From contig DASZZS010000007.1 of assembly GCA_035543295.1 (NCBI GenBank), positions 13,886-77,885 of the forward strand: 64,000 nucleotides of DNA. The letters are read 5' to 3'. Of this stretch, positions 1 to 64,000 are shown piece by piece (the first letter of the stretch is position 1; the number at the start of each line of letters is the position of its first letter). The stretch comes from Novosphingobium sp. Its GTDB lineage: Bacteria; Pseudomonadota; Alphaproteobacteria; Sphingomonadales; Sphingomonadaceae. Position numbers and translations under genes: made by a program. The notes beneath the pieces are model-generated. The model was not told the DNA's origin, searched no databases, and was given only the letters and a program-made list of their open reading frames with translations.

Positions 1-38
1 ATTCCAATGGGAAGCCGAGGGACATTAGGGAGTTTTCG

Positions 39-821
39 ATGCGCAAATCCATTGCCGGCGCGGCTGCGCTGGCGCTCGTCCTTTCCGCTAGCCCCGGCTT
101 TGCCGCCGATCGTGGTTCTTCGGGTCGCCAGGCGCAAGTCCAGGGCACGCGAGAAATCCCGCATTGCACGCGCAACCTCGGTTCGATCGCGATCGTCGAT
201 CCCGACAACGCGTGGTGGCGCGAACTCAACCTCGGCAGCCCCGAGGCGATCCTCAAGATCTTCGTCCAGCAATCGGGCTGCTTCACGCTGGTCAATCGCG
301 GCCGCTCGATGCAGAGCCGGGCGATGGAGCGCGCGATGGCCGATCAGGGCGAGCTGCAGGGCGGCTCAAACCTCGGGCGCGGCCAGGTGCGCGCGGCGGA
401 CTATTTCCTTGAGCCCAACATTGTCTCGGCCAACCGCAATTCGGGCGGCGGCGGGGCCGGCGCGGTGCTCGGCGGTCTGGGCGGGATGTTCGGCGGGATC
501 GGCCGCGCGGCGGGCGCGATTGCCGGTGGGATCAACGTCAAGAAGGGCGAGGCCAATGTAACGTTGTCGGTCGTCAATGCGCGCACCACCGAGGAAGAGG
601 CACTGGTCGAGGGCTATGCTCGCAAAACCGACACCAGCTTTGGCGCGGGCGGCGGGCTGTTCAGCGGCGGCACCTTTGGCGGCGCGGCAGGCGGCGGCTA
701 TCAGGATACCGCGATCGGCCAAGTCATCGTGCTCGCCTATCTCGACGCCTATACCAAGATGGTGACGCAACTGGGCGGGTTGCCGCAGAACGCTGCGACG
801 GCGGCTCCGCCAGCGCGTTAA
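39..821 (+). CDS. Exported CsgG/HfaB-like protein with a Gly-rich C-terminal half
   Basis: ORF 39..821 with AGGGAG 6 nt upstream of the ATG. Signal peptide MRKSIAGAAALALVLSASPGFA. The pattern GCFTLVNR...RAADYFLEPNIV resembles CsgG-like lipoproteins. The family call is from motif recollection only. Confidence 0.5.
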   Translation: MRKSIAGAAALALVLSASPGFAADRGSSGRQAQVQGTREIPHCTRNLGSIAIVDPDNAWWRELNLGSPEAILKIFVQQSGCFTLVNRGRSMQSRAMERAMADQGELQGGSNLGRGQVRAADYFLEPNIVSANRNSGGGGAGAVLGGLGGMFGGIGRAAGAIAGGINVKKGEANVTLSVVNARTTEEEALVEGYARKTDTSFGAGGGLFSGGTFGGAAGGGYQDTAIGQVIVLAYLDAYTKMVTQLGGLPQNAATAAPPAR

Positions 822-881
822 GTATCGCCGGGGGGCGTGCCATTAGGGTGCGCTCCCGGTCTTTCGTTGACGGGACACACA

Positions 882-1316
882 ATGTCCGACTTGGCCAAGC
901 GCAGGATCGATACCGTCCGGCGGCACATGGCGCTGGAAATCACCCACGACTGGGACGGCGTGATCGCGACTTTCGCGCACCCCCGTTACGAACTGCTCGG
1001 CCCCGGGACGGTGTTCGACGGCGAGGACGCGGTCCGCCATTACTTTGCCGCGTCGCGCACCCCGTTTCCCGACCAGGCGAATGAGGAGATCGGGATCGCC
1101 GCGTCGGGCGATACCGTGTTGGTCGAATTCTGGCTTACCGGCACGCACCTGGGACCGCTGTCGTTGCTGGAACGCAAGATCGCGCCGACCGGCCGCAGCT
1201 TTCGGGTGCGGATGGCGGCGAGCTTCGAGTTCGCGCCCGACAGCGATCTGATCGTGTGCGAGCGGCCCTATTACGACCAGTCGACGGTGCTGCTCGCGCT
1301 AGGGTTGTTGCCATAA
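882..1316 (+). CDS. SnoaL-like / NTF2-fold (ester cyclase-like) protein
   Basis: ORF 837..1316; the internal ATG at 882 (MSDLAKRRIDTVRRHMALE...) is the likelier start. The length (~144 aa) and the pattern VRRHMA...W..V...F....YE fit SnoaL-type cyclases. Confidence 0.6.
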   Translation: MSDLAKRRIDTVRRHMALEITHDWDGVIATFAHPRYELLGPGTVFDGEDAVRHYFAASRTPFPDQANEEIGIAASGDTVLVEFWLTGTHLGPLSLLERKIAPTGRSFRVRMAASFEFAPDSDLIVCERPYYDQSTVLLALGLLP

Positions 1317-1329
1317 GTGCGGCGCAGGC

Positions 1330-1403
1330 TGGAGCGGGTAAGGGGAATCGAACCCCTCTAGCTAGCTTGGAAGGCTAGTGCATTACCACTATGCTATACC
1401 CGC
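1330..1403 (-). tRNA. tRNA-Gly (anticodon UCC)
   Basis: The reverse complement reads GCGGGTATAGCATAGTGGTAATGCACTAGCCTTCCAAGCTAGCTAGAGGGGTTCGATTCCCCTTACCCGCTCCA. This gives a 7-bp acceptor stem, a CTAGC/GCTAG anticodon stem with loop CTTCCAA, a GGTTCGATTCC T-arm and an encoded CCA. Confidence 0.9.
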
Positions 1404-1485
1404 GCTCGCAGCGGGGCTGCGCGCGGCTATTATGCGAGGGGCCGGGCGCGGTCAATCTTCTCGCACCCGGCTGTTTCCGCCCAAC

Positions 1486-4236
1486 CTAGAAGTCGATCGA
1501 AGCCCGTGCGTAGAGGAAGCGGCCGTTGAAGCCGAACGGCGAGAAGATCGAGAACGGGATATATTCCTGGTTGGCCGGATAGAATCCGCCGACCGAGGCC
1601 GGACGCGCGCCGAAGGGTGAGCGATCGGGGTAGACGTCGAACACATTGTCCGCGCCCACCGCGAAGCTCAGCCGCTCGGTTGGCTTGAAGCGCAGCTCGA
1701 AATCCGTGATCCACTTGGCGCGCAGGAAGATATCGTCCGGGCCATAGTCGGTCAGGCTGGTCGGATTGGCGATCGGGCTGGCCGCGCCGGGCGAAGTAAC
1801 CTTGCCGTAGCGCGTGGTCCGCGCGGTGATCCCAAACACCCCGACGTCGCCATCGAGGCTCAGCACTATCTTGTCGCGCGGTTGGCCTTCGGTGAAGCGC
1901 AGTCCCTCGACGCGGCCAAACAGGATCAGCCCGGGGATGGTCGCAAGCGGCCCGAGGTCGTTCTTGCGGGCGAGGATTTTCTGCTGGTTGTAGTTGTAAG
2001 CCGCGGTCAGCGTCCACTTGCCCACGCCTTCAAGCGGCAAGCGCCAGTTGAGCACCGCGTCGACGCCCTGGGTGCGAGTGTTGAGACCGTTGATGAAGAA
2101 CCGCGCGGCGCCGACCGAAGTGAAGCCGCCCGCATCGAGCACCGCCTTGACCGCAGCGTTGACCGCGGCGGTGCCGCTACCCGCTGCGCCGAGGTTCTCG
2201 GTCAGCACGACGCGGTTGTTGATGCGGATGTTGTAGTAATCGACCGTCAGCGTGAGCCCGCGCATCGGGCTGGCGGTGAAGCCGCCCGAAAGGTTGAACG
2301 ATTTTTCGGCCTTGAGGTCCTTCGAGCCCAGCGCGCGCGCAACCGGGCTGCCCACCGCGAGCGTGCTGATATCCACCGGCAAGCCGCCGATAAAGTTGGT
2401 CGATGTCGTGGTGAAGAACTGCTGGTGCAGCGACGGCGCGCGGAACCCGTTGGAGACCGAGCCGCGGATCGCGAAGCCGGGGGTGAATTCATAGCGCGCG
2501 GCGAACTTGCCGGTCAGCGTGTTGCCGAAGTCGGAGAAGTGCTCGAACCTTGCAGCCAGCGTGGTGGTCAGGCCTTCGATCGGATCGGTGTCGAGTTCGA
2601 AATAGCCGGCAACGCTGTCACGCTTGACGTCGGTCGCGCTCGACAGCGGGATCCCGGGAAAGCCCTGCGAACCTGCGGGTGCGGCGCGGCCGGGGAAGCT
2701 GCAGACACTCGTCCCGGCGTTATAAACGCCCTGTGCGGTCAGGCAGCCCGCCGCCGTCGTCGTCACAGAGGGCTGGAACAGCGGCCCGATCGCATAGGAT
2801 TGGGTGTCGCCCGGGCGGATGTTGAACTGCTCCTGGCGGTATTCGGCACCGAAGGCGACGGTCAGCGGCTTGGCCCAGCCCATGTCGTATTCGCGGCTGA
2901 CATCGAGATTGGCGAGATACTGGCCGTAGCGCAGCCCGCCCGCGTCGAAGCTGCTCTGGCTGGATGGGCCGAAGCTGGTGTTGAGCGAATTCTGCACCTG
3001 ATAGTTGAAAGTGTTGTGGCCATAGCCGAGCGAGCCGTCGATGTTCCACTCGCCCGCGGTGGTGCGCAGCCCGACCGTGGCGGCATAGTCGGTCAGCGTC
3101 GAGGCGATGAAGGGCAGGAAGCCATCGGGGGTGAGCGGCACGAAATTGGCGGTGTTGGGCGCCTGGTTCGGCGCGAGCACCGAATAGTTGCGGTTGGCCG
3201 CCGCGCTCTGCTGGCGATAGTTGGCCGCGCTCAGCGAATCGCGCTTGTTGAAACTGGCGAAGGCATAAAGTTCGGTCGTCTCGCCCAGCGGGACGGCACT
3301 GTTGAGGAACAGCGTGAAATCGTCGGCCTTGGGATCGCCGAAGCGGAACTGGAGCCGGTTGAAAGTCAGCTCGCGCGCGTCGAAGGCTGCGGTCGGGCGG
3401 TTGTAGTTGGGCCGCAGGTCGAAGCCCTGCCGGTTGGTGTAATCGCGGTGACGATATTCGGCGGTCAGATTAAGGTAGCCGCCCGAACCGAAGAACGGCA
3501 GCCCGACGTTGCTGGCGACCGTATAGGTTTCGCCATCGCGCGCTTTGCGCTCGCCATCGGTAAGGGCGAGGAAATAGCGGCTGTCGGTCGGGTCGAGGCT
3601 CGGCTGGCCGGCCGTGACCTGCAGCCCGGTGACATTGGCGACGTTGTCGATAGTGGTGTGATACTTGCCATAGCTCACCGTCGCGCGGCCGCCTTCGTCG
3701 GCCTTTTTGAGCCGGATATTGATCACCCCGGCGATGGCGTCCGAGCCATATTGCGACGAGGCCCCGTCGCGCAGCACTTCGATCCGCTCGATCGCCAGCG
3801 CGGGGATCGAGTTGAGATCGACCGCCGCGGCACCGCGGCCCACCGTGCCGTTGATGTTGAGCAGCGCGGAGACGTGGCGGCGCTTGCCGTTGACCAGCAC
3901 CAGCGTCTGGTCGGGGGAAAGGCCGCGCAGCGTCGCCGGGCGCAGCGCATCGGAGCCGTCGGCGATAGCCGGCTGCGGGAAGTTGAAGCTGGGCACCAGC
4001 TTGCTGAGGATGCGGTTGGTCTCGGTCTGTCCGCCGTTGGTGAGGGCCTCAGCGGTCAGGACATCGACCGGGACGTTGGAATCCTCGACCGTGCGGCCGA
4101 CCGAGCGGGTGCCGGTGACGATGATCGTCGGCTCATCCGCGTCGGCCACAGCGTCCTGCGCCAGCGCGGCGCCGGGCTGGGCCACGGCAATCAGCGAAAG
4201 CGAAGCGAGCAAGGAGTTGCGGGTGGTGCGGCGCAT
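1486..4236 (-). CDS. TonB-dependent outer-membrane receptor
   Basis: ORF 1486..4365. The likely start is Met44 (4236), giving MRRTTRNSLLASLSLIAVAQPGAALA with GGGGGA upstream. There is a plug-domain motif (TIIVTGTR...) and the C-terminus ends ...LYARASIDF with the terminal aromatic typical of beta-barrels. Confidence 0.9.
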   Translation of the reverse strand: MRRTTRNSLLASLSLIAVAQPGAALAQDAVADADEPTIIVTGTRSVGRTVEDSNVPVDVLTAEALTNGGQTETNRILSKLVPSFNFPQPAIADGSDALRPATLRGLSPDQTLVLVNGKRRHVSALLNINGTVGRGAAAVDLNSIPALAIERIEVLRDGASSQYGSDAIAGVINIRLKKADEGGRATVSYGKYHTTIDNVANVTGLQVTAGQPSLDPTDSRYFLALTDGERKARDGETYTVASNVGLPFFGSGGYLNLTAEYRHRDYTNRQGFDLRPNYNRPTAAFDARELTFNRLQFRFGDPKADDFTLFLNSAVPLGETTELYAFASFNKRDSLSAANYRQQSAAANRNYSVLAPNQAPNTANFVPLTPDGFLPFIASTLTDYAATVGLRTTAGEWNIDGSLGYGHNTFNYQVQNSLNTSFGPSSQSSFDAGGLRYGQYLANLDVSREYDMGWAKPLTVAFGAEYRQEQFNIRPGDTQSYAIGPLFQPSVTTTAAGCLTAQGVYNAGTSVCSFPGRAAPAGSQGFPGIPLSSATDVKRDSVAGYFELDTDPIEGLTTTLAARFEHFSDFGNTLTGKFAARYEFTPGFAIRGSVSNGFRAPSLHQQFFTTTSTNFIGGLPVDISTLAVGSPVARALGSKDLKAEKSFNLSGGFTASPMRGLTLTVDYYNIRINNRVVLTENLGAAGSGTAAVNAAVKAVLDAGGFTSVGAARFFINGLNTRTQGVDAVLNWRLPLEGVGKWTLTAAYNYNQQKILARKNDLGPLATIPGLILFGRVEGLRFTEGQPRDKIVLSLDGDVGVFGITARTTRYGKVTSPGAASPIANPTSLTDYGPDDIFLRAKWITDFELRFKPTERLSFAVGADNVFDVYPDRSPFGARPASVGGFYPANQEYIPFSIFSPFGFNGRFLYARASIDF

Positions 4237-4448
4237 TATGAATCCCCCTATGCGGCAGTGCTGCGATTTCGCGGCGCACTGATGCGGACCCTGCGGTTCT
4301 AGTTGCATAACGCCATTGAACAAGCGTCCGGACAACGATTTTCGGGCGCTGTTGCCGCAATGCAACGAATGGCGCGGGTCTTTCCAGCAAAATTATTCGC
4401 TCGACGCAGGGGCTGGTCAGGAAGAATTGCAGCGGCCATTGGAGCCCA

Positions 4449-5714
4449 ATGCGCCCCCCTTCGCTTCCCACCCGCCAACCGGCCGCGCTGAGCGAGGGCG
4501 AGTTCATCTTCATGATGGCGATGCTCATGGCGCTGCAGGCGCTGTGCATCGACGCGATGCTGCCCGCGCTCGGCGCGATTGCCGGAGACCTGGGCGTAAC
4601 CGACCCCAACCGTCGCCAGCTGGTGGTGGGGGTCTATCTGTTCGCCTCGGGGATCGGTGCGCTGTTCCCCGGCGCGCTGGCCGACCGCTTCGGGCGGCGC
4701 CCGGTGCTGCTGTGCAGCCTGGCCATCTACCTGCTGCTCGCGCTGGGCTGTGCGCTGGTTACCGATTTTACCGTGCTGCTGGTGCTGCGCGCCTTGCAGG
4801 CGCTGGGCAGCGCGGGACTGTCGGTGCTGCCCCAGGCCATCATCCGCGACCGGTTCGGCGGTGACCGCATGGCGCGGATGCTGTCGACGGTCTCGATGGT
4901 GTTCATGGTCGTCCCGATCCTCGCGCCAAGCCTGGGCCAGATGATCCTGCTGTTTGCCAGCTGGCGGTGGATTTTCGGCGGCATGGCGGTGTTGGCGCTG
5001 GTAATGGCGGGGTGGACCTGGTTCCGCCTGCCCGAAACGCTGCATCCCGAATATCGCCAGACTATCGCGCCGCGCGACATCGTCCGCAACATGGGCGCAG
5101 CGGCGATGAACCGCGCCGCGTTCGGCTATGTGGTTGGCAGTGCCTTGGTGACGGGCGCAATGTTCGGCTACATCAACAGCGCGCAGCAGCTGGTTGCCGA
5201 GCATTTCGGGGCGGGCAAGCTGTTCCCGCTGCTGTTCGGGGCAAGCGCGGTGATGCTGGCAATCGCCAGCTTCGCCAATTCGCGGATCGTCGAGCGGTTC
5301 GGTGCGCGCCGGGTGTCGCACACCGCGTTGCTGACCTATCTCGCGGCGAGCGCGCTGCAGATCTATCTGGCGCATTCGCCGCACCAGACGCTGTGGAGCT
5401 TCATGCCGCTGATATCGGTCAATATCCTGCTACTTGGCTTCATCGGGGCCAATTTCGGCTCGATCGCGCTCCAGCCGTTTGCGCGGATCGCGGGCGCGGC
5501 CTCGTCGCTCCAGGCCTTCGTGCGGATGGTGGTGGGCGGGACAATCGGCGCGATTATCGGCCAGGCATTCGACAATTCGGCACGTCCGCTGGCGTTCGGG
5601 CTGCTGGTCTGCGCGCTGGCATCGCTGTCGCTGGTACTGTTCAGCGAGCGCGGACGACTGTTCCGCCGCCTGCATCCGCCGGGCACCCCGCGTCTGCAAC
5701 CCGACGCGATGTAG
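4449..5714 (+). CDS. MFS transporter, Bcr/CflA-type drug-resistance subfamily
   Basis: 421-aa polytopic ORF. The N-terminal pattern EFIFMMAMLMALQALCIDAMLPALGAIAGDLG and the motif GALADRFGRRPVLL are typical of Bcr/CflA MFS pumps. Confidence 0.85.
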   Translation: MRPPSLPTRQPAALSEGEFIFMMAMLMALQALCIDAMLPALGAIAGDLGVTDPNRRQLVVGVYLFASGIGALFPGALADRFGRRPVLLCSLAIYLLLALGCALVTDFTVLLVLRALQALGSAGLSVLPQAIIRDRFGGDRMARMLSTVSMVFMVVPILAPSLGQMILLFASWRWIFGGMAVLALVMAGWTWFRLPETLHPEYRQTIAPRDIVRNMGAAAMNRAAFGYVVGSALVTGAMFGYINSAQQLVAEHFGAGKLFPLLFGASAVMLAIASFANSRIVERFGARRVSHTALLTYLAASALQIYLAHSPHQTLWSFMPLISVNILLLGFIGANFGSIALQPFARIAGAASSLQAFVRMVVGGTIGAIIGQAFDNSARPLAFGLLVCALASLSLVLFSERGRLFRRLHPPGTPRLQPDAM

Positions 5715-7186
5715 TGGATACGCTGTTCGACTTGGCGGTGATCGGCGGCGGCGTGAATGGCGCGGGCATTGCGCGCGATGCTGCGGGACGCGGCGCCAAG
5801 GTGCTGCTGCTCGAGGCGGGCGATCTCGCGCAAGGCACCTCCTCGGCCTCGACCAAGCTGATCCATGGCGGGCTGCGCTACCTCGAGCATTACGAATTCG
5901 GTCTGGTGCGCGAGTCGCTCAAAGAGCGCGAAGCGCTGTGGGCCATCGCCCCGCACATCATCCGCCCGCTGCGCTTTGTGCTGCCGCACGTCCCGGGGCT
6001 GCGGCCGCGCTGGCTGCTGCGGCTGGGATTGTTCCTCTATGACCATATCGGCGGGCGCAAGCTCCTGCCTGCTACGCGCACGGTCGATCTTGCCAACCAC
6101 CCCGCGGGTGCGCCGCTCAAGCCGCAATACCGCAAGGGCTTCGAATATAGCGACGGCTGCGTCGATGACGCGCGGCTGGTTGCGCTCAACGCCAAGGACG
6201 CGGCGGAGCGCGGGGCGCAGGTGCACACCCGCACGCCGGTTACTGGCACCCGGCGCGAGGACGGTCACTGGGTGATCGAAACTCCCGCCGGATCATTCCG
6301 CGCGAAGGCTTTGGTCAACGCTGCGGGTCCCTCGGTGCTGGCGGTGCTGGGCTTGACCGGCGAAGCGCCCGATTACGGGATGCGGCTGGTGCGCGGCTCG
6401 CACATCGTGGTGCGCCAGCTGTTCGACCATCCCTACGCCTATTTCTTCCAGCTCGCCGACGGGCGGATCTTCTTCGCCATCCCATTCGAGCGCGATTTCA
6501 CGCTGATCGGCACGACCGACCGCGATCACACCGGCAGCCTTGCCGAGGTCCACGCCAGCGAGGAAGAAATCGCCTATCTGTGCGAGGGGGCGAGCACCTA
6601 TTTCCGCGCGCCGATTTCCCCGACCGATGTGGTCTGGACCTACTCGGGGGTTCGCCCGCTGATCGACGATGGTTCGGGTCGGCCCGAAGCAGCGACCCGC
6701 GGCTACCGGCTTGAGCTGTCCGAACCCGAGGAGGGCGCGCCGATCCTCAGCGTCTATGGCGGCAAGATCACCACTTTTCGCCGCCTTGGCGAGGAAGCGG
6801 TCGATTTGCTCGCCGAGCGGCTCGATGTGCTGTCGGGCCCGGCGTGGACGCGGACCCAGGCGCTGCCCGGGGGCGATTTCCCGGTCGATGGCGTCGCTGC
6901 GCTCGAAGCGCAACTGGCGGCGCGCTACCCGTTCCTCGATGCGGCGAGCATTGACCGGATCATCAAGGCCTATGGCACCCGCGCGTTCCGCTGGCTGGGC
7001 GAAGTCTCAGGCTGGCAGGCGCTGGGGCGCGATTTCGGCGCAGGGCTGACCCAGGCCGAGGTCGATTATCTGGTGGCCGAGGAATGGGCGCAAACTGCCG
7101 AGGATGTGCTGTGGCGGCGCAGCAAGCTGGGACTGCACCTGACTGCCCAGCAGTGTGATGCGCTGGCCGACTATCTAACGTCCTGA
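5714..7186 (+). CDS. glpD: Glycerol-3-phosphate dehydrogenase (FAD-dependent)
   Basis: In-frame GTG at 5714 overlaps the MFS stop (TAGTG). It has the FAD fold DLAVIGGGVNGAGIARDAAGRG and the GlpD pattern TSSASTKLIHGGLRYLEHYEF. Confidence 0.9.
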   Translation: MDTLFDLAVIGGGVNGAGIARDAAGRGAKVLLLEAGDLAQGTSSASTKLIHGGLRYLEHYEFGLVRESLKEREALWAIAPHIIRPLRFVLPHVPGLRPRWLLRLGLFLYDHIGGRKLLPATRTVDLANHPAGAPLKPQYRKGFEYSDGCVDDARLVALNAKDAAERGAQVHTRTPVTGTRREDGHWVIETPAGSFRAKALVNAAGPSVLAVLGLTGEAPDYGMRLVRGSHIVVRQLFDHPYAYFFQLADGRIFFAIPFERDFTLIGTTDRDHTGSLAEVHASEEEIAYLCEGASTYFRAPISPTDVVWTYSGVRPLIDDGSGRPEAATRGYRLELSEPEEGAPILSVYGGKITTFRRLGEEAVDLLAERLDVLSGPAWTRTQALPGGDFPVDGVAALEAQLAARYPFLDAASIDRIIKAYGTRAFRWLGEVSGWQALGRDFGAGLTQAEVDYLVAEEWAQTAEDVLWRRSKLGLHLTAQQCDALADYLTS

Positions 7187-8718
7187 CCCAGCGCGCGCCA
7201 CGCCAGATCGGCGAATTCGCACAGCAGCGGTCTTGTATCGCGCGGGTCGATAATATCCTCGATCCCGAACCGCTCGGCGGTGCGGAAGGGTGAGCGCAGC
7301 CGGTTGAGCCGCTCGCGGATCGCCTCGAGATGCGCGGCGGGGTCTTCGGAGGCTTCGAGCTCGCTCTTGTAGGCGACCTCGATCCCGCCCTCGATCGGCA
7401 GGCTGCCCCAGTCGCCGCTGGGCCAGGCAAAGCGATACTGGAAGGCATCGGCGTTGCTCATCGCGCTGCCCGCGATGCCATAGGCGCGGCGGATCACGAC
7501 CGAGCAGAGCGGGACAGTCGCCTGATAGATCGCGTTCATCGCCTGCACGCCATAGCGGATCGTGCCGCTGCTTTCGGCGGCAAGGCCGATCATGAACCCC
7601 GGATTGTCGACCAGATGGACGATCGGCAGGCGGAACTGGTCGGCCAGATTGACGAACCGTTCGACCTTTTCGCTGGTCCGCGCTTCCCATGAACCGCCGA
7701 GGAAGCTGGGATCGCTCGCCAGCACTGCCACCGGCCAGCCGTCGAGCCGGGCGAAGGCGGTGATCGCGGCGCGGCCCCACAGTCGCCCCATCTCGAAGGT
7801 GCTGCCCGTATCGAACACCGCATCGAGCAGGCGGCGCATCGAATAGACCTGCTTGGCCTCGCGCGGGACGAGCGAGAGCAGCAGCTCTTCGCGGCGTTCG
7901 ACCGGGTCCGAGCAGGCTTTGCGTGGCGCGGGGTGACCAACGGACGCAGGCAAATAGGACAGGAAGCGCCGCGCGCGGGCGAAGGCTTCCTCCTCCGAGG
8001 CAACTTCCTCGTCGACCACGCCGTTGCGGGTATGGATGTCGCTGCCGCCGAGACTTTCCTTGTCGCTGACCTCGCCCAGCGCTTCGACCACTGCGGGACC
8101 GGCGGCAAACAGCTGCGAGAGGCCTTTGACCATCAGCGAGTAATGGCTGGCGACAACGCGCGCCGCGCCCAGCCCCGCGGTCGGCCCCAGCGCCAGCGCG
8201 ACCACCGGCACCGTGGCGAGGTTCTTGACCACGTCGCTCCAACCCGGGACCGCGGGCACATAGGTCGCGCCGATGGTCTCCAGCGTCTTGACCGAACCGC
8301 CTCCGCCGGTCCCGTCGATCATCCGCACCAGCGGCAGCCGCAGCGTATGCGCCATCGCCTCGCACTGGGTGAACTTGCGGTGGATCGCCGCATCCGCCGC
8401 GCCGCCGCGCACCGTGAAGTCGTCGGCCGAGGCGACCACCGGGCGACCATCGATATCGGCGCGGCCGAAGATGAAGTTGGAGGGCGAAAGCCCGGTCAGC
8501 TCGTCATCGGCGTCGTAGTGCCCCTTGCCCGCGATCTTGCCGATCTCGCGGAAACTGCCCGGATCGATCAGTCCGGCAATGCGGGCGCGGGCATCCATTT
8601 TTCCGCGACCATGCTGGCGCGCGACTTTCTCCGCCCCGCCCATTGCTTCGGCCAAATCCTCGCGGCGGCGCAGTTCTTCGACTTCGCGCAGCCAGCTCAT
8701 CGGGCGGTATCGGGGCAA
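7171..8718 (-). CDS. Acyl-CoA carboxylase carboxyltransferase (beta) subunit family protein
   Basis: 515-aa ORF with an alternative start at 8700. Carboxyl-transferase pattern: GKMDARARIAGLIDPGSF, GGAADA, DGTGGGGS, and a second-half PIVHLVDNPGF. Confidence 0.85.
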   Translation of the reverse strand: MPRYRPMSWLREVEELRRREDLAEAMGGAEKVARQHGRGKMDARARIAGLIDPGSFREIGKIAGKGHYDADDELTGLSPSNFIFGRADIDGRPVVASADDFTVRGGAADAAIHRKFTQCEAMAHTLRLPLVRMIDGTGGGGSVKTLETIGATYVPAVPGWSDVVKNLATVPVVALALGPTAGLGAARVVASHYSLMVKGLSQLFAAGPAVVEALGEVSDKESLGGSDIHTRNGVVDEEVASEEEAFARARRFLSYLPASVGHPAPRKACSDPVERREELLLSLVPREAKQVYSMRRLLDAVFDTGSTFEMGRLWGRAAITAFARLDGWPVAVLASDPSFLGGSWEARTSEKVERFVNLADQFRLPIVHLVDNPGFMIGLAAESSGTIRYGVQAMNAIYQATVPLCSVVIRRAYGIAGSAMSNADAFQYRFAWPSGDWGSLPIEGGIEVAYKSELEASEDPAAHLEAIRERLNRLRSPFRTAERFGIEDIIDPRDTRPLLCEFADLAWRALGQDVR

Positions 8719-8869
8719 GCAATCATGCCCGGTGGCTAAGCTGCCTGCGGTTCCGGCGCAATGGCCAGCTTGGGGGCCAGCTTGCGTTGCCTTGCCCCTT
8801 GCGCTTGGCGGACGGCCTGACTAGAGCGGCGCGCAATCGCGCAGAGCACAATCGACGAGGCCTTTTTCG

Positions 8870-9484
8870 ATGGAAGACCGTTTCAATACCATCGCCGGCT
8901 GGACGCTGTTTTCCGGCATCGTCGCGCTCGGTCTGTCGAGCCTCAGCGGCAAATATTACGAAGCCAACAAGAGCCATCCGCCGCACACCCCGGGGTACGT
9001 CATCGAAGGCGTGGTTTCGAGCCAGGATGGCGCGGCCGCCGCGGTGCCGATCGAAACGCTGCTGGCTGCCGCCGATCCCGCCAAGGGCGAAGCGGTGTTC
9101 AAGAAGTGCACCTCGTGCCACACGGTAACTGCGGGCGGTGCCAATGGCATCGGGCCGAACCTCAATGGCGTGGTTGGCGAGGGGATCGCGGCGGGCCGCG
9201 GCGGGTTTGCCTTTTCGGACGCACTCAAAAGCCATGGCGGAAGCTGGAGCTTCGCCAATCTCAACGAGTGGCTGACCAGCCCCAAGAAGTTCGCCAACGG
9301 CACCAAGATGAGCTTTGCAGGCCTCGGCAGCGCCGAAGACCGCGCCAATCTGATGGTCTATCTGAACTCGCAGGGTTCGAATGTTCCGCTGCCCGCCGCT
9401 CCGCCTGCGGGCGATGCGGCGGCGGTAGCCGACACTGCCGCGGGAACGGCTCCGCCCGCCAAGGGCGAACCGGCCAAGAAGTAA
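8870..9484 (+). CDS. Membrane-anchored class I cytochrome c
   Basis: N-terminal TM helix (TIAGWTLFSGIVALGLSSL), a CTSCH heme-binding motif, a distal ...GTKMSFAGL Met ligand context, and an Ala/Pro-rich tail. Confidence 0.8.
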   Translation: MEDRFNTIAGWTLFSGIVALGLSSLSGKYYEANKSHPPHTPGYVIEGVVSSQDGAAAAVPIETLLAAADPAKGEAVFKKCTSCHTVTAGGANGIGPNLNGVVGEGIAAGRGGFAFSDALKSHGGSWSFANLNEWLTSPKKFANGTKMSFAGLGSAEDRANLMVYLNSQGSNVPLPAAPPAGDAAAVADTAAGTAPPAKGEPAKK

Positions 9485-9510
9485 CCGATTTCCGGGCAGG
9501 AAATTTGCAG

Positions 9511-9538
9511 CGGGCGGTGCGAAGGCACCGCCCGTTTT
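9511..9538 (+). terminator. Intrinsic terminator of the cytochrome c gene
   Basis: 10-bp stem CGGGCGGTGC/GCACCGCCCG with a GAAG loop, followed by TTTT, 27 nt after the stop codon. Confidence 0.7.
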
Positions 9539-9566
9539 GCGTTGAACCCGACGAGCGAAGACCGGA

Positions 9567-9658
9567 TAAAAAGGAGGCCTCCGTTCGTTAAAAAACGGAG
9601 GCCTCTCGGGATCGTATCACCACCGTTTGGACGGGAGGGGGGGTCTCGGCGGTGACAC
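9567..9658 (-). ncRNA. Candidate EcfG-dependent small RNA (~90 nt) with a C-rich loop
   Basis: Bounded by a perfect minus-strand GGAAC-N16-CGTT box (9689-9665) and a minus-strand-only intrinsic terminator: 12-bp stem 9574-9585/9594-9605 followed by CTTTTTAT. There is no credible ORF. A paper fold gives a 9-bp stem (9647-9655/9617-9625) with loop AGACCCCCCCUCCCGUCCAAA. The transcript ends are estimates. Confidence 0.5.
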
Positions 9659-9664
9659 AGGGGA

Positions 9665-9689
9665 AACGAGGTGCCCGAAGAGTGGTTCC
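9665..9689 (-). promoter_or_regulatory. EcfG (sigma-EcfG) type promoter, GGAAC-N16-CGTT
   Basis: On the minus strand, GGAAC is at 9689-9685, followed by a 16-nt spacer and CGTT at 9668-9665. It lies in an intergenic region and faces away from phyR. Confidence 0.6.
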
Positions 9690-9782
9690 CGCGCGCCAAA
9701 ACTTTTTTCGCACACCCTGTTTGCACCGCGCCAGACAGCGATTATCATCGCAAAACAGCGCGATCTGCCCCGCGCCTTGCAG

Positions 9783-9807
9783 GGAACCGTTGACCGCGCC
9801 GCGCGTT
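9783..9807 (+). promoter_or_regulatory. EcfG-type promoter of phyR, GGAAC-N16-CGTT
   Basis: GGAAC at 9783-9787, a 16-nt spacer, CGTT at 9804-9807, 45 nt upstream of the phyR ATG. phyR autoregulation through EcfG is established for the alphaproteobacterial GSR. Confidence 0.75.
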
Positions 9808-9851
9808 GACCAGAAAGTGCGCCTGCGGGCGCTCGAGAGGGAAGGGTAAGA

Positions 9852-10646
9852 ATGACACTTGGCACCCAAGTTGCCGTACAACTTCCGTATCTGCGCCGCT
9901 ACGCCCGGGCGCTGACTGGCTCGCAGAGCACCGGAGACGCCTTTGTTCGCGCGACGCTCGAAGCCGCGCTGGCCGATCCCGAGTTGCAAGAGTCGCTGGC
10001 TGGCGGACGCGTGCCGCTCTACCGCGCGTTCAACAAGGTCTGGGCGAGTGCCTATGTCGAGGTTGGCAACGACGATGGCGACGGCGGTGACCATGAAACC
10101 GCGGTCCAGTCGCGCCTCGCCACCATCACCCCGCTCAATCGTCAGGCACTGCTCCTCACCACGCTTGAAGATTTTTCCGCCGAAGAGGCGGCCCAAGTGA
10201 TGGACCTTGCCCCCGATGCGATAGATTCGCTGGTTCAGGAAGCCGTTGACGAAATCGATCGCGAGTCGACCACCAGCGTCCTGATCATCGAGGATGAGCC
10301 GCTGATCGCGATGCAACTGGAAGATTTGGTCAAGACGCTGGGCCACGACATCTGCGGCACCGCCGCGACCCGCAGCCAAGCGCAGCAAGTGGTGGCCGAG
10401 CGCCGTCCCGGTTTGGTGCTGGCCGATATCCAGCTCGCCGATGGCAGCTCCGGGCTCGACGCGGTCGACGATATTTTGGCGATCGGCAGCGTCCCGGTGA
10501 TATTCATCACCGCGTTCCCCGAACGGCTGCTGACCGGCGACCGGCCGGAGCCGACGTACCTCATCACCAAACCGTTCCGCGAATCGACCGTCCGCGCGGC
10601 GATCAGCCAGGCGCTGTTCTTCGGCTCAAGCCGCCCGCTGAACTAG
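9852..10646 (+). CDS. phyR: PhyR anti-anti-sigma factor (sigma-like domain plus receiver domain)
   Basis: The N-terminal ECF-sigma-like half (LPYLRRYARALTGSQSTGDAFVRATLE...) is fused to a receiver domain (VLIIEDEPLIAMQLEDLV...LVLADIQLADGSSG...ITAFPERLL). This is the diagnostic PhyR architecture. Confidence 0.92.
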   Translation: MTLGTQVAVQLPYLRRYARALTGSQSTGDAFVRATLEAALADPELQESLAGGRVPLYRAFNKVWASAYVEVGNDDGDGGDHETAVQSRLATITPLNRQALLLTTLEDFSAEEAAQVMDLAPDAIDSLVQEAVDEIDRESTTSVLIIEDEPLIAMQLEDLVKTLGHDICGTAATRSQAQQVVAERRPGLVLADIQLADGSSGLDAVDDILAIGSVPVIFITAFPERLLTGDRPEPTYLITKPFRESTVRAAISQALFFGSSRPLN

Positions 10647-10681
10647 GGCGAGCAGCCTTAGAATCGTCATCCCGCGGCGGA

Positions 10682-12340
10682 CTAATCCCGGTCGGCGCGA
10701 ATCCGGAAGTTTACCGGCAGCCGCACCGGCACCAACAGCGTGCAATTCACCCCGCCCGGGTCGAACCGCAGGTCAACCGCGGTGCCCAGCTCATGCGCGA
10801 CGATCTTCTCGATCAGCTCGGTGCCGAAGCCGCGGCGGTTCCCGGCGACGACGGGGGGCCCGCCGCGCTCGGTCCAAACCACCCGGGCCAAGCCTTGCGT
10901 GACGAGGTCCCATTGCACTTCAACCGTCCCGGCAGGCACGCTCAACGCCCCGAATTTCGACGCGTTGGTCGCCAGCTCGTGGAGCGCCAGGCCAAGCGAC
11001 AGCGCATCGTTGGGCGCAATTTCGATCTGGGGGCCGCGCGTCACCACGGTTCCTTCAGCCCCGCCGAGGTAGGGAGCCAACTCGGCATCGACCACCGAGC
11101 GGATCGGGGTTGTGCCCCATTCCGACTGGGTCAGCAGATCGTGGGTTGCCGACAGCGCGCCGATCCGGCCCATCAGCGCCTCGCTGAATTCGTCGAGGTT
11201 GCTGGCTCTGCGCTTGGTCAGCGAGATGATCGACAGCACGTTCGCCAGCGTGTTTTTGACCCGGTGGTTGAGCTCGCGCATCAGCGAGTTGCGGATCGAC
11301 GCCTGCTGTTCGAACCAGGCCAGCGCGTTGCGGTCCTCGATCGCCTGGCGCGTGATCAGCCGGATGACGATCAGGATCATGGCAGCGGCCAGCAACCCGA
11401 ACAGCAGCGTCAGCACCGAAAGGCTGGACAGCCGGGCCGGCTTGGGCGCCTCGAGGCCAAGCGTCATTACCCGCCCCGCGATCGTCACCTTGTCATACCG
11501 CCAGACCCCGCCAGCGGGGCGCACTCCGACCTCGGCCAGCAGCCGGTCCGCGCGCGGTTCGCCGTCGAACAGGCGAGTCCCATAATTCGCGCGCTGGTCG
11601 TTCGTCAGCGCCGCGTTGAGCACGGTCTGCGCGGTGAACCCGCTATAGACAAAGCCCACCAGCTTGCTGTTGGATCCGTGCTGATCGAACACGGGCATGA
11701 ACATGAGGAACCCCGCGCGGTTGCCCATGTCCTGGTCCTGGATCAGTACAATTTTGCCGCTGGCGGTCGGCGTATTGCTGCGCGCCGCCAGGTCCATTGC
11801 GGCGCGCCGCACCGGTTCCGAATAGAGATCGTAGCCCATTGTAACCCGGTTGCGCGGGGTTTCCGGCTCGAGGATGGTCACCGGCACGCGCACCCCGTTG
11901 CCCGCGCCGCCCGCCGGGAATATCCGGTAGTCGGCATAGCCTTGGGCGCGCATCGCGGCGGTGAAGGCCGCCTCCTCACCCCGCACCAGCAGCTTTGCCC
12001 AGCCCATCCCCTCGGCGCTGTGAAAGTTGGGATCGCGGGACAATTGCTCGGTAAAGCGGCGAAACTGTTCGGACGAGATGCTCTCGCGCTCGGCAATCAA
12101 GGCCGCGCCGGCCAACAAATAGGCCGAATTGGAACTTGCCCGACGGTCGATGGCGGCGGTCACGGATTTGGCGACCTGCGCGACTTTCTCCTGCGCGCCC
12201 TGGGCCTCGACCCGCTCGATCGCGAAGACGCATAGTGCGGTCAGCGCCGCTGCCAGCAGGAAGGCGCCGGTGGGCAGCGCGCGCGGGAAACGGGCATACC
12301 AACGATTGGCTGCAACGCGCGCGGCGACCTTATTCTCCAC
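10682..12340 (-). CDS. CHASE-domain sensor histidine kinase of the HWE/HisKA2 type (candidate PhyR kinase)
   Basis: GTG start. Two TM helices flank a periplasmic CHASE-like domain (MGYDLYSEPVRRAAMDLAARSNTPTASGKIVLIQD). The H-box ELNHRVKNTLANVLSIISL is typical of HWE/HisKA_2 kinases. The gene is convergent with phyR. Confidence 0.85.
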   Translation of the reverse strand: MENKVAARVAANRWYARFPRALPTGAFLLAAALTALCVFAIERVEAQGAQEKVAQVAKSVTAAIDRRASSNSAYLLAGAALIAERESISSEQFRRFTEQLSRDPNFHSAEGMGWAKLLVRGEEAAFTAAMRAQGYADYRIFPAGGAGNGVRVPVTILEPETPRNRVTMGYDLYSEPVRRAAMDLAARSNTPTASGKIVLIQDQDMGNRAGFLMFMPVFDQHGSNSKLVGFVYSGFTAQTVLNAALTNDQRANYGTRLFDGEPRADRLLAEVGVRPAGGVWRYDKVTIAGRVMTLGLEAPKPARLSSLSVLTLLFGLLAAAMILIVIRLITRQAIEDRNALAWFEQQASIRNSLMRELNHRVKNTLANVLSIISLTKRRASNLDEFSEALMGRIGALSATHDLLTQSEWGTTPIRSVVDAELAPYLGGAEGTVVTRGPQIEIAPNDALSLGLALHELATNASKFGALSVPAGTVEVQWDLVTQGLARVVWTERGGPPVVAGNRRGFGTELIEKIVAHELGTAVDLRFDPGGVNCTLLVPVRLPVNFRIRADRD

Positions 12341-12431
12341 TCAATAGTGCCCTTGTTATCGGCCGGCAGCGAATGACCGGCCGGTGTCCCCCCGCACCGG
12401 TTATACAAAACCAGCATTAGCTATCGCTACG

Positions 12432-12456
12432 GGAACATTTCCGGATATTTTTCGTT
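12432..12456 (+). promoter_or_regulatory. EcfG-type promoter of nepR-ecfG, GGAAC-N16-CGTT
   Basis: GGAAC at 12432-12436, a 16-nt AT-rich spacer, CGTT at 12453-12456, about 150 nt upstream of nepR. Confidence 0.75.
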
Positions 12457-12491
12457 CCCGATTGCAACGTGTGACTTTTTCGTCCTTCTTG

Positions 12492-12545
12492 CGACCGGAA
12501 AGTCGTTATTCGACCGGGAAGTCGTTATTCGGTCGGGAAGTCAGG
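12492..12545 (+). repeat. 19-bp direct tandem repeat, about 2.7 copies, in the nepR leader
   Basis: CGACCGGAAAGTCGTTATT (12492-12510), CGACCGGGAAGTCGTTATT (12511-12529), and a partial third copy CGGTCGGGAAGTCAGG starting at 12530. Confidence 0.8.
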
Positions 12546-12603
12546 GGGGCACCGCACATCGTCAGGCGTGCAGGGCAAATGAAGGGACGGCGCGCGCAAA
12601 CCG

Positions 12604-12777
12604 ATGGCAGACAACAAGGCAAAATCTTCGATGCATACTGATACGTCCAGACGCGGTTCCGGCCGACAGCCCGAATGGGCGAAAGGCCTGCGCCAGTTGT
12701 ACGATTCGGTGGTCGACGAACCGCTGCCGGACAGCTTCGCCGATTTGATTGCCAAGCTGGATTCCGGCACCAAATGA
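12604..12777 (+). CDS. nepR: NepR anti-sigma factor (57 aa; absent from the supplied ORF track)
   Basis: Hand translation gives MADNKAKSSMHTDTSRRGSGRQPEWAKGLRQLYDSVVDEPLPDSFADLIAKLDSGTK. The core LRQLYDSVVDEPLPDSFADLIAKLD matches the conserved NepR helix pair. The stop overlaps the ecfG start (ATGA at 12774-12777). An alternative start lies at 12631. Confidence 0.85.
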   Translation: MADNKAKSSMHTDTSRRGSGRQPEWAKGLRQLYDSVVDEPLPDSFADLIAKLDSGTK

Positions 12778-13373
12778 CGGATCGCTCCGCGGCTACGGCC
12801 GCTGCATTCAAGCGCGAGATGCTGGCGGTCGTCCCGCATCTGCGCGCATTCGCCCGGGGCCTGTGCGGCCGCGCCGATGTGGCCGACGATCTCGTGCAGG
12901 AAACCCTGCTCAAGGCCTGGGCGGCGCAGGAGCGCTTCGAACCGGGCACCAGCATGCGCGCCTGGACCTTTGTGATCCTGCGCAACGCCTACCTCACCGA
13001 AATGCGCCGCAACCGCTTCCGCGGCGATTACGACGAAACCGTCGCCGAGCGCATCCTGGTCGCCCCGCCAGGGCAGGAAGGGCCGCTCCACCTCTCGGAC
13101 ATGCATCGCGCGCTGCTGACGCTGCCGCCCGAACGGCGCGAGGCGCTGTTGCTGATCGGCGCGGGCGGGTTCAGCTACGAGGAAGCCGCGCAAATTTGCG
13201 GTTGCGCGGTCGGCACGATCAAGAGCCGCGTCGGCCGTGCCCGCGCCACGCTGTCGGGCATGATCGAGGAAGGCGCGATTCCGCGTCGCTCGCTCGATGA
13301 CGCCGTCGCGCACACCGCGATCATGAGCGAACTTGAATCGGTATCGAATGGCGGTGGGCAAGGTTCGCGCTGA
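12774..13373 (+). CDS. ecfG: ECF sigma factor EcfG (general stress response sigma)
   Basis: MTDRSAATAAAFKREMLAVVPHLRAFARGLCGRADVADDLVQETLLKAW... covers region 2, and ...LPPERREALLLIGAGGFSYEEAAQICGCAVGTIKSRVGRAR covers region 4. It is translationally coupled to nepR. Confidence 0.9.
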   Translation: MTDRSAATAAAFKREMLAVVPHLRAFARGLCGRADVADDLVQETLLKAWAAQERFEPGTSMRAWTFVILRNAYLTEMRRNRFRGDYDETVAERILVAPPGQEGPLHLSDMHRALLTLPPERREALLLIGAGGFSYEEAAQICGCAVGTIKSRVGRARATLSGMIEEGAIPRRSLDDAVAHTAIMSELESVSNGGGQGSR

Positions 13374-13419
13374 GCGGGGGCGGGTTGATTGCGCGCGGTA
13401 TCGCGGCCACAAGAGGGCA

Positions 13420-14565
13420 ATGACCGATCCGACGCGCGATCCTGCGACTGCCCCGCATTTGCCGCTCCCGGTTGCCGATGAGCCGCAGCAGGTGCGCCTG
13501 ATCTCGGCGCTGGTGGTGGCACTGTGGCTCGGGCTGTTCCTGGCACTGCCGTTCGTGCTCGAGGCCGGTTCGATCATCTTCCTGCCATTCGTTGCGGCGG
13601 TCGTGCTGTCGATCGTGCTCTCCCCGCTCGCCGACCGGCTGGCGGCGTGGGGCGTACCCAACGTTGTTGCCTCGTTCCTCGCGCTCGCGCTCGCGCTGGC
13701 GCTGCTCGTGCTCACCATCGCGCTGATCCTCCAGCCGGCGCTCGACCTGTTCGACCGGGTGCCCGCGATGATTGCCAAGATCAGCAGCCAAGTCGCACAA
13801 ATGCGCAGCAATTTCGACTGGTTGAACGACCTCAATCGCCAGCTCGGCCGGCTTGGCGGACACACGCCCGCGCGCGAAGTGGTGGTCGCGAGCCCGTCGG
13901 TGATCGAGCAAGTCGCCTTCGCTACGCCCAGCGTGGTGGTCGAAGTATTGCTGACCTTGCTGGTGACATTTTTCATGATCGAAGCGCGGATGCGGATGCG
14001 GCGTCACCTGCTGCTCGACCGGGTGACGTTCGGCGCGAGCCTCAAGGCGGCGCGCACAATCCGCGATGTGCAGGACCGGGTTGCCTCGTACATCCTGACC
14101 GTCGCGCTCATAAATTTCTGCATGGGGGCGATCGTCGCCGCCGGGGCTTGGGCGCTGGGCATGGAAGCGCCGATCATGTGGGGCGGGCTCGCCGCGGTGC
14201 TCAACTTCCTGCCCTATATCGGTCCGCTGACGATGGTGTCGGTGCTCGCGCTGTTCAGTCTGGGCACCACCGACAATTTGCTGGTCGGCTTCATCCCTCC
14301 CGCAGCGTTTCTCGCGCTCCACACCGTCGAGGCCAATGTGGTAACCCCCTCGATCCTGGGGGCACGCTTCACGATGAATCCGGTGCTGATCCTGTTTTCG
14401 ATCAGCTATTTCTCGTGGATCTGGGGGATCACGGGGGCGCTGCTGTCGGTGCCGATCCTGATCACGCTAACCGCGCTGTTCGAGCATATCGGCACACCCA
14501 ACCTTGTCGGGTTCGTGTTCGGTGAGCCGCTGTTTGCGGTGCCTGACATAGAGAGCGAGGCTTAG
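13420..14565 (+). CDS. AI-2E family transporter (PerM/UPF0118)
   Basis: The ATG at 13420 follows AGAGGG. The protein is polytopic, with the characteristic ...AVLNFLPYIGPL... segment. Confidence 0.85.
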   Translation: MTDPTRDPATAPHLPLPVADEPQQVRLISALVVALWLGLFLALPFVLEAGSIIFLPFVAAVVLSIVLSPLADRLAAWGVPNVVASFLALALALALLVLTIALILQPALDLFDRVPAMIAKISSQVAQMRSNFDWLNDLNRQLGRLGGHTPAREVVVASPSVIEQVAFATPSVVVEVLLTLLVTFFMIEARMRMRRHLLLDRVTFGASLKAARTIRDVQDRVASYILTVALINFCMGAIVAAGAWALGMEAPIMWGGLAAVLNFLPYIGPLTMVSVLALFSLGTTDNLLVGFIPPAAFLALHTVEANVVTPSILGARFTMNPVLILFSISYFSWIWGITGALLSVPILITLTALFEHIGTPNLVGFVFGEPLFAVPDIESEA

Positions 14566-15173
14566 CCCGGATAAATCCAGCGCTCGGCGCGAGCGAGATT
14601 TGCCGCCGCAAACTCCCAGTCGAGCAAATCGGTGGTCACCGCCGCGAGGTATTTCGGCCGCTCGCTCTTGCGGTCGAGGTAATAGGCGTGCTCCCACAGG
14701 TCGATGGTGAGCAAGGGCAGCTTGCCCCGGTCGGCCAGTGTGTCGCCATCGTGGGTTTCCTCGATCGAGAGCGTGCCGTTGTCGCTGGCGAGCCAGACCC
14801 AGCCCGAGGCGAAATGCGCCGCGCCGCGCGCCGCCAGCTCGGCCTTGAGCCGCGCGAGCGAGCCGAAATCGCGATCGATCGCGGTGGCCAGACCGCCCGA
14901 AGGACTGGTCGGCTCCGGTGACAGGCTCAGCCAGTAGAACCCATGGTTCCAGGCCTGCGCCGCGTTGTTGAACAGCTTCTGGTCGTCCAGCCTCGCGGCG
15001 ACGACGATCGCTTCCAGCGGGCTGTCGGCCAATGCCGTTCCGGCGACGGCTTCATTGGTCTTGTCGACATAGGCCTGGTGGTGCTTGCCGTGATGGATCG
15101 CCAGCGTGTCGGCGGAAATCCCTGGAGCAAGCGCATCTTCGGCATAGGGCAGCGGAATCAGGGAAATCGGCAT
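14562..15173 (-). CDS. sodB: Superoxide dismutase, Fe type
   Basis: MPISLIPLPYAEDALAPGISADTLAIHHGKHHQAY... and FNNAAQAWNHGFYW (the Fe-type AxQxWNH context), plus DLWEHAYYLD. GGAG lies 6 nt upstream of the ATG at 15173. Confidence 0.9.
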   Translation of the reverse strand: MPISLIPLPYAEDALAPGISADTLAIHHGKHHQAYVDKTNEAVAGTALADSPLEAIVVAARLDDQKLFNNAAQAWNHGFYWLSLSPEPTSPSGGLATAIDRDFGSLARLKAELAARGAAHFASGWVWLASDNGTLSIEETHDGDTLADRGKLPLLTIDLWEHAYYLDRKSERPKYLAAVTTDLLDWEFAAANLARAERWIYPG

Positions 15174-15243
15174 GGCAGGCTCCGGCAATAAGAGGTTGCA
15201 TCCTCAACGCCCTATCGCCGGATCGGTTGCCCAGTCTTTTGCC

Positions 15244-16575
15244 TCAGTCGGTCGCGGCGCGCCGGTCAACCGTTGCGGTCACCGCCACGTCCATCGTCAC
15301 ATTGCCGACCGTGCGCATGATGTCGGGCAGCACCTCGACCGCCACCAGCAGTGCGAGCGGCCCGACCGGCACCCCCATGGCAATCGCGATCGGCCCGATC
15401 GCGGTGACAAAGCTGATCGCGCCGGGCAGTGAGACCGAGCCGATGGTGGTCAGCAGCGCGACCACCACCCCGGTCGCCAGCATCACCGGGGTCAGCTCCA
15501 TCCCCGCGAGCTTGGCGACGTAGATCGCCACCGCGAGGTTCATCGCCGGGCCGGTCGCGCGGAACAGCGCGACCGCCAGCGGCAGGACCAGCTCGCCGGT
15601 GGTGTCGCGCAGGCCCAGCGTTCGGCACGACACCAGCATGACCGGCAGGCTGGCGAGCGACGACTGGGTCGAGACCGCCATCGCCTGAGCGGGAAGCACC
15701 GCACGGGCGAAGCGCAGAAACCCCTGACGCGCGACCAGCATCGCGACCCCATAGGCCGCGACCAGCACCACCCCGCCCATCGCCGCGACGGTCAGGATAT
15801 AATGCAGCAACGCGCCCAGCGCCGCCGCGCCGCTTTCCCCCGCAACGGTCAGCGACAGCGCGAAGACGCCGAGCGGGGCGATCCACAGCACCCAGCCGAT
15901 CACCACCAACATCGCCCCGGTAATCGCCTCGAACAGCGTGGTCAGGTGACGGCGGTGCAAGTCCGGCAGGCGGGTGATGGCGAGCGCCAGCAGGCTGAAA
16001 AACACGATCACTCCCAGCATCGCGGTTTCGGCCGAGGCCTGGACGATGTTGGCCGGGACCAGCGATTTCATGAAATCGATGACCGACGGCACCGGTGCGG
16101 TGTCGCTCGCGGCCAGCCCGGCGCGGAGCGCGGCCGCCGCGCGTTCGGGGATCGGAAAACCTTCCAGCAGAGCCGGCATCGCGAAGGCAGCGAACACGGT
16201 GCCCGCAGTCAGAACCGCGGCGAACAGCGCCAGCGCGGTCACCGCCATCCGTCCGGCGCGCGCCGCAGCGACCGTCTGGACGATGCCGATCACCAGCAGC
16301 GAGGCCACGAGAGGCACGATCGTCATTTGCAGGGCGCGCAGCCACAGTGTGCCGATTACCTCGGCGGCGGGCAGCAGCCAGTCCGCGGCCGTGCTGCCCT
16401 CAAGCACGATGCCCAGCGCGAGCCCGGCGGCGAGTCCGCCCAGCGTCCACTTCACGGGCACCCTGATATCGGGAATGAAGCCGCTCGCGCGGCTGGCAGC
16501 GGAAGTATCGGTATCGGTCATAAGCGTGCGGCTCCCGGCACTTGCGAGCGTGACATTAGCGGCGCGCCGCGACAT
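15244..16575 (-). CDS. Dicarboxylate/amino acid:cation symporter (DAACS/GltP-DctA family)
   Basis: Polytopic 443-aa ORF with the DAACS pattern (SSLASLPVML..., AIGPIAIAMGVPVGPLALLVAVEVLPDIMRTVGNVTMD). The alternative start at 16521 has a better-spaced GGGAG. Confidence 0.85.
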   Translation of the reverse strand: MSRRAANVTLASAGSRTLMTDTDTSAASRASGFIPDIRVPVKWTLGGLAAGLALGIVLEGSTAADWLLPAAEVIGTLWLRALQMTIVPLVASLLVIGIVQTVAAARAGRMAVTALALFAAVLTAGTVFAAFAMPALLEGFPIPERAAAALRAGLAASDTAPVPSVIDFMKSLVPANIVQASAETAMLGVIVFFSLLALAITRLPDLHRRHLTTLFEAITGAMLVVIGWVLWIAPLGVFALSLTVAGESGAAALGALLHYILTVAAMGGVVLVAAYGVAMLVARQGFLRFARAVLPAQAMAVSTQSSLASLPVMLVSCRTLGLRDTTGELVLPLAVALFRATGPAMNLAVAIYVAKLAGMELTPVMLATGVVVALLTTIGSVSLPGAISFVTAIGPIAIAMGVPVGPLALLVAVEVLPDIMRTVGNVTMDVAVTATVDRRAATD

Positions 16576-16613
16576 AGCAATTTCCGGTTGTTTGGCACTC
16601 GGATGGTTGGGGC

Positions 16614-17954
16614 ATGGGACGCAAATACTTCGGCACCGACGGGATTCGCGGACGCACCAATATGGGCGTGATGACCGCCGCCACGGCGATGAAAGTCGGG
16701 CAGGCGGCGGGTACGCATTTTCTGCGTGGCGGGCACAAACACCGGGTCGTGGTCGGCAAGGACACGCGGCTGTCGGGCTATATGATGGAAAGCGCGCTGG
16801 TCGCGGGTTTCACCAGCGTGGGGATGGATGTAGTGATGCTCGGCCCCTTGCCGACGCCCGCCATCGCGATGCTCACGCGCGAGATGCGCGCCGACCTTGG
16901 CGTGATGATTTCGGCCAGCCACAACCCTTATGAGGACAACGGCATCAAGCTGTTCGGACCCGACGGGTTCAAGCTGTCCGATGCCGACGAGCTGGCGATC
17001 GAGGCGATGCTCGAGGCCGACCAGCCCCTCGCCGATGCGCCCGATGTGGGCCGCGCGCGGCGGATCGACGATGCGCGCGGGCGTTACATCCACGCGGTCA
17101 AGGCCTCGCTGCCCGACAATGTCCGGCTCGACGGGCTCAAGATCGTGGTCGATTGCGCCCATGGTGCCGCTTACCAGGTCGCGCCCTCGGCGCTGTGGGA
17201 GCTGGGCGCCGAAGTGATCGCGCTCGGGGTCACGCCCAACGGCAAGAACATCAACGACCAGGTCGGCTCGACGCATCTTGAGGCGATCAAGCAAAGCGTG
17301 ATCGAAAGCGGCGCGGACATCGGCATCGCGCTCGATGGCGATGCCGACCGGCTGATCGTGGTCGACGAGCATGGCCGCACGGTCGACGGCGACCAGCTGA
17401 TGGCGCTGATCGGCACGCAGTGGGCGGCGCAAGGGCGGTTGCGCGGCGGCGGGGTGGTGGCGACGGTGATGTCCAACCTCGGGCTCGAGCGGTTCCTGAG
17501 CGGACAGGGGCTGGAGCTGGTGCGCACCAAGGTCGGCGACCGCCACGTGCTCGAAGCGATGCGGCGAGGCGGCTACAATGTCGGCGGCGAGCAATCGGGT
17601 CATATGATCCTGCTCGATCACGCCACCACCGGCGATGGGACCGTGGCGGCGTTGCAAGTGCTCGCCGCGCTGGTCCAGTCGGGCAAGCGCGCCAGCGAGC
17701 TGCTGCATCTGTTCGATCCGGTTCCGCAGCTGCTCAAGAATGTCCGGTTTGCGGGTGGGAAGCCGCTGGAAGATGCGCGGGTCAAAACCGTTATCGCCGA
17801 TGCCGAAGCGCAGCTGGTGGGCAAGGGCCGTCTGGTGATCCGTCCTTCGGGCACCGAACCGGTGATCCGCGTGATGGCCGAGAGCGACGACGAGGCGCAA
17901 GTCCATCGCGTGGTCGAAGCGATCTGCGACGCGGTGCGCGAGGCGGCGGCATGA
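16614..17954 (+). CDS. glmM: Phosphoglucosamine mutase
   Basis: [16 protein letters not shown]..., the active-site sequence [14 protein letters not shown], and GEQSGH. Confidence 0.95.
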
Positions 17955-18178
17955 GCCTTGAAATGCGCCCCGATTGTGAGCGCTGCGGCATGGATTTGCC
18001 CGCCGAAGCTCCCGGCGCGTTCATCTGCAGCTTCGAATGTACGTTCTGCGCGACATGCGCCGATGCGCGCGACGATCGCTGCCCCAATTGCGGGGGCGAA
18101 CTGGTCGACCGCCCGACCCGGGCTAAGGCATTGCACGACAAACATCCGCCCTCGACGGTGCGGAAGTTCAAGGGCTAA
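17951..18178 (+). CDS. DUF1272-type small Cys-rich (zinc-ribbon-like) protein
   Basis: 75 aa: [55 protein letters not shown]... The start overlaps the glmM stop (ATGA) and the stop abuts the thiD ATG (TAATG). Confidence 0.7.
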
Positions 18179-18927
18179 TGCCCCCGCCGCGCATCCTCGC
18201 GATTGCCGGGTCGGACAGTTCGGGCGGGGCGGGCATCCAGGCCGATATCAAGACGATCACGATGCTCGGTGGCTATGCGATGACCGCGATCACTGCGGTG
18301 ACCGCGCAGAACAGCTTGGGCGTCACGGCGGTCGAGCTGCTCTCGCCGGAAATGGTAGCAGCGCAGATCGACGCCTGCGTCAGCGATATCGGGGTCGATG
18401 CGGTCAAGATCGGAATGCTGGGTTCGCCCGCTATTGCCGCAGTCGTGGCGGAGCGGCTGTCAGGCCTTGCAGTGCCAATTGTCTTCGATCCGGTAATGAT
18501 CGCCAGCAGCGGCGTTGCGCTCGCCGACGCCGCTACGATCGTCGGATTCGAGCGACTGATGAGACTGGCCGCGCTGACCACGCCCAATGTCGCCGAACTG
18601 GCGGCGCTGGGCGGTCACGAGGGCATGGCGGCGCGCAACGTTCCCTACCTCGCCAAGGGCGGCGATGCGCCCGGCGACAGGATCGAGGATTTGCTGATGG
18701 TCCCCGGCGAAGCGCCGCACAGCTTCGCCGCGCAGCGGATCGTCACCCGTCACACCCACGGCACCGGCTGCACCTTGTCGAGCGCAATTGCGACCTATCT
18801 GGGCCGGGGACTGCCGCTGGCCGAAGCGATCGACCGCGCCCGGGCTTTCGTCAGGTCGGCGCTACGTGCTGCACCGGGTTTTGGACAAGGCCACGGACCA
18901 ATGGGCCACGCCGACGCGCGCGGTTAG
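18178..18927 (+). CDS. thiD: Hydroxymethylpyrimidine/phosphomethylpyrimidine kinase
   Basis: ILAIAGSDSSGGAGIQADIKTITMLGGYAMTAITAVTAQNSLGV and THGTGCTLSSAIA. Confidence 0.9.
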   Translation: MPPPRILAIAGSDSSGGAGIQADIKTITMLGGYAMTAITAVTAQNSLGVTAVELLSPEMVAAQIDACVSDIGVDAVKIGMLGSPAIAAVVAERLSGLAVPIVFDPVMIASSGVALADAATIVGFERLMRLAALTTPNVAELAALGGHEGMAARNVPYLAKGGDAPGDRIEDLLMVPGEAPHSFAAQRIVTRHTHGTGCTLSSAIATYLGRGLPLAEAIDRARAFVRSALRAAPGFGQGHGPMGHADARG

Positions 18928-19796
18928 GCGTCCAGATCGTAAAACTTGACGATTCCCGCCCAGGCTTCCTCGGCGGTCTCCACCCAGGTGAACAGCTCGA
19001 GGTCGGCGTGGTTGATCACGCCTTCCTCGGCCATCGCCTCGAAGTTGATCACCCGGTTCCAGAACTCCTTGCCGAACAGCAGGATCGGGATCGGCTTCAT
19101 CTTGCCGGTCTGGATCAGCGTCAAGAGTTCCATGAACTCGTCGAGCGTGCCGAACCCGCCGGGGAACACCGCAACCGCGCGCGCGCGGAGCAGGAAGTGC
19201 ATCTTGCGCAGCGCGAAATAGTGGAACTGGAACGACAAATGCGGGGTGACATAGCCGTTGGGGGCCTGCTCGTGCGGCAGCACGATGTTCAGCCCGATCG
19301 ATTCGGCCCCGGCTTCTTCCGCACCGCGATTAGCGGCCTCCATGATCGACGGGCCCCCGCCCGAGCAGATCACGAACTGGCGCATGCCCTTTTCGACGAT
19401 CGCCTGTTCGCTGGCGATCCGTGCCAGCGCGCGGGCCTGTTCGTAATATTTCGAATTGGCAACCAGCCGCTCGACCACCGCCTTGCGCTCGGGCGTGGTT
19501 GCCGAATTGAGCGCCGCCTCGGCCATTTCGGGCGAGGGAATCCGCGCCGAGCCATAGCACACCAGCGTCGAGCCGATCTTCGCCTCTTCGAGCAGCATCT
19601 CGGTCTTGAGCAGTTCAAGCTGGAAGCGGACCGGGCGGAGTTCCTCGCGCAGCAGGAAGTCGGTGTCGCGGAACGCCAGCCGATACGACGGATCGCGCTG
19701 CTGCGGTGTGGTTTGCGGGTGCGATTCGACGAACGAGGCTTCGTCTTCGGCCTTGTAGAAGCGGCGGCGGGTGAGTCTTTTCTCGGATTCGGTCAT
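18924..19796 (-). CDS. LOG/TIGR00730-family Rossmann protein (nucleotide 5'-monophosphate nucleosidase-like)
   Basis: Start at MTESEKRL (19796). It carries the motifs CSGGGPSIMEAANRGA and FPGGFGTLDEFMELLTLIQTGK. The longer upstream ORF extension runs through a tRNA and a repeat and is rejected. Confidence 0.8.
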   Translation of the reverse strand: MTESEKRLTRRRFYKAEDEASFVESHPQTTPQQRDPSYRLAFRDTDFLLREELRPVRFQLELLKTEMLLEEAKIGSTLVCYGSARIPSPEMAEAALNSATTPERKAVVERLVANSKYYEQARALARIASEQAIVEKGMRQFVICSGGGPSIMEAANRGAEEAGAESIGLNIVLPHEQAPNGYVTPHLSFQFHYFALRKMHFLLRARAVAVFPGGFGTLDEFMELLTLIQTGKMKPIPILLFGKEFWNRVINFEAMAEEGVINHADLELFTWVETAEEAWAGIVKFYDLDA

Positions 19797-19829
19797 TGGG
19801 AGTTCTTGGGCCTTTGGAGTGAGTCTTGT

Positions 19830-19954
19830 CCAGCCTAACGGCTGGAAGCGGCCCACTCCCCCACCCGGCCACCCAATACTAGGGTAACCTATGGGTGGCC
19901 GGGTGGGGGAGTGGGCCGGTGCCGCGAGGCCAAGCCGGAAGGCTTGGCCGCACC
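19830..19954. repeat. GC-rich triple-hairpin element (family 1), containing a perfect 27-bp inverted repeat
   Basis: Arms 19849-19875 (CGGCCCACTCCCCCACCCGGCCACCCA) and 19892-19918 are exact complements around a loop containing TAGG-GTAA-CCTA. They are flanked by the hairpins CCAGCC/GGCTGG (19830-19845) and GGCCAAGCC-GGAA-GGCTTGGCC (19928-19949). A related copy lies at 31838-31964. Confidence 0.75.
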
Positions 19955-19964
19955 AGACAAAAAG

Positions 19965-20038
19965 TGGATGCCCCGCGAGGATTCGAACCTCGATTGACGG
20001 TGTCAGAGACCGTAGTCTTACCATTAGACGACAGGGCA
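19965..20038 (-). tRNA. tRNA-Gln (anticodon CUG)
   Basis: The reverse complement reads TGCCCTGTCGTCTAATGGTAAGACTACGGTCTCTGACACCGTCAATCGAGGTTCGAATCCTCGCGGGGCATCCA. It has a U1-A72 pair, an ACGGT/ACCGT anticodon stem with loop CTCTGAC, a GGTTCGAATCC T-arm and an encoded CCA. Confidence 0.9.
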
Positions 20039-20172
20039 GCAGGCGGGTGCCTCTAGGCAAGTCACTTTGGCGCGTCAAGGTGCAGCGGGCTTGCTCGATC
20101 GCGCGCCCACCGCTACAATCGATGTCAGGTACTCGCCGCATCCGGCGGGAAAACGATAAGAGTTATGCGATC

Positions 20173-21357
20173 ATGGCGGACGATTTTCCGCCGCGCGCGC
20201 GCGAGGAGATACGGAGCTACGCAGGCCCGGACCACAGTTCGACCGGCCAGCCATCGCCCGACCTCCAGCGCTCGCCCGGCGATCCGACCGACGGCCAGCC
20301 TCTCCCGCAGGTGCCGTTTCCGCGCCCTTCCTTCCAGCACCGCCAAGCCTATGCCGCGATTGATCTCGGCACCAACAACTGCCGCCTGCTGATCGCGCGT
20401 CCTTCGGGTGAGAACTTTGTGGTGATCGATGCTTTCAGCCGGGTGGTGCGGCTGGGCGAGGGACTGGCGCAAACCGGCAAGCTCAGCGACGAAGCGATGG
20501 ACCGGGCGCTTGGCGCGCTTCATGTTTGCGCGGACAAGCTGCGCCGCCGCAATGTCCACCTCGCCCGGTCGGTGGCGACCGAGGCCTGTCGGCGGGCGAC
20601 CAACGGCGCGGACTTCATGGAGCGGGTGCGGTCCGAAACCGGGATCGTGCTCGACATCATCAGCGCGCAGGAAGAAGCGCGCCTCGCGGTGCTGGGCTGC
20701 CATATCCTGCTCGAACAGGGCGACGGGCCGGCGATGATCTTCGATATCGGTGGCGGTTCGACCGAGCTGGTGCTGGTCGAAAGCGGCGGTCCGGTGCCGC
20801 ACATCCTCGATTGGCAAAGCGTGCCGTGGGGGGTGGTCTCACTGACCGAAACCTGCGGTCCCGAGCAGGCCGGGGCCGCACCGCGCGCCGAGCGCTATGC
20901 TCGCATGCGCGCACTGGTGCGCGACAGTTTTGCCCATTTTGCGCAGCGGATCGCGCCCGAACGCAACAAGCGGCATGACGGCACCGAACTGCGCTTGCTG
21001 GGGACCAGCGGCACAGTGACCACGCTCGCCAGCCTGCACCTCGATTTGCCGCAGTACGATCGCCGTGCGGTCGATGGCTTGATTGTCCCGGCTGCGTCGA
21101 TGCGCGCGATCAGCGAACGGCTGTCGACGCTTTCCCCCGCCGATCGCTGCGAAGTTCCGTGCATCGGGCGCGAGCGCAGCGATTTGGTGGTGGCGGGCTG
21201 CGCGATCCTCGAGACGATCCTCGATCTGTGGCCGGCCGACCGGCTGGGCGTCGCCGACCGCGGCATCCGCGAGGGCATCCTGCGCAGCCTGATGGCGGCG
21301 GGCGAGGATGCCGAGCGCGGCCGGGCTACGGTACTGCGCGCGCGGCGCGGCGCATGA
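20173..21357 (+). CDS. Ppx/GppA-family phosphatase
   Basis: Start at MADDFPP. It has AAIDLGTNNCRLLIA, SVATEACRRATNG and IFDIGGGSTEL (ASKHA-fold phosphate loops). Confidence 0.85.
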   Translation: MADDFPPRAREEIRSYAGPDHSSTGQPSPDLQRSPGDPTDGQPLPQVPFPRPSFQHRQAYAAIDLGTNNCRLLIARPSGENFVVIDAFSRVVRLGEGLAQTGKLSDEAMDRALGALHVCADKLRRRNVHLARSVATEACRRATNGADFMERVRSETGIVLDIISAQEEARLAVLGCHILLEQGDGPAMIFDIGGGSTELVLVESGGPVPHILDWQSVPWGVVSLTETCGPEQAGAAPRAERYARMRALVRDSFAHFAQRIAPERNKRHDGTELRLLGTSGTVTTLASLHLDLPQYDRRAVDGLIVPAASMRAISERLSTLSPADRCEVPCIGRERSDLVVAGCAILETILDLWPADRLGVADRGIREGILRSLMAAGEDAERGRATVLRARRGA

Positions 21358-22019
21358 GCCGATCGGGCCGCGATCTGGGCACGCGGGTCAAGACCGCCAA
21401 GGGGCGCACCGCCAGTTCGAACCGCTGGCTCGCGCGCCAACTCAACGATCCCTATGTCAAACAGGCCAAGGCCGACGGCTATCGCAGCCGCGCGGCCTAC
21501 AAGCTGGCCGAGCTCGACGAGCGCTTCACCCTGCTGCGCGGCGTCGAGCGCGTGATCGATCTGGGCATCGCACCCGGCGGGTGGAGCCAGGTGGTCCGGC
21601 TCAAGGCACCCAAGGCCAAAGTGGTGGGGATCGACCTGCTGCCGACCGACCCGATCGACGGGGTGACGATTTTCGAGATGGACTTCATGGCCGACGAAGC
21701 GCCCGCCGCGCTCGAAGCGGCGCTGGAAGGTGCGCCCGACCTGATCCTGTCGGACATGGCCGCCAACACCGTCGGTCACAAGCAGACCGACCATTTGCGC
21801 ACAATGGGGCTGGTCGAAACCGCCGCCGATTTCGCGATCGCCGCGCTGGCACCGGGGGGGGCGTTCGTTGCCAAAGTGTTGGCGGGCGGGACCGACACCC
21901 AGCTGCTCACGCTGCTCAAGCGTCATTTCACCGCGGTCAAACACGCCAAGCCGCCCGCGAGCCGCAAAGGCTCGTCGGAATGGTACGTCATTGCCCAAGG
22001 ATTCAAGGGCCGGACGTAG
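21354..22019 (+). CDS. rlmE: 23S rRNA (uridine2552-2'-O)-methyltransferase
   Basis: WLARQLNDPYVKQAKADGYRSRAAYKLAELDERF, DLGIAPGGWSQV and SDMAANTVGH. The start overlaps the ppx stop (ATGA). Confidence 0.9.
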   Translation: MSRSGRDLGTRVKTAKGRTASSNRWLARQLNDPYVKQAKADGYRSRAAYKLAELDERFTLLRGVERVIDLGIAPGGWSQVVRLKAPKAKVVGIDLLPTDPIDGVTIFEMDFMADEAPAALEAALEGAPDLILSDMAANTVGHKQTDHLRTMGLVETAADFAIAALAPGGAFVAKVLAGGTDTQLLTLLKRHFTAVKHAKPPASRKGSSEWYVIAQGFKGRT

Positions 22020-22449
22020 CCGGTTCGCCGAGCAAGCGCCCGATCAGCCCGACTTTCCTGGGAGACGCCTGTAGCGCCGCGATCAGTGTCTCGGGTGCGT
22101 AGGGCTTTTCGAGTATCGTTCCCAACTCGGCTATATGGGCTGGGATCACGCCAGGGTTGGCTGTGGAAAAGACGATGCGCGGCGGTTTGGGGCCAAGTTG
22201 GGTCAAAAGTTCGGCAATCGCCCAACCATCGTCGCGGTCGGCCAGGTGGACGTCGAGGATGACCAAGTCGGGGCGGCGGCTCTCAAGTTCGGCAAGCGCG
22301 GCGTCGGTGCTCGCGCAGCAGTGAACCGACCTGGCTCCGCCATCGAGCAACGCCTGTTCGATCGCCATGCACAGGATCGCGTCGTCCTCGACCACCAGCA
22401 CATGACCAAGCGAGCCGCGCTTTTTCCTGCTCTTGGTCGTGCTGGTCAT
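22003..22449 (-). CDS. Single-domain response regulator (receiver only)
   Basis: 148 aa: VLVVEDDAILCMAIEQAL...DLVILDVHLADRDDG...ILEKPY. There is no output domain. A perfect EcfG box lies 25 nt upstream of the ATG. Confidence 0.85.
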   Translation of the reverse strand: MTSTTKSRKKRGSLGHVLVVEDDAILCMAIEQALLDGGARSVHCCASTDAALAELESRRPDLVILDVHLADRDDGWAIAELLTQLGPKPPRIVFSTANPGVIPAHIAELGTILEKPYAPETLIAALQASPRKVGLIGRLLGEPATSGP

Positions 22450-22474
22450 GGCAGGTTCTCTCGGTCAGCCACAG

Positions 22475-22499
22475 AACGCTGCGAATGCTGCGACGTTCC
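22475..22499 (-). promoter_or_regulatory. EcfG-type promoter of the single-domain response regulator, GGAAC-N16-CGTT
   Basis: On the minus strand, GGAAC is at 22499-22495, followed by a 16-nt spacer and CGTT at 22478-22475. It lies in the 55-nt gap between the upstream gene's stop (22505) and the regulator ATG (22449). Confidence 0.65.
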
Positions 22500-22504
22500 C
22501 CCGT

Positions 22505-23662
22505 TCAGAGCGCTTTGTCGTAAATCGTATACACCTTGTTGACCGTGGTTCCGATCGCCTCGGCGATCGCGTTCATCCCCTGGTTGTCGTCGAGAATCCA
22601 GCCGATCTCGCCGCGCGTCGCGCCGTATTCGGATATCGCGGCGCGGCGGATGTATTCGATCATCATGAAGGCCAGCTGGCTGGCGAGCCGCGATGCCTGG
22701 AGACGTTTTTTGACACCCATCAGCGGGACGCGCATATCGGCGTTGGTCGGCTTGCGCAGCCACCACAGCAGTCTGGCCCAGCCCAGCGGGAACAGCTTGC
22801 CTTTGATCGCTTTGATCACCCGGTTGGCGTCGGGCAGCGTCATCATGAAGGCCACCGGCTCGCCATCGAGTTCGGCGATCATGATCAAATCTTCGCGCAC
22901 CAGCGGCTTCAGCTTCTTGCCGGTATAGGCAACCTCGCTGTCGGTGATCGGCACGAAGCCCCAATTATCCGACCACGCGTCGTTGAGGATCGCGAGGATT
23001 GTCGCCGCTTCCTCGTCGAAGCGCTTCAGCTCGACCTTGCGGATGCGGATCCGGGGATTTTTCTCGCCCGATGCGATGATCCGCTGGAGCAGCGGCGGGA
23101 ACGGCCGGGTGATGTCGAGCTCGTAGGTATAGAGCGTCTTCGCGGTGGCATAGCCCAAGGCTTCGATCCACGGCTGGTACTTGGGCGAATGATGGCCCAT
23201 CATCACCGTGGGCGGATGGTCGAATCCCTTGACCAGCAGGCCGGGCTCTTCCCAGATCGACAGGCTGATCGGTGCGAGGACGCGATGCATGCCCTGGCCG
23301 CGCAGCCAGTCTTCGGCCGCTGCGATCAGCAAGCCCGCGCTGGCTTCATCCTCCGCCTCGAACAGGCCCCAATTGCCGGTGCCGGGCCCCATCCCTTGCT
23401 CGACCGGCATGCTCAGCGCCTGCTGGTCGATATGCGCGGAAATTCGGCCCACCACCCTGTCCCCGCACCGCGCGAGGAAGAACTGGTGGGTGGCATGTTC
23501 GAAGAACGGGTTTTTGCCCGGGGTGATCATTTCGACCGCTTCGGAGCGCAGCGGCGGCACCCAGTTGGGATCGTTGGCATAGAGGCGGTAGGGCAGGTCG
23601 ACGAAGGCGGCCGTGTCAGCCTTGCTGGAGACGGGTGCAATGGCTATTTGGGCGTGGGCCAC
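22505..23662 (-). CDS. Large (double-lobed) GNAT-like acyltransferase of unknown substrate
   Basis: ORF 22505..23950. I prefer the GTG at 23662 (VAHAQIAIAPVSSKADTAAFVDLPYRLYANDPNWVPPL...). The pattern of a conserved 'N-acetyltransferase' family is recalled from annotation, and the start is uncertain. Confidence 0.55.
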   Translation of the reverse strand: MAHAQIAIAPVSSKADTAAFVDLPYRLYANDPNWVPPLRSEAVEMITPGKNPFFEHATHQFFLARCGDRVVGRISAHIDQQALSMPVEQGMGPGTGNWGLFEAEDEASAGLLIAAAEDWLRGQGMHRVLAPISLSIWEEPGLLVKGFDHPPTVMMGHHSPKYQPWIEALGYATAKTLYTYELDITRPFPPLLQRIIASGEKNPRIRIRKVELKRFDEEAATILAILNDAWSDNWGFVPITDSEVAYTGKKLKPLVREDLIMIAELDGEPVAFMMTLPDANRVIKAIKGKLFPLGWARLLWWLRKPTNADMRVPLMGVKKRLQASRLASQLAFMMIEYIRRAAISEYGATRGEIGWILDDNQGMNAIAEAIGTTVNKVYTIYDKAL

Positions 23663-23810
23663 GATCTTGCCTTTGTTGTGAGATAGCGGAATTTCGAACC
23701 CGCGACCTGCGTTGGGACTTGGCAATTTGTCAAGCCGAGCGGGCAGCCAGCGCGGGAATGGTGAAGGAGCCGGGTCGCGGCTCCAGCCTTGGGCGTTCTG
23801 GAAAGATTGC

Positions 23811-24902
23811 ATGACTGCGCACGGAATTATCGACGTCCCGTCTGCCACGCTGGCACGCTCGCCCGAGCGGCAGGCGGCTGCGGCGATCCCCGACGACAAG
23901 CACCTGCTCCGCGCCGCAGTCGAGCTGAGCCGCGACATTTCGGTCGCCAAGCCAGCGATCTATTGGGCGGACATGCTGGGGTCCGCCGCGCTGGGCTATG
24001 CCGCGCTGGCGGTGGCGATCCTGGTCGGTAACCCGTTCCTTGCGGGCGCTTGTGGCATCGTCGCCGCACTGGCGCTCTACCGCGCGCTGCTATTCATCCA
24101 TGAGCTGACGCATATCCACCCCACCGCGCTGCCGGGTTTCCGGCTGGCGTGGAATCTGCTGGTCGGCGTGCCGATGATGATGCCCTCGCTGATGTATGAG
24201 AACGTCCACACGCTGCACCACGCGCGGACCCGCTATGGCACCGCGGACGATCCGGAATATTTGCCGCTCGCGCTGATGAAGCCGTGGTCGCTGCCGCTGT
24301 TTATTGTGGTGGCGATGCTGTTGCCGGTCGGCTTGCTGCTGCGCTCAGCCGTCTTGGTGCCGCTTGGTGCATTGGTTCCCCCGCTCCGGCGCTTGGTGTG
24401 GGAACGTGCCTCGGCGTTGTCGATCAACCCCGATTTCCGCCGCCGCCCGGCCGAAGGCAAGTTCGCCGTCATGGTGCGCTGGCAGGAGACGGGGGCGTGG
24501 CTGTGGTCGTGGTTCCTGATCGCCACGGCGGTGCTCTACGATTGGCGCCCGCTGGCGATCGGCCTGGCGGTGATTTCGGTCACCGCAGTGCTCAACCAGC
24601 TGCGCACGCTGGTCGCGCACCTGTGGGAGAACGAGGGCGAGCCGATGACCGTCACCGCGCAATATCTCGACACGGTCAATGTCCCCCCGCCCGGCTTGTG
24701 GGCCGAACTCTGGGCCCCGGTCGGCCTGCGCTACCACGCGCTGCATCATCTGCTGCCGAGCATGCCCTACCACTCGTATCCCGAAGCGCACCGGCGGCTG
24801 GCGGCGCATGCGAGTGGGAGTGTTACCTATGCCAAGGCGAGCTACGCCGGGATGCTCCCGCTGGTCGGCAAGATCGCGCGCAGCACGATGGGCTTTCGCT
24901 GA
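23811..24902 (+). CDS. Membrane fatty-acid desaturase family protein
   Basis: Start at MTAHGIID (23811). There are three His boxes: HELTH, HTLHH and HALHH. The protein has multiple TM helices. Confidence 0.8.
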   Translation: MTAHGIIDVPSATLARSPERQAAAAIPDDKHLLRAAVELSRDISVAKPAIYWADMLGSAALGYAALAVAILVGNPFLAGACGIVAALALYRALLFIHELTHIHPTALPGFRLAWNLLVGVPMMMPSLMYENVHTLHHARTRYGTADDPEYLPLALMKPWSLPLFIVVAMLLPVGLLLRSAVLVPLGALVPPLRRLVWERASALSINPDFRRRPAEGKFAVMVRWQETGAWLWSWFLIATAVLYDWRPLAIGLAVISVTAVLNQLRTLVAHLWENEGEPMTVTAQYLDTVNVPPPGLWAELWAPVGLRYHALHHLLPSMPYHSYPEAHRRLAAHASGSVTYAKASYAGMLPLVGKIARSTMGFR

Positions 24903-24904
24903 CG

Positions 24905-26002
24905 CTATTCCTCGGTCCGCACCAGCACCGTCTCGCCTACCAGCAGGAACAGCAGGAACGGCGCCCAGGCTGCGATCAGCGGGGGGTAGCCGCCGAAATT
25001 GCCCATCGCCAGCGCGGCATTGTCGACCACGAAATAGGCGAAGCCCAGCGCCATGCCGATCACCGCGCGGATGATCAGCTGGCCCGAGCGCGCGAGGCCA
25101 AAGGCGGCGACCGCACCCAGCAGCGGCATCAGCATGGCCGAGAGCGGACCCGAGAGCTTGTGCCACCACTTACCCTCAAGCTCGCTGGTGCGGCGTCCCG
25201 CGGCCTTGAGCGCGGTGATCGAGGCGCGCAGCTCCATCAGGCTTTGCGCGTCGGCATCGACCTTGCTGAGCGCGACCTGCGCGGGGGTGACTCCGGGGGC
25301 GACCACCAGCGGCACAAGCCGGGTCGCCATTGTTGCCCTGACGTCGAACCGGGTGGGGGCATCCAGCTTCCAGCCGGGCGCAGCATAAGTCGCGCGCGGG
25401 CTGCGCAGTTCCTCGACGATGGTGCCACTCGCATCGCGGCGATACCAGGTGACGTTGGTCATCACCACAGCTGCGCCTTCGCCGGTGACGGTCGCGGCGT
25501 TGAGGATATTGGGCCCGTCGCGCAGATAGACGTTGCTGCGCACGCCTGAGTCCCTGGGCACCGGGCCATAATCGACCGCGGTCCAGGCCTTGAGCGTCGC
25601 GCTAGAGCGGGTCACCACGCGCTCGTTGAAAGTGAAGCTGACGAGGCTGACGATTGCTGCGGTAATCAGCAATGGGGCCAGCACCTGATGCGCCGACAGC
25701 CCTGCGGCCTTCATCGCCACTACTTCGCTGTTCTGGTTGAGTGTGGCGAGCGTGATGATCGTTGCCAGCAGCACCGAATAGGGCAGGAACCGCGCGATCA
25801 GCTGCGGGGTGCGCAGCGTCACGTAAGTCCACAGCTCGGCCTCGCCATTGCCCTTGTGGCCGAGGATCTTGCCGCTTTCGCTCAGCAGGTCGAGCATCTG
25901 CAGCACCAGCACGAGCATCACCAGCACGCCCAGGATGCGCACGATAAACAGCCGGGCCAGATAGAGCGTCAAGGTCCGCGATGGGAAGAATTCGAGCTGC
26001 AT
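24905..26002 (-). CDS. lptG: LptG-type permease (LptF/LptG family)
   Basis: Start MQLEFFPSRTLTLYLARLFIVRILG... (26002) overlaps the lptF stop by 1 nt (TGATG). It has the YjgP/YjgQ pattern. Confidence 0.85.
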   Translation of the reverse strand: MQLEFFPSRTLTLYLARLFIVRILGVLVMLVLVLQMLDLLSESGKILGHKGNGEAELWTYVTLRTPQLIARFLPYSVLLATIITLATLNQNSEVVAMKAAGLSAHQVLAPLLITAAIVSLVSFTFNERVVTRSSATLKAWTAVDYGPVPRDSGVRSNVYLRDGPNILNAATVTGEGAAVVMTNVTWYRRDASGTIVEELRSPRATYAAPGWKLDAPTRFDVRATMATRLVPLVVAPGVTPAQVALSKVDADAQSLMELRASITALKAAGRRTSELEGKWWHKLSGPLSAMLMPLLGAVAAFGLARSGQLIIRAVIGMALGFAYFVVDNAALAMGNFGGYPPLIAAWAPFLLFLLVGETVLVRTEE

Positions 26003-27210
26003 CAGGCGATGCCTGCCGCGCGGCCCCGGCGCTTGGCCAGCCCGCGCAACCATTTGCCGAGATTGGCGGCGAATTTCTCGAGCGCGCCGATCGCCTGCCC
26101 GCCGGGGACGTAGGCGACGCGCCAGTACATCCACACGATCAGCGCGGCGAACAGCACGAATGGCCCCCACAGCGCGAAGGCCGTGTCGAACCGGCCCAGC
26201 GCGGCCACCGCCTGCCCGTATTCGTTGATCTTGTGATAGGCGACCACCATCACGATCGAGACGAAGATGCCCAGCCCGGAGGTCGAGCGCTTGGGCGGGA
26301 TCGCCAGCGACACCGCCAGCAGCGGCAGCAACAGCATCATCACCACTTCGACCAGCCGGTAGTTGAAGCTCGCCTGGCTCTGGTTGCGCAGCTCTTCCGA
26401 AGCGTGCTTGTTCCAGCCGATCTTGAGCAGTTCGGGCAGGATATATTCGCGCTCCTTGCCGCCGCGTGACCGGAACTTTTCGACCGTGGGCAGGTCGATC
26501 GGCAGATCGTAGCGGGTGAAGGTCAGCACCCGCGAGCTTTGCTGCGGGATGTCCTGAACGATCTGTCCCTGAGTCAGCCGCAGCACGATCGTGTCGGGGC
26601 TGTCCTTGAGCGCGAGGAACCGGCCTTCCCGCGCCGAGATCGCCAGCACCTGCCCCTTGGCATCGGCGACCCGCGCGAAGATCCCGATCAGGCGGCGGCC
26701 TTCGTCCTCGCTCGCCTCGATCCGCAGCGCGACGCGGTCCTTGAGCGTCGTGAACTCACCCACCTTGATCGAGGCACCCAGCGCGCCCGAGCGCAGATCG
26801 TATTGCTGCTGCTCGTAATAATAGCGCGACAGCGGCTGAAGGTAGCCGACGATCACGAGGTTGAGCCCCGCCAGCGCCAGCGTGATCAGATAGGGCACGC
26901 GCAGCAGCCGGTTGTAGCTCAGCCCCACCGCGCGCATCACATCGAGCTCGCTGCTGGTGGCGAGCTTGCGGAACGCCAGCAGGATGCCGAGCATCAGCCC
27001 CAGCGGGATCGCCAGGCTGGCGTATTCGGGCAGCAGATTGGCCAGCATCTTGAACACGACGCTGACCGGCCCGCCCTCGGTCGCGACGAAATCGAACAGC
27101 TTGAGCATCTTGTCGAGCACGAGCAGCGAGGCGGCGATGACGAACACCGCGAACATCGGCATCAGCACCAGCCGGAAGATATAACGGTCGGTGGCGGTAA
27201 GGAATTTCAC
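26002..27210 (-). CDS. lptF: LptF-type permease (LptF/LptG family)
   Basis: MKFLTATDRYIFRLVLMPMFAVFVIAASLLVLDKMLKLFD... with six predicted TM segments, paired with lptG. Confidence 0.85.
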   Translation of the reverse strand: MKFLTATDRYIFRLVLMPMFAVFVIAASLLVLDKMLKLFDFVATEGGPVSVVFKMLANLLPEYASLAIPLGLMLGILLAFRKLATSSELDVMRAVGLSYNRLLRVPYLITLALAGLNLVIVGYLQPLSRYYYEQQQYDLRSGALGASIKVGEFTTLKDRVALRIEASEDEGRRLIGIFARVADAKGQVLAISAREGRFLALKDSPDTIVLRLTQGQIVQDIPQQSSRVLTFTRYDLPIDLPTVEKFRSRGGKEREYILPELLKIGWNKHASEELRNQSQASFNYRLVEVVMMLLLPLLAVSLAIPPKRSTSGLGIFVSIVMVVAYHKINEYGQAVAALGRFDTAFALWGPFVLFAALIVWMYWRVAYVPGGQAIGALEKFAANLGKWLRGLAKRRGRAAGIA

Positions 27211-27570
27211 GGCGGGGTAATGGCTTGGGCAGCCCCCAAGGTCAATCGCGCGGGTCCATTGCCGAGGGCGGGAAGCGAAAGGTGACTAAAGGTGACACCA
27301 AGGCACGCGCTCACCGGCGTCGCCCATCGCCGAAAAACTGCGTTGATTTCCTTGCGTTTTTAATCAGGGCAGGGTGACAAAGGCGACACCGTGTCACCCA
27401 AATTATGCTACCTTTATCCATTTGTTTCAACAGGATAAGCTCGCAAGGGTGGCAGATGATATATTCCGCCGCAGCAACGCCGCGCGCCGACAGGATCGAA
27501 GGGCCGACGATTGGAAAGAGCGGCCAAGAGGATAGCAGGCGGCGGGCGTGTAGGAAAATGGTGTTGCTAG

Positions 27571-27692
27571 TACCTCCCCGGCACGGGAGGGGGACCAGCG
27601 AAGCTGGTGGAGGGGTCCCACCTCTCCGCAGCTGCTGTGCTGGAGGCGAAGGGGGACCCTCCGTCAGTCCTGAGAAGGGAACCGCCCCGGCA
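27571..27692. repeat. GC-rich nested-palindrome element (family 2)
   Basis: CCTCCCCGGCACGGGAGGGGGACCAGCGAAGCTGGTGGAGGGGTCCC...GGGGGACCCTCCGTCAG... It shares its architecture (GGGAGG-GG, short hairpin, GGAGGGGT ... CCCTCCGTCAG) with 59471-59617. The boundaries are approximate. Confidence 0.5.
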
Positions 27693-27731
27693 TGCGCGTC
27701 GAGTTTGGTTTCGGCGTATCCATGCCCAACC

Positions 27732-28079
27732 TCAAGCCTTCTCCAGCGTGCATTGCAGCGGGTGCTGGTTCTGTTTGGCGAAGTCCATCACCTGATGAAC
27801 CTTGGTTTCGGCGATCTCGTAAGGGAAAATGCCGCAGACGCCGACGCCCTTCTGGTGGACGTGGAGCATCACGCGGGTCGCTTGTTCGAGATCCATGGTG
27901 AAGAAGCGCTTGAGCACCATGACCACGAATTCCATCGGCGTGTAATCGTCGTTGAGCAGCAAGACCTTGAACATGCTCGGCTTTTTGGGCTTGGTCCGGG
28001 TCTTGGTGGCGACCCCGAGCTGGTCCTGGCCACCCGCCCCGTTATCGGCGCCACCATTCTCATCGCCATCATCCGCCAT
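27732..28079 (-). CDS. clpS: ATP-dependent Clp protease adaptor ClpS
   Basis: [27 protein letters not shown]...[29 protein letters not shown] prefer the start at [10 protein letters not shown] (28079) over 28121. Confidence 0.9.
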
Positions 28080-28411
28080 GCGGACAAAGGTTTCGGGCAG
28101 GGCAGGCGGGTAGCGCATCATGGGAATTTACCGCATCGGAGGGGCAAAGGACAAGCCACCCATCGGCGATAAGTCCTTGCCAGCGGACTAACGGCGGTAG
28201 CGCATCGGGGCAACCGGCTTGGCACTGTGCCCTGCAAGGGGCTGGAATTGCTGGCCCGGTTGCGGCAAGGTCGCGACCTGTTCGCCGGGGGAAGGACCAT
28301 TCGCTGAGCCGTTCCGATGCCTCCCCCGCCGCACCACCGGCACCGGGCCTGCGCCTGAACCTGGGGGTCACGGGCCACCGCGCGGCGCATCCCGGCTTTG
28401 CGCAGGGCGAG

Positions 28412-30307
28412 GTGAAGATCGGCGCGGTGCTGGCTGAAATCTTCGCGCTGTTCGATGCGGCGGTGGCGGCATCCCCGGCGGTCCCCGGCGCGGGCGCGCC
28501 GATGCCGACCCGGTTCCACACTTTACTCGCCGACGGGACCGACAGTGTCGCCGCAGATCTCGCGCTGGCGCGGGGCTATGAGCTGGTCGCGCCGCTGCCG
28601 TTCGGGCGGCGGCTCAACAAGGCGATCAACGCGCTGCCCCCCGATGCGGCGGATGCGCGGGCGCTGCTCGCCGGCGGGCCCGCCAGCGATCCCGCGACCG
28701 AGCGCCGTGCGGGCGATATCCGCCGCCTGACCGACCGGGCGACCGTGCTGGGCCTCGCCGACGAGGACGAGGCAATCGCCGCGCTCTACCTCGCCAAGCT
28801 CGATGCCCCGACCGACTTTGCCCGCGCGCAGCTGTTCGCCGCCGAGAGCTCGCGCCGCGTCGCGCTGGCGGGGCGCATCCTGATCGAGCAGTCCGACGCG
28901 CTGATCGCGGTGTGGGACGGGGTGACCACCGCGCATGTCGGCGGCACCGGCGATACCATCGCCGCCGCGCTCCACCAGGGCTGCCCGGTGCTGTGGATCG
29001 ATCCGGTCCGCCCCGCCGAATGGTGCATCCTGCGCACCCCTGAATCGCTCGCCGCGCTCGACCACGCCGGGGGCGAGGACCGGCTGCAGCTGGTCGAGGC
29101 GATCGTCCGCGCCGCGCTCCACCCCGGCGACGAGCCCGACCATCCGGGGATCGGGATGCTCCAGCATGAGCGCTGGCACCCGCACAGCAGCGGTCTTGCC
29201 CAAGGCTATCGCCGGATCGAGGCGCTGTTTGGCGAGGATCGCTGGCGCGGCCGCTTGCGGGACATTCGCGTCACTTACCGCGACCCGGCCACTATGGGCG
29301 AGGGGGCTGGGGAAGGTCCGGAGATGCTCGCCACCGCGCGCGCGCTGCCCTGCGTCGATCCCGCGCTGGTCGCGCGGATCGAGGCGGGGGTGCTGCGGCG
29401 CTTCGCGTGGATGGACGGGATTTCGGCGCATCTCTCGGATAGCTACCGCGGCGGGATGATCGTCAATTTCGTGCTCTCCAGCCTCGCGATTGTCGGGGGC
29501 ATGTCGTATCTCCCATTCGTCTCCGCGCCCAACAAATGGCTGTTCGCGCTGTTCGAACTGCTGCTGCTCAGCGCGATCCTGGTCATCACCATGCTCGGGC
29601 AAAAGCGCCGCTGGCACGGCCGCTGGTTCGAGACCCGGCGGGTCGCCGAATATCTGCGCCACGGGCCGATCCTGCTGACGCTGGGGGCGGCGCGTCCGCC
29701 CGGGCGCTGGCCGCAGGGCGCGGAGACCAGCTGGCCCGAATTCTATGCGCGCAACGTCATGCGCGAGATCGGACTGCCCGCGATGGTCATCACCGCGCCC
29801 TATCTGCGCGGGGTGCTGACCGGGCTGCTCGATGCGCATGTCGTCAGCCAGCGCGACTACCACTATGGCAAGGCCGAGCGGCTGACCACGGTCCACCACC
29901 GGCTCGATGCGCTGTCCAACCGGTTGTTCCAGCTCGCGGTCCTGTCGGTCGCGCTGTACCTCGCGTTGCGCGGAATGGCGGCGGGGGGGCTTATCAGCGA
30001 GGAATGGCTCGATCACCAGTCCAAGTGGTTCACCGTGCTGGGAGTGATGTTCCCGACCTTCGGCGCGGGGATCGCGGGGATCCGCTATTTCGGCGATTTC
30101 GAGCGGTTTGCGGCAATCTCCGAGGTGACCGCCGAAAAGCTCGATTCGGTCCACGAACGCATCACCGTGCTCGCCGCCGCGCCCGATGCCGCGCTCAACT
30201 ATGGCCGGGTCGCCGAACTGGCGCACGCCACCGACGAGATCGTGTTTGACGAAATCGAGAACTGGCAGGCGGTGTTCGGCGGCAAGCAGATCGCGGTGCC
30301 GGTTTGA
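28412..30307 (+). CDS. Orphan membrane protein: SLOG-like N-terminal domain plus two tandem 2-TM (SLATT-like) modules
   Basis: 631-aa ORF from the GTG at 28412. The frame stays open upstream and encodes RLNLGVTGHR, so a probable CTG start at 28304 follows GGGGGAAGGA. SLOG-like motifs: LLADGTDSVAADLALARGYELVAPLPF and SDALIAVWDGVTTAHVGGTGDTIAAALHQGCPVLWID. There are two TM hairpins, each followed by an amphipathic helix (RRWHGRWFETRRVAEYLR; IRYFGDFERFAAISEVTAEKL). The domain names come from motif recollection, not from an HMM search. Confidence 0.6.
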   Translation: MKIGAVLAEIFALFDAAVAASPAVPGAGAPMPTRFHTLLADGTDSVAADLALARGYELVAPLPFGRRLNKAINALPPDAADARALLAGGPASDPATERRAGDIRRLTDRATVLGLADEDEAIAALYLAKLDAPTDFARAQLFAAESSRRVALAGRILIEQSDALIAVWDGVTTAHVGGTGDTIAAALHQGCPVLWIDPVRPAEWCILRTPESLAALDHAGGEDRLQLVEAIVRAALHPGDEPDHPGIGMLQHERWHPHSSGLAQGYRRIEALFGEDRWRGRLRDIRVTYRDPATMGEGAGEGPEMLATARALPCVDPALVARIEAGVLRRFAWMDGISAHLSDSYRGGMIVNFVLSSLAIVGGMSYLPFVSAPNKWLFALFELLLLSAILVITMLGQKRRWHGRWFETRRVAEYLRHGPILLTLGAARPPGRWPQGAETSWPEFYARNVMREIGLPAMVITAPYLRGVLTGLLDAHVVSQRDYHYGKAERLTTVHHRLDALSNRLFQLAVLSVALYLALRGMAAGGLISEEWLDHQSKWFTVLGVMFPTFGAGIAGIRYFGDFERFAAISEVTAEKLDSVHERITVLAAAPDAALNYGRVAELAHATDEIVFDEIENWQAVFGGKQIAVPV

Positions 30308-30430
30308 TGTCTTTTTCTGTTTCAGCGTGGCTGAAACACCCGCCGTCAGGCGGACAATAACTCTTCCGGTTTAGCTTGCTCCGCGTCGCCCCCGCGCTAC
30401 CATGTCGGCACTGACAATTCGGGGGATTTT

Positions 30431-31357
30431 GTGATGCTAGGAACGCTGCTCGCTCTGGTGGGGCTGGTCTTCATTTTCCTGCTGATGGGCGTGCGCGTCG
30501 TGCGCCAGGGCTACGTCTATACGATCGAGCGGCTCGGCAAATTCAGTCTGGCTGCGAATCCCGGGCTGCATCTGATCATCCCGTTCGTCGACCGGGTCGG
30601 CAACAAGGTCAATATGATGGAGCAAGTGCTCGATATCCCGGGGCAGGAGATCATCACCAAGGACAATGCGATGGTCGGGGTCGACGCGATCGTGTTCTTC
30701 CAGGTGCTCGATGCCGGCAAGGCGGCCTATGAGGTGTCGAACCTCTATCTTGCGATCATGCAGCTCACCACCACCAATTTGCGCACCGTGATGGGCTCGA
30801 TGGACCTCGACGAGACGCTCTCGAAGCGCGACGAGATCAACGGCCGGCTGCTCGCGGTGGTCGATCACGCCACCTCGCCGTGGGGAGTCAAAGTCACCAG
30901 GGTCGAGATCAAGGATATCCGCCCGCCGATCGACATTTCCAACGCGATGGCGCGCCAGATGATCGCCGAGCGCGAGAAGCGCGCCCAGATCCTCGACGCC
31001 GAGGGCGCGCGCGCCAGCGAAATCCTGCGCGCCGAGGGTGAGAAGCAGGGCGCGATCCTGTCGGCCGAGGGCCGCAAGGAAGCCGCGTTCCGCGACGCCG
31101 AAGCGCGCGAGCGCTCGGCCCAGGCCGAAGCGCAGGCAACCAAGGTGGTGTCCGAGGCGATCGCCACCTCGGGGACGCAGGCGCTCAACTACTTCGTTGC
31201 GCAGAAATATACCGAGGCGGTCGCCCAGTTCGCCAATTCTCCCAACGCCAAGACCATCCTGTTCCCGGTCGAGGCGACCCAGCTGATCGGCTCGCTTGGC
31301 GGGATCGGCGAACTGGTGCGTGACGCTGTTGCGCCCATCGGCGAAGGCAAGCGCTGA
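30431..31357 (+). CDS. SPFH/Band-7 (stomatin-like, QmcA/YbbK-type) protein
   Basis: N-terminal TM helix followed by [18 protein letters not shown]...[18 protein letters not shown]...[17 protein letters not shown], then a coiled-coil tail. Confidence 0.9.
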
Positions 31358-31803
31358 TGGACTGGCTGGAGAGTCTCGACGCGCATTGGGCCTGGCTCGC
31401 GCTGGGGCTGGTGCTGGCGATTGCCGAAATGGCGATCCCGGGCGTGTTCCTGATCTGGCTGGCCGGCGCGGCGCTGGTCACCGGGATGGTGGCGTGGGTG
31501 CTGCCGATCGGGGTCCCGCTGCAGATCGTGATCTTTGCGGTGCTGGCGATTGGCTCGGTCTTCGCCGGCAAGCGCTATCTGGCGGCCAACCCGGTGGTCT
31601 CACCCGATCCGCTGATGAACGATCGCGGCGCGCGACTGGTCGGCGAGATTGTAGTGGTCACACAGGGAATCGACGATGGCAACGGCAAGGTCCGCCAGGG
31701 CGACGGCGAATGGCTGGCGCGCGGACCGGATGCGGAACCCGGCACCAAGATGCGGGTTTCAGGCCACGACGGCACGGTGCTGATTGTGGAACATCTGCAT
31801 TGA
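31357..31803 (+). CDS. NfeD-family membrane protein (partner of the SPFH protein)
   Basis: The start overlaps the SPFH stop (TGATG). TM helices are followed by a C-terminal OB-like segment GKVRQGDGEWLARGPD...GTVLIVEHL. Confidence 0.85.
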   Translation: MDWLESLDAHWAWLALGLVLAIAEMAIPGVFLIWLAGAALVTGMVAWVLPIGVPLQIVIFAVLAIGSVFAGKRYLAANPVVSPDPLMNDRGARLVGEIVVVTQGIDDGNGKVRQGDGEWLARGPDAEPGTKMRVSGHDGTVLIVEHLH

Positions 31804-31837
31804 TGCGTTGATCGGTCACGCTTTCGCGTGACCTCGC

Positions 31838-31964
31838 GCGGCACCGGCCCGCTCCCCCGCCCGGCCACCCATAGGGTAACCTATTGTTGGGTGGCCGGGC
31901 GCCTCAGCGAAAACGTCCCCCGGACGTTTTCGTGACCTTCGACGCGGGAGCGGGCCGGTGCCGC
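31838..31964. repeat. GC-rich hairpin element (family 1, second copy), carrying an inserted terminator-like hairpin
   Basis: The left arm 31845-31871 (CGGCCCGCTCCCCCGCCCGGCCACCCA) is 25/27 identical to 19849-19875. The right arm is split (31888-31901 and 31946-31957) by an insert containing the hairpin 31908-31932. Outer GCGGCAC/GTGCCGC pairing extends the element. Confidence 0.75.
31908..31932 (+). terminator. Putative terminator of the SPFH-nfeD operon
   Basis: 11-bp stem CGAAAACGTCC/GGACGTTTTCG with a CCC loop. The A-run and T-run lie inside the stem ends (bidirectional-type), about 105 nt after the nfeD stop. Confidence 0.45.
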
Positions 31965-32004
31965 CCAGGCGTAAGGCTGGAAAAAGAACCAAAGGAGATT
32001 GCCG

Positions 32005-32403
32005 ATGGCCGATAGACTCGAACTCACCGACGCCGAGTGGCGCGAGAAGCTGACCCCCGAGCAGTATCAGGTGCTGCGCCAGGCCGGGACCGAGCGCGCC
32101 TTTGCGGGCAAATACGATGCGAACAAGGCGGCCGGCGACTATATGTGCGCGGGCTGCGGCGCGCCGCTGTTTACCTCGGACACCAAGTTCAACAGCGGAT
32201 CGGGCTGGCCCAGCTACACCGCGCCGGTCGCGGGAGAGGCGGTCGAAGAGCTTGTCGATAGCAGCCACGGCATGGCCCGCACCGAAGTGCGTTGCGCCAA
32301 ATGCGAGGGCCATCTGGGCCACGTCTTCCCCGATGGCCCCGGCCCGGAGGGGCTGCGTTACTGCATCAACAGCGTGGCGCTGGACTTCAAGCCGAAGGAC
32401 TGA
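32005..32403 (+). CDS. msrB: Peptide-methionine (R)-S-oxide reductase
   Basis: AAGGAG lies 7 nt upstream of the ATG at 32005. Motifs: [50 protein letters not shown] and YCINS. Confidence 0.92.
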
Positions 32404-32518
32404 TGCGGCGAGCTGACGGGAGCGAAAATTCCCCCATTAACCCGGCGTTGCAATTCGCCTATGTAACCCGCGTCAGTTACCGGGCGCATGCGCCATTGAG
32501 AGGGTCGGTCCAAGTCAT

Positions 32519-34666
32519 ATGCCACGAAATGACGTTCGGCGGGGAGCTCCCCCCCGGAAACCGTCCAAGCCAGCGCTCACCGGATTTCGCCTGTGGCTGC
32601 GGCGGGTCATCGTGTGGGGCTTGGGCCTCTCGCTGCTTGGCGCGCTCGGGCTGGGCATCGCGGTGGCTTTCGCGGCACAGTCGCTGCCCAGCTACAACCA
32701 GCTCAAGAGCAGCCAGAATGGCCAGATGATCGTGGTCCGCGCGCGCGACGGAACCGAGTTGGTCGCGCTCGGTCCAAGTTACGGCAAATGGCTGCCCTAC
32801 GACCAGATCCCCGACGTGATGAAGGATGCGATGGTCTCGGTCGAGGACCGGCGCTTTCGCAGCCATATCGGGGTCGATCCGATCGGCGTGGCGCGCTCGT
32901 TCTGGGTGCGGCTGCGCGATGGACACTGGCGCCAAGGTGGCTCGACCATCACCCAGCAGCTGGCGCGCACGGTGTTTCTCAACAACACCAAGACCTTCGG
33001 GCGCAAACTGCGCGAGGCGGTGCTGGCGCTGGCGATGGAAAGCCGGTTCTCCAAGGACCAGATTCTCGAACTCTACCTCAACAAGGTCTATTTCGGCGGC
33101 GGGGCCTATGGCATCGATTCCGCGTCCCGCAAGTTCTTCGGCCACTCGGGCAACGAGCTGAGCCTGCCCGAAGCGGCGATCATCGCGGGCCTCGTCAAGG
33201 CCCCCTCGCGCTATTCGCCCACCGCCGATGCCAAGGCCGCAGTCGGCCGCGCGCGGGTCGTGCTTGCGGTAATGCAGGAAACCGGCGCGATCAGCGCTTC
33301 GGAAGCCGCCTCGGCCGATCTGCACACCACCCGGCTCGCGCCCGAGGCGGGGCAGAATTCGGTGCGCTATTTCACCGACTGGGCGCTGCCCCAGCTCGAT
33401 ATTCTGCTGCCCGACAACAGCGAACCGATCGAGGTCTGGACGACGCTCGACGTCGGACTGCAACGCGCGGCGACCGCCTCGATCCAGGGCAATGTCCCTG
33501 CCGGAACCCAAGGCGCGCTGGTCAGCATGGACCGCGACGGCGCGGTGCTGGCGATGGTCGGCGGGACCGATTACGTTACTTCGAACTACAATCGCGCGAC
33601 CAATGCGGTGCGCCAGCCGGGTTCGGCGTGGAAGCTGTTCGTCTACCTCGCCGCGCTCGAGGCGGGCTACACCCCCGACGACGCGGTGGTCGACGAGCCA
33701 GTGACGATCGACGGCTGGAGCCCGCGCAATTCGGGCGGCAGCTATGCCGGCAAGATCGATGTTCGCACCGCCTTTGCCTATTCGAAGAACACCGTCGCGG
33801 CGCAGCTTGGCAACGAGGTCGGCTTCGGCGCGGTGGCGAGCATGGCGCGGCGCTTTGGCATCACCACCCCGATCAACACGCTGCCCTCGATGGTGCTGGG
33901 CACTTCGGAGGTGCGGCTGATCGACATGACCCGCGCCTTCGCCGCGGTCTCGGCCAAGGGCACTTCGATCGAACCCTTCGGGATCACCAAAGTGACCACC
34001 ACCGACGGCGATGTGCTCTACGCGCACCGCGCCACGACCGGCCAGCCGCTGGTCCCCGCCTATGTCACCGCCGGGATCACCGATCTGCTGCAATCGGCGG
34101 TCAGCACCGGCACCGGGCGCGCCGCGCAGATCGGCCGGCCGGTCGCGGGCAAGACCGGCACCACCAGCTCGAACAAGGATGGCTGGTTTCTCGGCTTCTC
34201 CAGCGGGATCACGACGGGCGTGTGGATGGGCCGCGACGATGCCAAGCCGGTGGGCGGATTGCAGGGCGGCACCGCCCCGGCGCGCGCCTTCGCCGCCTAT
34301 ATGCGGGTTGCGGTGGCCAAGCGTCCGGTCGAGAATTTCGACGTCGAGCTCAAGCTCCCGGCGTGGCAGCTCGAGCCCGATGAGGAAGCCGCCTTCGGCA
34401 ATCCCGACGATTACCAATATGTCGACGAGCAGGGCAATCTGATCCAGCCCGTGCAGCCCGGCGACCAGCCGCTGCCGCAACGGCCCGAGGACCAGTCGCC
34501 CGATCAGGGCGGGCTGGTCACCGTGCCACCCGCGGCGAACGAGGATTTCCTCGATCAGGCGACCGGCGGGGAGAGACCCCCCGCGCAATATACCCCACCC
34601 CAGCCGGTCAGGACCGGACGGCCCGGCGCACCGCAGCCACGCGAAGTCCCGATTCGGGGGAATTAG
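32519..34666 (+). CDS. Class A penicillin-binding protein (PBP1A-type transglycosylase/transpeptidase)
   Basis: GT51 motifs SVEDRRFRSHIGVD, GGSTITQQLAR and RKLREA; transpeptidase motifs SAWK and KTGTT; and a Pro/Gln-rich C-terminal tail. Confidence 0.9.
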   Translation: MPRNDVRRGAPPRKPSKPALTGFRLWLRRVIVWGLGLSLLGALGLGIAVAFAAQSLPSYNQLKSSQNGQMIVVRARDGTELVALGPSYGKWLPYDQIPDVMKDAMVSVEDRRFRSHIGVDPIGVARSFWVRLRDGHWRQGGSTITQQLARTVFLNNTKTFGRKLREAVLALAMESRFSKDQILELYLNKVYFGGGAYGIDSASRKFFGHSGNELSLPEAAIIAGLVKAPSRYSPTADAKAAVGRARVVLAVMQETGAISASEAASADLHTTRLAPEAGQNSVRYFTDWALPQLDILLPDNSEPIEVWTTLDVGLQRAATASIQGNVPAGTQGALVSMDRDGAVLAMVGGTDYVTSNYNRATNAVRQPGSAWKLFVYLAALEAGYTPDDAVVDEPVTIDGWSPRNSGGSYAGKIDVRTAFAYSKNTVAAQLGNEVGFGAVASMARRFGITTPINTLPSMVLGTSEVRLIDMTRAFAAVSAKGTSIEPFGITKVTTTDGDVLYAHRATTGQPLVPAYVTAGITDLLQSAVSTGTGRAAQIGRPVAGKTGTTSSNKDGWFLGFSSGITTGVWMGRDDAKPVGGLQGGTAPARAFAAYMRVAVAKRPVENFDVELKLPAWQLEPDEEAAFGNPDDYQYVDEQGNLIQPVQPGDQPLPQRPEDQSPDQGGLVTVPPAANEDFLDQATGGERPPAQYTPPQPVRTGRPGAPQPREVPIRGN

Positions 34667-34675
34667 GGTTAGGCT

Positions 34676-34702
34676 AAATCCTCCCCCTCTGGGGGAGGAT
34701 TT
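34676..34702. terminator. Bidirectional intrinsic terminator between convergent PBP1A and degP genes
   Basis: Perfect 12-bp stem AAATCCTCCCCC/GGGGGAGGATTT with a TCT loop. The A/T ends give a U-run on either strand. Confidence 0.65.
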
Positions 34703-34721
34703 GATCACACCAGATCCCGAC

Positions 34722-36272
34722 CTAACGCATCCGCAAGGGCACGAACACTGCCGCGCGGCCCGGGGGCTGGATGCGCAGCAGCACCGCTCCGCGGTTGGCG
34801 GCCTTGGCTGTTCGCACCACGCCTTCCAGCTCGGCGAGCGTCGTCACCGTGCGGCTGTTGGCCGAGAGGATGATGAAGCCGCGCTGGATCTGCTTGGCGC
34901 CCGCGTCGGACGAGGGATCGACCCCGGTGATGACCAGCCCGCGCGAATCCACGCTCACGCCCAGTCGCGGCGCGATCTGCGGGCTGAGCGGAATGACCGA
35001 CAGGCCAAGCGCCTTTTCAATCACGCCCTGGCTGGGCGCGACTTGCTGCTGCGCCAACTGGTCGTCCGGATCGGCCTGACTGGGATCGAAGGTCTGTTGC
35101 GCCAGTTCTTCCTCGCTCGGACGCTTGCCGACAACGGCCTGGACCGTCATCGGCTTGCCATCGCGGATCAGCTCGATCGGGATGCGCGTGCCCGGCGCCG
35201 TGTTGGCGACGATGTAGGACAGCGTCTGGTCGGGGGTTACCACCTTGCCCGCAACGCTGGTGACCACATCGCCTTCGCGCAGACCCGCCTTGGCCGCACC
35301 CTGATTGGGTTCGACCGCCTGGACAAACTCGCCGCGGTTGTGCGGCACCCCAAGTGAATCGGCAAGGTCTTCGCCCAGTGCCTGGATGCGCACGCCCAGA
35401 TAGCCGCGCTCGATCACCTGGCCGGTGCGCAGCTTGTCGACGATCGGCGCGGCGATCTCGGCGGGGATCGCAAAGCCGATCCCGACGCTGCCCCCGGTGG
35501 GCGAGAAGATCGAATTGTTGATGCCGATCACATTGCCCTTCATGTCGAACATCGGGCCGCCCGAGTTGCCGCTGTTGATCGAGGCGTCGGTCTGCAGATA
35601 GCGGTCATAGGCGCTGCCCGAGCCAGTGTTGCGATAGACCGCCGAAATGATCCCCGAGGTGACCGTCCCGCCGAGGCCAAACGGGTTGCCGATGGCAATC
35701 ACCCAGTCGCCGACGCGGGTCTGCCGCGAATCGCCGAACTTGACGAACGGCAGCACCTTGCCGGGGTTGATCTTGAGCACCGCAAGGTCAGAAGCTACGT
35801 CGCGACCGACCAGCTTGGCGGGGTATTCGGTGCCGTCGGGCATCGTCACGGTGATCGTTTCGACCTCGCCCTGACCGTTGGCGGTGATCACGTGGTTGTT
35901 GGTGACGACATAGCCATCGGGCGAAATGACGAAACCGGAACCCAGCGATTGCGCCTCGCGGGTTTGCGGAGCGCTGCCGCCCTGCTGCTGGCCGCCGAAC
36001 AGATCGGCAAACGGGGTGCCGGCGAAGGGATTGGCCTGCGCCGCGACGCGAATCCGTTGGCGCGTGGAAATGTTGACCACCGCGGGCTGCAGCTGCTGCG
36101 TCAAATCGGCAAAGCTGGCCGGTGCGCCTGCCTGCGGGACCACCGACTGCATCTGCTGGGCGTCGTTCTGGGCAACTTGCGCGCCGACCGGAAAACCGGT
36201 GGCGAGCGAAAGACCGGCACCGCCAAGCAGCAGCGCGGTGGTGACTCCATAAGCGTATCGCACGGGCTTCAC
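34722..36272 (-). CDS. Do/DegP/HtrA-family periplasmic serine endopeptidase with two PDZ domains
   Basis: The GTG at 36272 follows AAGGAAGCCAAAGGA. There is a signal peptide, a catalytic-triad context (TNNHV; GNSGGP) and two PDZ-like segments. Confidence 0.9.
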   Translation of the reverse strand: MKPVRYAYGVTTALLLGGAGLSLATGFPVGAQVAQNDAQQMQSVVPQAGAPASFADLTQQLQPAVVNISTRQRIRVAAQANPFAGTPFADLFGGQQQGGSAPQTREAQSLGSGFVISPDGYVVTNNHVITANGQGEVETITVTMPDGTEYPAKLVGRDVASDLAVLKINPGKVLPFVKFGDSRQTRVGDWVIAIGNPFGLGGTVTSGIISAVYRNTGSGSAYDRYLQTDASINSGNSGGPMFDMKGNVIGINNSIFSPTGGSVGIGFAIPAEIAAPIVDKLRTGQVIERGYLGVRIQALGEDLADSLGVPHNRGEFVQAVEPNQGAAKAGLREGDVVTSVAGKVVTPDQTLSYIVANTAPGTRIPIELIRDGKPMTVQAVVGKRPSEEELAQQTFDPSQADPDDQLAQQQVAPSQGVIEKALGLSVIPLSPQIAPRLGVSVDSRGLVITGVDPSSDAGAKQIQRGFIILSANSRTVTTLAELEGVVRTAKAANRGAVLLRIQPPGRAAVFVPLRMR

Positions 36273-36363
36273 GTCCTTTGGCTTCCTTCTGGTTCGCAGG
36301 TTCACCGGGCCGGATTCACGCCGGTCCGCCTGAACGGGAATTGAATAAATCGACGGGCGCGCA

Positions 36364-37209
36364 TCAGCGCCCTTTGAACTGCTTGAGATATTCATTGTCG
36401 GGCGAGAGCAGGATCGTGCTGGAACCGGCCTTGCTGCCGAAAGTGTAGTCGTAGCTCTGCATCGCGCGGTAGAAATCGTAGAACGCGGGATCCTTGCCAT
36501 AGGCGTCGGCATAGGTCTGCGCCGCTAGCGCCTCGGCATCGGCCCGGATGATCTGCGCGGCCTTCTGGCCCTGTGCCTGGATGGTGGTAGCTTCCTGCTG
36601 GCGCGCCGCCTGCATCCGCGAGAAGGCGCTTTCCAGCGCGCCCTCGGGCAGATCGGCGCGCTTGATCCGCACATCGATGACCTGCGCGCCATATTCGCGC
36701 GCCTCGCGATCGAGCCCCGCGCGGATTTGCGTCATCGCGGCGCCGCGTTCGGCGGTCAGCAGCGACTGGAAGGTGCGCTTGCCCAGTTCCTGGCGGAGCA
36801 CCGAAGTGAGGATCGGCTGGAGCTGTTCGACCACCTTTTCCGTGGTCCCGGCGGTGCGCACCATCTTGACCGGATCGATGATCCGGAACCGGGCGAAGGC
36901 ATCGACTTCCATCCGCTGCTGATCGGTGGTGAGCACTTGCTGGCGTTCCATGTCGACGCTCAGCACCCGCTTGTCGATCCGGACCAGTCGCTCGAAGAAC
37001 GGGATGCGCAGCGACATGCCCGCCCCGGTCTGGCCGAAATCGATTTTCGGCTTGAAGCGGTTGATCACGCGCACCGGCTCACCCAGCCGGACCACGACCG
37101 CCTGTTCGGTTTCGGGGACCACCACCACGCTCGAAAACACCGCGAGTGCCGCAATGGCCAGCACGATCAATGTCGGCTTGTGGTCCTGCCACAAATTGCT
37201 GAGCATCAC
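36364..37209 (-). CDS. hflC: Protease modulator HflC
   Basis: SPFH-fold protein directly downstream of hflK, overlapping it by 4 nt. It ends ...ILLSPDNEYLKQF. Confidence 0.9.
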   Translation of the reverse strand: MMLSNLWQDHKPTLIVLAIAALAVFSSVVVVPETEQAVVVRLGEPVRVINRFKPKIDFGQTGAGMSLRIPFFERLVRIDKRVLSVDMERQQVLTTDQQRMEVDAFARFRIIDPVKMVRTAGTTEKVVEQLQPILTSVLRQELGKRTFQSLLTAERGAAMTQIRAGLDREAREYGAQVIDVRIKRADLPEGALESAFSRMQAARQQEATTIQAQGQKAAQIIRADAEALAAQTYADAYGKDPAFYDFYRAMQSYDYTFGSKAGSSTILLSPDNEYLKQFKGR

Positions 37210-38387
37210 TGGCCTCCCGTCGCGGGGGTGGCGGGTTCGGCGGTCTTGCGGCGAACCTCGGGCAGCGGCAAATAGGAGGTCACGCCCCCCGCCTCGACGA
37301 TCACCTTGTCATTGGCGGCCAACACCCGCTCCATCGTTTCATAATACATCCGCTGCCGGGTCACGTCGGGGGCGAGTTTGTATTGGGCATAGACCTTGTC
37401 GAACTGCGCGGCGTCACCCTGCGCGCGGGCGGTGAGCTGCTGCGCCCAGGCCTGCGCATTGCTGATATCGCGCTGCGCATCCTGCTGCGCGGCGGTGACT
37501 TTCTGGAACGCGCCCTGGACTTTCTCGGGCGGGTTGGCGTTCTTGATCTCGACCCCCTGGATCTGCACGCCAGCGCGATAGGCGTCGAGGATCGCCTGCA
37601 TCCTGGTGCGCACATTCTGCTCGACCTGCGCCCGGCCGGTGCCGCCAAAGGCGTCGCGCAGCGGCACTTCGGCAATCGAGGCGCGCATCGCGGCTTCGGC
37701 CACTTCGGTCACGGTCCGCTCGGGATTGTCGAACTGGAAGCTGTAGAGCTTGAGGTTCTTGATGTTCCAACGGACCAGATAGCTGACATCGACCAGGCTG
37801 GCGTCGCTGGTCAGCATGAGGTTTTCGGCCTCGCCCTCGGGAATGGTGTTGCGCTTGATCGAGGTGACATCCTCGACCCGCACATCCTGGATCGGCCACG
37901 GCATGGTCAGCGAGACCCCGTTGCCGATGGTGTGCGAATATTTGCCGAAGGTGGTGACGATGCCTTCCTCGGTCGAGCCGAGCTGGTGCGCGCTGGTGAA
38001 GAAGAGCCAGGTGCCCGCCACCGCAACGCCGATCAGCGGCAGCCAACTCTTGCCGCCGGGCCGCGTGGGCAACCGCGGGAAGCTGCCACCTCCCCCAAAG
38101 CCGCCGGGTCCGCCGGGGTTGCGCGGGCCGCCCGACTTGGGGCGGAAAATATCCTCGATGTTGGCCGAGCGCCGCGGCGGGGCGCTATCGCCCTGGTGCC
38201 ACGGGTTGCGCGGACCCTTGGGCGCGGCGTCCGGCTTGGGTTTGGGAGCGGGTGGTTCGGGCGTTTCGCCGCTTCCGGCGGATTCGCCGTCCCCCGGGTT
38301 TTCGGGTTCGGGCTGGTCGCCGTCGCTCCCCGGCTTAGGATCGCCCGGACCGCCGCCGGAGCCCCACGGACTGCGGCGCCCGGCCAT
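37206..38387 (-). CDS. hflK: Protease modulator HflK
   Basis: I prefer the start MAGRRSPWGSGGGPGDPKPG (38387). A Gly/Pro-rich N-terminal region and one TM helix are followed by an SPFH domain and a coiled-coil. Confidence 0.9.
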   Translation of the reverse strand: MAGRRSPWGSGGGPGDPKPGSDGDQPEPENPGDGESAGSGETPEPPAPKPKPDAAPKGPRNPWHQGDSAPPRRSANIEDIFRPKSGGPRNPGGPGGFGGGGSFPRLPTRPGGKSWLPLIGVAVAGTWLFFTSAHQLGSTEEGIVTTFGKYSHTIGNGVSLTMPWPIQDVRVEDVTSIKRNTIPEGEAENLMLTSDASLVDVSYLVRWNIKNLKLYSFQFDNPERTVTEVAEAAMRASIAEVPLRDAFGGTGRAQVEQNVRTRMQAILDAYRAGVQIQGVEIKNANPPEKVQGAFQKVTAAQQDAQRDISNAQAWAQQLTARAQGDAAQFDKVYAQYKLAPDVTRQRMYYETMERVLAANDKVIVEAGGVTSYLPLPEVRRKTAEPATPATGGQ

Positions 38388-38519
38388 GGCCAGAACCCCT
38401 GCTCGAAAACCACCGAAACCTCTCATGCACAGCTCTATAGGGACGCGGGCCCCACAAAAACAGTGCCTCCCCCTGCTTTTTCCTTGCTAGGGGGGCGGCG
38501 GCACCACAGCGGGACGACG

Positions 38520-39479
38520 ATGACCGACACTGAAGCGCTCAAGGCCGTGCTGTCACCAAGGGCGCAGGCGCGGCTGCAATCGCTGCGGCTGGTCGATGGC
38601 GTGGCGACGCTGGTGTTCGATGTCGGCGGGCTGGACCCACGCGAGCGCGAGCAGCTTGAGGCGGCGGTCAAGCAAGTGCTGGGCGGGCAGCCGGATGTGT
38701 CCGAGGTCCGCGTCGCGATGACTGCGGACAAGCGCCAGACCCGCATCATCGCGGTCGGTTCGGGCAAGGGCGGGGTCGGCAAGTCCACCCTGTCGGCCAA
38801 CCTCGCGGTCGCGCTCGCGCGGATGGGGCGCAAGGTCGGGCTGGTCGATGCCGATATCTACGGCCCCTCGCAGCCGCGGCTGCTCGGCACCGAGGGGGTC
38901 AAACCCGAAGCACGCGGCAACAAGATGATCCCGATCCCCAGCCCGTGGGGCGTGCCGCTGCTATCGATGGGCCAGCTGATCGAGCCGGGCAAGGCGATCG
39001 CCTGGCGCGGGCCGATGGCGGGCAATGCGCTGGGTCAGCTGATCGACGCGCATTGGGATGTCGATGTGCTGATCGTCGATCTGCCGCCGGGCACCGGCGA
39101 CGTTCAGATAACGATGCTCCAGCGCTTCAAGCCGGCCGGCGCGGTGATCGTCTCGACCCCGCAGGACCTCGCGCTGATCGACGCAACCCGCGCGCTGCAG
39201 CTGTTCGAGCAGGCTGAAGTCCCGATCATCGGAATCGTCGAAAACATGGCGGGCTACGCCTGCCCGCATTGCGGCGAGGTCAGCGATCCGTTCGGTTCGG
39301 GCGGCGCGGAAGCGGTCGCGAAAATGCTTGGTCACGCGTTCCTCGGCCGCATCCCGCTCGATCTCAAGATCCGGCAGGACAGCGATGCGGGCCAGCCCCC
39401 TGCGGCAAGCGACGGCCCTGGAGGCGAACCCTTCGCAGCCATTGCGCGGCGGATTGCCAGCTGGCTCGACCAGCAATGA
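38520..39479 (+). CDS. Mrp/NBP35 (ApbC) Fe-S cluster carrier ATPase
   Basis: IIAVGSGKGGVGKSTLSANLAVALA (deviant Walker A) and the CPHCG cluster-ligand motif. Confidence 0.9.
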   Translation: MTDTEALKAVLSPRAQARLQSLRLVDGVATLVFDVGGLDPREREQLEAAVKQVLGGQPDVSEVRVAMTADKRQTRIIAVGSGKGGVGKSTLSANLAVALARMGRKVGLVDADIYGPSQPRLLGTEGVKPEARGNKMIPIPSPWGVPLLSMGQLIEPGKAIAWRGPMAGNALGQLIDAHWDVDVLIVDLPPGTGDVQITMLQRFKPAGAVIVSTPQDLALIDATRALQLFEQAEVPIIGIVENMAGYACPHCGEVSDPFGSGGAEAVAKMLGHAFLGRIPLDLKIRQDSDAGQPPAASDGPGGEPFAAIARRIASWLDQQ

Positions 39480-41728
39480 GAGTCACGCGGCGCGGCTTGC
39501 TGATCGGGGCCGGGGCGGGCGGATTGCTCGTCGCGTGGAGCCTCACCCCGCGACGTTTCGCGATCCCGCTCGAGGCGGGCAGCGACGAAGTGGCGTTCGA
39601 TGCCTGGCTCAAGCTGGGCACCGATGGTGTGGTAACCGTCGCGGTTCCGCAGCTCGAGATGGGGCAGGGCGTATCGACGCTGATTCCGCAGGTGGTCGCC
39701 GCCGAATTGGGGGCCGATTGGCGGCAGGTCGCGGTCGAAATGGTGCCGGTCAGCGGGGCCTATGCCAATGTCCCGCTCGCGGCGCGGTGGGCCAAGCTGT
39801 GGATGCCGCTGGTCGCGGGCGCGGCCTCAAGCTCCGATAGCCGCCTCGCGCGGCGCTTTGCCGAAGCGAACAATTTCACCGCAACCGCCGATGGCACCTC
39901 GCTTGCTGCTTATGAGGCTCCGGCGCGCGAGGCGGCCGCATCGGTCCGCGCGATGCTGGCAATGGCCGCGGCGGACCGCTGGGTTGTGGGCTGGGAGGAA
40001 TGCGGGGTGGCTGGCGGGTTCGTCACCCACGGCAAGCAGCGACTGACATTTGGCGAGCTGGCGCAGGAAGCGGCGGAATACGATCCGCCCGATCCGCCGC
40101 CGCTGCGCCCGGCACCGATGGCCGAACGCGCCGCCGATTTCCCGCCCGGCGCGCCGCTACGCTATCCGCGGCTCGATTTGCCGAGCAAGGTCGACGGCAG
40201 CCATCTGTTCGCGGGCGATGTGCGGCTGCCCGACATGCTCTTCGCCGCGATCCGCCACGGCCCGATCGGCGATACCACGCTGGCGAGCTTCGACGCGGCG
40301 CGGGCCAAAAGCCTGCCCGGACTGGTCAGGCTGGTCAAAGGCCAGCGCTGGCTGGCGGCGGTGGCAAGCGATTGGTGGTCCGCCGAGAGCGCGCTCAGTG
40401 CCATCGCCCCCAACTTCACCACGAGGCACCGCGCCGATACCATCAAGATCGAGCAGGCGCTCGATCGCGCACTGCGCAAGGGCGATGCCGACACGATTGC
40501 CGAAGTTGGCGATCCCGAGGGCGTGTTTGGCGGCAAGTTCAGCCTCGCGCGCCGCTACGAAGTCGCCCCCGCGCTCCACGCCACGCTCGAGACCGCCAGC
40601 GCGACCGCGCGGCTGCGCGGGGGCAAGCTTGAGCTATGGGCCGCGTGCCAGGCGCCCGAGGCCGCGCGGCTGGCGGCGGCACGCGCGCTGGGGATGTCGG
40701 CGCGCGATGTGGTGCTTTACCCGATGCCCGCGGGCGGCAGCTTCGACCGACGGCTCGAACACGAGCATGTGACCCAAGCCGCGCTGATCGCCCGCGAGGT
40801 GGGCAAGCCGGTGCAGCTCACTTGGTCGCGCTGGCAGGAGCATCTCGCCGGACTGCCGCGCACGCCCGTCGTGGCGGTGCTCGCCGCCAAAACCGCGCCG
40901 AGCGGGGAAGTACTTGCATGGAAAACCCGCATCGCCGCGCCCGCCAGCTTCCGCGAATTCGGGCAGCGGCTGTTCGGCGGTGAGCGCGCATTCGACGCCG
41001 CAGCGGCGCAGGACAGCAGCGATGCGATGGCGGTCGAGGGTGCGGTCCCGCCCTATGCACTACCCAATCTGATCGTCGAGCATGTGCCCGTCGCGATTCC
41101 CCTGCCAACGGGGCGGATGCGCGGCAATGCGCACGGCTTCACCACCTTCTTCACCGAAAGCTTCGTCGACGAGCTGGCACATCTCGGCGGACGCGAGCCG
41201 CTGTCCTACCGGATGGCGATGCTGGGTCACGACCTGCGCCTCGCCAATTGCCTGCAGCGCGCGGCGACACTGGCCGAATGGGGCGGCGGCGCGGACAGCA
41301 GCGGGCAGGGGCTGGCGTGCCATGTCATCGGCGGGGGCCGGATCGCGGTAGTCGCCAGTGCTCGCCGCGATGAAACCGGCGTGCGGGTCGACAAGCTCAC
41401 TGCAGTGGCGGACATCGGGCGAATCGTGAATCTCGACATCGCGCGCCAGCAGATCGAGGGCGGGCTGGTGTTCGGGCTTGGCCTCGCGCTGGGCTGCAGC
41501 ACCGGCTATGCCAATGGCCTGCCGACCGATACGCGGCTCGGCGCGCTCGACCTGCCGGTGCTCGCCGATTGCCCCGAGATCGAGGTGGATTTTATCGAGA
41601 GCGCGGCCGAACCCGCCGATCCCGGAGAGCTTGGCGTCGCCGTGGTCGCGCCGGCGATTGCCAATGCGCTGTTTTCGGCAACCGGGTTGCGTTTCCGCAA
41701 GCTTCCGCTGCTCTCGGAGGAGGTATGA
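39476..41728 (+). CDS. Xanthine-dehydrogenase-family molybdopterin-binding subunit (IorB-like), Tat-exported
   Basis: Twin-arginine signal MRVTRRGLLIGAGAGG; LEMGQGVSTLIPQVVAAELG; C-terminal PGELGVAVVAPAIANALFSATG. The start overlaps the mrp stop (ATGA). No [2Fe-2S] small-subunit gene is adjacent. Confidence 0.8.
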   Translation: MRVTRRGLLIGAGAGGLLVAWSLTPRRFAIPLEAGSDEVAFDAWLKLGTDGVVTVAVPQLEMGQGVSTLIPQVVAAELGADWRQVAVEMVPVSGAYANVPLAARWAKLWMPLVAGAASSSDSRLARRFAEANNFTATADGTSLAAYEAPAREAAASVRAMLAMAAADRWVVGWEECGVAGGFVTHGKQRLTFGELAQEAAEYDPPDPPPLRPAPMAERAADFPPGAPLRYPRLDLPSKVDGSHLFAGDVRLPDMLFAAIRHGPIGDTTLASFDAARAKSLPGLVRLVKGQRWLAAVASDWWSAESALSAIAPNFTTRHRADTIKIEQALDRALRKGDADTIAEVGDPEGVFGGKFSLARRYEVAPALHATLETASATARLRGGKLELWAACQAPEAARLAAARALGMSARDVVLYPMPAGGSFDRRLEHEHVTQAALIAREVGKPVQLTWSRWQEHLAGLPRTPVVAVLAAKTAPSGEVLAWKTRIAAPASFREFGQRLFGGERAFDAAAAQDSSDAMAVEGAVPPYALPNLIVEHVPVAIPLPTGRMRGNAHGFTTFFTESFVDELAHLGGREPLSYRMAMLGHDLRLANCLQRAATLAEWGGGADSSGQGLACHVIGGGRIAVVASARRDETGVRVDKLTAVADIGRIVNLDIARQQIEGGLVFGLGLALGCSTGYANGLPTDTRLGALDLPVLADCPEIEVDFIESAAEPADPGELGVAVVAPAIANALFSATGLRFRKLPLLSEEV

Positions 41729-42738
41729 CCCGCCCCGCCTATCATCCGCCGGTTACGCTGGGCCGGATCGGGGTGCTGCTGGTCAACCTCGGCACCCCCG
41801 AGGCGCCCACTGCGAAGGCCGTGAAGCGCTATCTCGCGGAGTTCCTCTCGGATCGCCGGGTGGTCGAGCTGCCCGCACTGCTGTGGCAGCCGGTGTTGCG
41901 CGGGATTGTCCTCAATACCCGGCCCCGGAAATCGGCGCAGGCCTATGCGCACATATGGGGCGAGGACGGCTCACCGCTGGCCGCGATCACCGCGGCGCAA
42001 GCGCGTGGGCTGCAAGCGCGGCTGGGCGAGGGTGTGCAGGTCGCCCATGCGATGCGTTACGGCAATCCGGCGCTGGCCGGCGAAGTCCAGCGGCTGAAAG
42101 ATGCCGGCTGCGACCGGATCCTGGTCGCGCCGCTCTACCCGCAATATTCGGGCGCAACCACCGCGAGCGTGATTGACGCCGTGGGTGCCGCGCTGGCGGA
42201 CATGCGCTGGCAGCCCGCTATCCGCACGCTACCGCCCTATTATGACGACGCTCTGCACATCGCTGCGCTGCGCGAGGATATCGCGCGCCAGCTAAACGCG
42301 CTGCCCTTCGCGCCGCAAGTGCTGCTGCTCAGCTTCCACGGCATGCCGCTACGCACGCTCGAATTGGGCGATCCCTACCACTGCCACTGCCAGAAAACCG
42401 CGCGTCTGCTGGCCGAAGCGCTTGGCCCCGACCACCCCGATCTCAGAATCGAGGTGAGCTTCCAGTCGCGCTTCGGCCGGGCAAAATGGCTGGAGCCTTC
42501 GACCGAAGACGTCCTCCGCTCCGAAGCTGCGAAGGGCACCAAGCGCTTCGCCATCGCCGCTCCCGGATTCTCCGCCGATTGCCTCGAAACGCGCGAGGAA
42601 CTGGCAATCCGCGCCAAGGCGCAGTTCCTTGCTGCAGGCGGCACCGACTTCGCGGTGCTCGATTGCCTCAACACCGGGGACGCAGGGATGGCGATGCTCG
42701 AAGCCTTGGTGCGGCGCGAACTTGGGGGCTGGATTTAG
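41725..42738 (+). CDS. hemH: Ferrochelatase
   Basis: IGVLLVNLGTPEAPTAKAVKRYLAEFLSDRRVVE, PLYPQYSGATT and SFHGMP. The start overlaps the preceding stop (ATGA). Confidence 0.92.
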   Translation: MTRPAYHPPVTLGRIGVLLVNLGTPEAPTAKAVKRYLAEFLSDRRVVELPALLWQPVLRGIVLNTRPRKSAQAYAHIWGEDGSPLAAITAAQARGLQARLGEGVQVAHAMRYGNPALAGEVQRLKDAGCDRILVAPLYPQYSGATTASVIDAVGAALADMRWQPAIRTLPPYYDDALHIAALREDIARQLNALPFAPQVLLLSFHGMPLRTLELGDPYHCHCQKTARLLAEALGPDHPDLRIEVSFQSRFGRAKWLEPSTEDVLRSEAAKGTKRFAIAAPGFSADCLETREELAIRAKAQFLAAGGTDFAVLDCLNTGDAGMAMLEALVRRELGGWI

Positions 42739-42781
42739 CGTTCCGATTAACTTACACTAAGGTAAGTAACGAGGATTCACC

Positions 42782-44158
42782 ATGGCCACGCTTGCTCCCG
42801 AAGCCCCGCAATTCGCCCATTGGTCGCAAAGCCAGCCCAAGGGCGCGCTCGACCATATTCCCGGTGAGAACGGCTGGCCGATCCTTGGCAATACCCTGCC
42901 GCTGCTCGCCGACCCGATCGGCTTCGGCACCCGGATGCGCGCAACTTATGGCGACATTTTCCGCAACCACGCCTTCGGGCGCAACTCGGTGCTGCTGTTC
43001 GGAGCGGACGCCAACGAGCTGGTGCTGTTCGACCGCGACAAGAACTTTTCCTCGGCGCAGGGCTGGGGCTCGGTGCTCGACCTGTTGTTTCCGCGCGGGC
43101 TCATGCTGCTCGATTTCGATCACCACCGCGCCGACCGCCGGGCGCTGTCGATCGCGTTCAAGCCGGGGCCGATGCGGCACTATGCCGATGCGCTCAATCG
43201 CGGAATTGCGGCGCGGGTCGCGGAGTGGTCGGGCCAGACCATGCAGTTCTACCCGGCGATCAAGCAGCTGACGCTCGATCTGGCGGCGGACAGTTTCCTC
43301 GGCGTGCCGCTCGGGCCCGAAGCCGATGCGATCAACAAGGCCTTCGTCGATATGGTCCAGGCCTCGGTCGGGGTGGTGCGCAGGCCCTTGCCCTTCACCG
43401 CGATGGGCCGGGGCGTGGCGGGGCGCAAATTCCTGGTCGGATGGTTCACCGCCGAAACGCTCAAGCGTCGCGCGACTGGGGGCGGGCAAGACATGTTCAG
43501 CCAGTTCGCGACCGCTGCTCATGACGACGGCTCGCTGATGCCGGTCGATCAAGTGGTCGATCACATGATCTTCCTGATGATGGCCGCGCATGACACGATC
43601 ACCTCGTCGGCCACGTCGCTGGTCTGGCTGCTCGCCCAGCATCCCGAATGGCAGGAGAAGCTGCGCGCCGAAGCGCTTGCGGTGACTGGCGGCACAGGTC
43701 GGCCACTGGACTACGATGACATGGCCAAGCTCGAACTCACCGAAATGGCATTCAAGGAGGCGCTGCGGTTGATTCCGCCGGTCCCCTCGATACCGCGCCG
43801 CGCGCTGCGCGAGTTTGCGTTCGGAGGCTATCGCATCCCGGCCGGGACCGGGGTGGGGATCAGCCCCTCGGCGGTACACATGGACCCCGAACACTGGCCC
43901 GATCCCGAACGCTTCGATCCACTGCGCTTCACCGCCGAGCTGACCGCCAAGCGGCACAAATACGCCTGGGTGCCGTTCGGCGGCGGCGCGCATATGTGCA
44001 TCGGGTTGCACTTCGCCTATATGCAGATCAAGATCCTGATGGCGCAGATGCTGACTCGCTACGAGATCAGGATCGCGCCCGGATATGCGCCCAAATGGCA
44101 GCCATGGCCGATCCCCAAACCGCGCGACGGGCTCACGGTGACCTTCCGGCCGATCTAA
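42782..44158 (+). CDS. Cytochrome P450
   Basis: The heme-thiolate loop [22 protein letters not shown] (the ExxR region) and an I-helix [11 protein letters not shown]. Confidence 0.9.
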
Positions 44159-45006
44159 TCCCTGAGCAGCTCGTTGATCGCGGTCTTGGCGCGGGTTTGC
44201 GCATCGACGGTCTTGACGATCACCGCGCAATAGAGCGACGGGCCAGGGCTGCCGTCGGGCAGCGGCTTGCCCGGCAGCGCGCCGGGGACGACCACGGCGT
44301 AAGGCGGGACCTTGCCGATATGCACTTCGCCGGTCGCGCGGTCGACGATCTTGGTCGAGGCACCGAGATAGACCCCCATCGACAGCACCGCGCCTTTGCC
44401 CACGATCACGCCTTCGACCACTTCGGAGCGCGCGCCGATGAAGGCACCGTCCTCGATCACTACCGGTCCGGCCTGGAGCGGTTCGAGCACGCCGCCGATC
44501 CCGACTCCGCCCGAAAGATGCACCCCCTTGCCGATCTGCGCGCAGCTGCCGACCGTGGCCCAGGTATCGACCATCGTGCCCTCGCCGACATGCGCGCCGA
44601 TGTTGACGAAGCTGGGCATCAGCACCACCCCGCGCCCGATATGCGCGCCGTGCCGCACCACCGCGCCCGGCACGACGCGAAAACCCGCGTCGCGAAAGCG
44701 GTTCTCGCCCCAGCCGGCGAATTTGGAGGGTACCTTGTCATAGGCGGGAGCGCCGCCCGCGCCAAACTCGACCACCGCGTTGTCGTTGAGCCGGAACGAG
44801 AGCAGCACCGCCTGCTTGAGCCACTGGTTGACCTTCCACCCGCCCTCGCCCCCATCCGATTCATTGGCGGGCTCAGCGACCCGCGCCGCGCCCGAATCGA
44901 GCAACGCGAGCGCCTGTTCGACCACGCTGCGGACATCGGCGCTGGCGGGGGTGACGTGTTCGCGCCGATCCCAGGCGGCGGCGATGGCGGTTTCGAGATC
45001 GGACAC
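44155..45006 (-). CDS. dapD: 2,3,4,5-tetrahydropyridine-2,6-dicarboxylate N-succinyltransferase
   Basis: The GTG at 45006 follows GGGAGC. It has hexapeptide repeats ([53 protein letters not shown]). Confidence 0.9.
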
Positions 45007-45224
45007 GGCGGAAGCTCCCGGCAGATGCAATTTGCGCGCGCCTATCCCGCGCGCATCCACCCGACAAGCAATCTCCATCGCCCGTGCGAAAAGAAATTGG
45101 CGATTAACCCCTGTCGTGAGACACTAAGAATCACGGAAAGCACTGTGCTTGTTCAGCTTTCTGACATTGAGTCGGCGCTATCGGCTCGCCCATGCTTTGG
45201 GGGAGGGGCTTTGAGGATCCGGGA

Positions 45225-47609
45225 ATGACCAACAAGTCGAAATGGAGTCTGGGAGCGGCGACGCTTTCGTTCCTGTTGGTCGCAGGGTGCGGCGGCGGCG
45301 CGGTGAGCACTCCTGCGCCGACTCCGGCCCCCAGCCCGGCACCCACTCCAACGCCCACTCCCACACCAACTCCGACCCCGACGCCGACTCCCACCCCGTC
45401 GTCGACTTTCCTGACCTCCGAATACAACCGTTCGACCGGCCCCAGCCAGCACGGCGCGATCACCGCGTGGCAATCGGGCACAACCGGGCAGGGCGTGACG
45501 ATTGGCATCGTCGATTCGGGCATCGACACCGACAGTCCCGAATTCGCCGGGCGGATTTCCTCGGCTTCGGCCGACGTCGCGGGCAACCGCGGGCTCGACA
45601 ATCCCGATGACGATCACGGCACCAACGTGGCGATGGTCGCCGCTGCCGCGCGCGACAACACCGGGATCATGGGGATCGCGTTTAATGCCACGATCCTGAT
45701 GCTGCGCGGCGATAGCATCGGCACCTGCGCGATAAACGATCCGGCCGTTGACGACGACGGCTGCAAGTTCAGCGATACCAGCATCGCCATCGGGATCGAC
45801 CGCGCGGTCGCCGCCGGTGCCAAGGTGATCAATTTGTCGCTCGGCGGCTCGGCACCCAATAACTCGCTGCGTGCGGCAATCGGCCGGGCGGCGGCGGCGG
45901 GCATCGTAGTGGTGATCTCGGCCGGCAACGATGGCGCTTCGACCAAGGCCGGAGTCGATCCCAACAACCCCGATCCATTCGCCGCAGGCCTGCGCGCCGC
46001 GGGCAATGGCAACGTCATCATCGCCGGCTCGGTCAACAAGGACAATGTGATCTCGACGTTCAGCAACCGCGCCGGGGTGGAGGCCGCGTGGTACCTGACC
46101 GCGCGCGGCGAACGGGTGTGCTGCGTCTATGAGAATGGCGTGCTCAAGACCACCACCGATGCGACCGGCACGTACCAATATGTCATTTCCGGCACCAGCT
46201 TCTCCGCCCCGCAAATCGCGGGTGCGGTCGCGCTGCTGCGCCAGGCATTCCCCAATCTCACCGCCGTGCAAGTGGTCGATTTGCTGCTGCGCAGCGCCAC
46301 CGATGCGGGGGCTGCGGGCACCGACGCGACCTATGGCCGCGGCATCCTCAGCATCAGCAACGCGTTCGCTCCGCAAGGCGCAACCAGCCTCGCAGGCTCG
46401 GCAAACGTGTTCGGGCTGGGCGACACCACGCTCGTGACCTCGAGCGCGATGGGCGATGCGACGCGCCACGGCTCGCTCAGCACGGTGATCCTCGATGGCT
46501 ACCAGCGCGCCTATTCGGTCTCGCTCAACAACACGCTGCGCGGCGCGCAAGTCGCGCCCAAGCTGGCCAGCGCGCTGGCGATGCAGAGCCGCCACGTCGA
46601 ACTGGGCAACGATCGGCTGAGCCTCGCGTTCAGTATCGACAACCGGGGCCGGGTGGCCCGGATGCCGTGGGTCGGCCAGCTCCAGCTCAGCCGCAGCGAT
46701 GCCGAAGTCGCCCGCGTGCTGGCGGCGCGAATCGTCACCCAGCTGGCCCCGCAGACCAAACTTGGCTTCGCCTTCGAGCAGGGCGCGGACGGGCTGGTCG
46801 CGCAGCTCCAGGGGCGCGAGCAAGCCGCGTTCCTGATCGCCACTTCGCCGCTCGATGACTATGGCTTTACCCGCAGCTCCGAAAGCGCGGTCGCGCTGCG
46901 TCAACAGCTTGGCGCCTGGGGACTGACGCTCAGCGCCGACCGCGCCGATGCGCTGAGCGGCGCCCCGGTGCGTTCGTTCGACACCGCCGCAGAGCGCCGC
47001 CGCCGCGAAGGCACGATGCGCTTCGGGGTCGGGCTCGACCGGCGCTTCGGCGCGCTCGACGCCGCGCTGGGGGCTAACTGGCTCGCCGAGGACCGCACCG
47101 TGCTCGGCGCGCGGCTGCACGATGCTTTCGGGCCGGGCGGGGCGGACAGCCTGTTCCTCGATGCCGCAGCGAGCTGGCGCGTAGCCCCGGGCTGGCGGCT
47201 GGGCGCAGCGTGGCGCGAAGGCTTCACCCGCGCCCGGGTCGGCGGCGCGCTGGCGGGCGGATCGAATTTGCGCAGCAGCGCCTGGGCGCTCGATGCGACG
47301 CGCGAAGGCGTGTTCGGTGCGAACGACAGCCTCGCGTTGCGCCTCTCGCAGCCGCTGCGGGTCGATAGCGGCGGCCTCAACCTCTCGCTGCCGGCCGCTT
47401 ACAGCTATGAGACGCTGACCACCACGCTGGGAACGCGCTCGCTCTCGCTCAGCCCCGAGGGCCGCGAGCGGATTGCCGAGTTCGCCTGGCGCGGGCCCTT
47501 ATGGGAGGGTGCGGCGATGGCCAGCGTCTTCTACCGCAAGGATCCCGGCCACTATGCGGGCCTGCCCGACGATCGCGGGATCGCGTTCAGCTGGTCCAAG
47601 AAATTCTGA
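45225..47609 (+). CDS. Lipoprotein-type subtilisin (S8) autotransporter (NalP/SphB1-like)
   Basis: Lipobox LLVAGC; a (Pro-Thr/Ser) linker encoded at ~45310-45410; S8 triad contexts IVDSGID, HGTNVA and [11 protein letters not shown]; and a C-terminal ~280-aa alternating-strand domain ending FSWSKKF. Confidence 0.85.
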
Positions 47610-47612
47610 CGC

Positions 47613-49355
47613 CTATTTGACTTGCGTCACCCGCGCGTCGAGCGGCACCGCGCGCTGCGGGACCGCCTGCAGCCACGCCTCGAGCGCGGCGATGTCGCTG
47701 ACCCCGATCACCCTGTCGGTGCCTTTGGTCAGCCCGGTGTAGGTGTCGCCGCCTTGTGCGAGGAAATTTCCGGTGGTGACGCGGTAGCTGGCTAGCGGGT
47801 CGATTGGCACGCCGTTCAATGCCAGCGCGACAATCCGCTGGCCAATCGGCTTCGCCAGGTCGAAGCGATAGGTGAAGCCTTGCGAGGGGATCAGCACTTG
47901 CTGCGGGCCGATTTCGTCGAAATTCTGCTCGAGCACCGCCTTCAGCTCTGCGCCGGTCAGGCTCTGGGTGACCAGTTCGTTGTTGAACGGCTGGATCGCA
48001 TAGAGCTCGCCGAAGGTCAGCGCGCCGTCGGCGCGCGGGTTGAGCGCGCCGGGCGCGCGCACCCCGAACGGGTTGGTGAGCGCGATCTGCGCCCCCGCCC
48101 CGGCGGTCGCGGCCAACTGTGCGTCGGCAATCAGCATCCCGATCGAACCGCCGCTGAGCTTGTCGCCAATGTCGCGCGCGGCCGGTCCGGCGAGACGCCC
48201 GGCGGGGCGTTGCGCGAACTGCTTGGCCGCATCGACATAGCGCGCGACATAGGCGGCGATATCGGCACGCGGCTCGAAGCGGGGAAAATCGTCGCGCTGG
48301 GTCATCGGCCCGCGCGAGGATTCATACGGCGCGCTCTGCACGATCACATTGCGCGCCTGCTTGGCGATAACCCGGTGCGCCACCGGGTCGATCTCCAGCC
48401 GGATGTCGGTCACCAGTTCGCCGTAAACCCCCGCGCTGGTCAGCAGCAGCGGATGCGCCGCATCGCGCGCGCCCCAATCGCAGACATAGGCCCAGTGGGT
48501 GTGGCCCGAGACCACCACATCGATGCGCGGATCGAGCCGCGCCAGGATCGGTTCGATATCGCCGGCAAAATCGGTGCAACCTTGTGGATCGGTGCCGGCA
48601 CGGGTCTTGCCGCCCTGGTGGATCAGCACGACGATCGCATCGGCGCCTTGGGACTTGAGCGCAGGGATCGCGGCGTTGATCGTATCGGCCTCGTCAACGA
48701 AGCGCAGCCCTTTGATGCCGTCGGGCGCGACCAGCGTGGGGGTTTCGCGCAAAGTCAGCCCGATCACCCCCACTGTCACGCGATCGCGACCGCTGCCGAA
48801 ACTCTTGATACCACTCGCGACGAACAGCGGCTTGCCGCTTTCGGTCAGGACGTTGGCGGCGAGGAAGCGGAAGTTCGCGCCCTTGAACGGCTCGACCTGG
48901 CACGGTTTGCGCGCGGTATGCCGGACGCAGCCGCCGCTTTGCTTGCGCAGCAATTCGTCGCGGCCATTGTCGAATTCATGGTTGCCGACCGCGTTGAAAT
49001 CGAGCCCGATGCGGTTCATCACCTCAACCGAGGGTTCATCGAGATAGAGCGAGGACACCAGCGGCGAACCGGAAATCAAATCGCCCGCGCTCACGGTCAT
49101 GCTGTGGGCATATTTCGCGCGGATCGAATCGATCGCGCTGGCGAGGTAAGCGACGCCGCCGGCCGGAACGCCATTGGTCCCGCCCTTGCCATCGGGCACC
49201 ACCACCGCCTGCTTGGGCGGCTCGAGGCTGCCGTGAAAATCGTTGATCGCGACGATACCCACCGTAACCGGAACGCTGGTGCGCGTCGCCATCGGCCCGG
49301 CGCAGGCGGCGACGAAAGAGAGCAACAGGACGGACAGGCGGGAGAGGCGATTCAT
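47613..49355 (-). CDS. Bifunctional metallophosphatase / 5'-nucleotidase (UshA family), exported
   Basis: Start MNRLSRLSVLLLSFVAACAG; NDFHG, GNHEFD and GHTH metallophosphoesterase motifs; and a C-terminal 5'-nucleotidase domain. Confidence 0.85.
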   Translation of the reverse strand: MNRLSRLSVLLLSFVAACAGPMATRTSVPVTVGIVAINDFHGSLEPPKQAVVVPDGKGGTNGVPAGGVAYLASAIDSIRAKYAHSMTVSAGDLISGSPLVSSLYLDEPSVEVMNRIGLDFNAVGNHEFDNGRDELLRKQSGGCVRHTARKPCQVEPFKGANFRFLAANVLTESGKPLFVASGIKSFGSGRDRVTVGVIGLTLRETPTLVAPDGIKGLRFVDEADTINAAIPALKSQGADAIVVLIHQGGKTRAGTDPQGCTDFAGDIEPILARLDPRIDVVVSGHTHWAYVCDWGARDAAHPLLLTSAGVYGELVTDIRLEIDPVAHRVIAKQARNVIVQSAPYESSRGPMTQRDDFPRFEPRADIAAYVARYVDAAKQFAQRPAGRLAGPAARDIGDKLSGGSIGMLIADAQLAATAGAGAQIALTNPFGVRAPGALNPRADGALTFGELYAIQPFNNELVTQSLTGAELKAVLEQNFDEIGPQQVLIPSQGFTYRFDLAKPIGQRIVALALNGVPIDPLASYRVTTGNFLAQGGDTYTGLTKGTDRVIGVSDIAALEAWLQAVPQRAVPLDARVTQVK

Positions 49356-49452
49356 GGGGCGACCTGCGATATTCGGGGACTTGCCTTGTCCTAGCGCAAG
49401 CACCGAAGCGGGCAAGCCTGTCATCGCCGTATCATTCGGCTAAGACAGTTTA

Positions 49453-49496
49453 TTGAAAATCGCCACGGCGCTTTCTATAATGTCTCGCAGGACATT
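49453..49496 (+). promoter_or_regulatory. Sigma-70-like promoter with an overlapping inverted-repeat operator, upstream of the TetR gene
   Basis: TTGAAA (49453-58), a 17-nt spacer, TATAAT (49476-81). The inverted repeat AATGTC-N6-GACATT (49479-49496) overlaps the -10 and the start site. An outer AAGACA/TGTCTT pair lies at 49442-47 and 49497-49502. Confidence 0.5.
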
Positions 49497-49517
49497 TTGT
49501 CTTGGGAGGGTCCCCGC

Positions 49518-50153
49518 ATGGCGCGGCCGCAAACCGATATCGAAGCCGGGCGAGAGCATCTGATCGATCTGGCGATCGAGGTGATCGAGCAGCGCGGCAG
49601 CGCGGGTCTGGCGATGACCGAACTGGCGTCGCGCGCGGGGATGTCGCCCGCCAATCTCTACCGCTTCTTCGACAGCAAGGAAGCGATGATCGAGGCGGTC
49701 GCCGAACGCTGGTTCCAGCCCAAGGTCGCGATCATGGAGGAAGTGGTTGCCAGCGATCTGCCGCCGCGCCGCAAGATGTATGAATTCTATGCGCGCCGCT
49801 TCGTCCACCTCCGCGCGATGTGGCAGCGCGACGCGGTCGCCTTCAACACCTATTGCGAACTGGGGGCCGAGCATTTCGAACTGGTCCGCAGCTATGTCGA
49901 TCTGGGCGATCACTACCTCGGCGTGATCATCGGCGAAGCGATGGCCGAAGGCCATTTCGCCGGACTGGGGGTCGACGAGACGATCAGCCTGATCAACCAG
50001 ATGGTCTCGACCTATGTGAACATCAACATCATGGCGATGCTCATGCCCAAGCTCAGCGAGCAAAAGCTGGCGCGGATCGTCGATGCGATTTTCGACGGGC
50101 TATCCGCGCAGGATCGCGGCGCGATCGGGGTTAGCGGGCTGCGGGCGGCCTAG
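49518..50153 (+). CDS. TetR/AcrR-family transcriptional regulator
   Basis: HTH segment LAMTELASRAGMSPANLYRFFDSKEAMI. GGGAGGG lies upstream of the ATG at 49518. Confidence 0.85.
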   Translation: MARPQTDIEAGREHLIDLAIEVIEQRGSAGLAMTELASRAGMSPANLYRFFDSKEAMIEAVAERWFQPKVAIMEEVVASDLPPRRKMYEFYARRFVHLRAMWQRDAVAFNTYCELGAEHFELVRSYVDLGDHYLGVIIGEAMAEGHFAGLGVDETISLINQMVSTYVNINIMAMLMPKLSEQKLARIVDAIFDGLSAQDRGAIGVSGLRAA

Positions 50154-52161
50154 CTTGCTGGCCGCGCCCGACAATCGGGCCGATCAGCTGCCGCACCGTA
50201 CGTTGCGCCGCGATCGGCCACTGCGGCCACATCGTGCTTTTCGATCCTGGCAGGTGGAATATGACGTTGAGGCTGCGGCGCTGGCGGTCGAGCCCGTCGC
50301 GCACCGGAGTCACGCGGTGCCAGCTTCTGTGGGAGCGGACCAGCAGTGCCGAGGTGCCTAGCAGCGGCGGGATCAACGCGGCTCCGGCGGATTCGTCGCT
50401 GGCGCGCATGATCTCCAGACAGCCGCCATCCGCCGCGTCCCAATCGTCGTTGAAATAGAATATCTGGGTGACGAGCTTTTCCTTGAGGTCCACATGGGGA
50501 CTGAGCGAATGGCCGCGCCCGTACTGGGTGATGTTGGCTTCCATCGGCGCATCAGTCAGATCGAGCCCGACTGCGTCCGAAACCGCGGCGCGGTACTCGG
50601 GGCTCAGCAGATCGAGCGCTAAGGCCAGCCAGGCATCGCTCAGGCCAGCCGCTCCATGCGGTCGACCCGAACCCATCGCAATCAGCGAACGCGCGGTATA
50701 GTGGTAGTGGCGCCCCGGCTCGACCCCGGCGATCGTCCAGAATTTGCTGGTTGGATAATTGGCAGCAAGGCGCGCGGCATCTTCCGGCGTGAACAACCCG
50801 GTCTGGCGTCCCCAGCAATACGGTTCGCTCTCCATCCGCGCGTGCCGGATCGCCGCCAGGTTAAGGATGGGGCAGTCGCGGTAGCGAGCTGGCCGGGCCT
50901 TGCGGAGCAAGCCGCGTAGTTCGTGCCTCGCCCGCCGCATCATTGTGCTTGCCGCGATGCGCGTCTGCACGACCACCGGCGGACGATTGAGGGGAGGCGG
51001 CAAGCCTGGCAGAGTGAGCGACCAGCGCGCACGGTTGGGGGCAAACTTGGCAATTTCCGCGACCCGATCCCAATAGGCAAGAAGCTTCGTCTGGTGCTCG
51101 CGCAGCTTTGGCTCGATGCCGTTGCTGCGGGCCAGCAGCCGCTCAAAATCGGCGGTGTCGTCCAGTTTGGCAACACCGGCAAAACCATCGAGCAGTTCAA
51201 ACTTCCGCTCATAGGGATAGGTCACTCGCGCGACCCTCACACCATAGGATACTGCGGTTATCGCGGCGTGGAGGCTGCTGGCGACGACCAGATCGGCACC
51301 AGCGATGATCTCCCGGATGCGATGCGGCGAGGGCCAGCCGCCTACCCGGTCGGTATCGCAATCGAGGGCGGGAAAGCCTTCGGCCCTGTCGCCGTGACAT
51401 CGGCATACCGGCAGGACCACCATTCTCGAGCCAAGCCGACGTTGCAACTCTGCCAGGATATCCAGATGTCGGGCGATGCGCCGATCAGCCTGGACTACGA
51501 CATAGCCGCCGTCCAGGCCCTGCTCGGCTCGCCAGCGCAGTTGTTCGGGCGAATCCCCAGCCCGCGGCCATAGCGCCGAAAGTCCGAAGGCGGTGTCCGG
51601 CACCAACTCGATCGGAGTGCCGGATGCCATACGCGTAAAAATCGCGCGGGTTGGCTCGTCCCGCACGCCGACCATGGCACTACCGGCGATCAACCGCCCG
51701 AAAATGGCTTCGCGCGAAGAGCAACGGGGCGAACCAGCCCACGCCCCGATCGCATTCCAGACCAGCGGAACAGAGGCCGCTTCCGCGGCGAGGGCGGGAT
51801 GGAGGCAATAGAGGTCTGGAGCGAAAACCCCTTCTCCAAGCGTCACCGGATAAGTGGGGTCGAACCGCACCAGCTGGCCGCCGCCGATCAGCATTGTGCA
51901 CAGCTCGCTGGCTTCGTGAGCCAAGCGAGCGGCAGGAATGACCACAAACGGCCAAGGCTGTGCAGGCGCAGTCGGAGCGTAAGCGCGCAGGGTCACTCCC
52001 GGCAACCGCGTGGTCAATTCGGCTTCGGCGATCAGGGGAAACAGCAAATCGCCATAGTTTTCAACATCGAACGTGCCGACAATTCCCACCACCCTTCCGC
52101 TCGTCGGCCTGACTTCACCCATCACGTTCACAATCCCGGCTGCATAAATCCGCGTCGGCAT
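50131..52161 (-). CDS. Fusion protein: polysaccharide pyruvyl-transferase-like N-domain plus 2OG-Fe(II) oxygenase-like C-domain
   Basis: The N-half has GTFDVENYGDLLFP and VVASSLHAAITAVSYGVRV (pyruvyl-transferase-like). The C-half has PHVDLKEKLVTQIFYFNDDWDAADGGCLEI...SWHRV (an HxD...H facial triad, prolyl-hydroxylase-like). The start is at 52161 or 52122; the longer ORF to 52464 would overlap the divergent GT2 gene. Confidence 0.65.
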   Translation of the reverse strand: MPTRIYAAGIVNVMGEVRPTSGRVVGIVGTFDVENYGDLLFPLIAEAELTTRLPGVTLRAYAPTAPAQPWPFVVIPAARLAHEASELCTMLIGGGQLVRFDPTYPVTLGEGVFAPDLYCLHPALAAEAASVPLVWNAIGAWAGSPRCSSREAIFGRLIAGSAMVGVRDEPTRAIFTRMASGTPIELVPDTAFGLSALWPRAGDSPEQLRWRAEQGLDGGYVVVQADRRIARHLDILAELQRRLGSRMVVLPVCRCHGDRAEGFPALDCDTDRVGGWPSPHRIREIIAGADLVVASSLHAAITAVSYGVRVARVTYPYERKFELLDGFAGVAKLDDTADFERLLARSNGIEPKLREHQTKLLAYWDRVAEIAKFAPNRARWSLTLPGLPPPLNRPPVVVQTRIAASTMMRRARHELRGLLRKARPARYRDCPILNLAAIRHARMESEPYCWGRQTGLFTPEDAARLAANYPTSKFWTIAGVEPGRHYHYTARSLIAMGSGRPHGAAGLSDAWLALALDLLSPEYRAAVSDAVGLDLTDAPMEANITQYGRGHSLSPHVDLKEKLVTQIFYFNDDWDAADGGCLEIMRASDESAGAALIPPLLGTSALLVRSHRSWHRVTPVRDGLDRQRRSLNVIFHLPGSKSTMWPQWPIAAQRTVRQLIGPIVGRGQQARPPAAR

Positions 52162-52278
52162 TGCGCATAACCGCCGGTCCGGAACGGCGCAACAAGACCG
52201 GGCTTGAAGCTTGCCAGCGGGATTAGGCTCGCATAGCGTCGCAGCGCGACTGTCTGGGGCAGGCGGGAGCTGCGACGC

Positions 52279-53271
52279 GTGAATAAATCGAACCCGTCTC
52301 CGACAATCGAGGTGCTGCTTGCGACCTATCTTGGCGCGCAGTTTCTGGAGGCGCAGCTGGAATCGTTGTTGGCGCAGGATCGGCGCGATTTTACCGTACT
52401 CGCCAGCGACGGCGGTTCGGACGATGCAACCAGCGCGATCCTGCAACGCTACGCCGCAACGCATCCGGGATTTCTACGATTGCTGCCATCGGCGGCGTCG
52501 CGGCTCGGTCCCAGTGAGAACTTCGCGCGGCTGCTCGATTCCACCTCGGCCGACTATGTCTTTTTCTGCGATCAGGACGATATATGGTTGCCAGGGAAAG
52601 TATCGGCGTCGCTGGCCCTGATGTTCGAAACAGAGCGGCAATATGGGGCCGACACGCCGGTCCTGGTTCATACCGATCTATGCGTTGTGGACCAGGAGCT
52701 CCATGAACTGGGGGCGTCGTTCATGGCCTATGTCGGCATTGACCCGGCGCGCAACCGGTTCGGCGCATTGCTGCTCGGCAATGTTGTGACGGGTTGCACC
52801 GCACTCGCCAACCGCGCGCTGTACGAACTGGCCCGGCCGATCCCGGCTGAGGCGCTGATGTTCGATCACTGGCTGGCCCAGGTTGCCACCGGCCTGGGTC
52901 GGATCGCATATCTTGCCACGCCGACGGTACTCTATCGTCAGCATATCGGTAACGCCATCGGCGCCCGCCGCAGCGGAACTGCCTCGTTCCTGATGCGCGT
53001 CCGGCGAACCTTGTGGAGCGATACGATCCTCCGCGTGTTGGCACGCTATTCCGTGCATGCCGAGGTACTCGACCGGCGGTACCGCCATTGCCTCGCCCCG
53101 CAGCACGCCATCCAGGCGCGCGCACTGGCAGCGGTATGGGACCGACCCAGGCATCTGCGCTTCCGGAGTCTGGTACAAGCCGGGCTGGTCAAGCCGACCT
53201 TGTCGACCAATGTCGGCCTGTTCGTCCTGTTGTTGCGAGATGGCGCGTCGCTCAGGCATGTTCGGCCTTAA
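52279..53271 (+). CDS. Family 2 glycosyltransferase
   Basis: GTG start. IEVLLATYLGAQFLEAQLESLLAQ...ASDGGSDDAT...FCDQDDIWLPGK, a DxD-containing GT-A fold. Confidence 0.85.
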   Translation: MNKSNPSPTIEVLLATYLGAQFLEAQLESLLAQDRRDFTVLASDGGSDDATSAILQRYAATHPGFLRLLPSAASRLGPSENFARLLDSTSADYVFFCDQDDIWLPGKVSASLALMFETERQYGADTPVLVHTDLCVVDQELHELGASFMAYVGIDPARNRFGALLLGNVVTGCTALANRALYELARPIPAEALMFDHWLAQVATGLGRIAYLATPTVLYRQHIGNAIGARRSGTASFLMRVRRTLWSDTILRVLARYSVHAEVLDRRYRHCLAPQHAIQARALAAVWDRPRHLRFRSLVQAGLVKPTLSTNVGLFVLLLRDGASLRHVRP

Positions 53272-53274
53272 CCG

Positions 53275-56185
<2,911 letters not shown>

Positions 56186-56217
56186 TCAAACCGCGCAGCG
56201 ATTCATGGGAGAGAGCA

Positions 56218-57639
56218 ATGAAGAAGTTCACCGGCGCGCTGCTTGGCGCGTCCCTGCTGGCCAGCCCGCTGGCAGCGCAGAGCGCGACCGCACCCACGCC
56301 GCTACGGCCCGACCAGGTCGCGTTTCGCGAACTCTACAAGGAGCTGGTCGAGACCAATACCGCGCTGTCTTCGGGCAGCTGCACGCTCGCGGCCGAGCGG
56401 ATGGCGGCGCGGCTCCGCGCGGCGGGGATGGCGGACAGTCAGCTGACGCTGTTCAGCACGCCCGAGCATCCCAAGGATGGCGGGCTGGTCGCGGTCTATC
56501 CCGGCACATCACGGACGCTCAAGCCGATGCTGCTGCTGGCGCATATCGACGTGGTCGAGGCCAACCGCTCCGACTGGACCCGCGATCCGTTCACGCTGAT
56601 CGAGGAGAACGGCTATTTCTATGCGCGGGGTTCGGCGGACGATAAATCGCAAGCCGCGGTGTGGACCGACACTTTGGTGCGGTTCGCGCAAAGCGGTTAC
56701 AAGCCGCGCCGGACGATCAAGCTGGCGCTGACCTGCGGCGAAGAGACAAGCGGCGCGTTCAACGGCGCGGAATGGCTATCGGCCAATCGGCGCGAGCTGA
56801 TCGATGCGGAATTTGCGCTCAACGAAGGCGGCGGCGGCCGCACCGATGGCAAGGGCAATTTACAGGTGCAGTCGATCCTCGTCGGTGAAAAGGCCTATCA
56901 GGACTTCACCCTGACCACGACCAACCCCGGCGGCCATTCCTCGCAGCCGGTACCCGACAATGCGATCTACGCGATGGCCGATGCAGTGGGCAAGCTGCGC
57001 AGCTATGAATTCCCGCTCGAATTCAACGATACCACCCGCGCGTTCTTCACCAGAGCAGGTGCGCTACGCAAGGATGCGACCGGACCGGCGATGATCGCGC
57101 TTGCCGCCAATCCTGCGGATACGGCGTCCGAAGCCATCGTCAATCGGGACAAGATGCTGCATTCGATGCTGCGCACCACCTGCGTCGCCACGCTGATCGA
57201 CGGCGGCCACGCGCTCAACGCGCTGCCGCAGAGCGTCACCGCCAACGTCAACTGCCGGATGTTCCCGGGCCGCACGCCGGATGAGACCCAGGCCGCGCTG
57301 ACTGCAGCAATCGGTAATCCGGCGGTGAAAGTCGAGCAGCGGGTCAAAGGCAAGCCGATCGCCAAAGCTCCGCCGATGGATCCGAAAATCGTCGGGCCGA
57401 TGGAGCGGCTCGCGGCCAGGCACTTCCTCGGGATTCCAGTAGTTCCGACGATCTCGACCGGGGCCACCGACGGGGTCTATCTGGGCGCGGTGGGCATTCC
57501 GACCTACGGCGTTCCGGGGATCTGGGGCGATCCCGACGGCAACGGGACGCATGGCCTCAACGAGCGTATAGAAGCCCGCTCGCTCTACGCCGGGCGCGAC
57601 TATCTGTTCGATCTGGTCAAGGAGCTGTCGAGCAAATAG
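56218..57639 (+). CDS. Exported M20/M25/M40-family metallopeptidase
   Basis: Signal peptide MKKFTGALLGASLLASPLAAQSA; LLLAHIDVV, GSADDK and CGEETSG metal-ligand contexts. Confidence 0.85.
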   Translation: MKKFTGALLGASLLASPLAAQSATAPTPLRPDQVAFRELYKELVETNTALSSGSCTLAAERMAARLRAAGMADSQLTLFSTPEHPKDGGLVAVYPGTSRTLKPMLLLAHIDVVEANRSDWTRDPFTLIEENGYFYARGSADDKSQAAVWTDTLVRFAQSGYKPRRTIKLALTCGEETSGAFNGAEWLSANRRELIDAEFALNEGGGGRTDGKGNLQVQSILVGEKAYQDFTLTTTNPGGHSSQPVPDNAIYAMADAVGKLRSYEFPLEFNDTTRAFFTRAGALRKDATGPAMIALAANPADTASEAIVNRDKMLHSMLRTTCVATLIDGGHALNALPQSVTANVNCRMFPGRTPDETQAALTAAIGNPAVKVEQRVKGKPIAKAPPMDPKIVGPMERLAARHFLGIPVVPTISTGATDGVYLGAVGIPTYGVPGIWGDPDGNGTHGLNERIEARSLYAGRDYLFDLVKELSSK

Positions 57640-57649
57640 CCCCAAATGA

Positions 57650-57685
57650 AAACGGCCGCCTCGCTGGATGGCGAGACGGCCGTTT
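57650..57685. terminator. Strong hairpin terminator shared by the convergent M20 gene and the small ORF
   Basis: AAACGGCCG-C-CTCGC [TGGATG] GCGAG-A-CGGCCGTTT, 14 bp with one internal mismatch. On the minus strand it is followed by TCATTT, giving TTTTCATTT. On the plus strand it is followed by CGGGGGG. Confidence 0.6.
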
Positions 57686-57709
57686 CGGGGGGATTGTGCA
57701 CCCGCGGCT

Positions 57710-57793
57710 TTAGACAAGCGTGGCGGTGAACATCAGTCCGCTGGTCGAAACCGCGGCGATGATCGGCAGCACAATCAGAACGATGCTGCGCAT
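57710..57793 (-). CDS. 27-aa hydrophobic small protein (unannotated)
   Basis: ATG at 57793, preceded by AGGAGA and a 6-nt spacer. It encodes MRSIVLIVLPIIAAVSTSGLMFTATLV, with TAA at 57712-57710 and a terminator hairpin ~25 nt downstream. It is below the ORF-track size cut-off except as the tail of a longer, implausible 63-aa ORF. Confidence 0.5.
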   Translation of the reverse strand: MRSIVLIVLPIIAAVSTSGLMFTATLV

Positions 57794-57926
57794 GGGGGTT
57801 CTCCTGTTGCTTCGCGAATTTTGTTCGCAGTTGCAACATAAGCGCGGCGGTAGAGATTGCACGTGCAAAGGCCAGAACAGGTGTTGCATAAAACGCAACA
57901 CAGGCTTGCACTAATGAGAGTGACCG

Positions 57927-59468
57927 ATGGACCACGACAATCCCGCGCTGCTGCTTGAGGCCGAATTCGGCTCGTTTCCCGCACTGATCCAAGGCTGGGG
58001 GGCTTGGCACGCCGATGCTCCGGCGCTCGATGACGGCACCCAGAGGTTTAACTGGCGCGAACTGGCGGAGCGGGTCGAGCGGATCGCAGCGCGGCTTCAG
58101 GCTGACGGTTTGCAGCGCGGACAGGCGGTGGCGATCCTCGGCACCTCGACCGTCAACTACGCGCTGGTGTTCCTCGCCGCGATCCGCGCCGGGGGCTGCG
58201 CCGCGCCGCTGACCACCAGCGCGAGCCCGCAGCAGCTCAGTGCGATGGCGGCAGATTCGGGCGCGATGCATCTGTTTATCGACCGCGCCAAACTGGTCGA
58301 GTTGGGCGAATGCAAGCTCCCGGTCGACCGCCAGATCATCCTCGACGAGGACCTCGACGCCTTCATGGCCCCGCCCGGTACTCCGGCCGCGCCGTTCGAG
58401 CCCGCCGAAAACGATCCGTTCAACATCATCTATTCCTCGGGCACGACCGGCACCCCCAAGGGGATCGTCCACAGTCACGTCATGCGCTGGCGCCAGATGA
58501 CCTTCCGCGCGGCCAATAATTACGGGCTGGGCAGCCGCGCGCTGACCTCCACCCCGCTCTATTCGAACACCACGATGGTGGTGTTCCTGCCCGCGATGTA
58601 TTCGGGCGGCTGCGCCTCGATCATGGGCAAGTTCGATGTCGCCGCATGGCTACAAAGGGCGCAGGACGAGCATGTCACGCACACCATGCTGGTGCCGGTG
58701 CAATACCGCCGACTGATGCAATATCCCGAGTTCGACAGCTTCGACCTCTCGGCGCTGGCGCACAAATACTGCACCTCCGCGCCGTTCCCCGCCGATCTCA
58801 AGGCCGAAGTGCTGCGGCGCATGCCCGGCGGACTGATCGAGATTTACGGGATGACCGAGGGCGGGGTGTCGTGCCTGCTCGCCGCGCACGAGCATCCCGA
58901 CAAGCTCCACACCGTGGGCGTTCCGGCACCCGGCAATTTCCTCAAGGTGATCGGCGAGGATTTGCGCGAACTGCCGGCGGGCGCGGCGGGGGAGCTGGTC
59001 GGCAAATCGGGCGCGATGATGCTGGGCTACAAGAACCAGCCCGAAAAGACCCGCGAAGGCTATTGGACCGATCCCGCCGACGGCACCATTTGGCAGCGCA
59101 TGGGCGACATCGGCCGGATCGATGCCGATGGCTTCGTCGAGCTGGTCGGGCGGACCAAGGACGTGATCATCTCGGGCGGGTTCAACATCTTTCCGATCGA
59201 CTTGGAAACCGAGCTGGCGAAGGATGATCGCGTGGTCGAAGCCGCGGTTGTCGGCGTGGCAAGCGAGCAATGGGGCGAAACGCCGGTGGGGTTCGTGGTG
59301 CTCAAACCCGGCCATGAGGGCGAGCTGGAGGACATCCGCAGCATCGCCAATTCGCGCCTCGGCAAGACCCAGCGCGTCTCCGCGCTCCATGCGATCGAGG
59401 AAATGCCGCGCAGCCACATCGGCAAACTGCTCAAAACCGAGCTGCGGGAAATGCTAAGTCGAAGCTAG
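57927..59468 (+). CDS. AMP-dependent acyl-CoA synthetase/ligase (class I adenylate-forming enzyme)
   Basis: The AMP-binding motif IIYSSGTTGTPKGIVHSH, YGMTEGG, GDIGRIDADGF and a terminal SHIGKLLK. Confidence 0.85.
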   Translation: MDHDNPALLLEAEFGSFPALIQGWGAWHADAPALDDGTQRFNWRELAERVERIAARLQADGLQRGQAVAILGTSTVNYALVFLAAIRAGGCAAPLTTSASPQQLSAMAADSGAMHLFIDRAKLVELGECKLPVDRQIILDEDLDAFMAPPGTPAAPFEPAENDPFNIIYSSGTTGTPKGIVHSHVMRWRQMTFRAANNYGLGSRALTSTPLYSNTTMVVFLPAMYSGGCASIMGKFDVAAWLQRAQDEHVTHTMLVPVQYRRLMQYPEFDSFDLSALAHKYCTSAPFPADLKAEVLRRMPGGLIEIYGMTEGGVSCLLAAHEHPDKLHTVGVPAPGNFLKVIGEDLRELPAGAAGELVGKSGAMMLGYKNQPEKTREGYWTDPADGTIWQRMGDIGRIDADGFVELVGRTKDVIISGGFNIFPIDLETELAKDDRVVEAAVVGVASEQWGETPVGFVVLKPGHEGELEDIRSIANSRLGKTQRVSALHAIEEMPRSHIGKLLKTELREMLSRS

Positions 59469-59470
59469 GC

Positions 59471-59617
59471 CGATCCTCTCCATTTTCACGAAGTGCAAAT
59501 GGGGAGGTGGCTGGCCAGTATGGCCAGACGGAGGGGTTTCGACCAAGCCGCATTGCCCCTCCGTCAGCGCTGCGCGCTGCCACCTCCCCATTTGGCTGCG
59601 CAAAATGGAGAGGATCG
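59471..59617. repeat. 147-bp nested-palindrome element (family 2)
   Basis: Outer 16-nt arms CGATCCTCTCCATTTT (59471-86) and AAAATGGAGAGGATCG (59602-17). Middle 16-nt arms CAAATGGGGAGGTGGC (59496-511) and GCCACCTCCCCATTTG (59579-94). Inner hairpins CTGGCC-AGTA-TGGCCAG, GGAGGGG...CCCCTCC and CAGCGC-TG-CGCGCTG. Confidence 0.7.
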
Positions 59618-59654
59618 TGTTGCGCCCGCGGCTCCTGCTAACTATCGGCCCCTC

Positions 59655-61214
59655 ATGACCATCCAGCCTTCAGACTCGATCCTGATCGTCGACTTCGGCA
59701 GCCAGGTTACTCAGCTCATCGCGCGCCGGGTGCGCGAGGCGGGGGTCTATTCGGAGATCGCCCCGTTCAACACCGCCGCCGCCGCCTTCGCACGGATGCA
59801 GCCCAAGGGGATCATCCTCGGCGGGTCGCCCGCCTCGGTGCTCGACGAGAACGGTCCGCAGATCCCGCAGGAAATCCTCGACAGCGGGCTGCCGATCATG
59901 GCGATCTGCTATGGCCAGCAGGCGCTGATGCATCAGCTCGGCGGCGAAGTGCTGCCCGGCGATTCGGGCGAATTCGGCCGCGCCTTCATCGATATCGAGG
60001 ATGGTTGTGCGCTGTTCGATGGCCTCTGGAGCGAGGGCGAAAAGCATCAGGTGTGGATGAGCCACGGCGACAAGGTCACCCAGCTCGCCCCCGGCTTCCG
60101 CCCGGTCGCCTCCAGCGCCGGCTCGCCCTATGCGGTGATCGCCAACGACGAGCAGCGCATCTACGCGATGCAGTTCCACCCCGAAGTGGTCCACACCCCC
60201 GATGGCGGCAAGCTCTACAAGAACTTCGTGCGCCACGTTTGCGGCCTCGCCGGCGACTGGACGATGGCTGAATTCCGCAAGACCAAAATCGAAGAAATCC
60301 GCCAACAAGTAGGCAAGGGCAAAGTGATCTGCGGGTTGTCCGGCGGGGTGGACTCTGCGGTCGCCGCAGTCCTCATCCACGAAGCGCTCGGCGAACAGCT
60401 CACCTGTGTGTTCGTCGATCACGGGCTGATGCGGCTGGGCGAGGCCGAGCAGGTCGTTTCGTTGTTCCGCAACCACTACAACATCCCGCTGGTCCACAAG
60501 GACGTCTCGGCGCTGTTCCTCGGCGGGCTCGCCGGGATCACCGACCCCGAAGCCAAGCGCAAATTCATCGGCAAGACCTTTATCGATGTGTTCGAGGAGG
60601 AGGCGAAGCAGATCGGCGGCGCGGAATTCCTCGCGCAGGGCACGCTCTATCCCGATGTGATTGAGAGCGTCTCGTTCACCGGCGGGCCGAGCGTCACGAT
60701 CAAGAGCCACCACAACGTCGGCGGGCTGCCCGAGCGGATGAATATGAGCCTCGTCGAGCCCTTGCGCGAACTGTTCAAGGACGAGGTCCGCGAGCTCGGC
60801 CGCGAGCTTGGGCTGCCCGAGGTGTTCGTCGGCCGCCACCCGTTCCCCGGCCCCGGCCTCGCGATCCGCATCCCCGGCGAAGTCACCCGCGAGCGCTGCG
60901 ACGTGCTGCGCAAGGCCGATGCGGTCTATCTCGAGGAAATCCGCAACGCCGGATTGTATGACGCGATCTGGCAGGCCTTCGCGGTGCTGCTACCGGTCAA
61001 GACCGTCGGGGTGATGGGTGACAGCCGCACCTACGACAACGTCTGCGCGCTGCGCGCCGTCACCTCGACCGACGGCATGACCGCCGACATCTATCCCTTC
61101 GACGCGGCGTTTTTGAGCCGGGTGGCGACGCGGATCATCAACGAGGTCAAGGGCATCAACCGGGTGGTCTATGACTACACCAGCAAGCCGCCGGGGACGA
61201 TCGAGTGGGAGTGA
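59655..61214 (+). CDS. guaA: GMP synthase (glutamine-hydrolysing)
   Basis: [26 protein letters not shown] and QFHPEV (GATase); GLSGGVDS (the ATP-PPase P-loop); and a terminal ...KPPGTIEWE. Confidence 0.97.
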
Positions 61215-61218
61215 GCTG

Positions 61219-62205
61219 TTAAAGCCGAACCACATGCGCTGACAGCTCAGCCTGCCCGGGTGCCGCAATGCTTAGAGCTCGCTGCGTGAGCGGAGTAATT
61301 GCTGATCGCGGTGGAAGGTTTGCCGGTAGTCGGACGTTCCAGGCAAGGCCAAGGAACTCCATAAACTGGATGAAACGATAGCCGGGGTCCGCTTGCCCGG
61401 GATACAGGCCATGCCGCGCGGACGCGGGGAAGGCGTGGTGGTTGCAGTGCCAGCTTTCTCCCATCGTAGGGATTGCCAGCCAGGCAATGTTGTATCCCTG
61501 AACGGCCGCATCGTCGACGAACCAATCCTGATGGCCGCGTCGATGCGCTATATGGGCAATATACCAGTGCATCGTGAAACACACAGCGACGCGGACAATC
61601 ACTCCCCAAACAACCCAATGCCAGCCGCCCAGCCAGAACAGCAAAAGCGCAACAGGGATTTGGTGCAGCATCCAGGTTCGTTGGAGGAAGCGGTAGAAGG
61701 GATCGTCGCTAATGCCGGTCCCTGCATCGAAGCGGGGTGGGTGATCAAAGATCATTCGGAAATTAAGGTAGAAAAAGCCGTCGGCCAAAGCTGGCTTGCC
61801 GTGACGCAAGAACCAATGGCAATTGGCCTGGCGCTGCGCCCAGTCGCGAATGTCATGCAAGCCGACGGTCCACAGAGGCCCGCCCATCCCAACCAGAACG
61901 CCAAAGTAAATCATCACCCGTTCGAGCCATTTTGGACATTCGAAGCTGTGATGAATGAGCCGGCGATGGAAGCCGACCGAATGGCCGACACACAAAGTCA
62001 AGGCGGAGAGGATCAAAAAGACGGCCAATCCGCTCCAGGTGAAGTAGGGCGGTCCAAGCACAAGAGCGGCGGCCAGCATCGTCATATTCCAGATCGAGCG
62101 CGGCGCGTCCCAAGCCAGATGTCCAGAGCCGGCATCGGCAGTTTCAAGCCCTGATAGAGAATTGACTTTGAACGCGCCAGTTGCCGCTTCTCCCGCCGCA
62201 CTCAT
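61219..62205 (-). CDS. Acyl-CoA (stearoyl-CoA-type) desaturase-like membrane protein
   Basis: GFHRRLIHHS (box 1) and GESWHCNHHAFPASARHG (box 3) are recognisable. The expected HRxHH box 2 is replaced by LHDIRDW. The start overlaps the arsR stop (ATGA). Confidence 0.7.
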   Translation of the reverse strand: MSAAGEAATGAFKVNSLSGLETADAGSGHLAWDAPRSIWNMTMLAAALVLGPPYFTWSGLAVFLILSALTLCVGHSVGFHRRLIHHSFECPKWLERVMIYFGVLVGMGGPLWTVGLHDIRDWAQRQANCHWFLRHGKPALADGFFYLNFRMIFDHPPRFDAGTGISDDPFYRFLQRTWMLHQIPVALLLFWLGGWHWVVWGVIVRVAVCFTMHWYIAHIAHRRGHQDWFVDDAAVQGYNIAWLAIPTMGESWHCNHHAFPASARHGLYPGQADPGYRFIQFMEFLGLAWNVRLPANLPPRSAITPLTQRALSIAAPGQAELSAHVVRL

Positions 62206-62516
62206 CTTTCGATCTCCAGCTTGCGTTTTTGCTTGCGGGCGGCATTTAACTTACGGGCGTCGGGGCAGAACGGGGTGAGGAAGCTGTAAAGGCTGTTCGC
62301 CAGATTATCGGCAGCGATGCTATAAATGATGTGCTGACCTCGCTTTTGCTGATGCACTAGGCCTGCCTCGTGAAGCACTGACAGGTGCTTCGAGATCGAG
62401 GGCATTGCCATGTCGAACTTGTCGGCGATTTCGCCGACTGTCATTGGCCCACCGGCGAGATGGTTGAGAATGCGTCGACGCGGGGTCGATGCCAAGGCCT
62501 TGAACGCGCGCTCCAT
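62202..62516 (-). CDS. ArsR/SmtB-family winged-helix regulator (no obvious metal-binding Cys motif)
   Basis: MERAFKALASTPRRRILNHLAGGPMTVGEIADKFDMAMPSISKHLSVLHEAGLVHQQKRGQHIIYSI. AGGAA lies upstream of the ATG at 62516. Confidence 0.85.
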   Translation of the reverse strand: MERAFKALASTPRRRILNHLAGGPMTVGEIADKFDMAMPSISKHLSVLHEAGLVHQQKRGQHIIYSIAADNLANSLYSFLTPFCPDARKLNAARKQKRKLEIER

Positions 62517-62523
62517 AGATACT

Positions 62524-62537
62524 TTCCTAATTAGGAA
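62524..62537. promoter_or_regulatory. Perfect 14-bp palindrome overlapping the arsR ribosome-binding site (candidate operator or RBS hairpin)
   Basis: TTCCTAATTAGGAA at 62524-62537, 8 nt from the arsR ATG, in an AT-rich spacer. A second palindrome, TTGATCAA, lies at 62561-62568. Confidence 0.4.
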
Positions 62538-62564
62538 TATATCTATGGTCAAGCATTTGGTTGA

Positions 62565-63071
62565 TCAATTAGTTGTCTGCTCCACCGCCACAAACCGCCC
62601 CGCCTCCCGATCCTTGCGCACCCTCAGCCCGTCGAACACCTGCCCGCTCATCGCGATATAAACCCCTGGCGCAGCGACCTGCGCAGTGGCCAGCGCCATG
62701 CCGAGGTTGAAGGCGGCGTCGCTTTCGGCGAAGCGGGCGGGGGCGAGCGCGCCGGTCAGCACCATCGTCTTGCCGGGGATTGCGGCGAGGACTTTTGCGG
62801 TATCGGTCATGGTGTCGGTGCCATGGGTGATGACGATCCGGGTTTCGGGCGCGGCGCGCGCGCGCTCGGCGATATCGGCGCGGTCGGCATCGGTCAGTTC
62901 GAGGCTGTCCTTGCGGCACACTTCCTCGACCCGGAATGGCAGCGCCACGCGCGCCTGCTTCAGCAGCAGCGCAATGGCGCTGTCGACAATTTGGTATTCG
63001 CTCAGCGCGTCGAAATAGGCCTTGTCGATCGTGCCGCCGGTGGTGAGGATAAGGATTGGGTGTTGGTCCAT
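62565..63071 (-). CDS. Asparaginase-domain protein (short, N-terminal-domain-only form)
   Basis: 168 aa: ILILTTGGTIDK (asparaginase Thr motif), ITHGTDTM. It lacks the C-terminal domain of full-length type I/II asparaginases. Confidence 0.7.
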   Translation of the reverse strand: MDQHPILILTTGGTIDKAYFDALSEYQIVDSAIALLLKQARVALPFRVEEVCRKDSLELTDADRADIAERARAAPETRIVITHGTDTMTDTAKVLAAIPGKTMVLTGALAPARFAESDAAFNLGMALATAQVAAPGVYIAMSGQVFDGLRVRKDREAGRFVAVEQTTN

Positions 63072-63111
63072 CGCGCGGCCTTAGCCGAAGTCACCGAAGG
63101 AGCGGAAGGGG

Positions 63112-63582
63112 ATGAAACGGATCGAGCGTTCGGTCAGCGGCGGATGCCAGTGCGGGGCGGTGCGCTACCGCGCGAGCGCGGTGCTCGACAATGCGCATTT
63201 GTGCCATTGCCGGATGTGCCAGAAGGCGGTCGGCAATCTGTTCGCCGCGCTGGTCGCGGCTCCGAACGATGCGATCGAATGGACGCGCGGCGCACCGGCG
63301 CTGTGGCGCAGCTCGGACCATGTCGAACGCGGCTTCTGCGCTGCCTGCGGAACCCCGCTGCTGGTGCGTGACGACGATAGCAGCCGCACCAACTTCACCA
63401 TCGGCTCGCTCGACCGGCCAAGCGAATTCCCCCCACAAAGCCAGATGGGCTCGGAGAGCCGGATGCCGTGGTTCAGCTACTTGGGCGGGCTGCCCGACGA
63501 AGGAGAAACAGGCAGCGGCGACGAGCAGGAGTGGGCGGCAGCGATCGCGGCGAGCAACCGCCAGCATCCCGATCATGACTAG
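63112..63582 (+). CDS. GFA (glutathione-dependent formaldehyde-activating / CENP-V-like) family protein
   Basis: Zn-Cys pattern GGCQCGAVRY...HLCHCRMCQKA...GFCAACGTPL. Confidence 0.85.
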   Translation: MKRIERSVSGGCQCGAVRYRASAVLDNAHLCHCRMCQKAVGNLFAALVAAPNDAIEWTRGAPALWRSSDHVERGFCAACGTPLLVRDDDSSRTNFTIGSLDRPSEFPPQSQMGSESRMPWFSYLGGLPDEGETGSGDEQEWAAAIAASNRQHPDHD

Positions 63583-63602
63583 CGCGGCCGTGCGCGGGCC
63601 GC

Positions 63603-64000
63603 CTACCAGGCATTGCCCGCCGCGACCGCGCTTGTCTCGGCCGCGGAACTGCGCCGTCCGAGCACCGCGTTGCGATGCGGGAAGCGGCCGAACCGCGCGA
63701 TCATCCGATAGTGTGAACGCGCAAACCGCGTGATCGAGGCATCGCCTAGCGCGGTGAACACCCGCAACGAGCAAAGCTGGTCGGCTTGTCCCTCGCTGTG
63801 CATCAACGGCATGGCAAGGAACTGGCGCTCGTGCAGGCTGAGGTTTCGGTGCCAACCACGCCGCAACGCGCGCTTGGCGATGGCGCGGGCGAGCGGATCG
63901 CTGGCGAAGGCGCGGCGATCATCGCGGAACAAATTGCGCGGGCATTGGTCGAACAATAGCACCGCAGCACGCGCGGTCAGCGGATCGCGCAGGAACTCGC
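63603..64000 (-). CDS. DUF924-family protein (5' end beyond the window)
   Basis: LLFDQCPRNLFRDDRRAFASDPLARAIAKRAL...LMHSE...RFGRFPHRNAVLGR. The frame stays open to position 64000, so the N-terminus is truncated by the window edge. Confidence 0.75.
   Translation of the reverse strand, partial: EFLRDPLTARAAVLLFDQCPRNLFRDDRRAFASDPLARAIAKRALRRGWHRNLSLHERQFLAMPLMHSEGQADQLCSLRVFTALGDASITRFARSHYRMIARFGRFPHRNAVLGRRSSAAETSAVAAGNAW

Follow-up and report, generated by a model that had tools for sequence, protein, structure and literature searches.

A candidate EcfG-dependent small RNA gene divergent from phyR in Erythrobacteraceae and Novosphingobium-type sphingomonads

The general stress response locus and the element upstream of phyR

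The stretch of DNA analysed here, 64 kb in length and hereafter called the window, carries a general stress response (GSR) locus with a candidate small RNA (sRNA) gene adjoining phyR (Table 1). The order of genes is sRNA (minus strand), phyR (plus), a gsrP-like kinase gene (minus) and nepR-ecfG (plus). PhyR and the CHASE-HWE kinase were identified by their Pfam domains, and NepR and EcfG from reading of the open reading frames. The GSR locus of Erythrobacter litoralis has been described with the same arrangement (10.1101/641647), and the PhyR proteins closest to that of the window (81% identity) belong to Erythrobacteraceae genera. A cytochrome c gene converges on the sRNA terminator, with a hairpin and T-run of its own near 9508-9540. 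In assemblies carrying the exact PhyR sequence, no gene was called between cytochrome c and phyR.

Table 1. Coordinates of genes, promoter elements and predicted RNA features in the window.
Feature	Position	Strand	Remarks
Cytochrome c gene	8870-9484	plus	
Intrinsic terminator, 13-bp stem and CUUUUUAU tail	9566-9605	minus	terminator scan; stem 9605-9574
Conserved linker ACGAUCCCGA	9606-9615	minus	single-stranded from 9613
5'-terminal hairpin, 12-bp stem and 21-nt loop	9614-9658	minus	9658-9647 pairs with 9625-9614; MFE and centroid folds agree
Unpaired C-rich loop AGACCCCCCCUCCCGUCCAAA, proposed seed	9626-9646	minus	C-rich core 9633-9643
Inferred transcription start, G9658 or G9656	9656-9658	minus	7-9 nt past the -10, as in Caulobacter gsrN
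-10 element CGTT	9665-9668	minus	16 nt past the -35
-35 element GGAAC (EcfG/ECF15 type)	9685-9689	minus	fixed distance from the RNA
A/T tract AAAAAAGTTTT, UP-element-like	9698-9708	minus	about 9-19 nt upstream of the sRNA -35
Sigma-70-like site TTTGCA-17-TATCAT	9720-9748	plus	upstream of the phyR EcfG box
Divergent phyR box GGAAC-N16-CGTT	9783-9807	plus	GGAAC 9783-9787, CGTT 9804-9807
phyR	9852-10646	plus	Pfam PhyR_sigma2, PhyR_sigma-like, Response_reg
CHASE-HWE kinase gene (gsrP-like)	10682-12340	minus	Pfam
nepR-ecfG box GGAAC-N16-CGTTCC	12432-12458	plus	between nepR and the kinase gene
nepR	12604-12777	plus	
ecfG	about 12774-13373	plus	
Single-domain receiver gene	22003-22449	minus	Pfam Response_reg only
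Fourth EcfG box	22475-22499	minus	directly upstream of the receiver gene

Between the cytochrome c and phyR genes, the minus strand carries an element (9566-9708) consisting of an A/T tract, an EcfG box and then a predicted RNA of ~90 nt, in which a 12-bp stem at the 5' end encloses a 21-nt C-rich loop CCCCCCCUCCC and is followed by a GAUCCCGA linker and a terminator. A preliminary description of this DNA, made from the sequence alone, had proposed an EcfG-dependent sRNA gene here, and the features on which it relied were found on re-examination. The perfect GGAAC-N16-CGTT box on the minus strand is present exactly as described, and it faces away from the phyR box with 94 bp between the two -35 elements. 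The terminator, said to work on the minus strand only, was called by the terminator scan on that strand alone, with 13 pairs followed by CTTTTTATCC. Folding of a 99-nt stretch gave a minimum free energy of -46.3 kcal/mol (z = -6.5), a stability reached by none of 200 shuffled sequences, and the predicted fold has the proposed 21-nt C-rich loop on a 5' stem, with 12 base pairs enclosing AGACCCCCCCUCCCGUCCAAA and the terminator following. No G-rich partner for internal pairing is present in the loop.

We considered whether the hairpin at 9574-9605 was instead the terminator of the cytochrome c gene, and rejected this, as its T-run is on the minus strand only and cytochrome c has a hairpin of its own.

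Four GGAAC-N16-CGTT boxes occur in the window against 0.44 expected, a number reached by one of 100 shuffled sequences. In addition to the boxes of the sRNA candidate and phyR, the remaining two precede nepR-ecfG and the single-domain receiver gene, and it is plausible that all four precede GSR genes. The nepR-ecfG box is nearly palindromic (GGAAC...GTTCC) and is flanked by nepR and the divergently oriented CHASE-HWE kinase gene, matching the bidirectional site proposed for nepR-ecfG/gsrP of E. litoralis (10.1101/641647). The receiver encoded next to the fourth box is probably GSR-regulated and LovR/SdrG-like. The only sigma-70-like site near phyR lies upstream of its EcfG box, and phyR may thus have both a constitutive and an EcfG promoter; phyR of E. 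litoralis has been reported to be constitutive.

Conservation and covariation of the RNA

To describe the element in relatives, we used a starting set of 80 PhyR-anchored loci. The tract CCCCCC(C)TCCC recurs upstream of phyR on the minus strand in these loci, and the whole element could be aligned across relatives, from the A/T tract through GGAAC, the -10, the 5' hairpin and the linker to the terminator. A covariance model of the family (R1) found, at E<1e-3, exactly one full-length copy per source in 53 sources, all on the strand opposite to phyR. Every Erythrobacteraceae locus with upstream sequence scored 72-110 bits, and eight Novosphingobium-type loci, whose loop is a variant carrying two C-runs, scored 33-45 bits. 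No R1 copy was found in the Sphingomonas, Sphingopyxis and non-sphingomonad loci of the PhyR-anchored set. A minus-strand box of Sphingomonas was examined as a positional analogue and discarded, as it drives nepR and not an sRNA.

Both helices of the predicted RNA covary. In the 53-member alignment, which was fitted to the model and so favours pairing, 97.5% of cells formed standard pairs, compared with 31-54% when the partners were slid, and double-sided changes occurred in 17 of 21 pairs; none of 500 shuffles reached any of the five covariation measures. Helix 1, the 5' stem, showed double-sided changes in 7 of 11 pairs with 96.4% of cells paired. Helix 2, the terminator, was retained in relatives: each of its 10 pairs showed compensatory changes, and 98.7% of cells were paired. 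An independent MAFFT/RNAalifold analysis of 33 sequences recovered the same two helices with 11 compensatory pairs. Together, the predicted fold and the covariation of helix 1 would place a C-rich loop in an exposed position within a 5' stem-loop.

Conservation of the single-stranded regions was of a different kind. The loop, with the family motif CCCCCC(C)UCCCGUCC, is conserved more strongly than any other part of the RNA: in the 45 close members, 14 of its 20 occupied columns do not vary. By comparison, the major-allele frequency is 0.36 for the terminator loop and 0.47 for the 5' flank. All 53 members, those of the Novosphingobium type included, have the linker core GAUCCC without change. 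The stems are thus constrained as structure and the loop and linker as sequence, which is the signature of a base-pairing seed. The GAUCCC linker is possibly a second seed or a processing or chaperone site.

The preliminary description had also found no credible open reading frame in the interval, and this holds for the family, in which the median longest sense open reading frame is 0 codons (maximum 23). We therefore rejected a small protein-coding gene: no open reading frame is conserved, the C-run varies from 5 to 8 C in single-base steps, and the changes in the stems are compensatory and not synonymous.

The linkage to phyR was also investigated in reverse, by scanning metagenome contigs with the loop core. 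This returned at least 120 contigs. phyR was present in 56/56 contigs with at least 2.6 kb on the 5' side of the RNA, and it was divergent from the loop core in all 98 contigs showing phyR, mostly at a distance of 175-290 nt and in a few cases at 655-1059 nt. The gene order sRNA / phyR / gsrP / nepR-ecfG is kept across relatives, and the downstream neighbours in the window (cytochrome c and a carboxyltransferase) are found in none of them. We conclude that the element is almost certainly a real, conserved and structured sRNA gene.

Several loci depart from the common arrangement. A Crp/Fnr-like gene is located between the sRNA and phyR in L001, L003, L004, L007, L008 and L072 (about 3050-3950), and Crp/Fnr-like and single-domain receiver genes are both located there in L021, L025, L029, L032, L035 and L037 (about 2600-3950). 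In these 12 loci the sRNA is unchanged and retains a promoter of its own, its position being directly downstream of the Crp-like gene. The terminator hairpin of the sRNA, GGGCCACCGTTCCCCCGAGCGGTGGCCC, is present as a tandem duplicate in L031 (about 3700-3790, minus). In L039, the sRNA is immediately followed downstream by an extra ecfG-like gene (2928-3488, minus; 56% identity to EcfG of the window) with its own EcfG box. In the Novosphingobium-type loci, there is a second box on the minus strand, some 400 nt upstream of phyR.

Outside the family, the Sphingobium nicotianae locus (L061, about 3690-3866, minus) has a GGAAC-N16-CATT box 134 nt upstream of phyR. Next come a hairpin of 13 bp, whose 20-nt loop reads ACCCUCCUCACCCCCCAAAA, and more C-rich tracts, with no clear terminator seen; judging from this single sequence, the element may be an analogue that does not belong to R1. 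Within the window, R1 gave one further, weak match at 57648-57737 (minus; 20 bits, E = 0.097), consisting of CAATCCCCCCGAAA and then a terminator hairpin. We rejected this as a second sRNA copy, since only the linker and terminator half is resembled, probably by chance.

The promoter and its sigma factor

The promoter was kept in relatives together with the RNA. All 53 members have the -35 element GGAAC, whose distance to the RNA is constant, and the -10 reads CATT in 34 members, CGTT in 13 (two of which have a 17-nt spacer), TGTT in 2 and another sequence in 4, so that C[A/G]TT is found in 47/53. The description of the box as perfect therefore applies to the window and does not extend to the family: CGTT is the minority state within Erythrobacteraceae, most of which have CATT, and the exact EcfG consensus is present in the window, in L031 and in all Novosphingobium-type members. 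A strict search of the minus strand of the PhyR-anchored relatives with GGAAC-N15-17-[CG]GTT mostly gave no match because the -10 reads CATT there, the promoter itself being retained in the alignment. The position of the inferred sRNA start (alignment column 7) is a purine in 51/53 members (41 G, 10 A).

About 10 nt upstream of the -35, an A/T run of at least 8 nt is present in 72% of the 53 sRNA promoters, compared with 1% of 107 other GGAAC-N16/17-CGTT boxes in the same loci. The family tract is AAAAAATTTT-like, and we take it to resemble the distal UP-element consensus.

From these promoter sequences, EcfG is likely to drive the sRNA. This reading assumes that EcfG recognises the CATT-type -10 of 34/53 members. 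Alternatively, the RNA may be real and transcribed by a sigma factor other than the main EcfG, either another ECF sigma factor or a paralogue of EcfG that prefers another -10; the sRNA would then not be a simple output of the GSR. The CATT -10 fits this alternative, as the phyR and nepR boxes of the same loci read CGTT; GGAAC-like -35 elements are common to many ECF groups, and the extra ecfG-like gene of L039 adjoins the RNA. However, the window, L031 and all Novosphingobium-type members have the exact EcfG consensus at the same position, and both the spacing and the -35 are invariant. The looser RpoE2 consensus GGAAC-N18-19-TT would accommodate CATT, and the promoter of Caulobacter gsrN, which is experimentally sigma-T dependent, aligns with that of the family. 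We therefore consider transcription by another sigma factor unlikely.

Relation to GsrN and possible modes of action

How the PhyR-NepR-EcfG switch works in the alphaproteobacterial GSR is well understood, and a post-transcriptional arm has been experimentally characterised only in Caulobacter, where it is provided by the sRNA GsrN. The six-cytosine loop of GsrN determines target recognition, its C-run pairs with G-tracts in leaders and activates katG, and its 5' half is sufficient for function (PMC5869019). The preliminary description had pointed to GsrN, and this comparison proved apt: promoter design and the layout of a 5' stem with a C-run are common to both, though there is no homology of RNA sequence. 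GsrN of Caulobacter crescentus (CCNA_R0081) and the sRNA are both about 90-106 nt in size, and both have an A-tract before a GGAAC-N16-CGTT sigma-T/EcfG promoter, a 5'-terminal stem that leads into an exposed C-run, and then an unpaired linker and an intrinsic terminator. The gsrN genes of most Caulobacteraceae adjoin the GSR locus (PMC5869019), as the sRNA adjoins phyR. When the Caulobacter gsrN promoter sequence (supplement of PMC5869019) was compared with the family profile, it aligned from the A-tract to the start site with 11.7 bits, a score reached by none of 1000 shuffles. With the family nhmmer profile, only the promoter of the Caulobacter gsrN locus aligned, and the body of the RNA had no detectable homology.

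The two RNAs also differ in architecture. The 5' domain of GsrN has a 14-bp stem, an asymmetric internal loop, an inner hairpin and a second small hairpin, whereas that of the sRNA is a simple hairpin whose loop is 20-21 nt long. As loop motif, the sRNA has CCCCCC(C)UCCCGUCC and GsrN has CGCCCCCCGAC, and most sRNA members have a CATT -10, unlike GsrN. Processing to a stable 5' isoform, stabilisation by Hfq, activation of katG and a role in peroxide survival are known experimentally for GsrN. The three in-silico features of GsrN-like RNAs given by Tien et al. (an EcfG box, a position near the GSR locus and an exposed C-rich 5' loop; PMC5869019) are all found here, the loop as predicted from the fold. 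Because of these features on the one hand, and the lack of homology in the RNA body and the simpler 5' domain on the other, we regard the sRNA as GsrN-like and GSR-linked, yet a distinct RNA family. Putative GsrN-like RNAs of Rhizobiaceae, Brucella and Bradyrhizobiaceae were predicted by position and EcfG box (PMC5869019, Fig. 9) and likewise lack sequence homology to Caulobacter GsrN. They belong to a different clade, and no covariation was reported for them (PMC5869019), in contrast to the covariation over 53 members described here.

Other known RNAs were less similar. A search of the whole window against Rfam 15 at gathering thresholds identified two tRNAs only, and a search of 9400-9900 at E<=10 gave no relevant family, families with C-rich or anti-Shine-Dalgarno loops included. 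The preliminary description had likened the loop to those of the Rhodobacter CcsR RNAs; the resemblance in loop composition stands, while kinship does not, as no Rfam family matches even at E<=10. The CcsR1-4/'cuckoo' and alpha-r14-type RNAs of Rhodobacter and Sinorhizobium are stress-induced and have CCUCCUCCC C-rich loops resembling anti-Shine-Dalgarno sequences, and RpoHI/HII drive their transcription; their hairpins are repeated in tandem, and a small DUF1127 gene is part of the same transcript. On the same Rfam result, the sRNA is not a member of this type. SuhB of Sphingopyxis granuli TFA is also an sRNA of a sphingomonad, which becomes sensitive to several stresses when SuhB is lost; it is activated by a LysR-type regulator, and its regulon is largely GSR-independent (10.64898/2025.12.09.693200). 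SuhB has no positional or sequence relationship to the sRNA, and R1 finds nothing in Sphingopyxis loci. SuhB was the only characterised sphingomonad sRNA in the literature that we searched, which yielded no account of an sRNA under EcfG control in any sphingomonad.

A survey which proposed GsrN-like RNAs as general reported none in its one Erythrobacteraceae species, E. litoralis, stated to have 'no apparent gsrN-like gene' (PMC5869019), and the paper on the E. litoralis GSR regulon makes no mention of any sRNA (10.1101/641647). By extrapolation from other Erythrobacter and Porphyrobacter loci, E. litoralis itself would carry the sRNA. New here is an RNA family outside Rfam with 53 genomic and at least 120 metagenomic members, covariation and an invariant seed-like loop. 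With it, the 'sigma factor plus linked sRNA' design reaches Erythrobacteraceae and the Novosphingobium-type sphingomonads, bacteria that abound in the sea and in soil; in concept, this is the extension of a known design and not the discovery of a new one. The covariance model can be used for annotation, and since RNA-seq data from E. litoralis ecfG and phyR mutants already exist, the prediction is testable at once.

Considering promoter, terminator and covariation together, all of which bear out the reading of an EcfG-dependent sRNA candidate with predicted expression, we think it likely that 9566-9658 (minus) is a real, independently transcribed, EcfG-driven and trans-acting sRNA gene of ~90 nt, the Erythrobacteraceae counterpart of the GsrN class. 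Action in trans through the C-rich loop is, taken by itself, reasonably likely. In this model, the PhyR-NepR-EcfG partner switch would release sigma-EcfG, which would read the GGAAC-N16-C(G/A)TT promoter, with the upstream A/T tract probably boosting it as an UP element. The RNA would start directly with a stable hairpin displaying the invariant 20-21-nt pyrimidine loop CCCCCC(C)UCCCGUCC, and a 3' hairpin and U-tail would end transcription. The loop, and possibly the GAUCCC linker too, would pair in trans with G-rich stretches of mRNAs, with Shine-Dalgarno regions or leader G-tracts as candidate sites, and pairing would alter translation or stability of the mRNA as a post-transcriptional output of the GSR. 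Anti-Shine-Dalgarno pairing is one possible type of target interaction; the C-run of GsrN activates katG through G-tracts in the leader (PMC5869019). The model, from transcription and EcfG dependence through base pairing in trans to the identity of the targets and the direction of regulation, is one that we infer from sequence and comparison. The absolute linkage to phyR counts against it, as a purely trans-acting RNA has no obvious need of such linkage.

This linkage can be read in two other ways. [quoted passage not shown] Such feedback would account for the absolute divergent linkage, and the CATT -10 and UP-like tract would set an activation threshold unlike that of other EcfG promoters. 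We regard this extended role as improbable. Alternatively, the element may act mainly in cis on the GSR locus, either through supercoiling or polymerase competition at phyR or through feedback on the phyR, nepR and gsrP mRNAs, and this would explain why the sRNA never leaves phyR. The divergent arrangement in 98/98 contigs, mostly within 175-290 nt of phyR, and the 94 bp between the two -35 boxes of the window are consistent with action in cis. In 27% of loci, compared with 5% expected, the nepR leader also ranked within the top 5% of partners for the loop, and many phyR Shine-Dalgarno regions read GGGAAGGG. However, none of the three mRNAs was consistently favoured by the loop, with median duplex ranks of 0.24 (phyR initiation region), 0.32 (nepR leader) and 0.42 (gsrP leader). 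Autoregulatory feedback via the loop was rejected on these ranks, and feedback of the sRNA on phyR, nepR or gsrP is not supported. In addition, the RNA is unchanged in the 12 loci with a Crp/Fnr-like insertion, so close promoter coupling is not required; it is kept in relatives whose phyR promoter has no EcfG box; and a purely transcriptional effect does not need an invariant loop sequence. A mainly cis-acting element is therefore quite unlikely.

The pyrimidine loop may also serve as a sponge or decoy which binds or titrates a protein or another RNA in place of pairing with mRNA. The strict invariance of loop and linker could equally reflect a site recognised by a protein or RNA or a seed, and searches for mRNA targets assigned none. 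The latter carries little weight, as the searches covered the 64-kb window and short loci, and we know of no candidate partner for a sponge. GsrN, the closest characterised analogue, pairs with mRNA through its C-run (PMC5869019), and we consider a sponge very unlikely. That there is no gene at all, and that box, hairpins and C-run are a chance mix or the hairpin a cytochrome c terminator, is virtually untenable: hairpins are abundant in high-GC genomes and coincidence is conceivable for a single window, but the element is conserved with covariation in 53 loci and at least 120 metagenome contigs, and the cytochrome c gene is absent from all relatives.

Targets of the putatively trans-acting sRNA were sought in the 64-kb window and the short loci. 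Within the window, the loop complement GGGAGGGGG with at most one mismatch occurred 29 times against 25.6 expected, which is chance frequency, and the best RNAduplex partners of the loop were mostly intragenic, with no target identified. Among the best predicted duplexes was one with the leader of gyrB (53567-56122, minus) at 56136-56175 (minus), where a G-tract GGAAGGGGGG lies about 30-45 nt upstream of the gene; this site is indistinguishable from chance. A G-rich and hairpin-rich region at 27556-27670 (plus), which has no Rfam match and lies in the frame of a 255-aa open reading frame without a Pfam hit, contains an exact complement of the loop core, GGGAGGGGG, at 27585-27593.

Follow-up and report, generated by a model that had tools for sequence, protein, structure and literature searches.

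A candidate TIR-linked membrane effector with SLOG-like and tandem SLATT-like modules in Novosphingobium sp.

The gene described here lies in a 64-kb stretch of DNA from Novosphingobium sp. (hereafter the window), between clpS and a pair of genes encoding SPFH and NfeD proteins, neighbours that had been correctly recognized in the initial annotation. It consists of a single uninterrupted frame of 667 codons plus the stop codon (30305-30307), and all the peptides that had been quoted from this region are encoded in it: LNLGVTGHR, LLADGTDSVAADLALARG, the distal SDALIAVWDG...GGTGDTIAAALHQGCPVLWID, the four hydrophobic helices, RRWHGRWFETRRVAEYLR and RYFGDFERFAAI. Concerning the limits of the gene, the span 28287-30307 had been proposed; the end was right, but position 28287 does not fall between codons of the frame and corresponds to the first base of a Shine-Dalgarno-like motif. 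The features of the locus are displayed in Table 1.

Table 1. Features of the locus, with positions counted from the first nucleotide of the window.
Feature	Position	Strand	Basis or remark
Empty site	24891..24903	.	Between the fatty-acid desaturase gene and lptG; blastn places L081 1469-4330 opposite
clpS	27732-28121	-	Neighbour
Shine-Dalgarno-like GGGGGAAGGA	28287..28296	+	7 nt upstream of CTG 28304; read from the sequence
Full-length gene	28304..30307	+	Start inferred from homologues; CTG here, TTG in the sister genome
SLOG-like Rossmannoid N-terminal domain	28346..29056	+	AlphaFold2 models, Foldseek, motifs GVTGHR, LLADGTD, PLPFG, EQSDALIAVWDG and GGTG
First canonical start codon, GTG	28412..28414	+	Mechanical ORF call, 631 aa
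Helical linker, lower model confidence	29057..29389	+	pLDDT ~62-83, residues 281-350 of the 673-residue model; without family assignment
SLATT-like module 1	29390..29749	+	SLATT_1 E 2.5e-5; Pfam DUF4231 E 1.1e-4; hydropathy; invariant residues
SLATT-like module 2	29918..30271	+	NCBIfam SLATT_1 E 5.3e-5; hydropathy
SPFH gene	30431-31357		Neighbour
NfeD gene	31357-31803		Neighbour

In the homologues, translation starts around 24 amino acids upstream of the GxTGHR motif, and the codon found at this point in the window is a CTG (28304-28306), which aligns with the TTG start of an 87%-identical sister genome (L081). A canonical start codon (ATG, GTG or TTG) is present upstream of GxTGHR in 66 of the 67 homologous loci compared, the sole exception being the window. 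GGGGGAAGGA is identical in the sister genome, where the TTG start follows it. The mechanical annotation begins at the first canonical start and calls the gene 36 codons too short; the resulting product would be without the first strand and the GVTGHR loop, which had rightly been said to be encoded upstream of the called GTG. A protein identical to this 631-aa product was also present among the homologues matched in the protein search. Scans around the gene with Rfam and for tRNAs, promoters and terminators revealed nothing relevant.

This is a real, conserved gene and not a chance ORF. The protein search returned 1199 homologues at E ≤ 1e-3 among 8000 scored candidates, with identities of 57-100% among the best 120 of those 1199 matches, and an exhaustive representative library gave 4841 matches at E ≤ 1e-3. 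Identity across alphaproteobacterial orders is 53-86%, which is higher than is usual among defence genes. The comparison with the sister copy revealed purifying selection, with an overall dN/dS of 0.125 (the housekeeping neighbours fall in the same range, 0.11-0.16) and a value of ~0.09 over the 36 codons upstream of the GTG, although this ratio averages the whole divergence between both copies and is insensitive to a recent loss of function. Regarding mobile elements, the plasmid search gave one match, on a 1.8-Mb Novosphingobium replicon, and the search of phage sequences for relatives gave none.

Given this high conservation and the position beside clpS and the SPFH-NfeD pair, both here and in the closest relative, it could be thought that the gene encodes a housekeeping envelope protein working with these neighbours. 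Nevertheless, this explanation is extremely unlikely. The synteny with clpS and SPFH is confined to the closest relative (1 of 80 species loci), for which reason a functional link to clpS or SPFH/NfeD was rejected; the other contexts are unrelated to it, including an island beside conjugation and transposase genes, and relatives were confirmed, in varying contexts, in at least 420 of 185,579 species genomes.

With regard to the N-terminal region, a SLOG domain had been proposed. Pfam and NCBIfam searches with the isolated domain gave no match even at E ≤ 10, YAcAr was matched by only one of 57 diverse members of the family (E = 0.0099), and PDB sequence-profile searches, done with a full-length profile and with a diverse N-domain profile, gave nothing significant. 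Foldseek with the full-length AlphaFold2 model returned matches at noise level only (ABC transporters, TRPM channels and alpha-pore-forming toxins, all with E ≥ 0.012), so the N-domain was re-modelled alone. The resulting model has a mean pLDDT of 86.4 and is confident, as is the full-length one, and its high-probability matches, at E around 1e-2, are LOG-family proteins (1rcu, 1wek, 5wq3 and YgdH) and DprA (3uqz and 4ljk), with TRPM2 and TRPM5 further down the list. The best matches all belong to the SLOG superfamily and are weak (E of about 1e-2 to 0.2, TM-score ≤ 0.49). Furthermore, GxTGHR, (A/E)xGxD and SDxLIAVWDG-x(5-8)-GGT are invariant or nearly so in the 57 members, which share only ~25% identity, and in our reading these conserved glycine-rich loops are the counterparts of the motifs of LOG and DprA. 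The domain may hence be described, tentatively, as SLOG-like at the level of fold and motifs, as had been proposed; a match to a Pfam or NCBIfam SLOG profile was not obtained.

Since the nearest folds are LOG-family enzymes, the N-domain could itself be an enzyme that processes a nucleotide, an N-glycosidase similar to LOG or to nucleoside 2-deoxyribosyltransferase, with the membrane part serving as its anchor or regulator. The best sequence match in PDB, a non-significant one, points in the same direction, being a nucleoside 2-deoxyribosyltransferase aligned over SDxLIAVWDG...GGT...PV. The LOG motif PGGxGTxxE carries an acidic residue after GGxGT. However, that position is not acidic here (GGTGDTIAAAL, with GGTxxxxxxAL as the family consensus), the strongest conservation is found in glycine-rich loops typical of binding sites, and SLOG works as a receptor in TIR-linked systems, as in ThsA. 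A catalytic role for this domain is thus considered very unlikely, and a receptor role is preferred.

A helical linker, whose dN/dS is 0.176, connects the N-domain with the membrane half. Four hydrophobic segments were detected there with Kyte-Doolittle windows (aa 385-403, 413-431, 537-555 and 575-593); these helices form two hairpins, TM2 is followed by positive charge, and both hydropathy and the AlphaFold2 helices place two closely spaced TM helices in each module. Module 1 comprises a pre-TM helix, TM1 (29456-29512), TM2 (29540-29596), which carries the invariant Glu418, and the basic helix RRWHGRWFETRRVAEYLR. Module 2 comprises TM3 (29912-29968) and TM4 (30026-30082), followed by RYFGDFERFAAISEV and by a C-terminal helix ending in EIENWQAVFGGK.

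NCBIfam SLATT_1 matched the whole protein with a significant score just under the curated cut-off (E = 5.3e-10; 39.4 bits versus 41), and it also matched each half searched separately, covering positions 6-115 of the 132 of the profile in module 1 and 22-130 of 132 in module 2. Pfam DUF4231 scored 20.2 versus a cut-off of 24.7 on this protein; in the family, it was matched by 44 of the 57 diverse members at E ≤ 0.01 (best 4.7e-11), and a few of them match SLATT_1 or SLATT_3. These profile matches, together with the four hydrophobic segments, are in agreement with the two tandem 2-TM SLATT-like modules described in the initial annotation, and it is in this half of the protein, at sub-cut-off scores, and not in the SLOG half, that Pfam and NCBIfam profiles found a counterpart. 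As for the origin of the pair, an internal duplication was considered and rejected, given that the hhalign comparison between the modules was not significant (E = 0.11). The region is hence best described, from its sequence, as two putative SLATT-like modules with no demonstrated duplication.

The genomic context of the relatives revealed that a TIR gene is the usual neighbour of this gene. A TIR_2-domain protein is encoded within 6 kb in 47 of 80 species loci, a proportion that becomes 29 of 47 when the count is restricted to loci flanked by 3 kb or more on each side. In metagenomes, where the set is mostly made of distant relatives (26-29% identical), a TIR was found in 37 of 82 loci and in 15 of the 26 with full flanks, most of these partner genes being on the same strand and within ~1.2 kb. 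The arrangement is variable: in Parvularcula a TIR-WD40 gene is convergent and lies 4 bp downstream, in two other loci (L166 and L167) the TIR genes are divergent and about 100-140 bp away, and another one (L165) is a four-gene island beside T4SS (conjugation) and IS630 (transposase) genes.

The partner proteins carry TPR, WD40 or STAND modules, that is, three architectures, and some of them are TIR-STAND-TPR proteins. Moreover, 16 of 41 present a TIR, a single hydrophobic helix, a FlgO/TolB-N-like region and TPRs. The glutamate of the S..W...E motif, which we take to be the catalytic residue of TIR NADases, is kept in 75 of 76 aligned partner TIR domains. These data suggest a partner-linked effector family. 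From the single locus, it had been deduced that the protein would have to do the nucleotide sensing alone; this is not supported by the family, whose usual neighbour is a TIR gene, nor by the sister genome, which has such a gene. The orphan status of such a gene is better judged across the family than from one locus.

In the sister genome, the order of genes is TIR, PIN, Phd, lptG, lptF, methylase, GIY-YIG, clpS and the homologue, and the TIR gene is located 5.8 kb from the latter. Both extra blocks of this genome are cleanly absent from the window. The one that contains the TIR gene is a 2.86-kb TIR-TPR, PIN and Phd block, and the window has an empty site at its position. Neither tblastn nor a profile built from the partner TIRs detected a TIR homologue in the 64 kb of the window, and no PADLOC model matched the full protein. 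The description of the gene as an orphan is consequently accurate at this locus and inaccurate for the family, and our best reading of the comparison is that the present copy is orphaned in cis. The two genomes constitute a natural experiment, since the TIR block is absent in one and present in the other, and the start codon is CTG in the former and TTG in the latter.

A partner-independent role has to be considered because there is no TIR in the window and around 40% of the fully flanked loci (18 of 47) have no TIR gene within 6 kb, with the effector gene intact in all of them. According to this explanation, which is that of the initial annotation, the protein would be a stand-alone nucleotide-gated membrane effector or channel, whose SLOG-like domain senses an endogenous or invader nucleotide without a dedicated partner enzyme. 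The absence of a recurrent alternative partner gene in the TIR-less loci and the purifying selection on the gene in this genome are consistent with it. On the other hand, the presence of adjacent TIR genes in ~60% of the loci, which involves both clades and three TIR architectures, is difficult to account for if the genes are not functionally linked, the sister genome keeps its TIR gene, and the TIR-less loci may have a partner elsewhere in the genome. Stand-alone action is therefore regarded as unlikely.

The state of the gene in this genome is a different matter. The copy could be a silenced or decaying relic, in which the loss of the TIR block was followed by the change from TTG to CTG, so that little or no full-length protein is made. 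This concerns the present copy only and is compatible with the explanation preferred for the family. In bacteria, CTG initiates translation far less efficiently than ATG, GTG or TTG, and the window is alone among the 67 loci in having no canonical start upstream of GxTGHR, in addition to the missing TIR block. Nevertheless, no interruption occurs in the 667 codons, the ribosome-binding site is preserved at ideal spacing, and the dN/dS of 0.125 is within the range of the housekeeping neighbours, with the 36 codons upstream of the GTG also constrained, although a figure that averages the divergence is compatible with a recent loss. Decay of this copy is, in our opinion, possible but not the likelier outcome.

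Taking all this into account, the explanation that we favour, with a probability of roughly 60%, is that the product of this gene is the sensor-effector half of a Thoeris-like conflict system based on nucleotide signalling by a TIR protein. The partner would be a protein with an N-terminal catalytic-type TIR and a C-terminal TPR, WD40 or STAND-TPR region, which on sensing an invader would convert NAD+ into a signal derived from ADP-ribose. This signal would bind the cytoplasmic SLOG-like domain, where the likely site is formed by the loops GxTGHR, ExGxD and WDG...GGT at the C-terminal ends of the strands. Binding would then switch the two SLATT-like hairpins to a membrane-breaching or conducting state, probably via oligomerisation, and the outcome could be depolarisation followed by growth arrest or death. 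A point against this model is that some partners are TIR-STAND-TPR proteins, and in Avs-type systems the TIR is an NAD+-depleting effector and not a signal maker. As far as the present copy is concerned, its orphaning in cis and a CTG placed behind an intact ribosome-binding site indicate that it is probably weakly expressed, and that it either responds to a TIR from another part of the genome or is idle at present.

A bolder proposal is that the alphaproteobacterial pair of a TIR and a SLOG-like/2xSLATT protein is a distinct, unvalidated Thoeris type with an unusual input logic, in which the partner-less copies are kept as receptors. It is considered improbable, but its consequences are worth mentioning. 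If it were true, the partners with TIR, helix, FlgO/TolB-N and TPR would have the topology of Toll-like receptors and could sense a cell-envelope cue, and the partner-less copies would respond in trans to TIR signals from an unlinked TIR or from the invader. Returning to the TIR-linked effector reading, if it is right, the protein represents a large family of membrane effectors, which spans thousands of sequence clusters and occurs in no fewer than 420 species. None of the Pfam and NCBIfam models recognizes its sensor domain and no PADLOC model recognizes the protein, so that current defence-finding tools are probably blind to the family.

Up to date, no experimental characterisation of this protein family was found in the literature, but related systems are known. 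SLATT has been predicted to be a membrane effector regulated by ADPr derivatives and linked to TIR (PMC9503650; PMC7159879). The combination of TIR and SLATT has been validated as type VII Thoeris, where ThsB is the TIR, ThsH is the SLATT effector and the signal is canonical cADPR (bioRxiv 10.64898/2025.12.03.692087, December 2025). Like the present family, this system combines a TIR gene with a membrane effector of the two-TM SLATT type, and the prediction is that the effector breaches the membrane once it has bound the signal. However, ThsH is annotated only as a SLATT-domain protein, and its ligand pockets have been proposed between SLATT protomers (bioRxiv 10.64898/2025.12.03.692087), whereas the present protein, which is likened to ThsH by architecture, adds a SLOG-like domain of ~240 aa and a second SLATT-like module. 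Moreover, the TIR partners of the present family are large and contain TPR, WD40 or STAND modules.

The same preprint also describes putative effectors labelled as 'SLOG and 4TM' or '4TM SLOG' that adjoin TIRs (Tables S1 and S2). The 'SLOG and 4TM' set contains only five TIRs in one cluster, and two of its systems, from Streptomyces sp. GKU 895 and Ca. Nitrospira nitrosa, were assayed in E. coli and gave no defence (bioRxiv 10.64898/2025.12.03.692087). The likeness to the present family is one of description, as both share the architecture label (SLOG plus four TM helices) and the position beside a TIR. The TIR domains of the set are only 26-29% identical to the TIRs of two loci of the present family. 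The Ca. Nitrospira nitrosa TIR itself was absent from the protein collection, where its best match has 64% identity, and the neighbourhood of this nearest relative was uninformative. Neither the DUF4231 label nor the partner-TIR motif was found in the accessible portion of the preprint supplement.

In type I Thoeris, the SLOG domain of ThsA (SIR2-SLOG) is the receptor of 3'cADPR (bioRxiv 10.64898/2025.12.03.692087), so that a SLOG receptor for a TIR-made signal controls a fused toxic domain, as proposed here. The differences are that the effector of ThsA is a soluble SIR2 NADase and not a membrane module, and that the N-domain of the present protein has no detected profile similarity to any SLOG family model. 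A parallel can also be drawn with TRPM2, the eukaryotic ADPR-gated cation channel with an N-terminal SLOG domain (MHR1-2), in which a permeation module in the membrane is joined to a SLOG-fold ligand domain. The weak, non-significant Foldseek matches include TRPM2, TRPM4, TRPM5 and TRPM8, but the membrane domain of TRPM2, a six-TM tetrameric channel, is unrelated, and the parallel is an analogy only.

Finally, compared with SLATT as described in 2015 (cited in PMC9503650 and PMC7159879), the present protein has two tandem modules in one chain, scores just under the curated SLATT cut-offs and has a TIR as partner, not SMODS/CD-NTase. The associations of SLATT are found here at the family level, as TIR neighbours and a fused SLOG-like domain, with no generator gene in the window.

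All peptides quoted in the initial annotation of this gene are real and lie in a single unbroken frame on the + strand (28142-30307). The mechanical ORF call begins at a GTG codon and is 36 codons too short, leaving out the conserved GVTGHR strand, which that annotation had rightly located upstream of the GTG. Homologues have around 660 aa, with the N-terminus about 24 residues before the GxTGHR motif. In the sister genome locus L081, whose homologue is 87% identical, the start codon is TTG and aligns with a CTG in the window (28304-28306); the ribosome-binding site GGGGGAAGGA, 7 nt upstream of the start codon, is identical in both. Of the 67 homologous loci in which the motif is recognisable, 66 have an ATG, GTG or TTG after the preceding stop and ahead of the motif; the window is the sole exception. 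The gene is under purifying selection, with a dN/dS between the window and L081 of 0.125 over the full length and about 0.09 across the 36 codons before the GTG (0.11-0.16 for the neighbours lptF, lptG, clpS, desaturase and SPFH). Given this coding constraint and the start found in the homologues and the sister genome, the gene was extended to 667 codons. The added region is coding despite the absent canonical start. Both the ribosome-binding site and the conserved N-terminal strand indicate that translation begins at CTG 28304, a start that would be either non-canonical or recently damaged.

Concerning the C-terminal half, the analysis supported the two SLATT-like 2-TM modules first proposed. 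On the whole protein, NCBIfam SLATT_1 narrowly missed its cut-off (39.4 bits against 41, E = 5.3e-10) and Pfam DUF4231 gave a weak match, and SLATT_1 matched each separately scanned half nearly end to end (E = 2.5e-5 and 5.3e-5). DUF4231 was found in 44 of 57 diverse family members (best E = 4.7e-11), and SLATT_1 or SLATT_3 in a few. Hydropathy showed two hydrophobic hairpins (aa 385-403/413-431 and 537-555/575-593), which long helices enter and leave in the full-length AlphaFold2 model (mean pLDDT 86.7, pTM 0.83). Since the TM1-TM2 loop is short and a strongly basic segment follows TM2 (QKRRWHGRWFETRR), a cytoplasmic location is probable for the N-domain, the C-terminus and the region between the modules. 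Tandem SLATT-like modules are thus supported; an internal duplication does not have such support, the hhalign similarity between the modules being not significant.

The SLOG-like reading of the N-terminal third drew moderate support from structure and motifs but none from sequence profiles. Pfam, NCBIfam and PDB profiles gave no match to this domain, and a PADLOC scan of the full protein found nothing. Modelled separately (mean pLDDT 86.4), it has an alpha/beta architecture into which helices are inserted. Its high-probability Foldseek matches were TM1055 (1rcu), DprA (3uqz, 4ljk), YgdH, TT1465 and a type II LOG, and TRPM2 and TRPM5 were listed as well; all belong to the SLOG superfamily, at E-values of only about 1e-2 or worse. 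Among members about 25% identical, GxTGHR, (A/E)xGxD, PLPF, SDxLIAVWDG and GGT are invariant or nearly so, and these positions are read as loops at the C-terminal ends of strands, the predicted ligand site as in Rossmannoid domains. Because of these weak SLOG-superfamily matches, the conserved loops and the lack of a profile match, a SLOG-like fold is considered moderately supported. A nucleoside-2-deoxyribosyltransferase-like relationship is possible from the sequence; an N-domain acting as an enzyme is a very improbable reading.

Relatives were detected in at least 420 species (one genome scanned per species) of Sphingomonadales, Caulobacterales, Hyphomonadaceae and Rhizomicrobium, with a few MAGs from gamma- and betaproteobacteria. 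As originally described, the gene lies next to clpS and an SPFH-NfeD pair, and the clpS/SPFH synteny occurs in 1 of 80 fetched loci. A housekeeping role is hardly credible in such varied contexts.

Clustering of flanking ORFs gave one dominant group, present in 44 of the 80 loci. Most of its proteins are about 650 aa long and combine a TIR_2 domain at the N-terminus with a FlgO-like region and TPRs; TIR-STAND-TPR is a variant. With an iterated TIR profile, a TIR gene was found within the flank in 47 of the 80 close-species loci, and in 29 of the 47 whose flanks reach 3 kb or more on each side. The second set (82 loci: 80 metagenome loci, L083 and L084; the first 18 at 43-58% identity, the rest at 26-29%) had TIR in 37 loci, and in 15 of 26 with full flanks. 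These partners are mostly on the same strand and within about 1.2 kb; in one metagenome locus (L118) a TIR-TPR gene lies 540 bp upstream. The glutamate of S..W...E is present in 75 of 76 partner TIR sequences.

Neither tblastn nor a profile from partner TIRs found a TIR in the 64-kb window. The gene is therefore an orphan locally, as first claimed, but not family-wide; the initial annotation had the domains broadly right, and its conclusion that the protein must act alone is contradicted at the family level. Orphan copies are not unusual: each of the 18 close-species loci that have full flanks but no TIR retains an intact gene, and no other recurrent partner gene was found there. These copies would suit a stand-alone sensor without a dedicated partner, which is unlikely considering the frequent TIR linkage.

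The window aligns on either side of two L081 blocks and lacks both. Because the TIR-PIN-Phd block has a counterpart of just 13 bp there, the window copy is an effector without its partner in cis. The second block, between lptF and clpS, corresponds to an unrelated 509 bp in which neither a convincing ORF nor an Rfam match was found. The window lineage shows both TIR-block absence and the start-codon change, which could indicate a silenced relic in this genome; against the low dN/dS this is doubtful, although it is the most serious of the alternatives.

Features of the window and of homologous loci
Feature	Locus	Coordinates	Strand	Remarks
Full-length gene	Window	28304-30307	+	667 codons; start from homologues and L081
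Mechanical start codon (GTG)	Window	28412	+	631-aa product, P0001 in the protein collection
tRNA-Gly(TCC)	Window	1330-1403	minus	Unrelated to the gene
tRNA-Gln(CTG)	Window	19965-20038	minus	Unrelated to the gene
Sigma-70-like promoter match	Window	27430-27402	minus	lptF-clpS stretch
TIR-PIN-Phd block	L081	1469-4330		Window counterpart 24891-24903 (13 bp)
DNA methylase and GIY-YIG block (2.1 kb)	L081	6668-8747		Window counterpart 27225-27733 (509 bp)
Gene order	L081			Desaturase, TIR (655 aa), PIN, Phd, lptG, lptF, DNA methylase, GIY-YIG, clpS, homologue, SPFH
Gene order	Parvularcula lutaonensis			Ion channel, homologue, TIR-WD40
Divergent TIR/homologue pair	Erythrobacteraceae genome			Amid housekeeping genes
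Divergent TIR/homologue pair	Novosphingobium sp. RL4			137 bp apart
Gene order	Parasphingorhabdus chromosome			Ion_trans_2, homologue, trypsin-like gene, small ORF, TIR-TPR; adjoins T4SS and IS630 genes
Ion-channel gene	L165	7529-7966		Adjoins homologue
Ion-channel gene	L014	7995-8432		Adjoins homologue
Ion-channel gene	L083	5102-5863		Adjoins homologue
Trypsin-like protease gene	L010	2297-3448		Near homologue
Trypsin-like protease gene	L165	10101-12026		Near homologue
Trypsin-like protease gene	L037	5706-7724		Near homologue
Conserved ORF of about 190 aa	L105, L107, L110, L112, L117, L120, L124, L131, L138, L143, L152, L154			Upstream of effector

The partner loci also vary. One hydrophobic helix is predicted in 16 of 41 longer partner-cluster proteins; in 14 of them it occupies about aa 155-205, immediately following the TIR domain and preceding the FlgO-like/TPR part (L002, L004, L010, L013, L018, L020, L037, L038, L043, L051, L053, L057, L080), a topology similar to that of Toll-like receptors; the remaining proteins, the sister genome's included, have none predicted. 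Two or three tandem TIR-TPR genes precede the effector in L056, L060, L068 and L077, resembling the multi-TIR arrangement of type III Thoeris. In 12 loci of the distant clade, a conserved ORF (about 190 aa, stop to stop) lies on the same strand a median of 72 bp upstream of the effector, with the TIR-TPR gene, where present, upstream of it; it may be a third component or the effector's own frame open upstream of the matched stretch. In L118, outside these 12, the ORFs tried in the TIR-TPR-effector gap had no Pfam match.

An ion-channel gene often adjoins the homologue: 10 of the first 80 loci have a small Ion_trans_2 gene in this position, and Parvularcula has an Ion_trans gene. Since ion-channel effectors have been validated as type X Thoeris (bioRxiv 10.64898/2025.12.03.692087), a single TIR may in some islands be accompanied by two membrane effectors. 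Secreted-type trypsin-like protease genes occur near the homologue in 24 of 80 loci; in 6 loci the neighbourhood includes caspase-like (Peptidase_C14) genes. Both peptidase types have been listed as additional effectors in some SLATT/TIR-linked conflict systems (PMC9503650; PMC7159879).

The best-supported model, with a probability of about 0.6, is a Thoeris-like system with this protein as effector. The repeat or STAND module of the TIR partner would sense the invader, leading to an ADPR-derived signal, the putative ligand of the SLOG-like domain; its binding would be the gating step, and the SLATT-like hairpins would then breach or open the membrane as the presumed phenotype. Of this picture, the domain architecture, the family's TIR linkage and the purifying selection are directly observed.

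SLATT has been predicted as a membrane effector regulated by ADPr derivatives and associated with TIR (PMC9503650; PMC7159879), and the literature cites DUF4231 as a domain with enrichment in defence islands (PMC10799925). No experimental characterisation of this family, which is large and missed by PADLOC, was found in the literature. The SLOG plus 4TM architecture and the TIR linkage already have computational precedent: a preprint lists effectors labelled "SLOG and 4TM" next to TIRs, although the two such systems that it tested gave E. coli no protection (bioRxiv 10.64898/2025.12.03.692087). These effectors share the architecture label with the present protein, and their TIRs show little similarity to the partner TIRs of this family. 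Formal membership of the SLATT, SLOG and Thoeris classes is incomplete for the window copy: its SLATT scores are just below curated cut-offs, it has no SLOG profile match, and its locus is without the defining TIR gene of Thoeris. In Thoeris, the SLOG domain of ThsA binds 3'cADPR, and TIR with the SLATT protein ThsH has been validated as type VII, with canonical cADPR as signal (bioRxiv 10.64898/2025.12.03.692087); compared with these systems, the present protein would work like a Thoeris effector combining a ThsA-type sensor with a ThsH-type membrane module.
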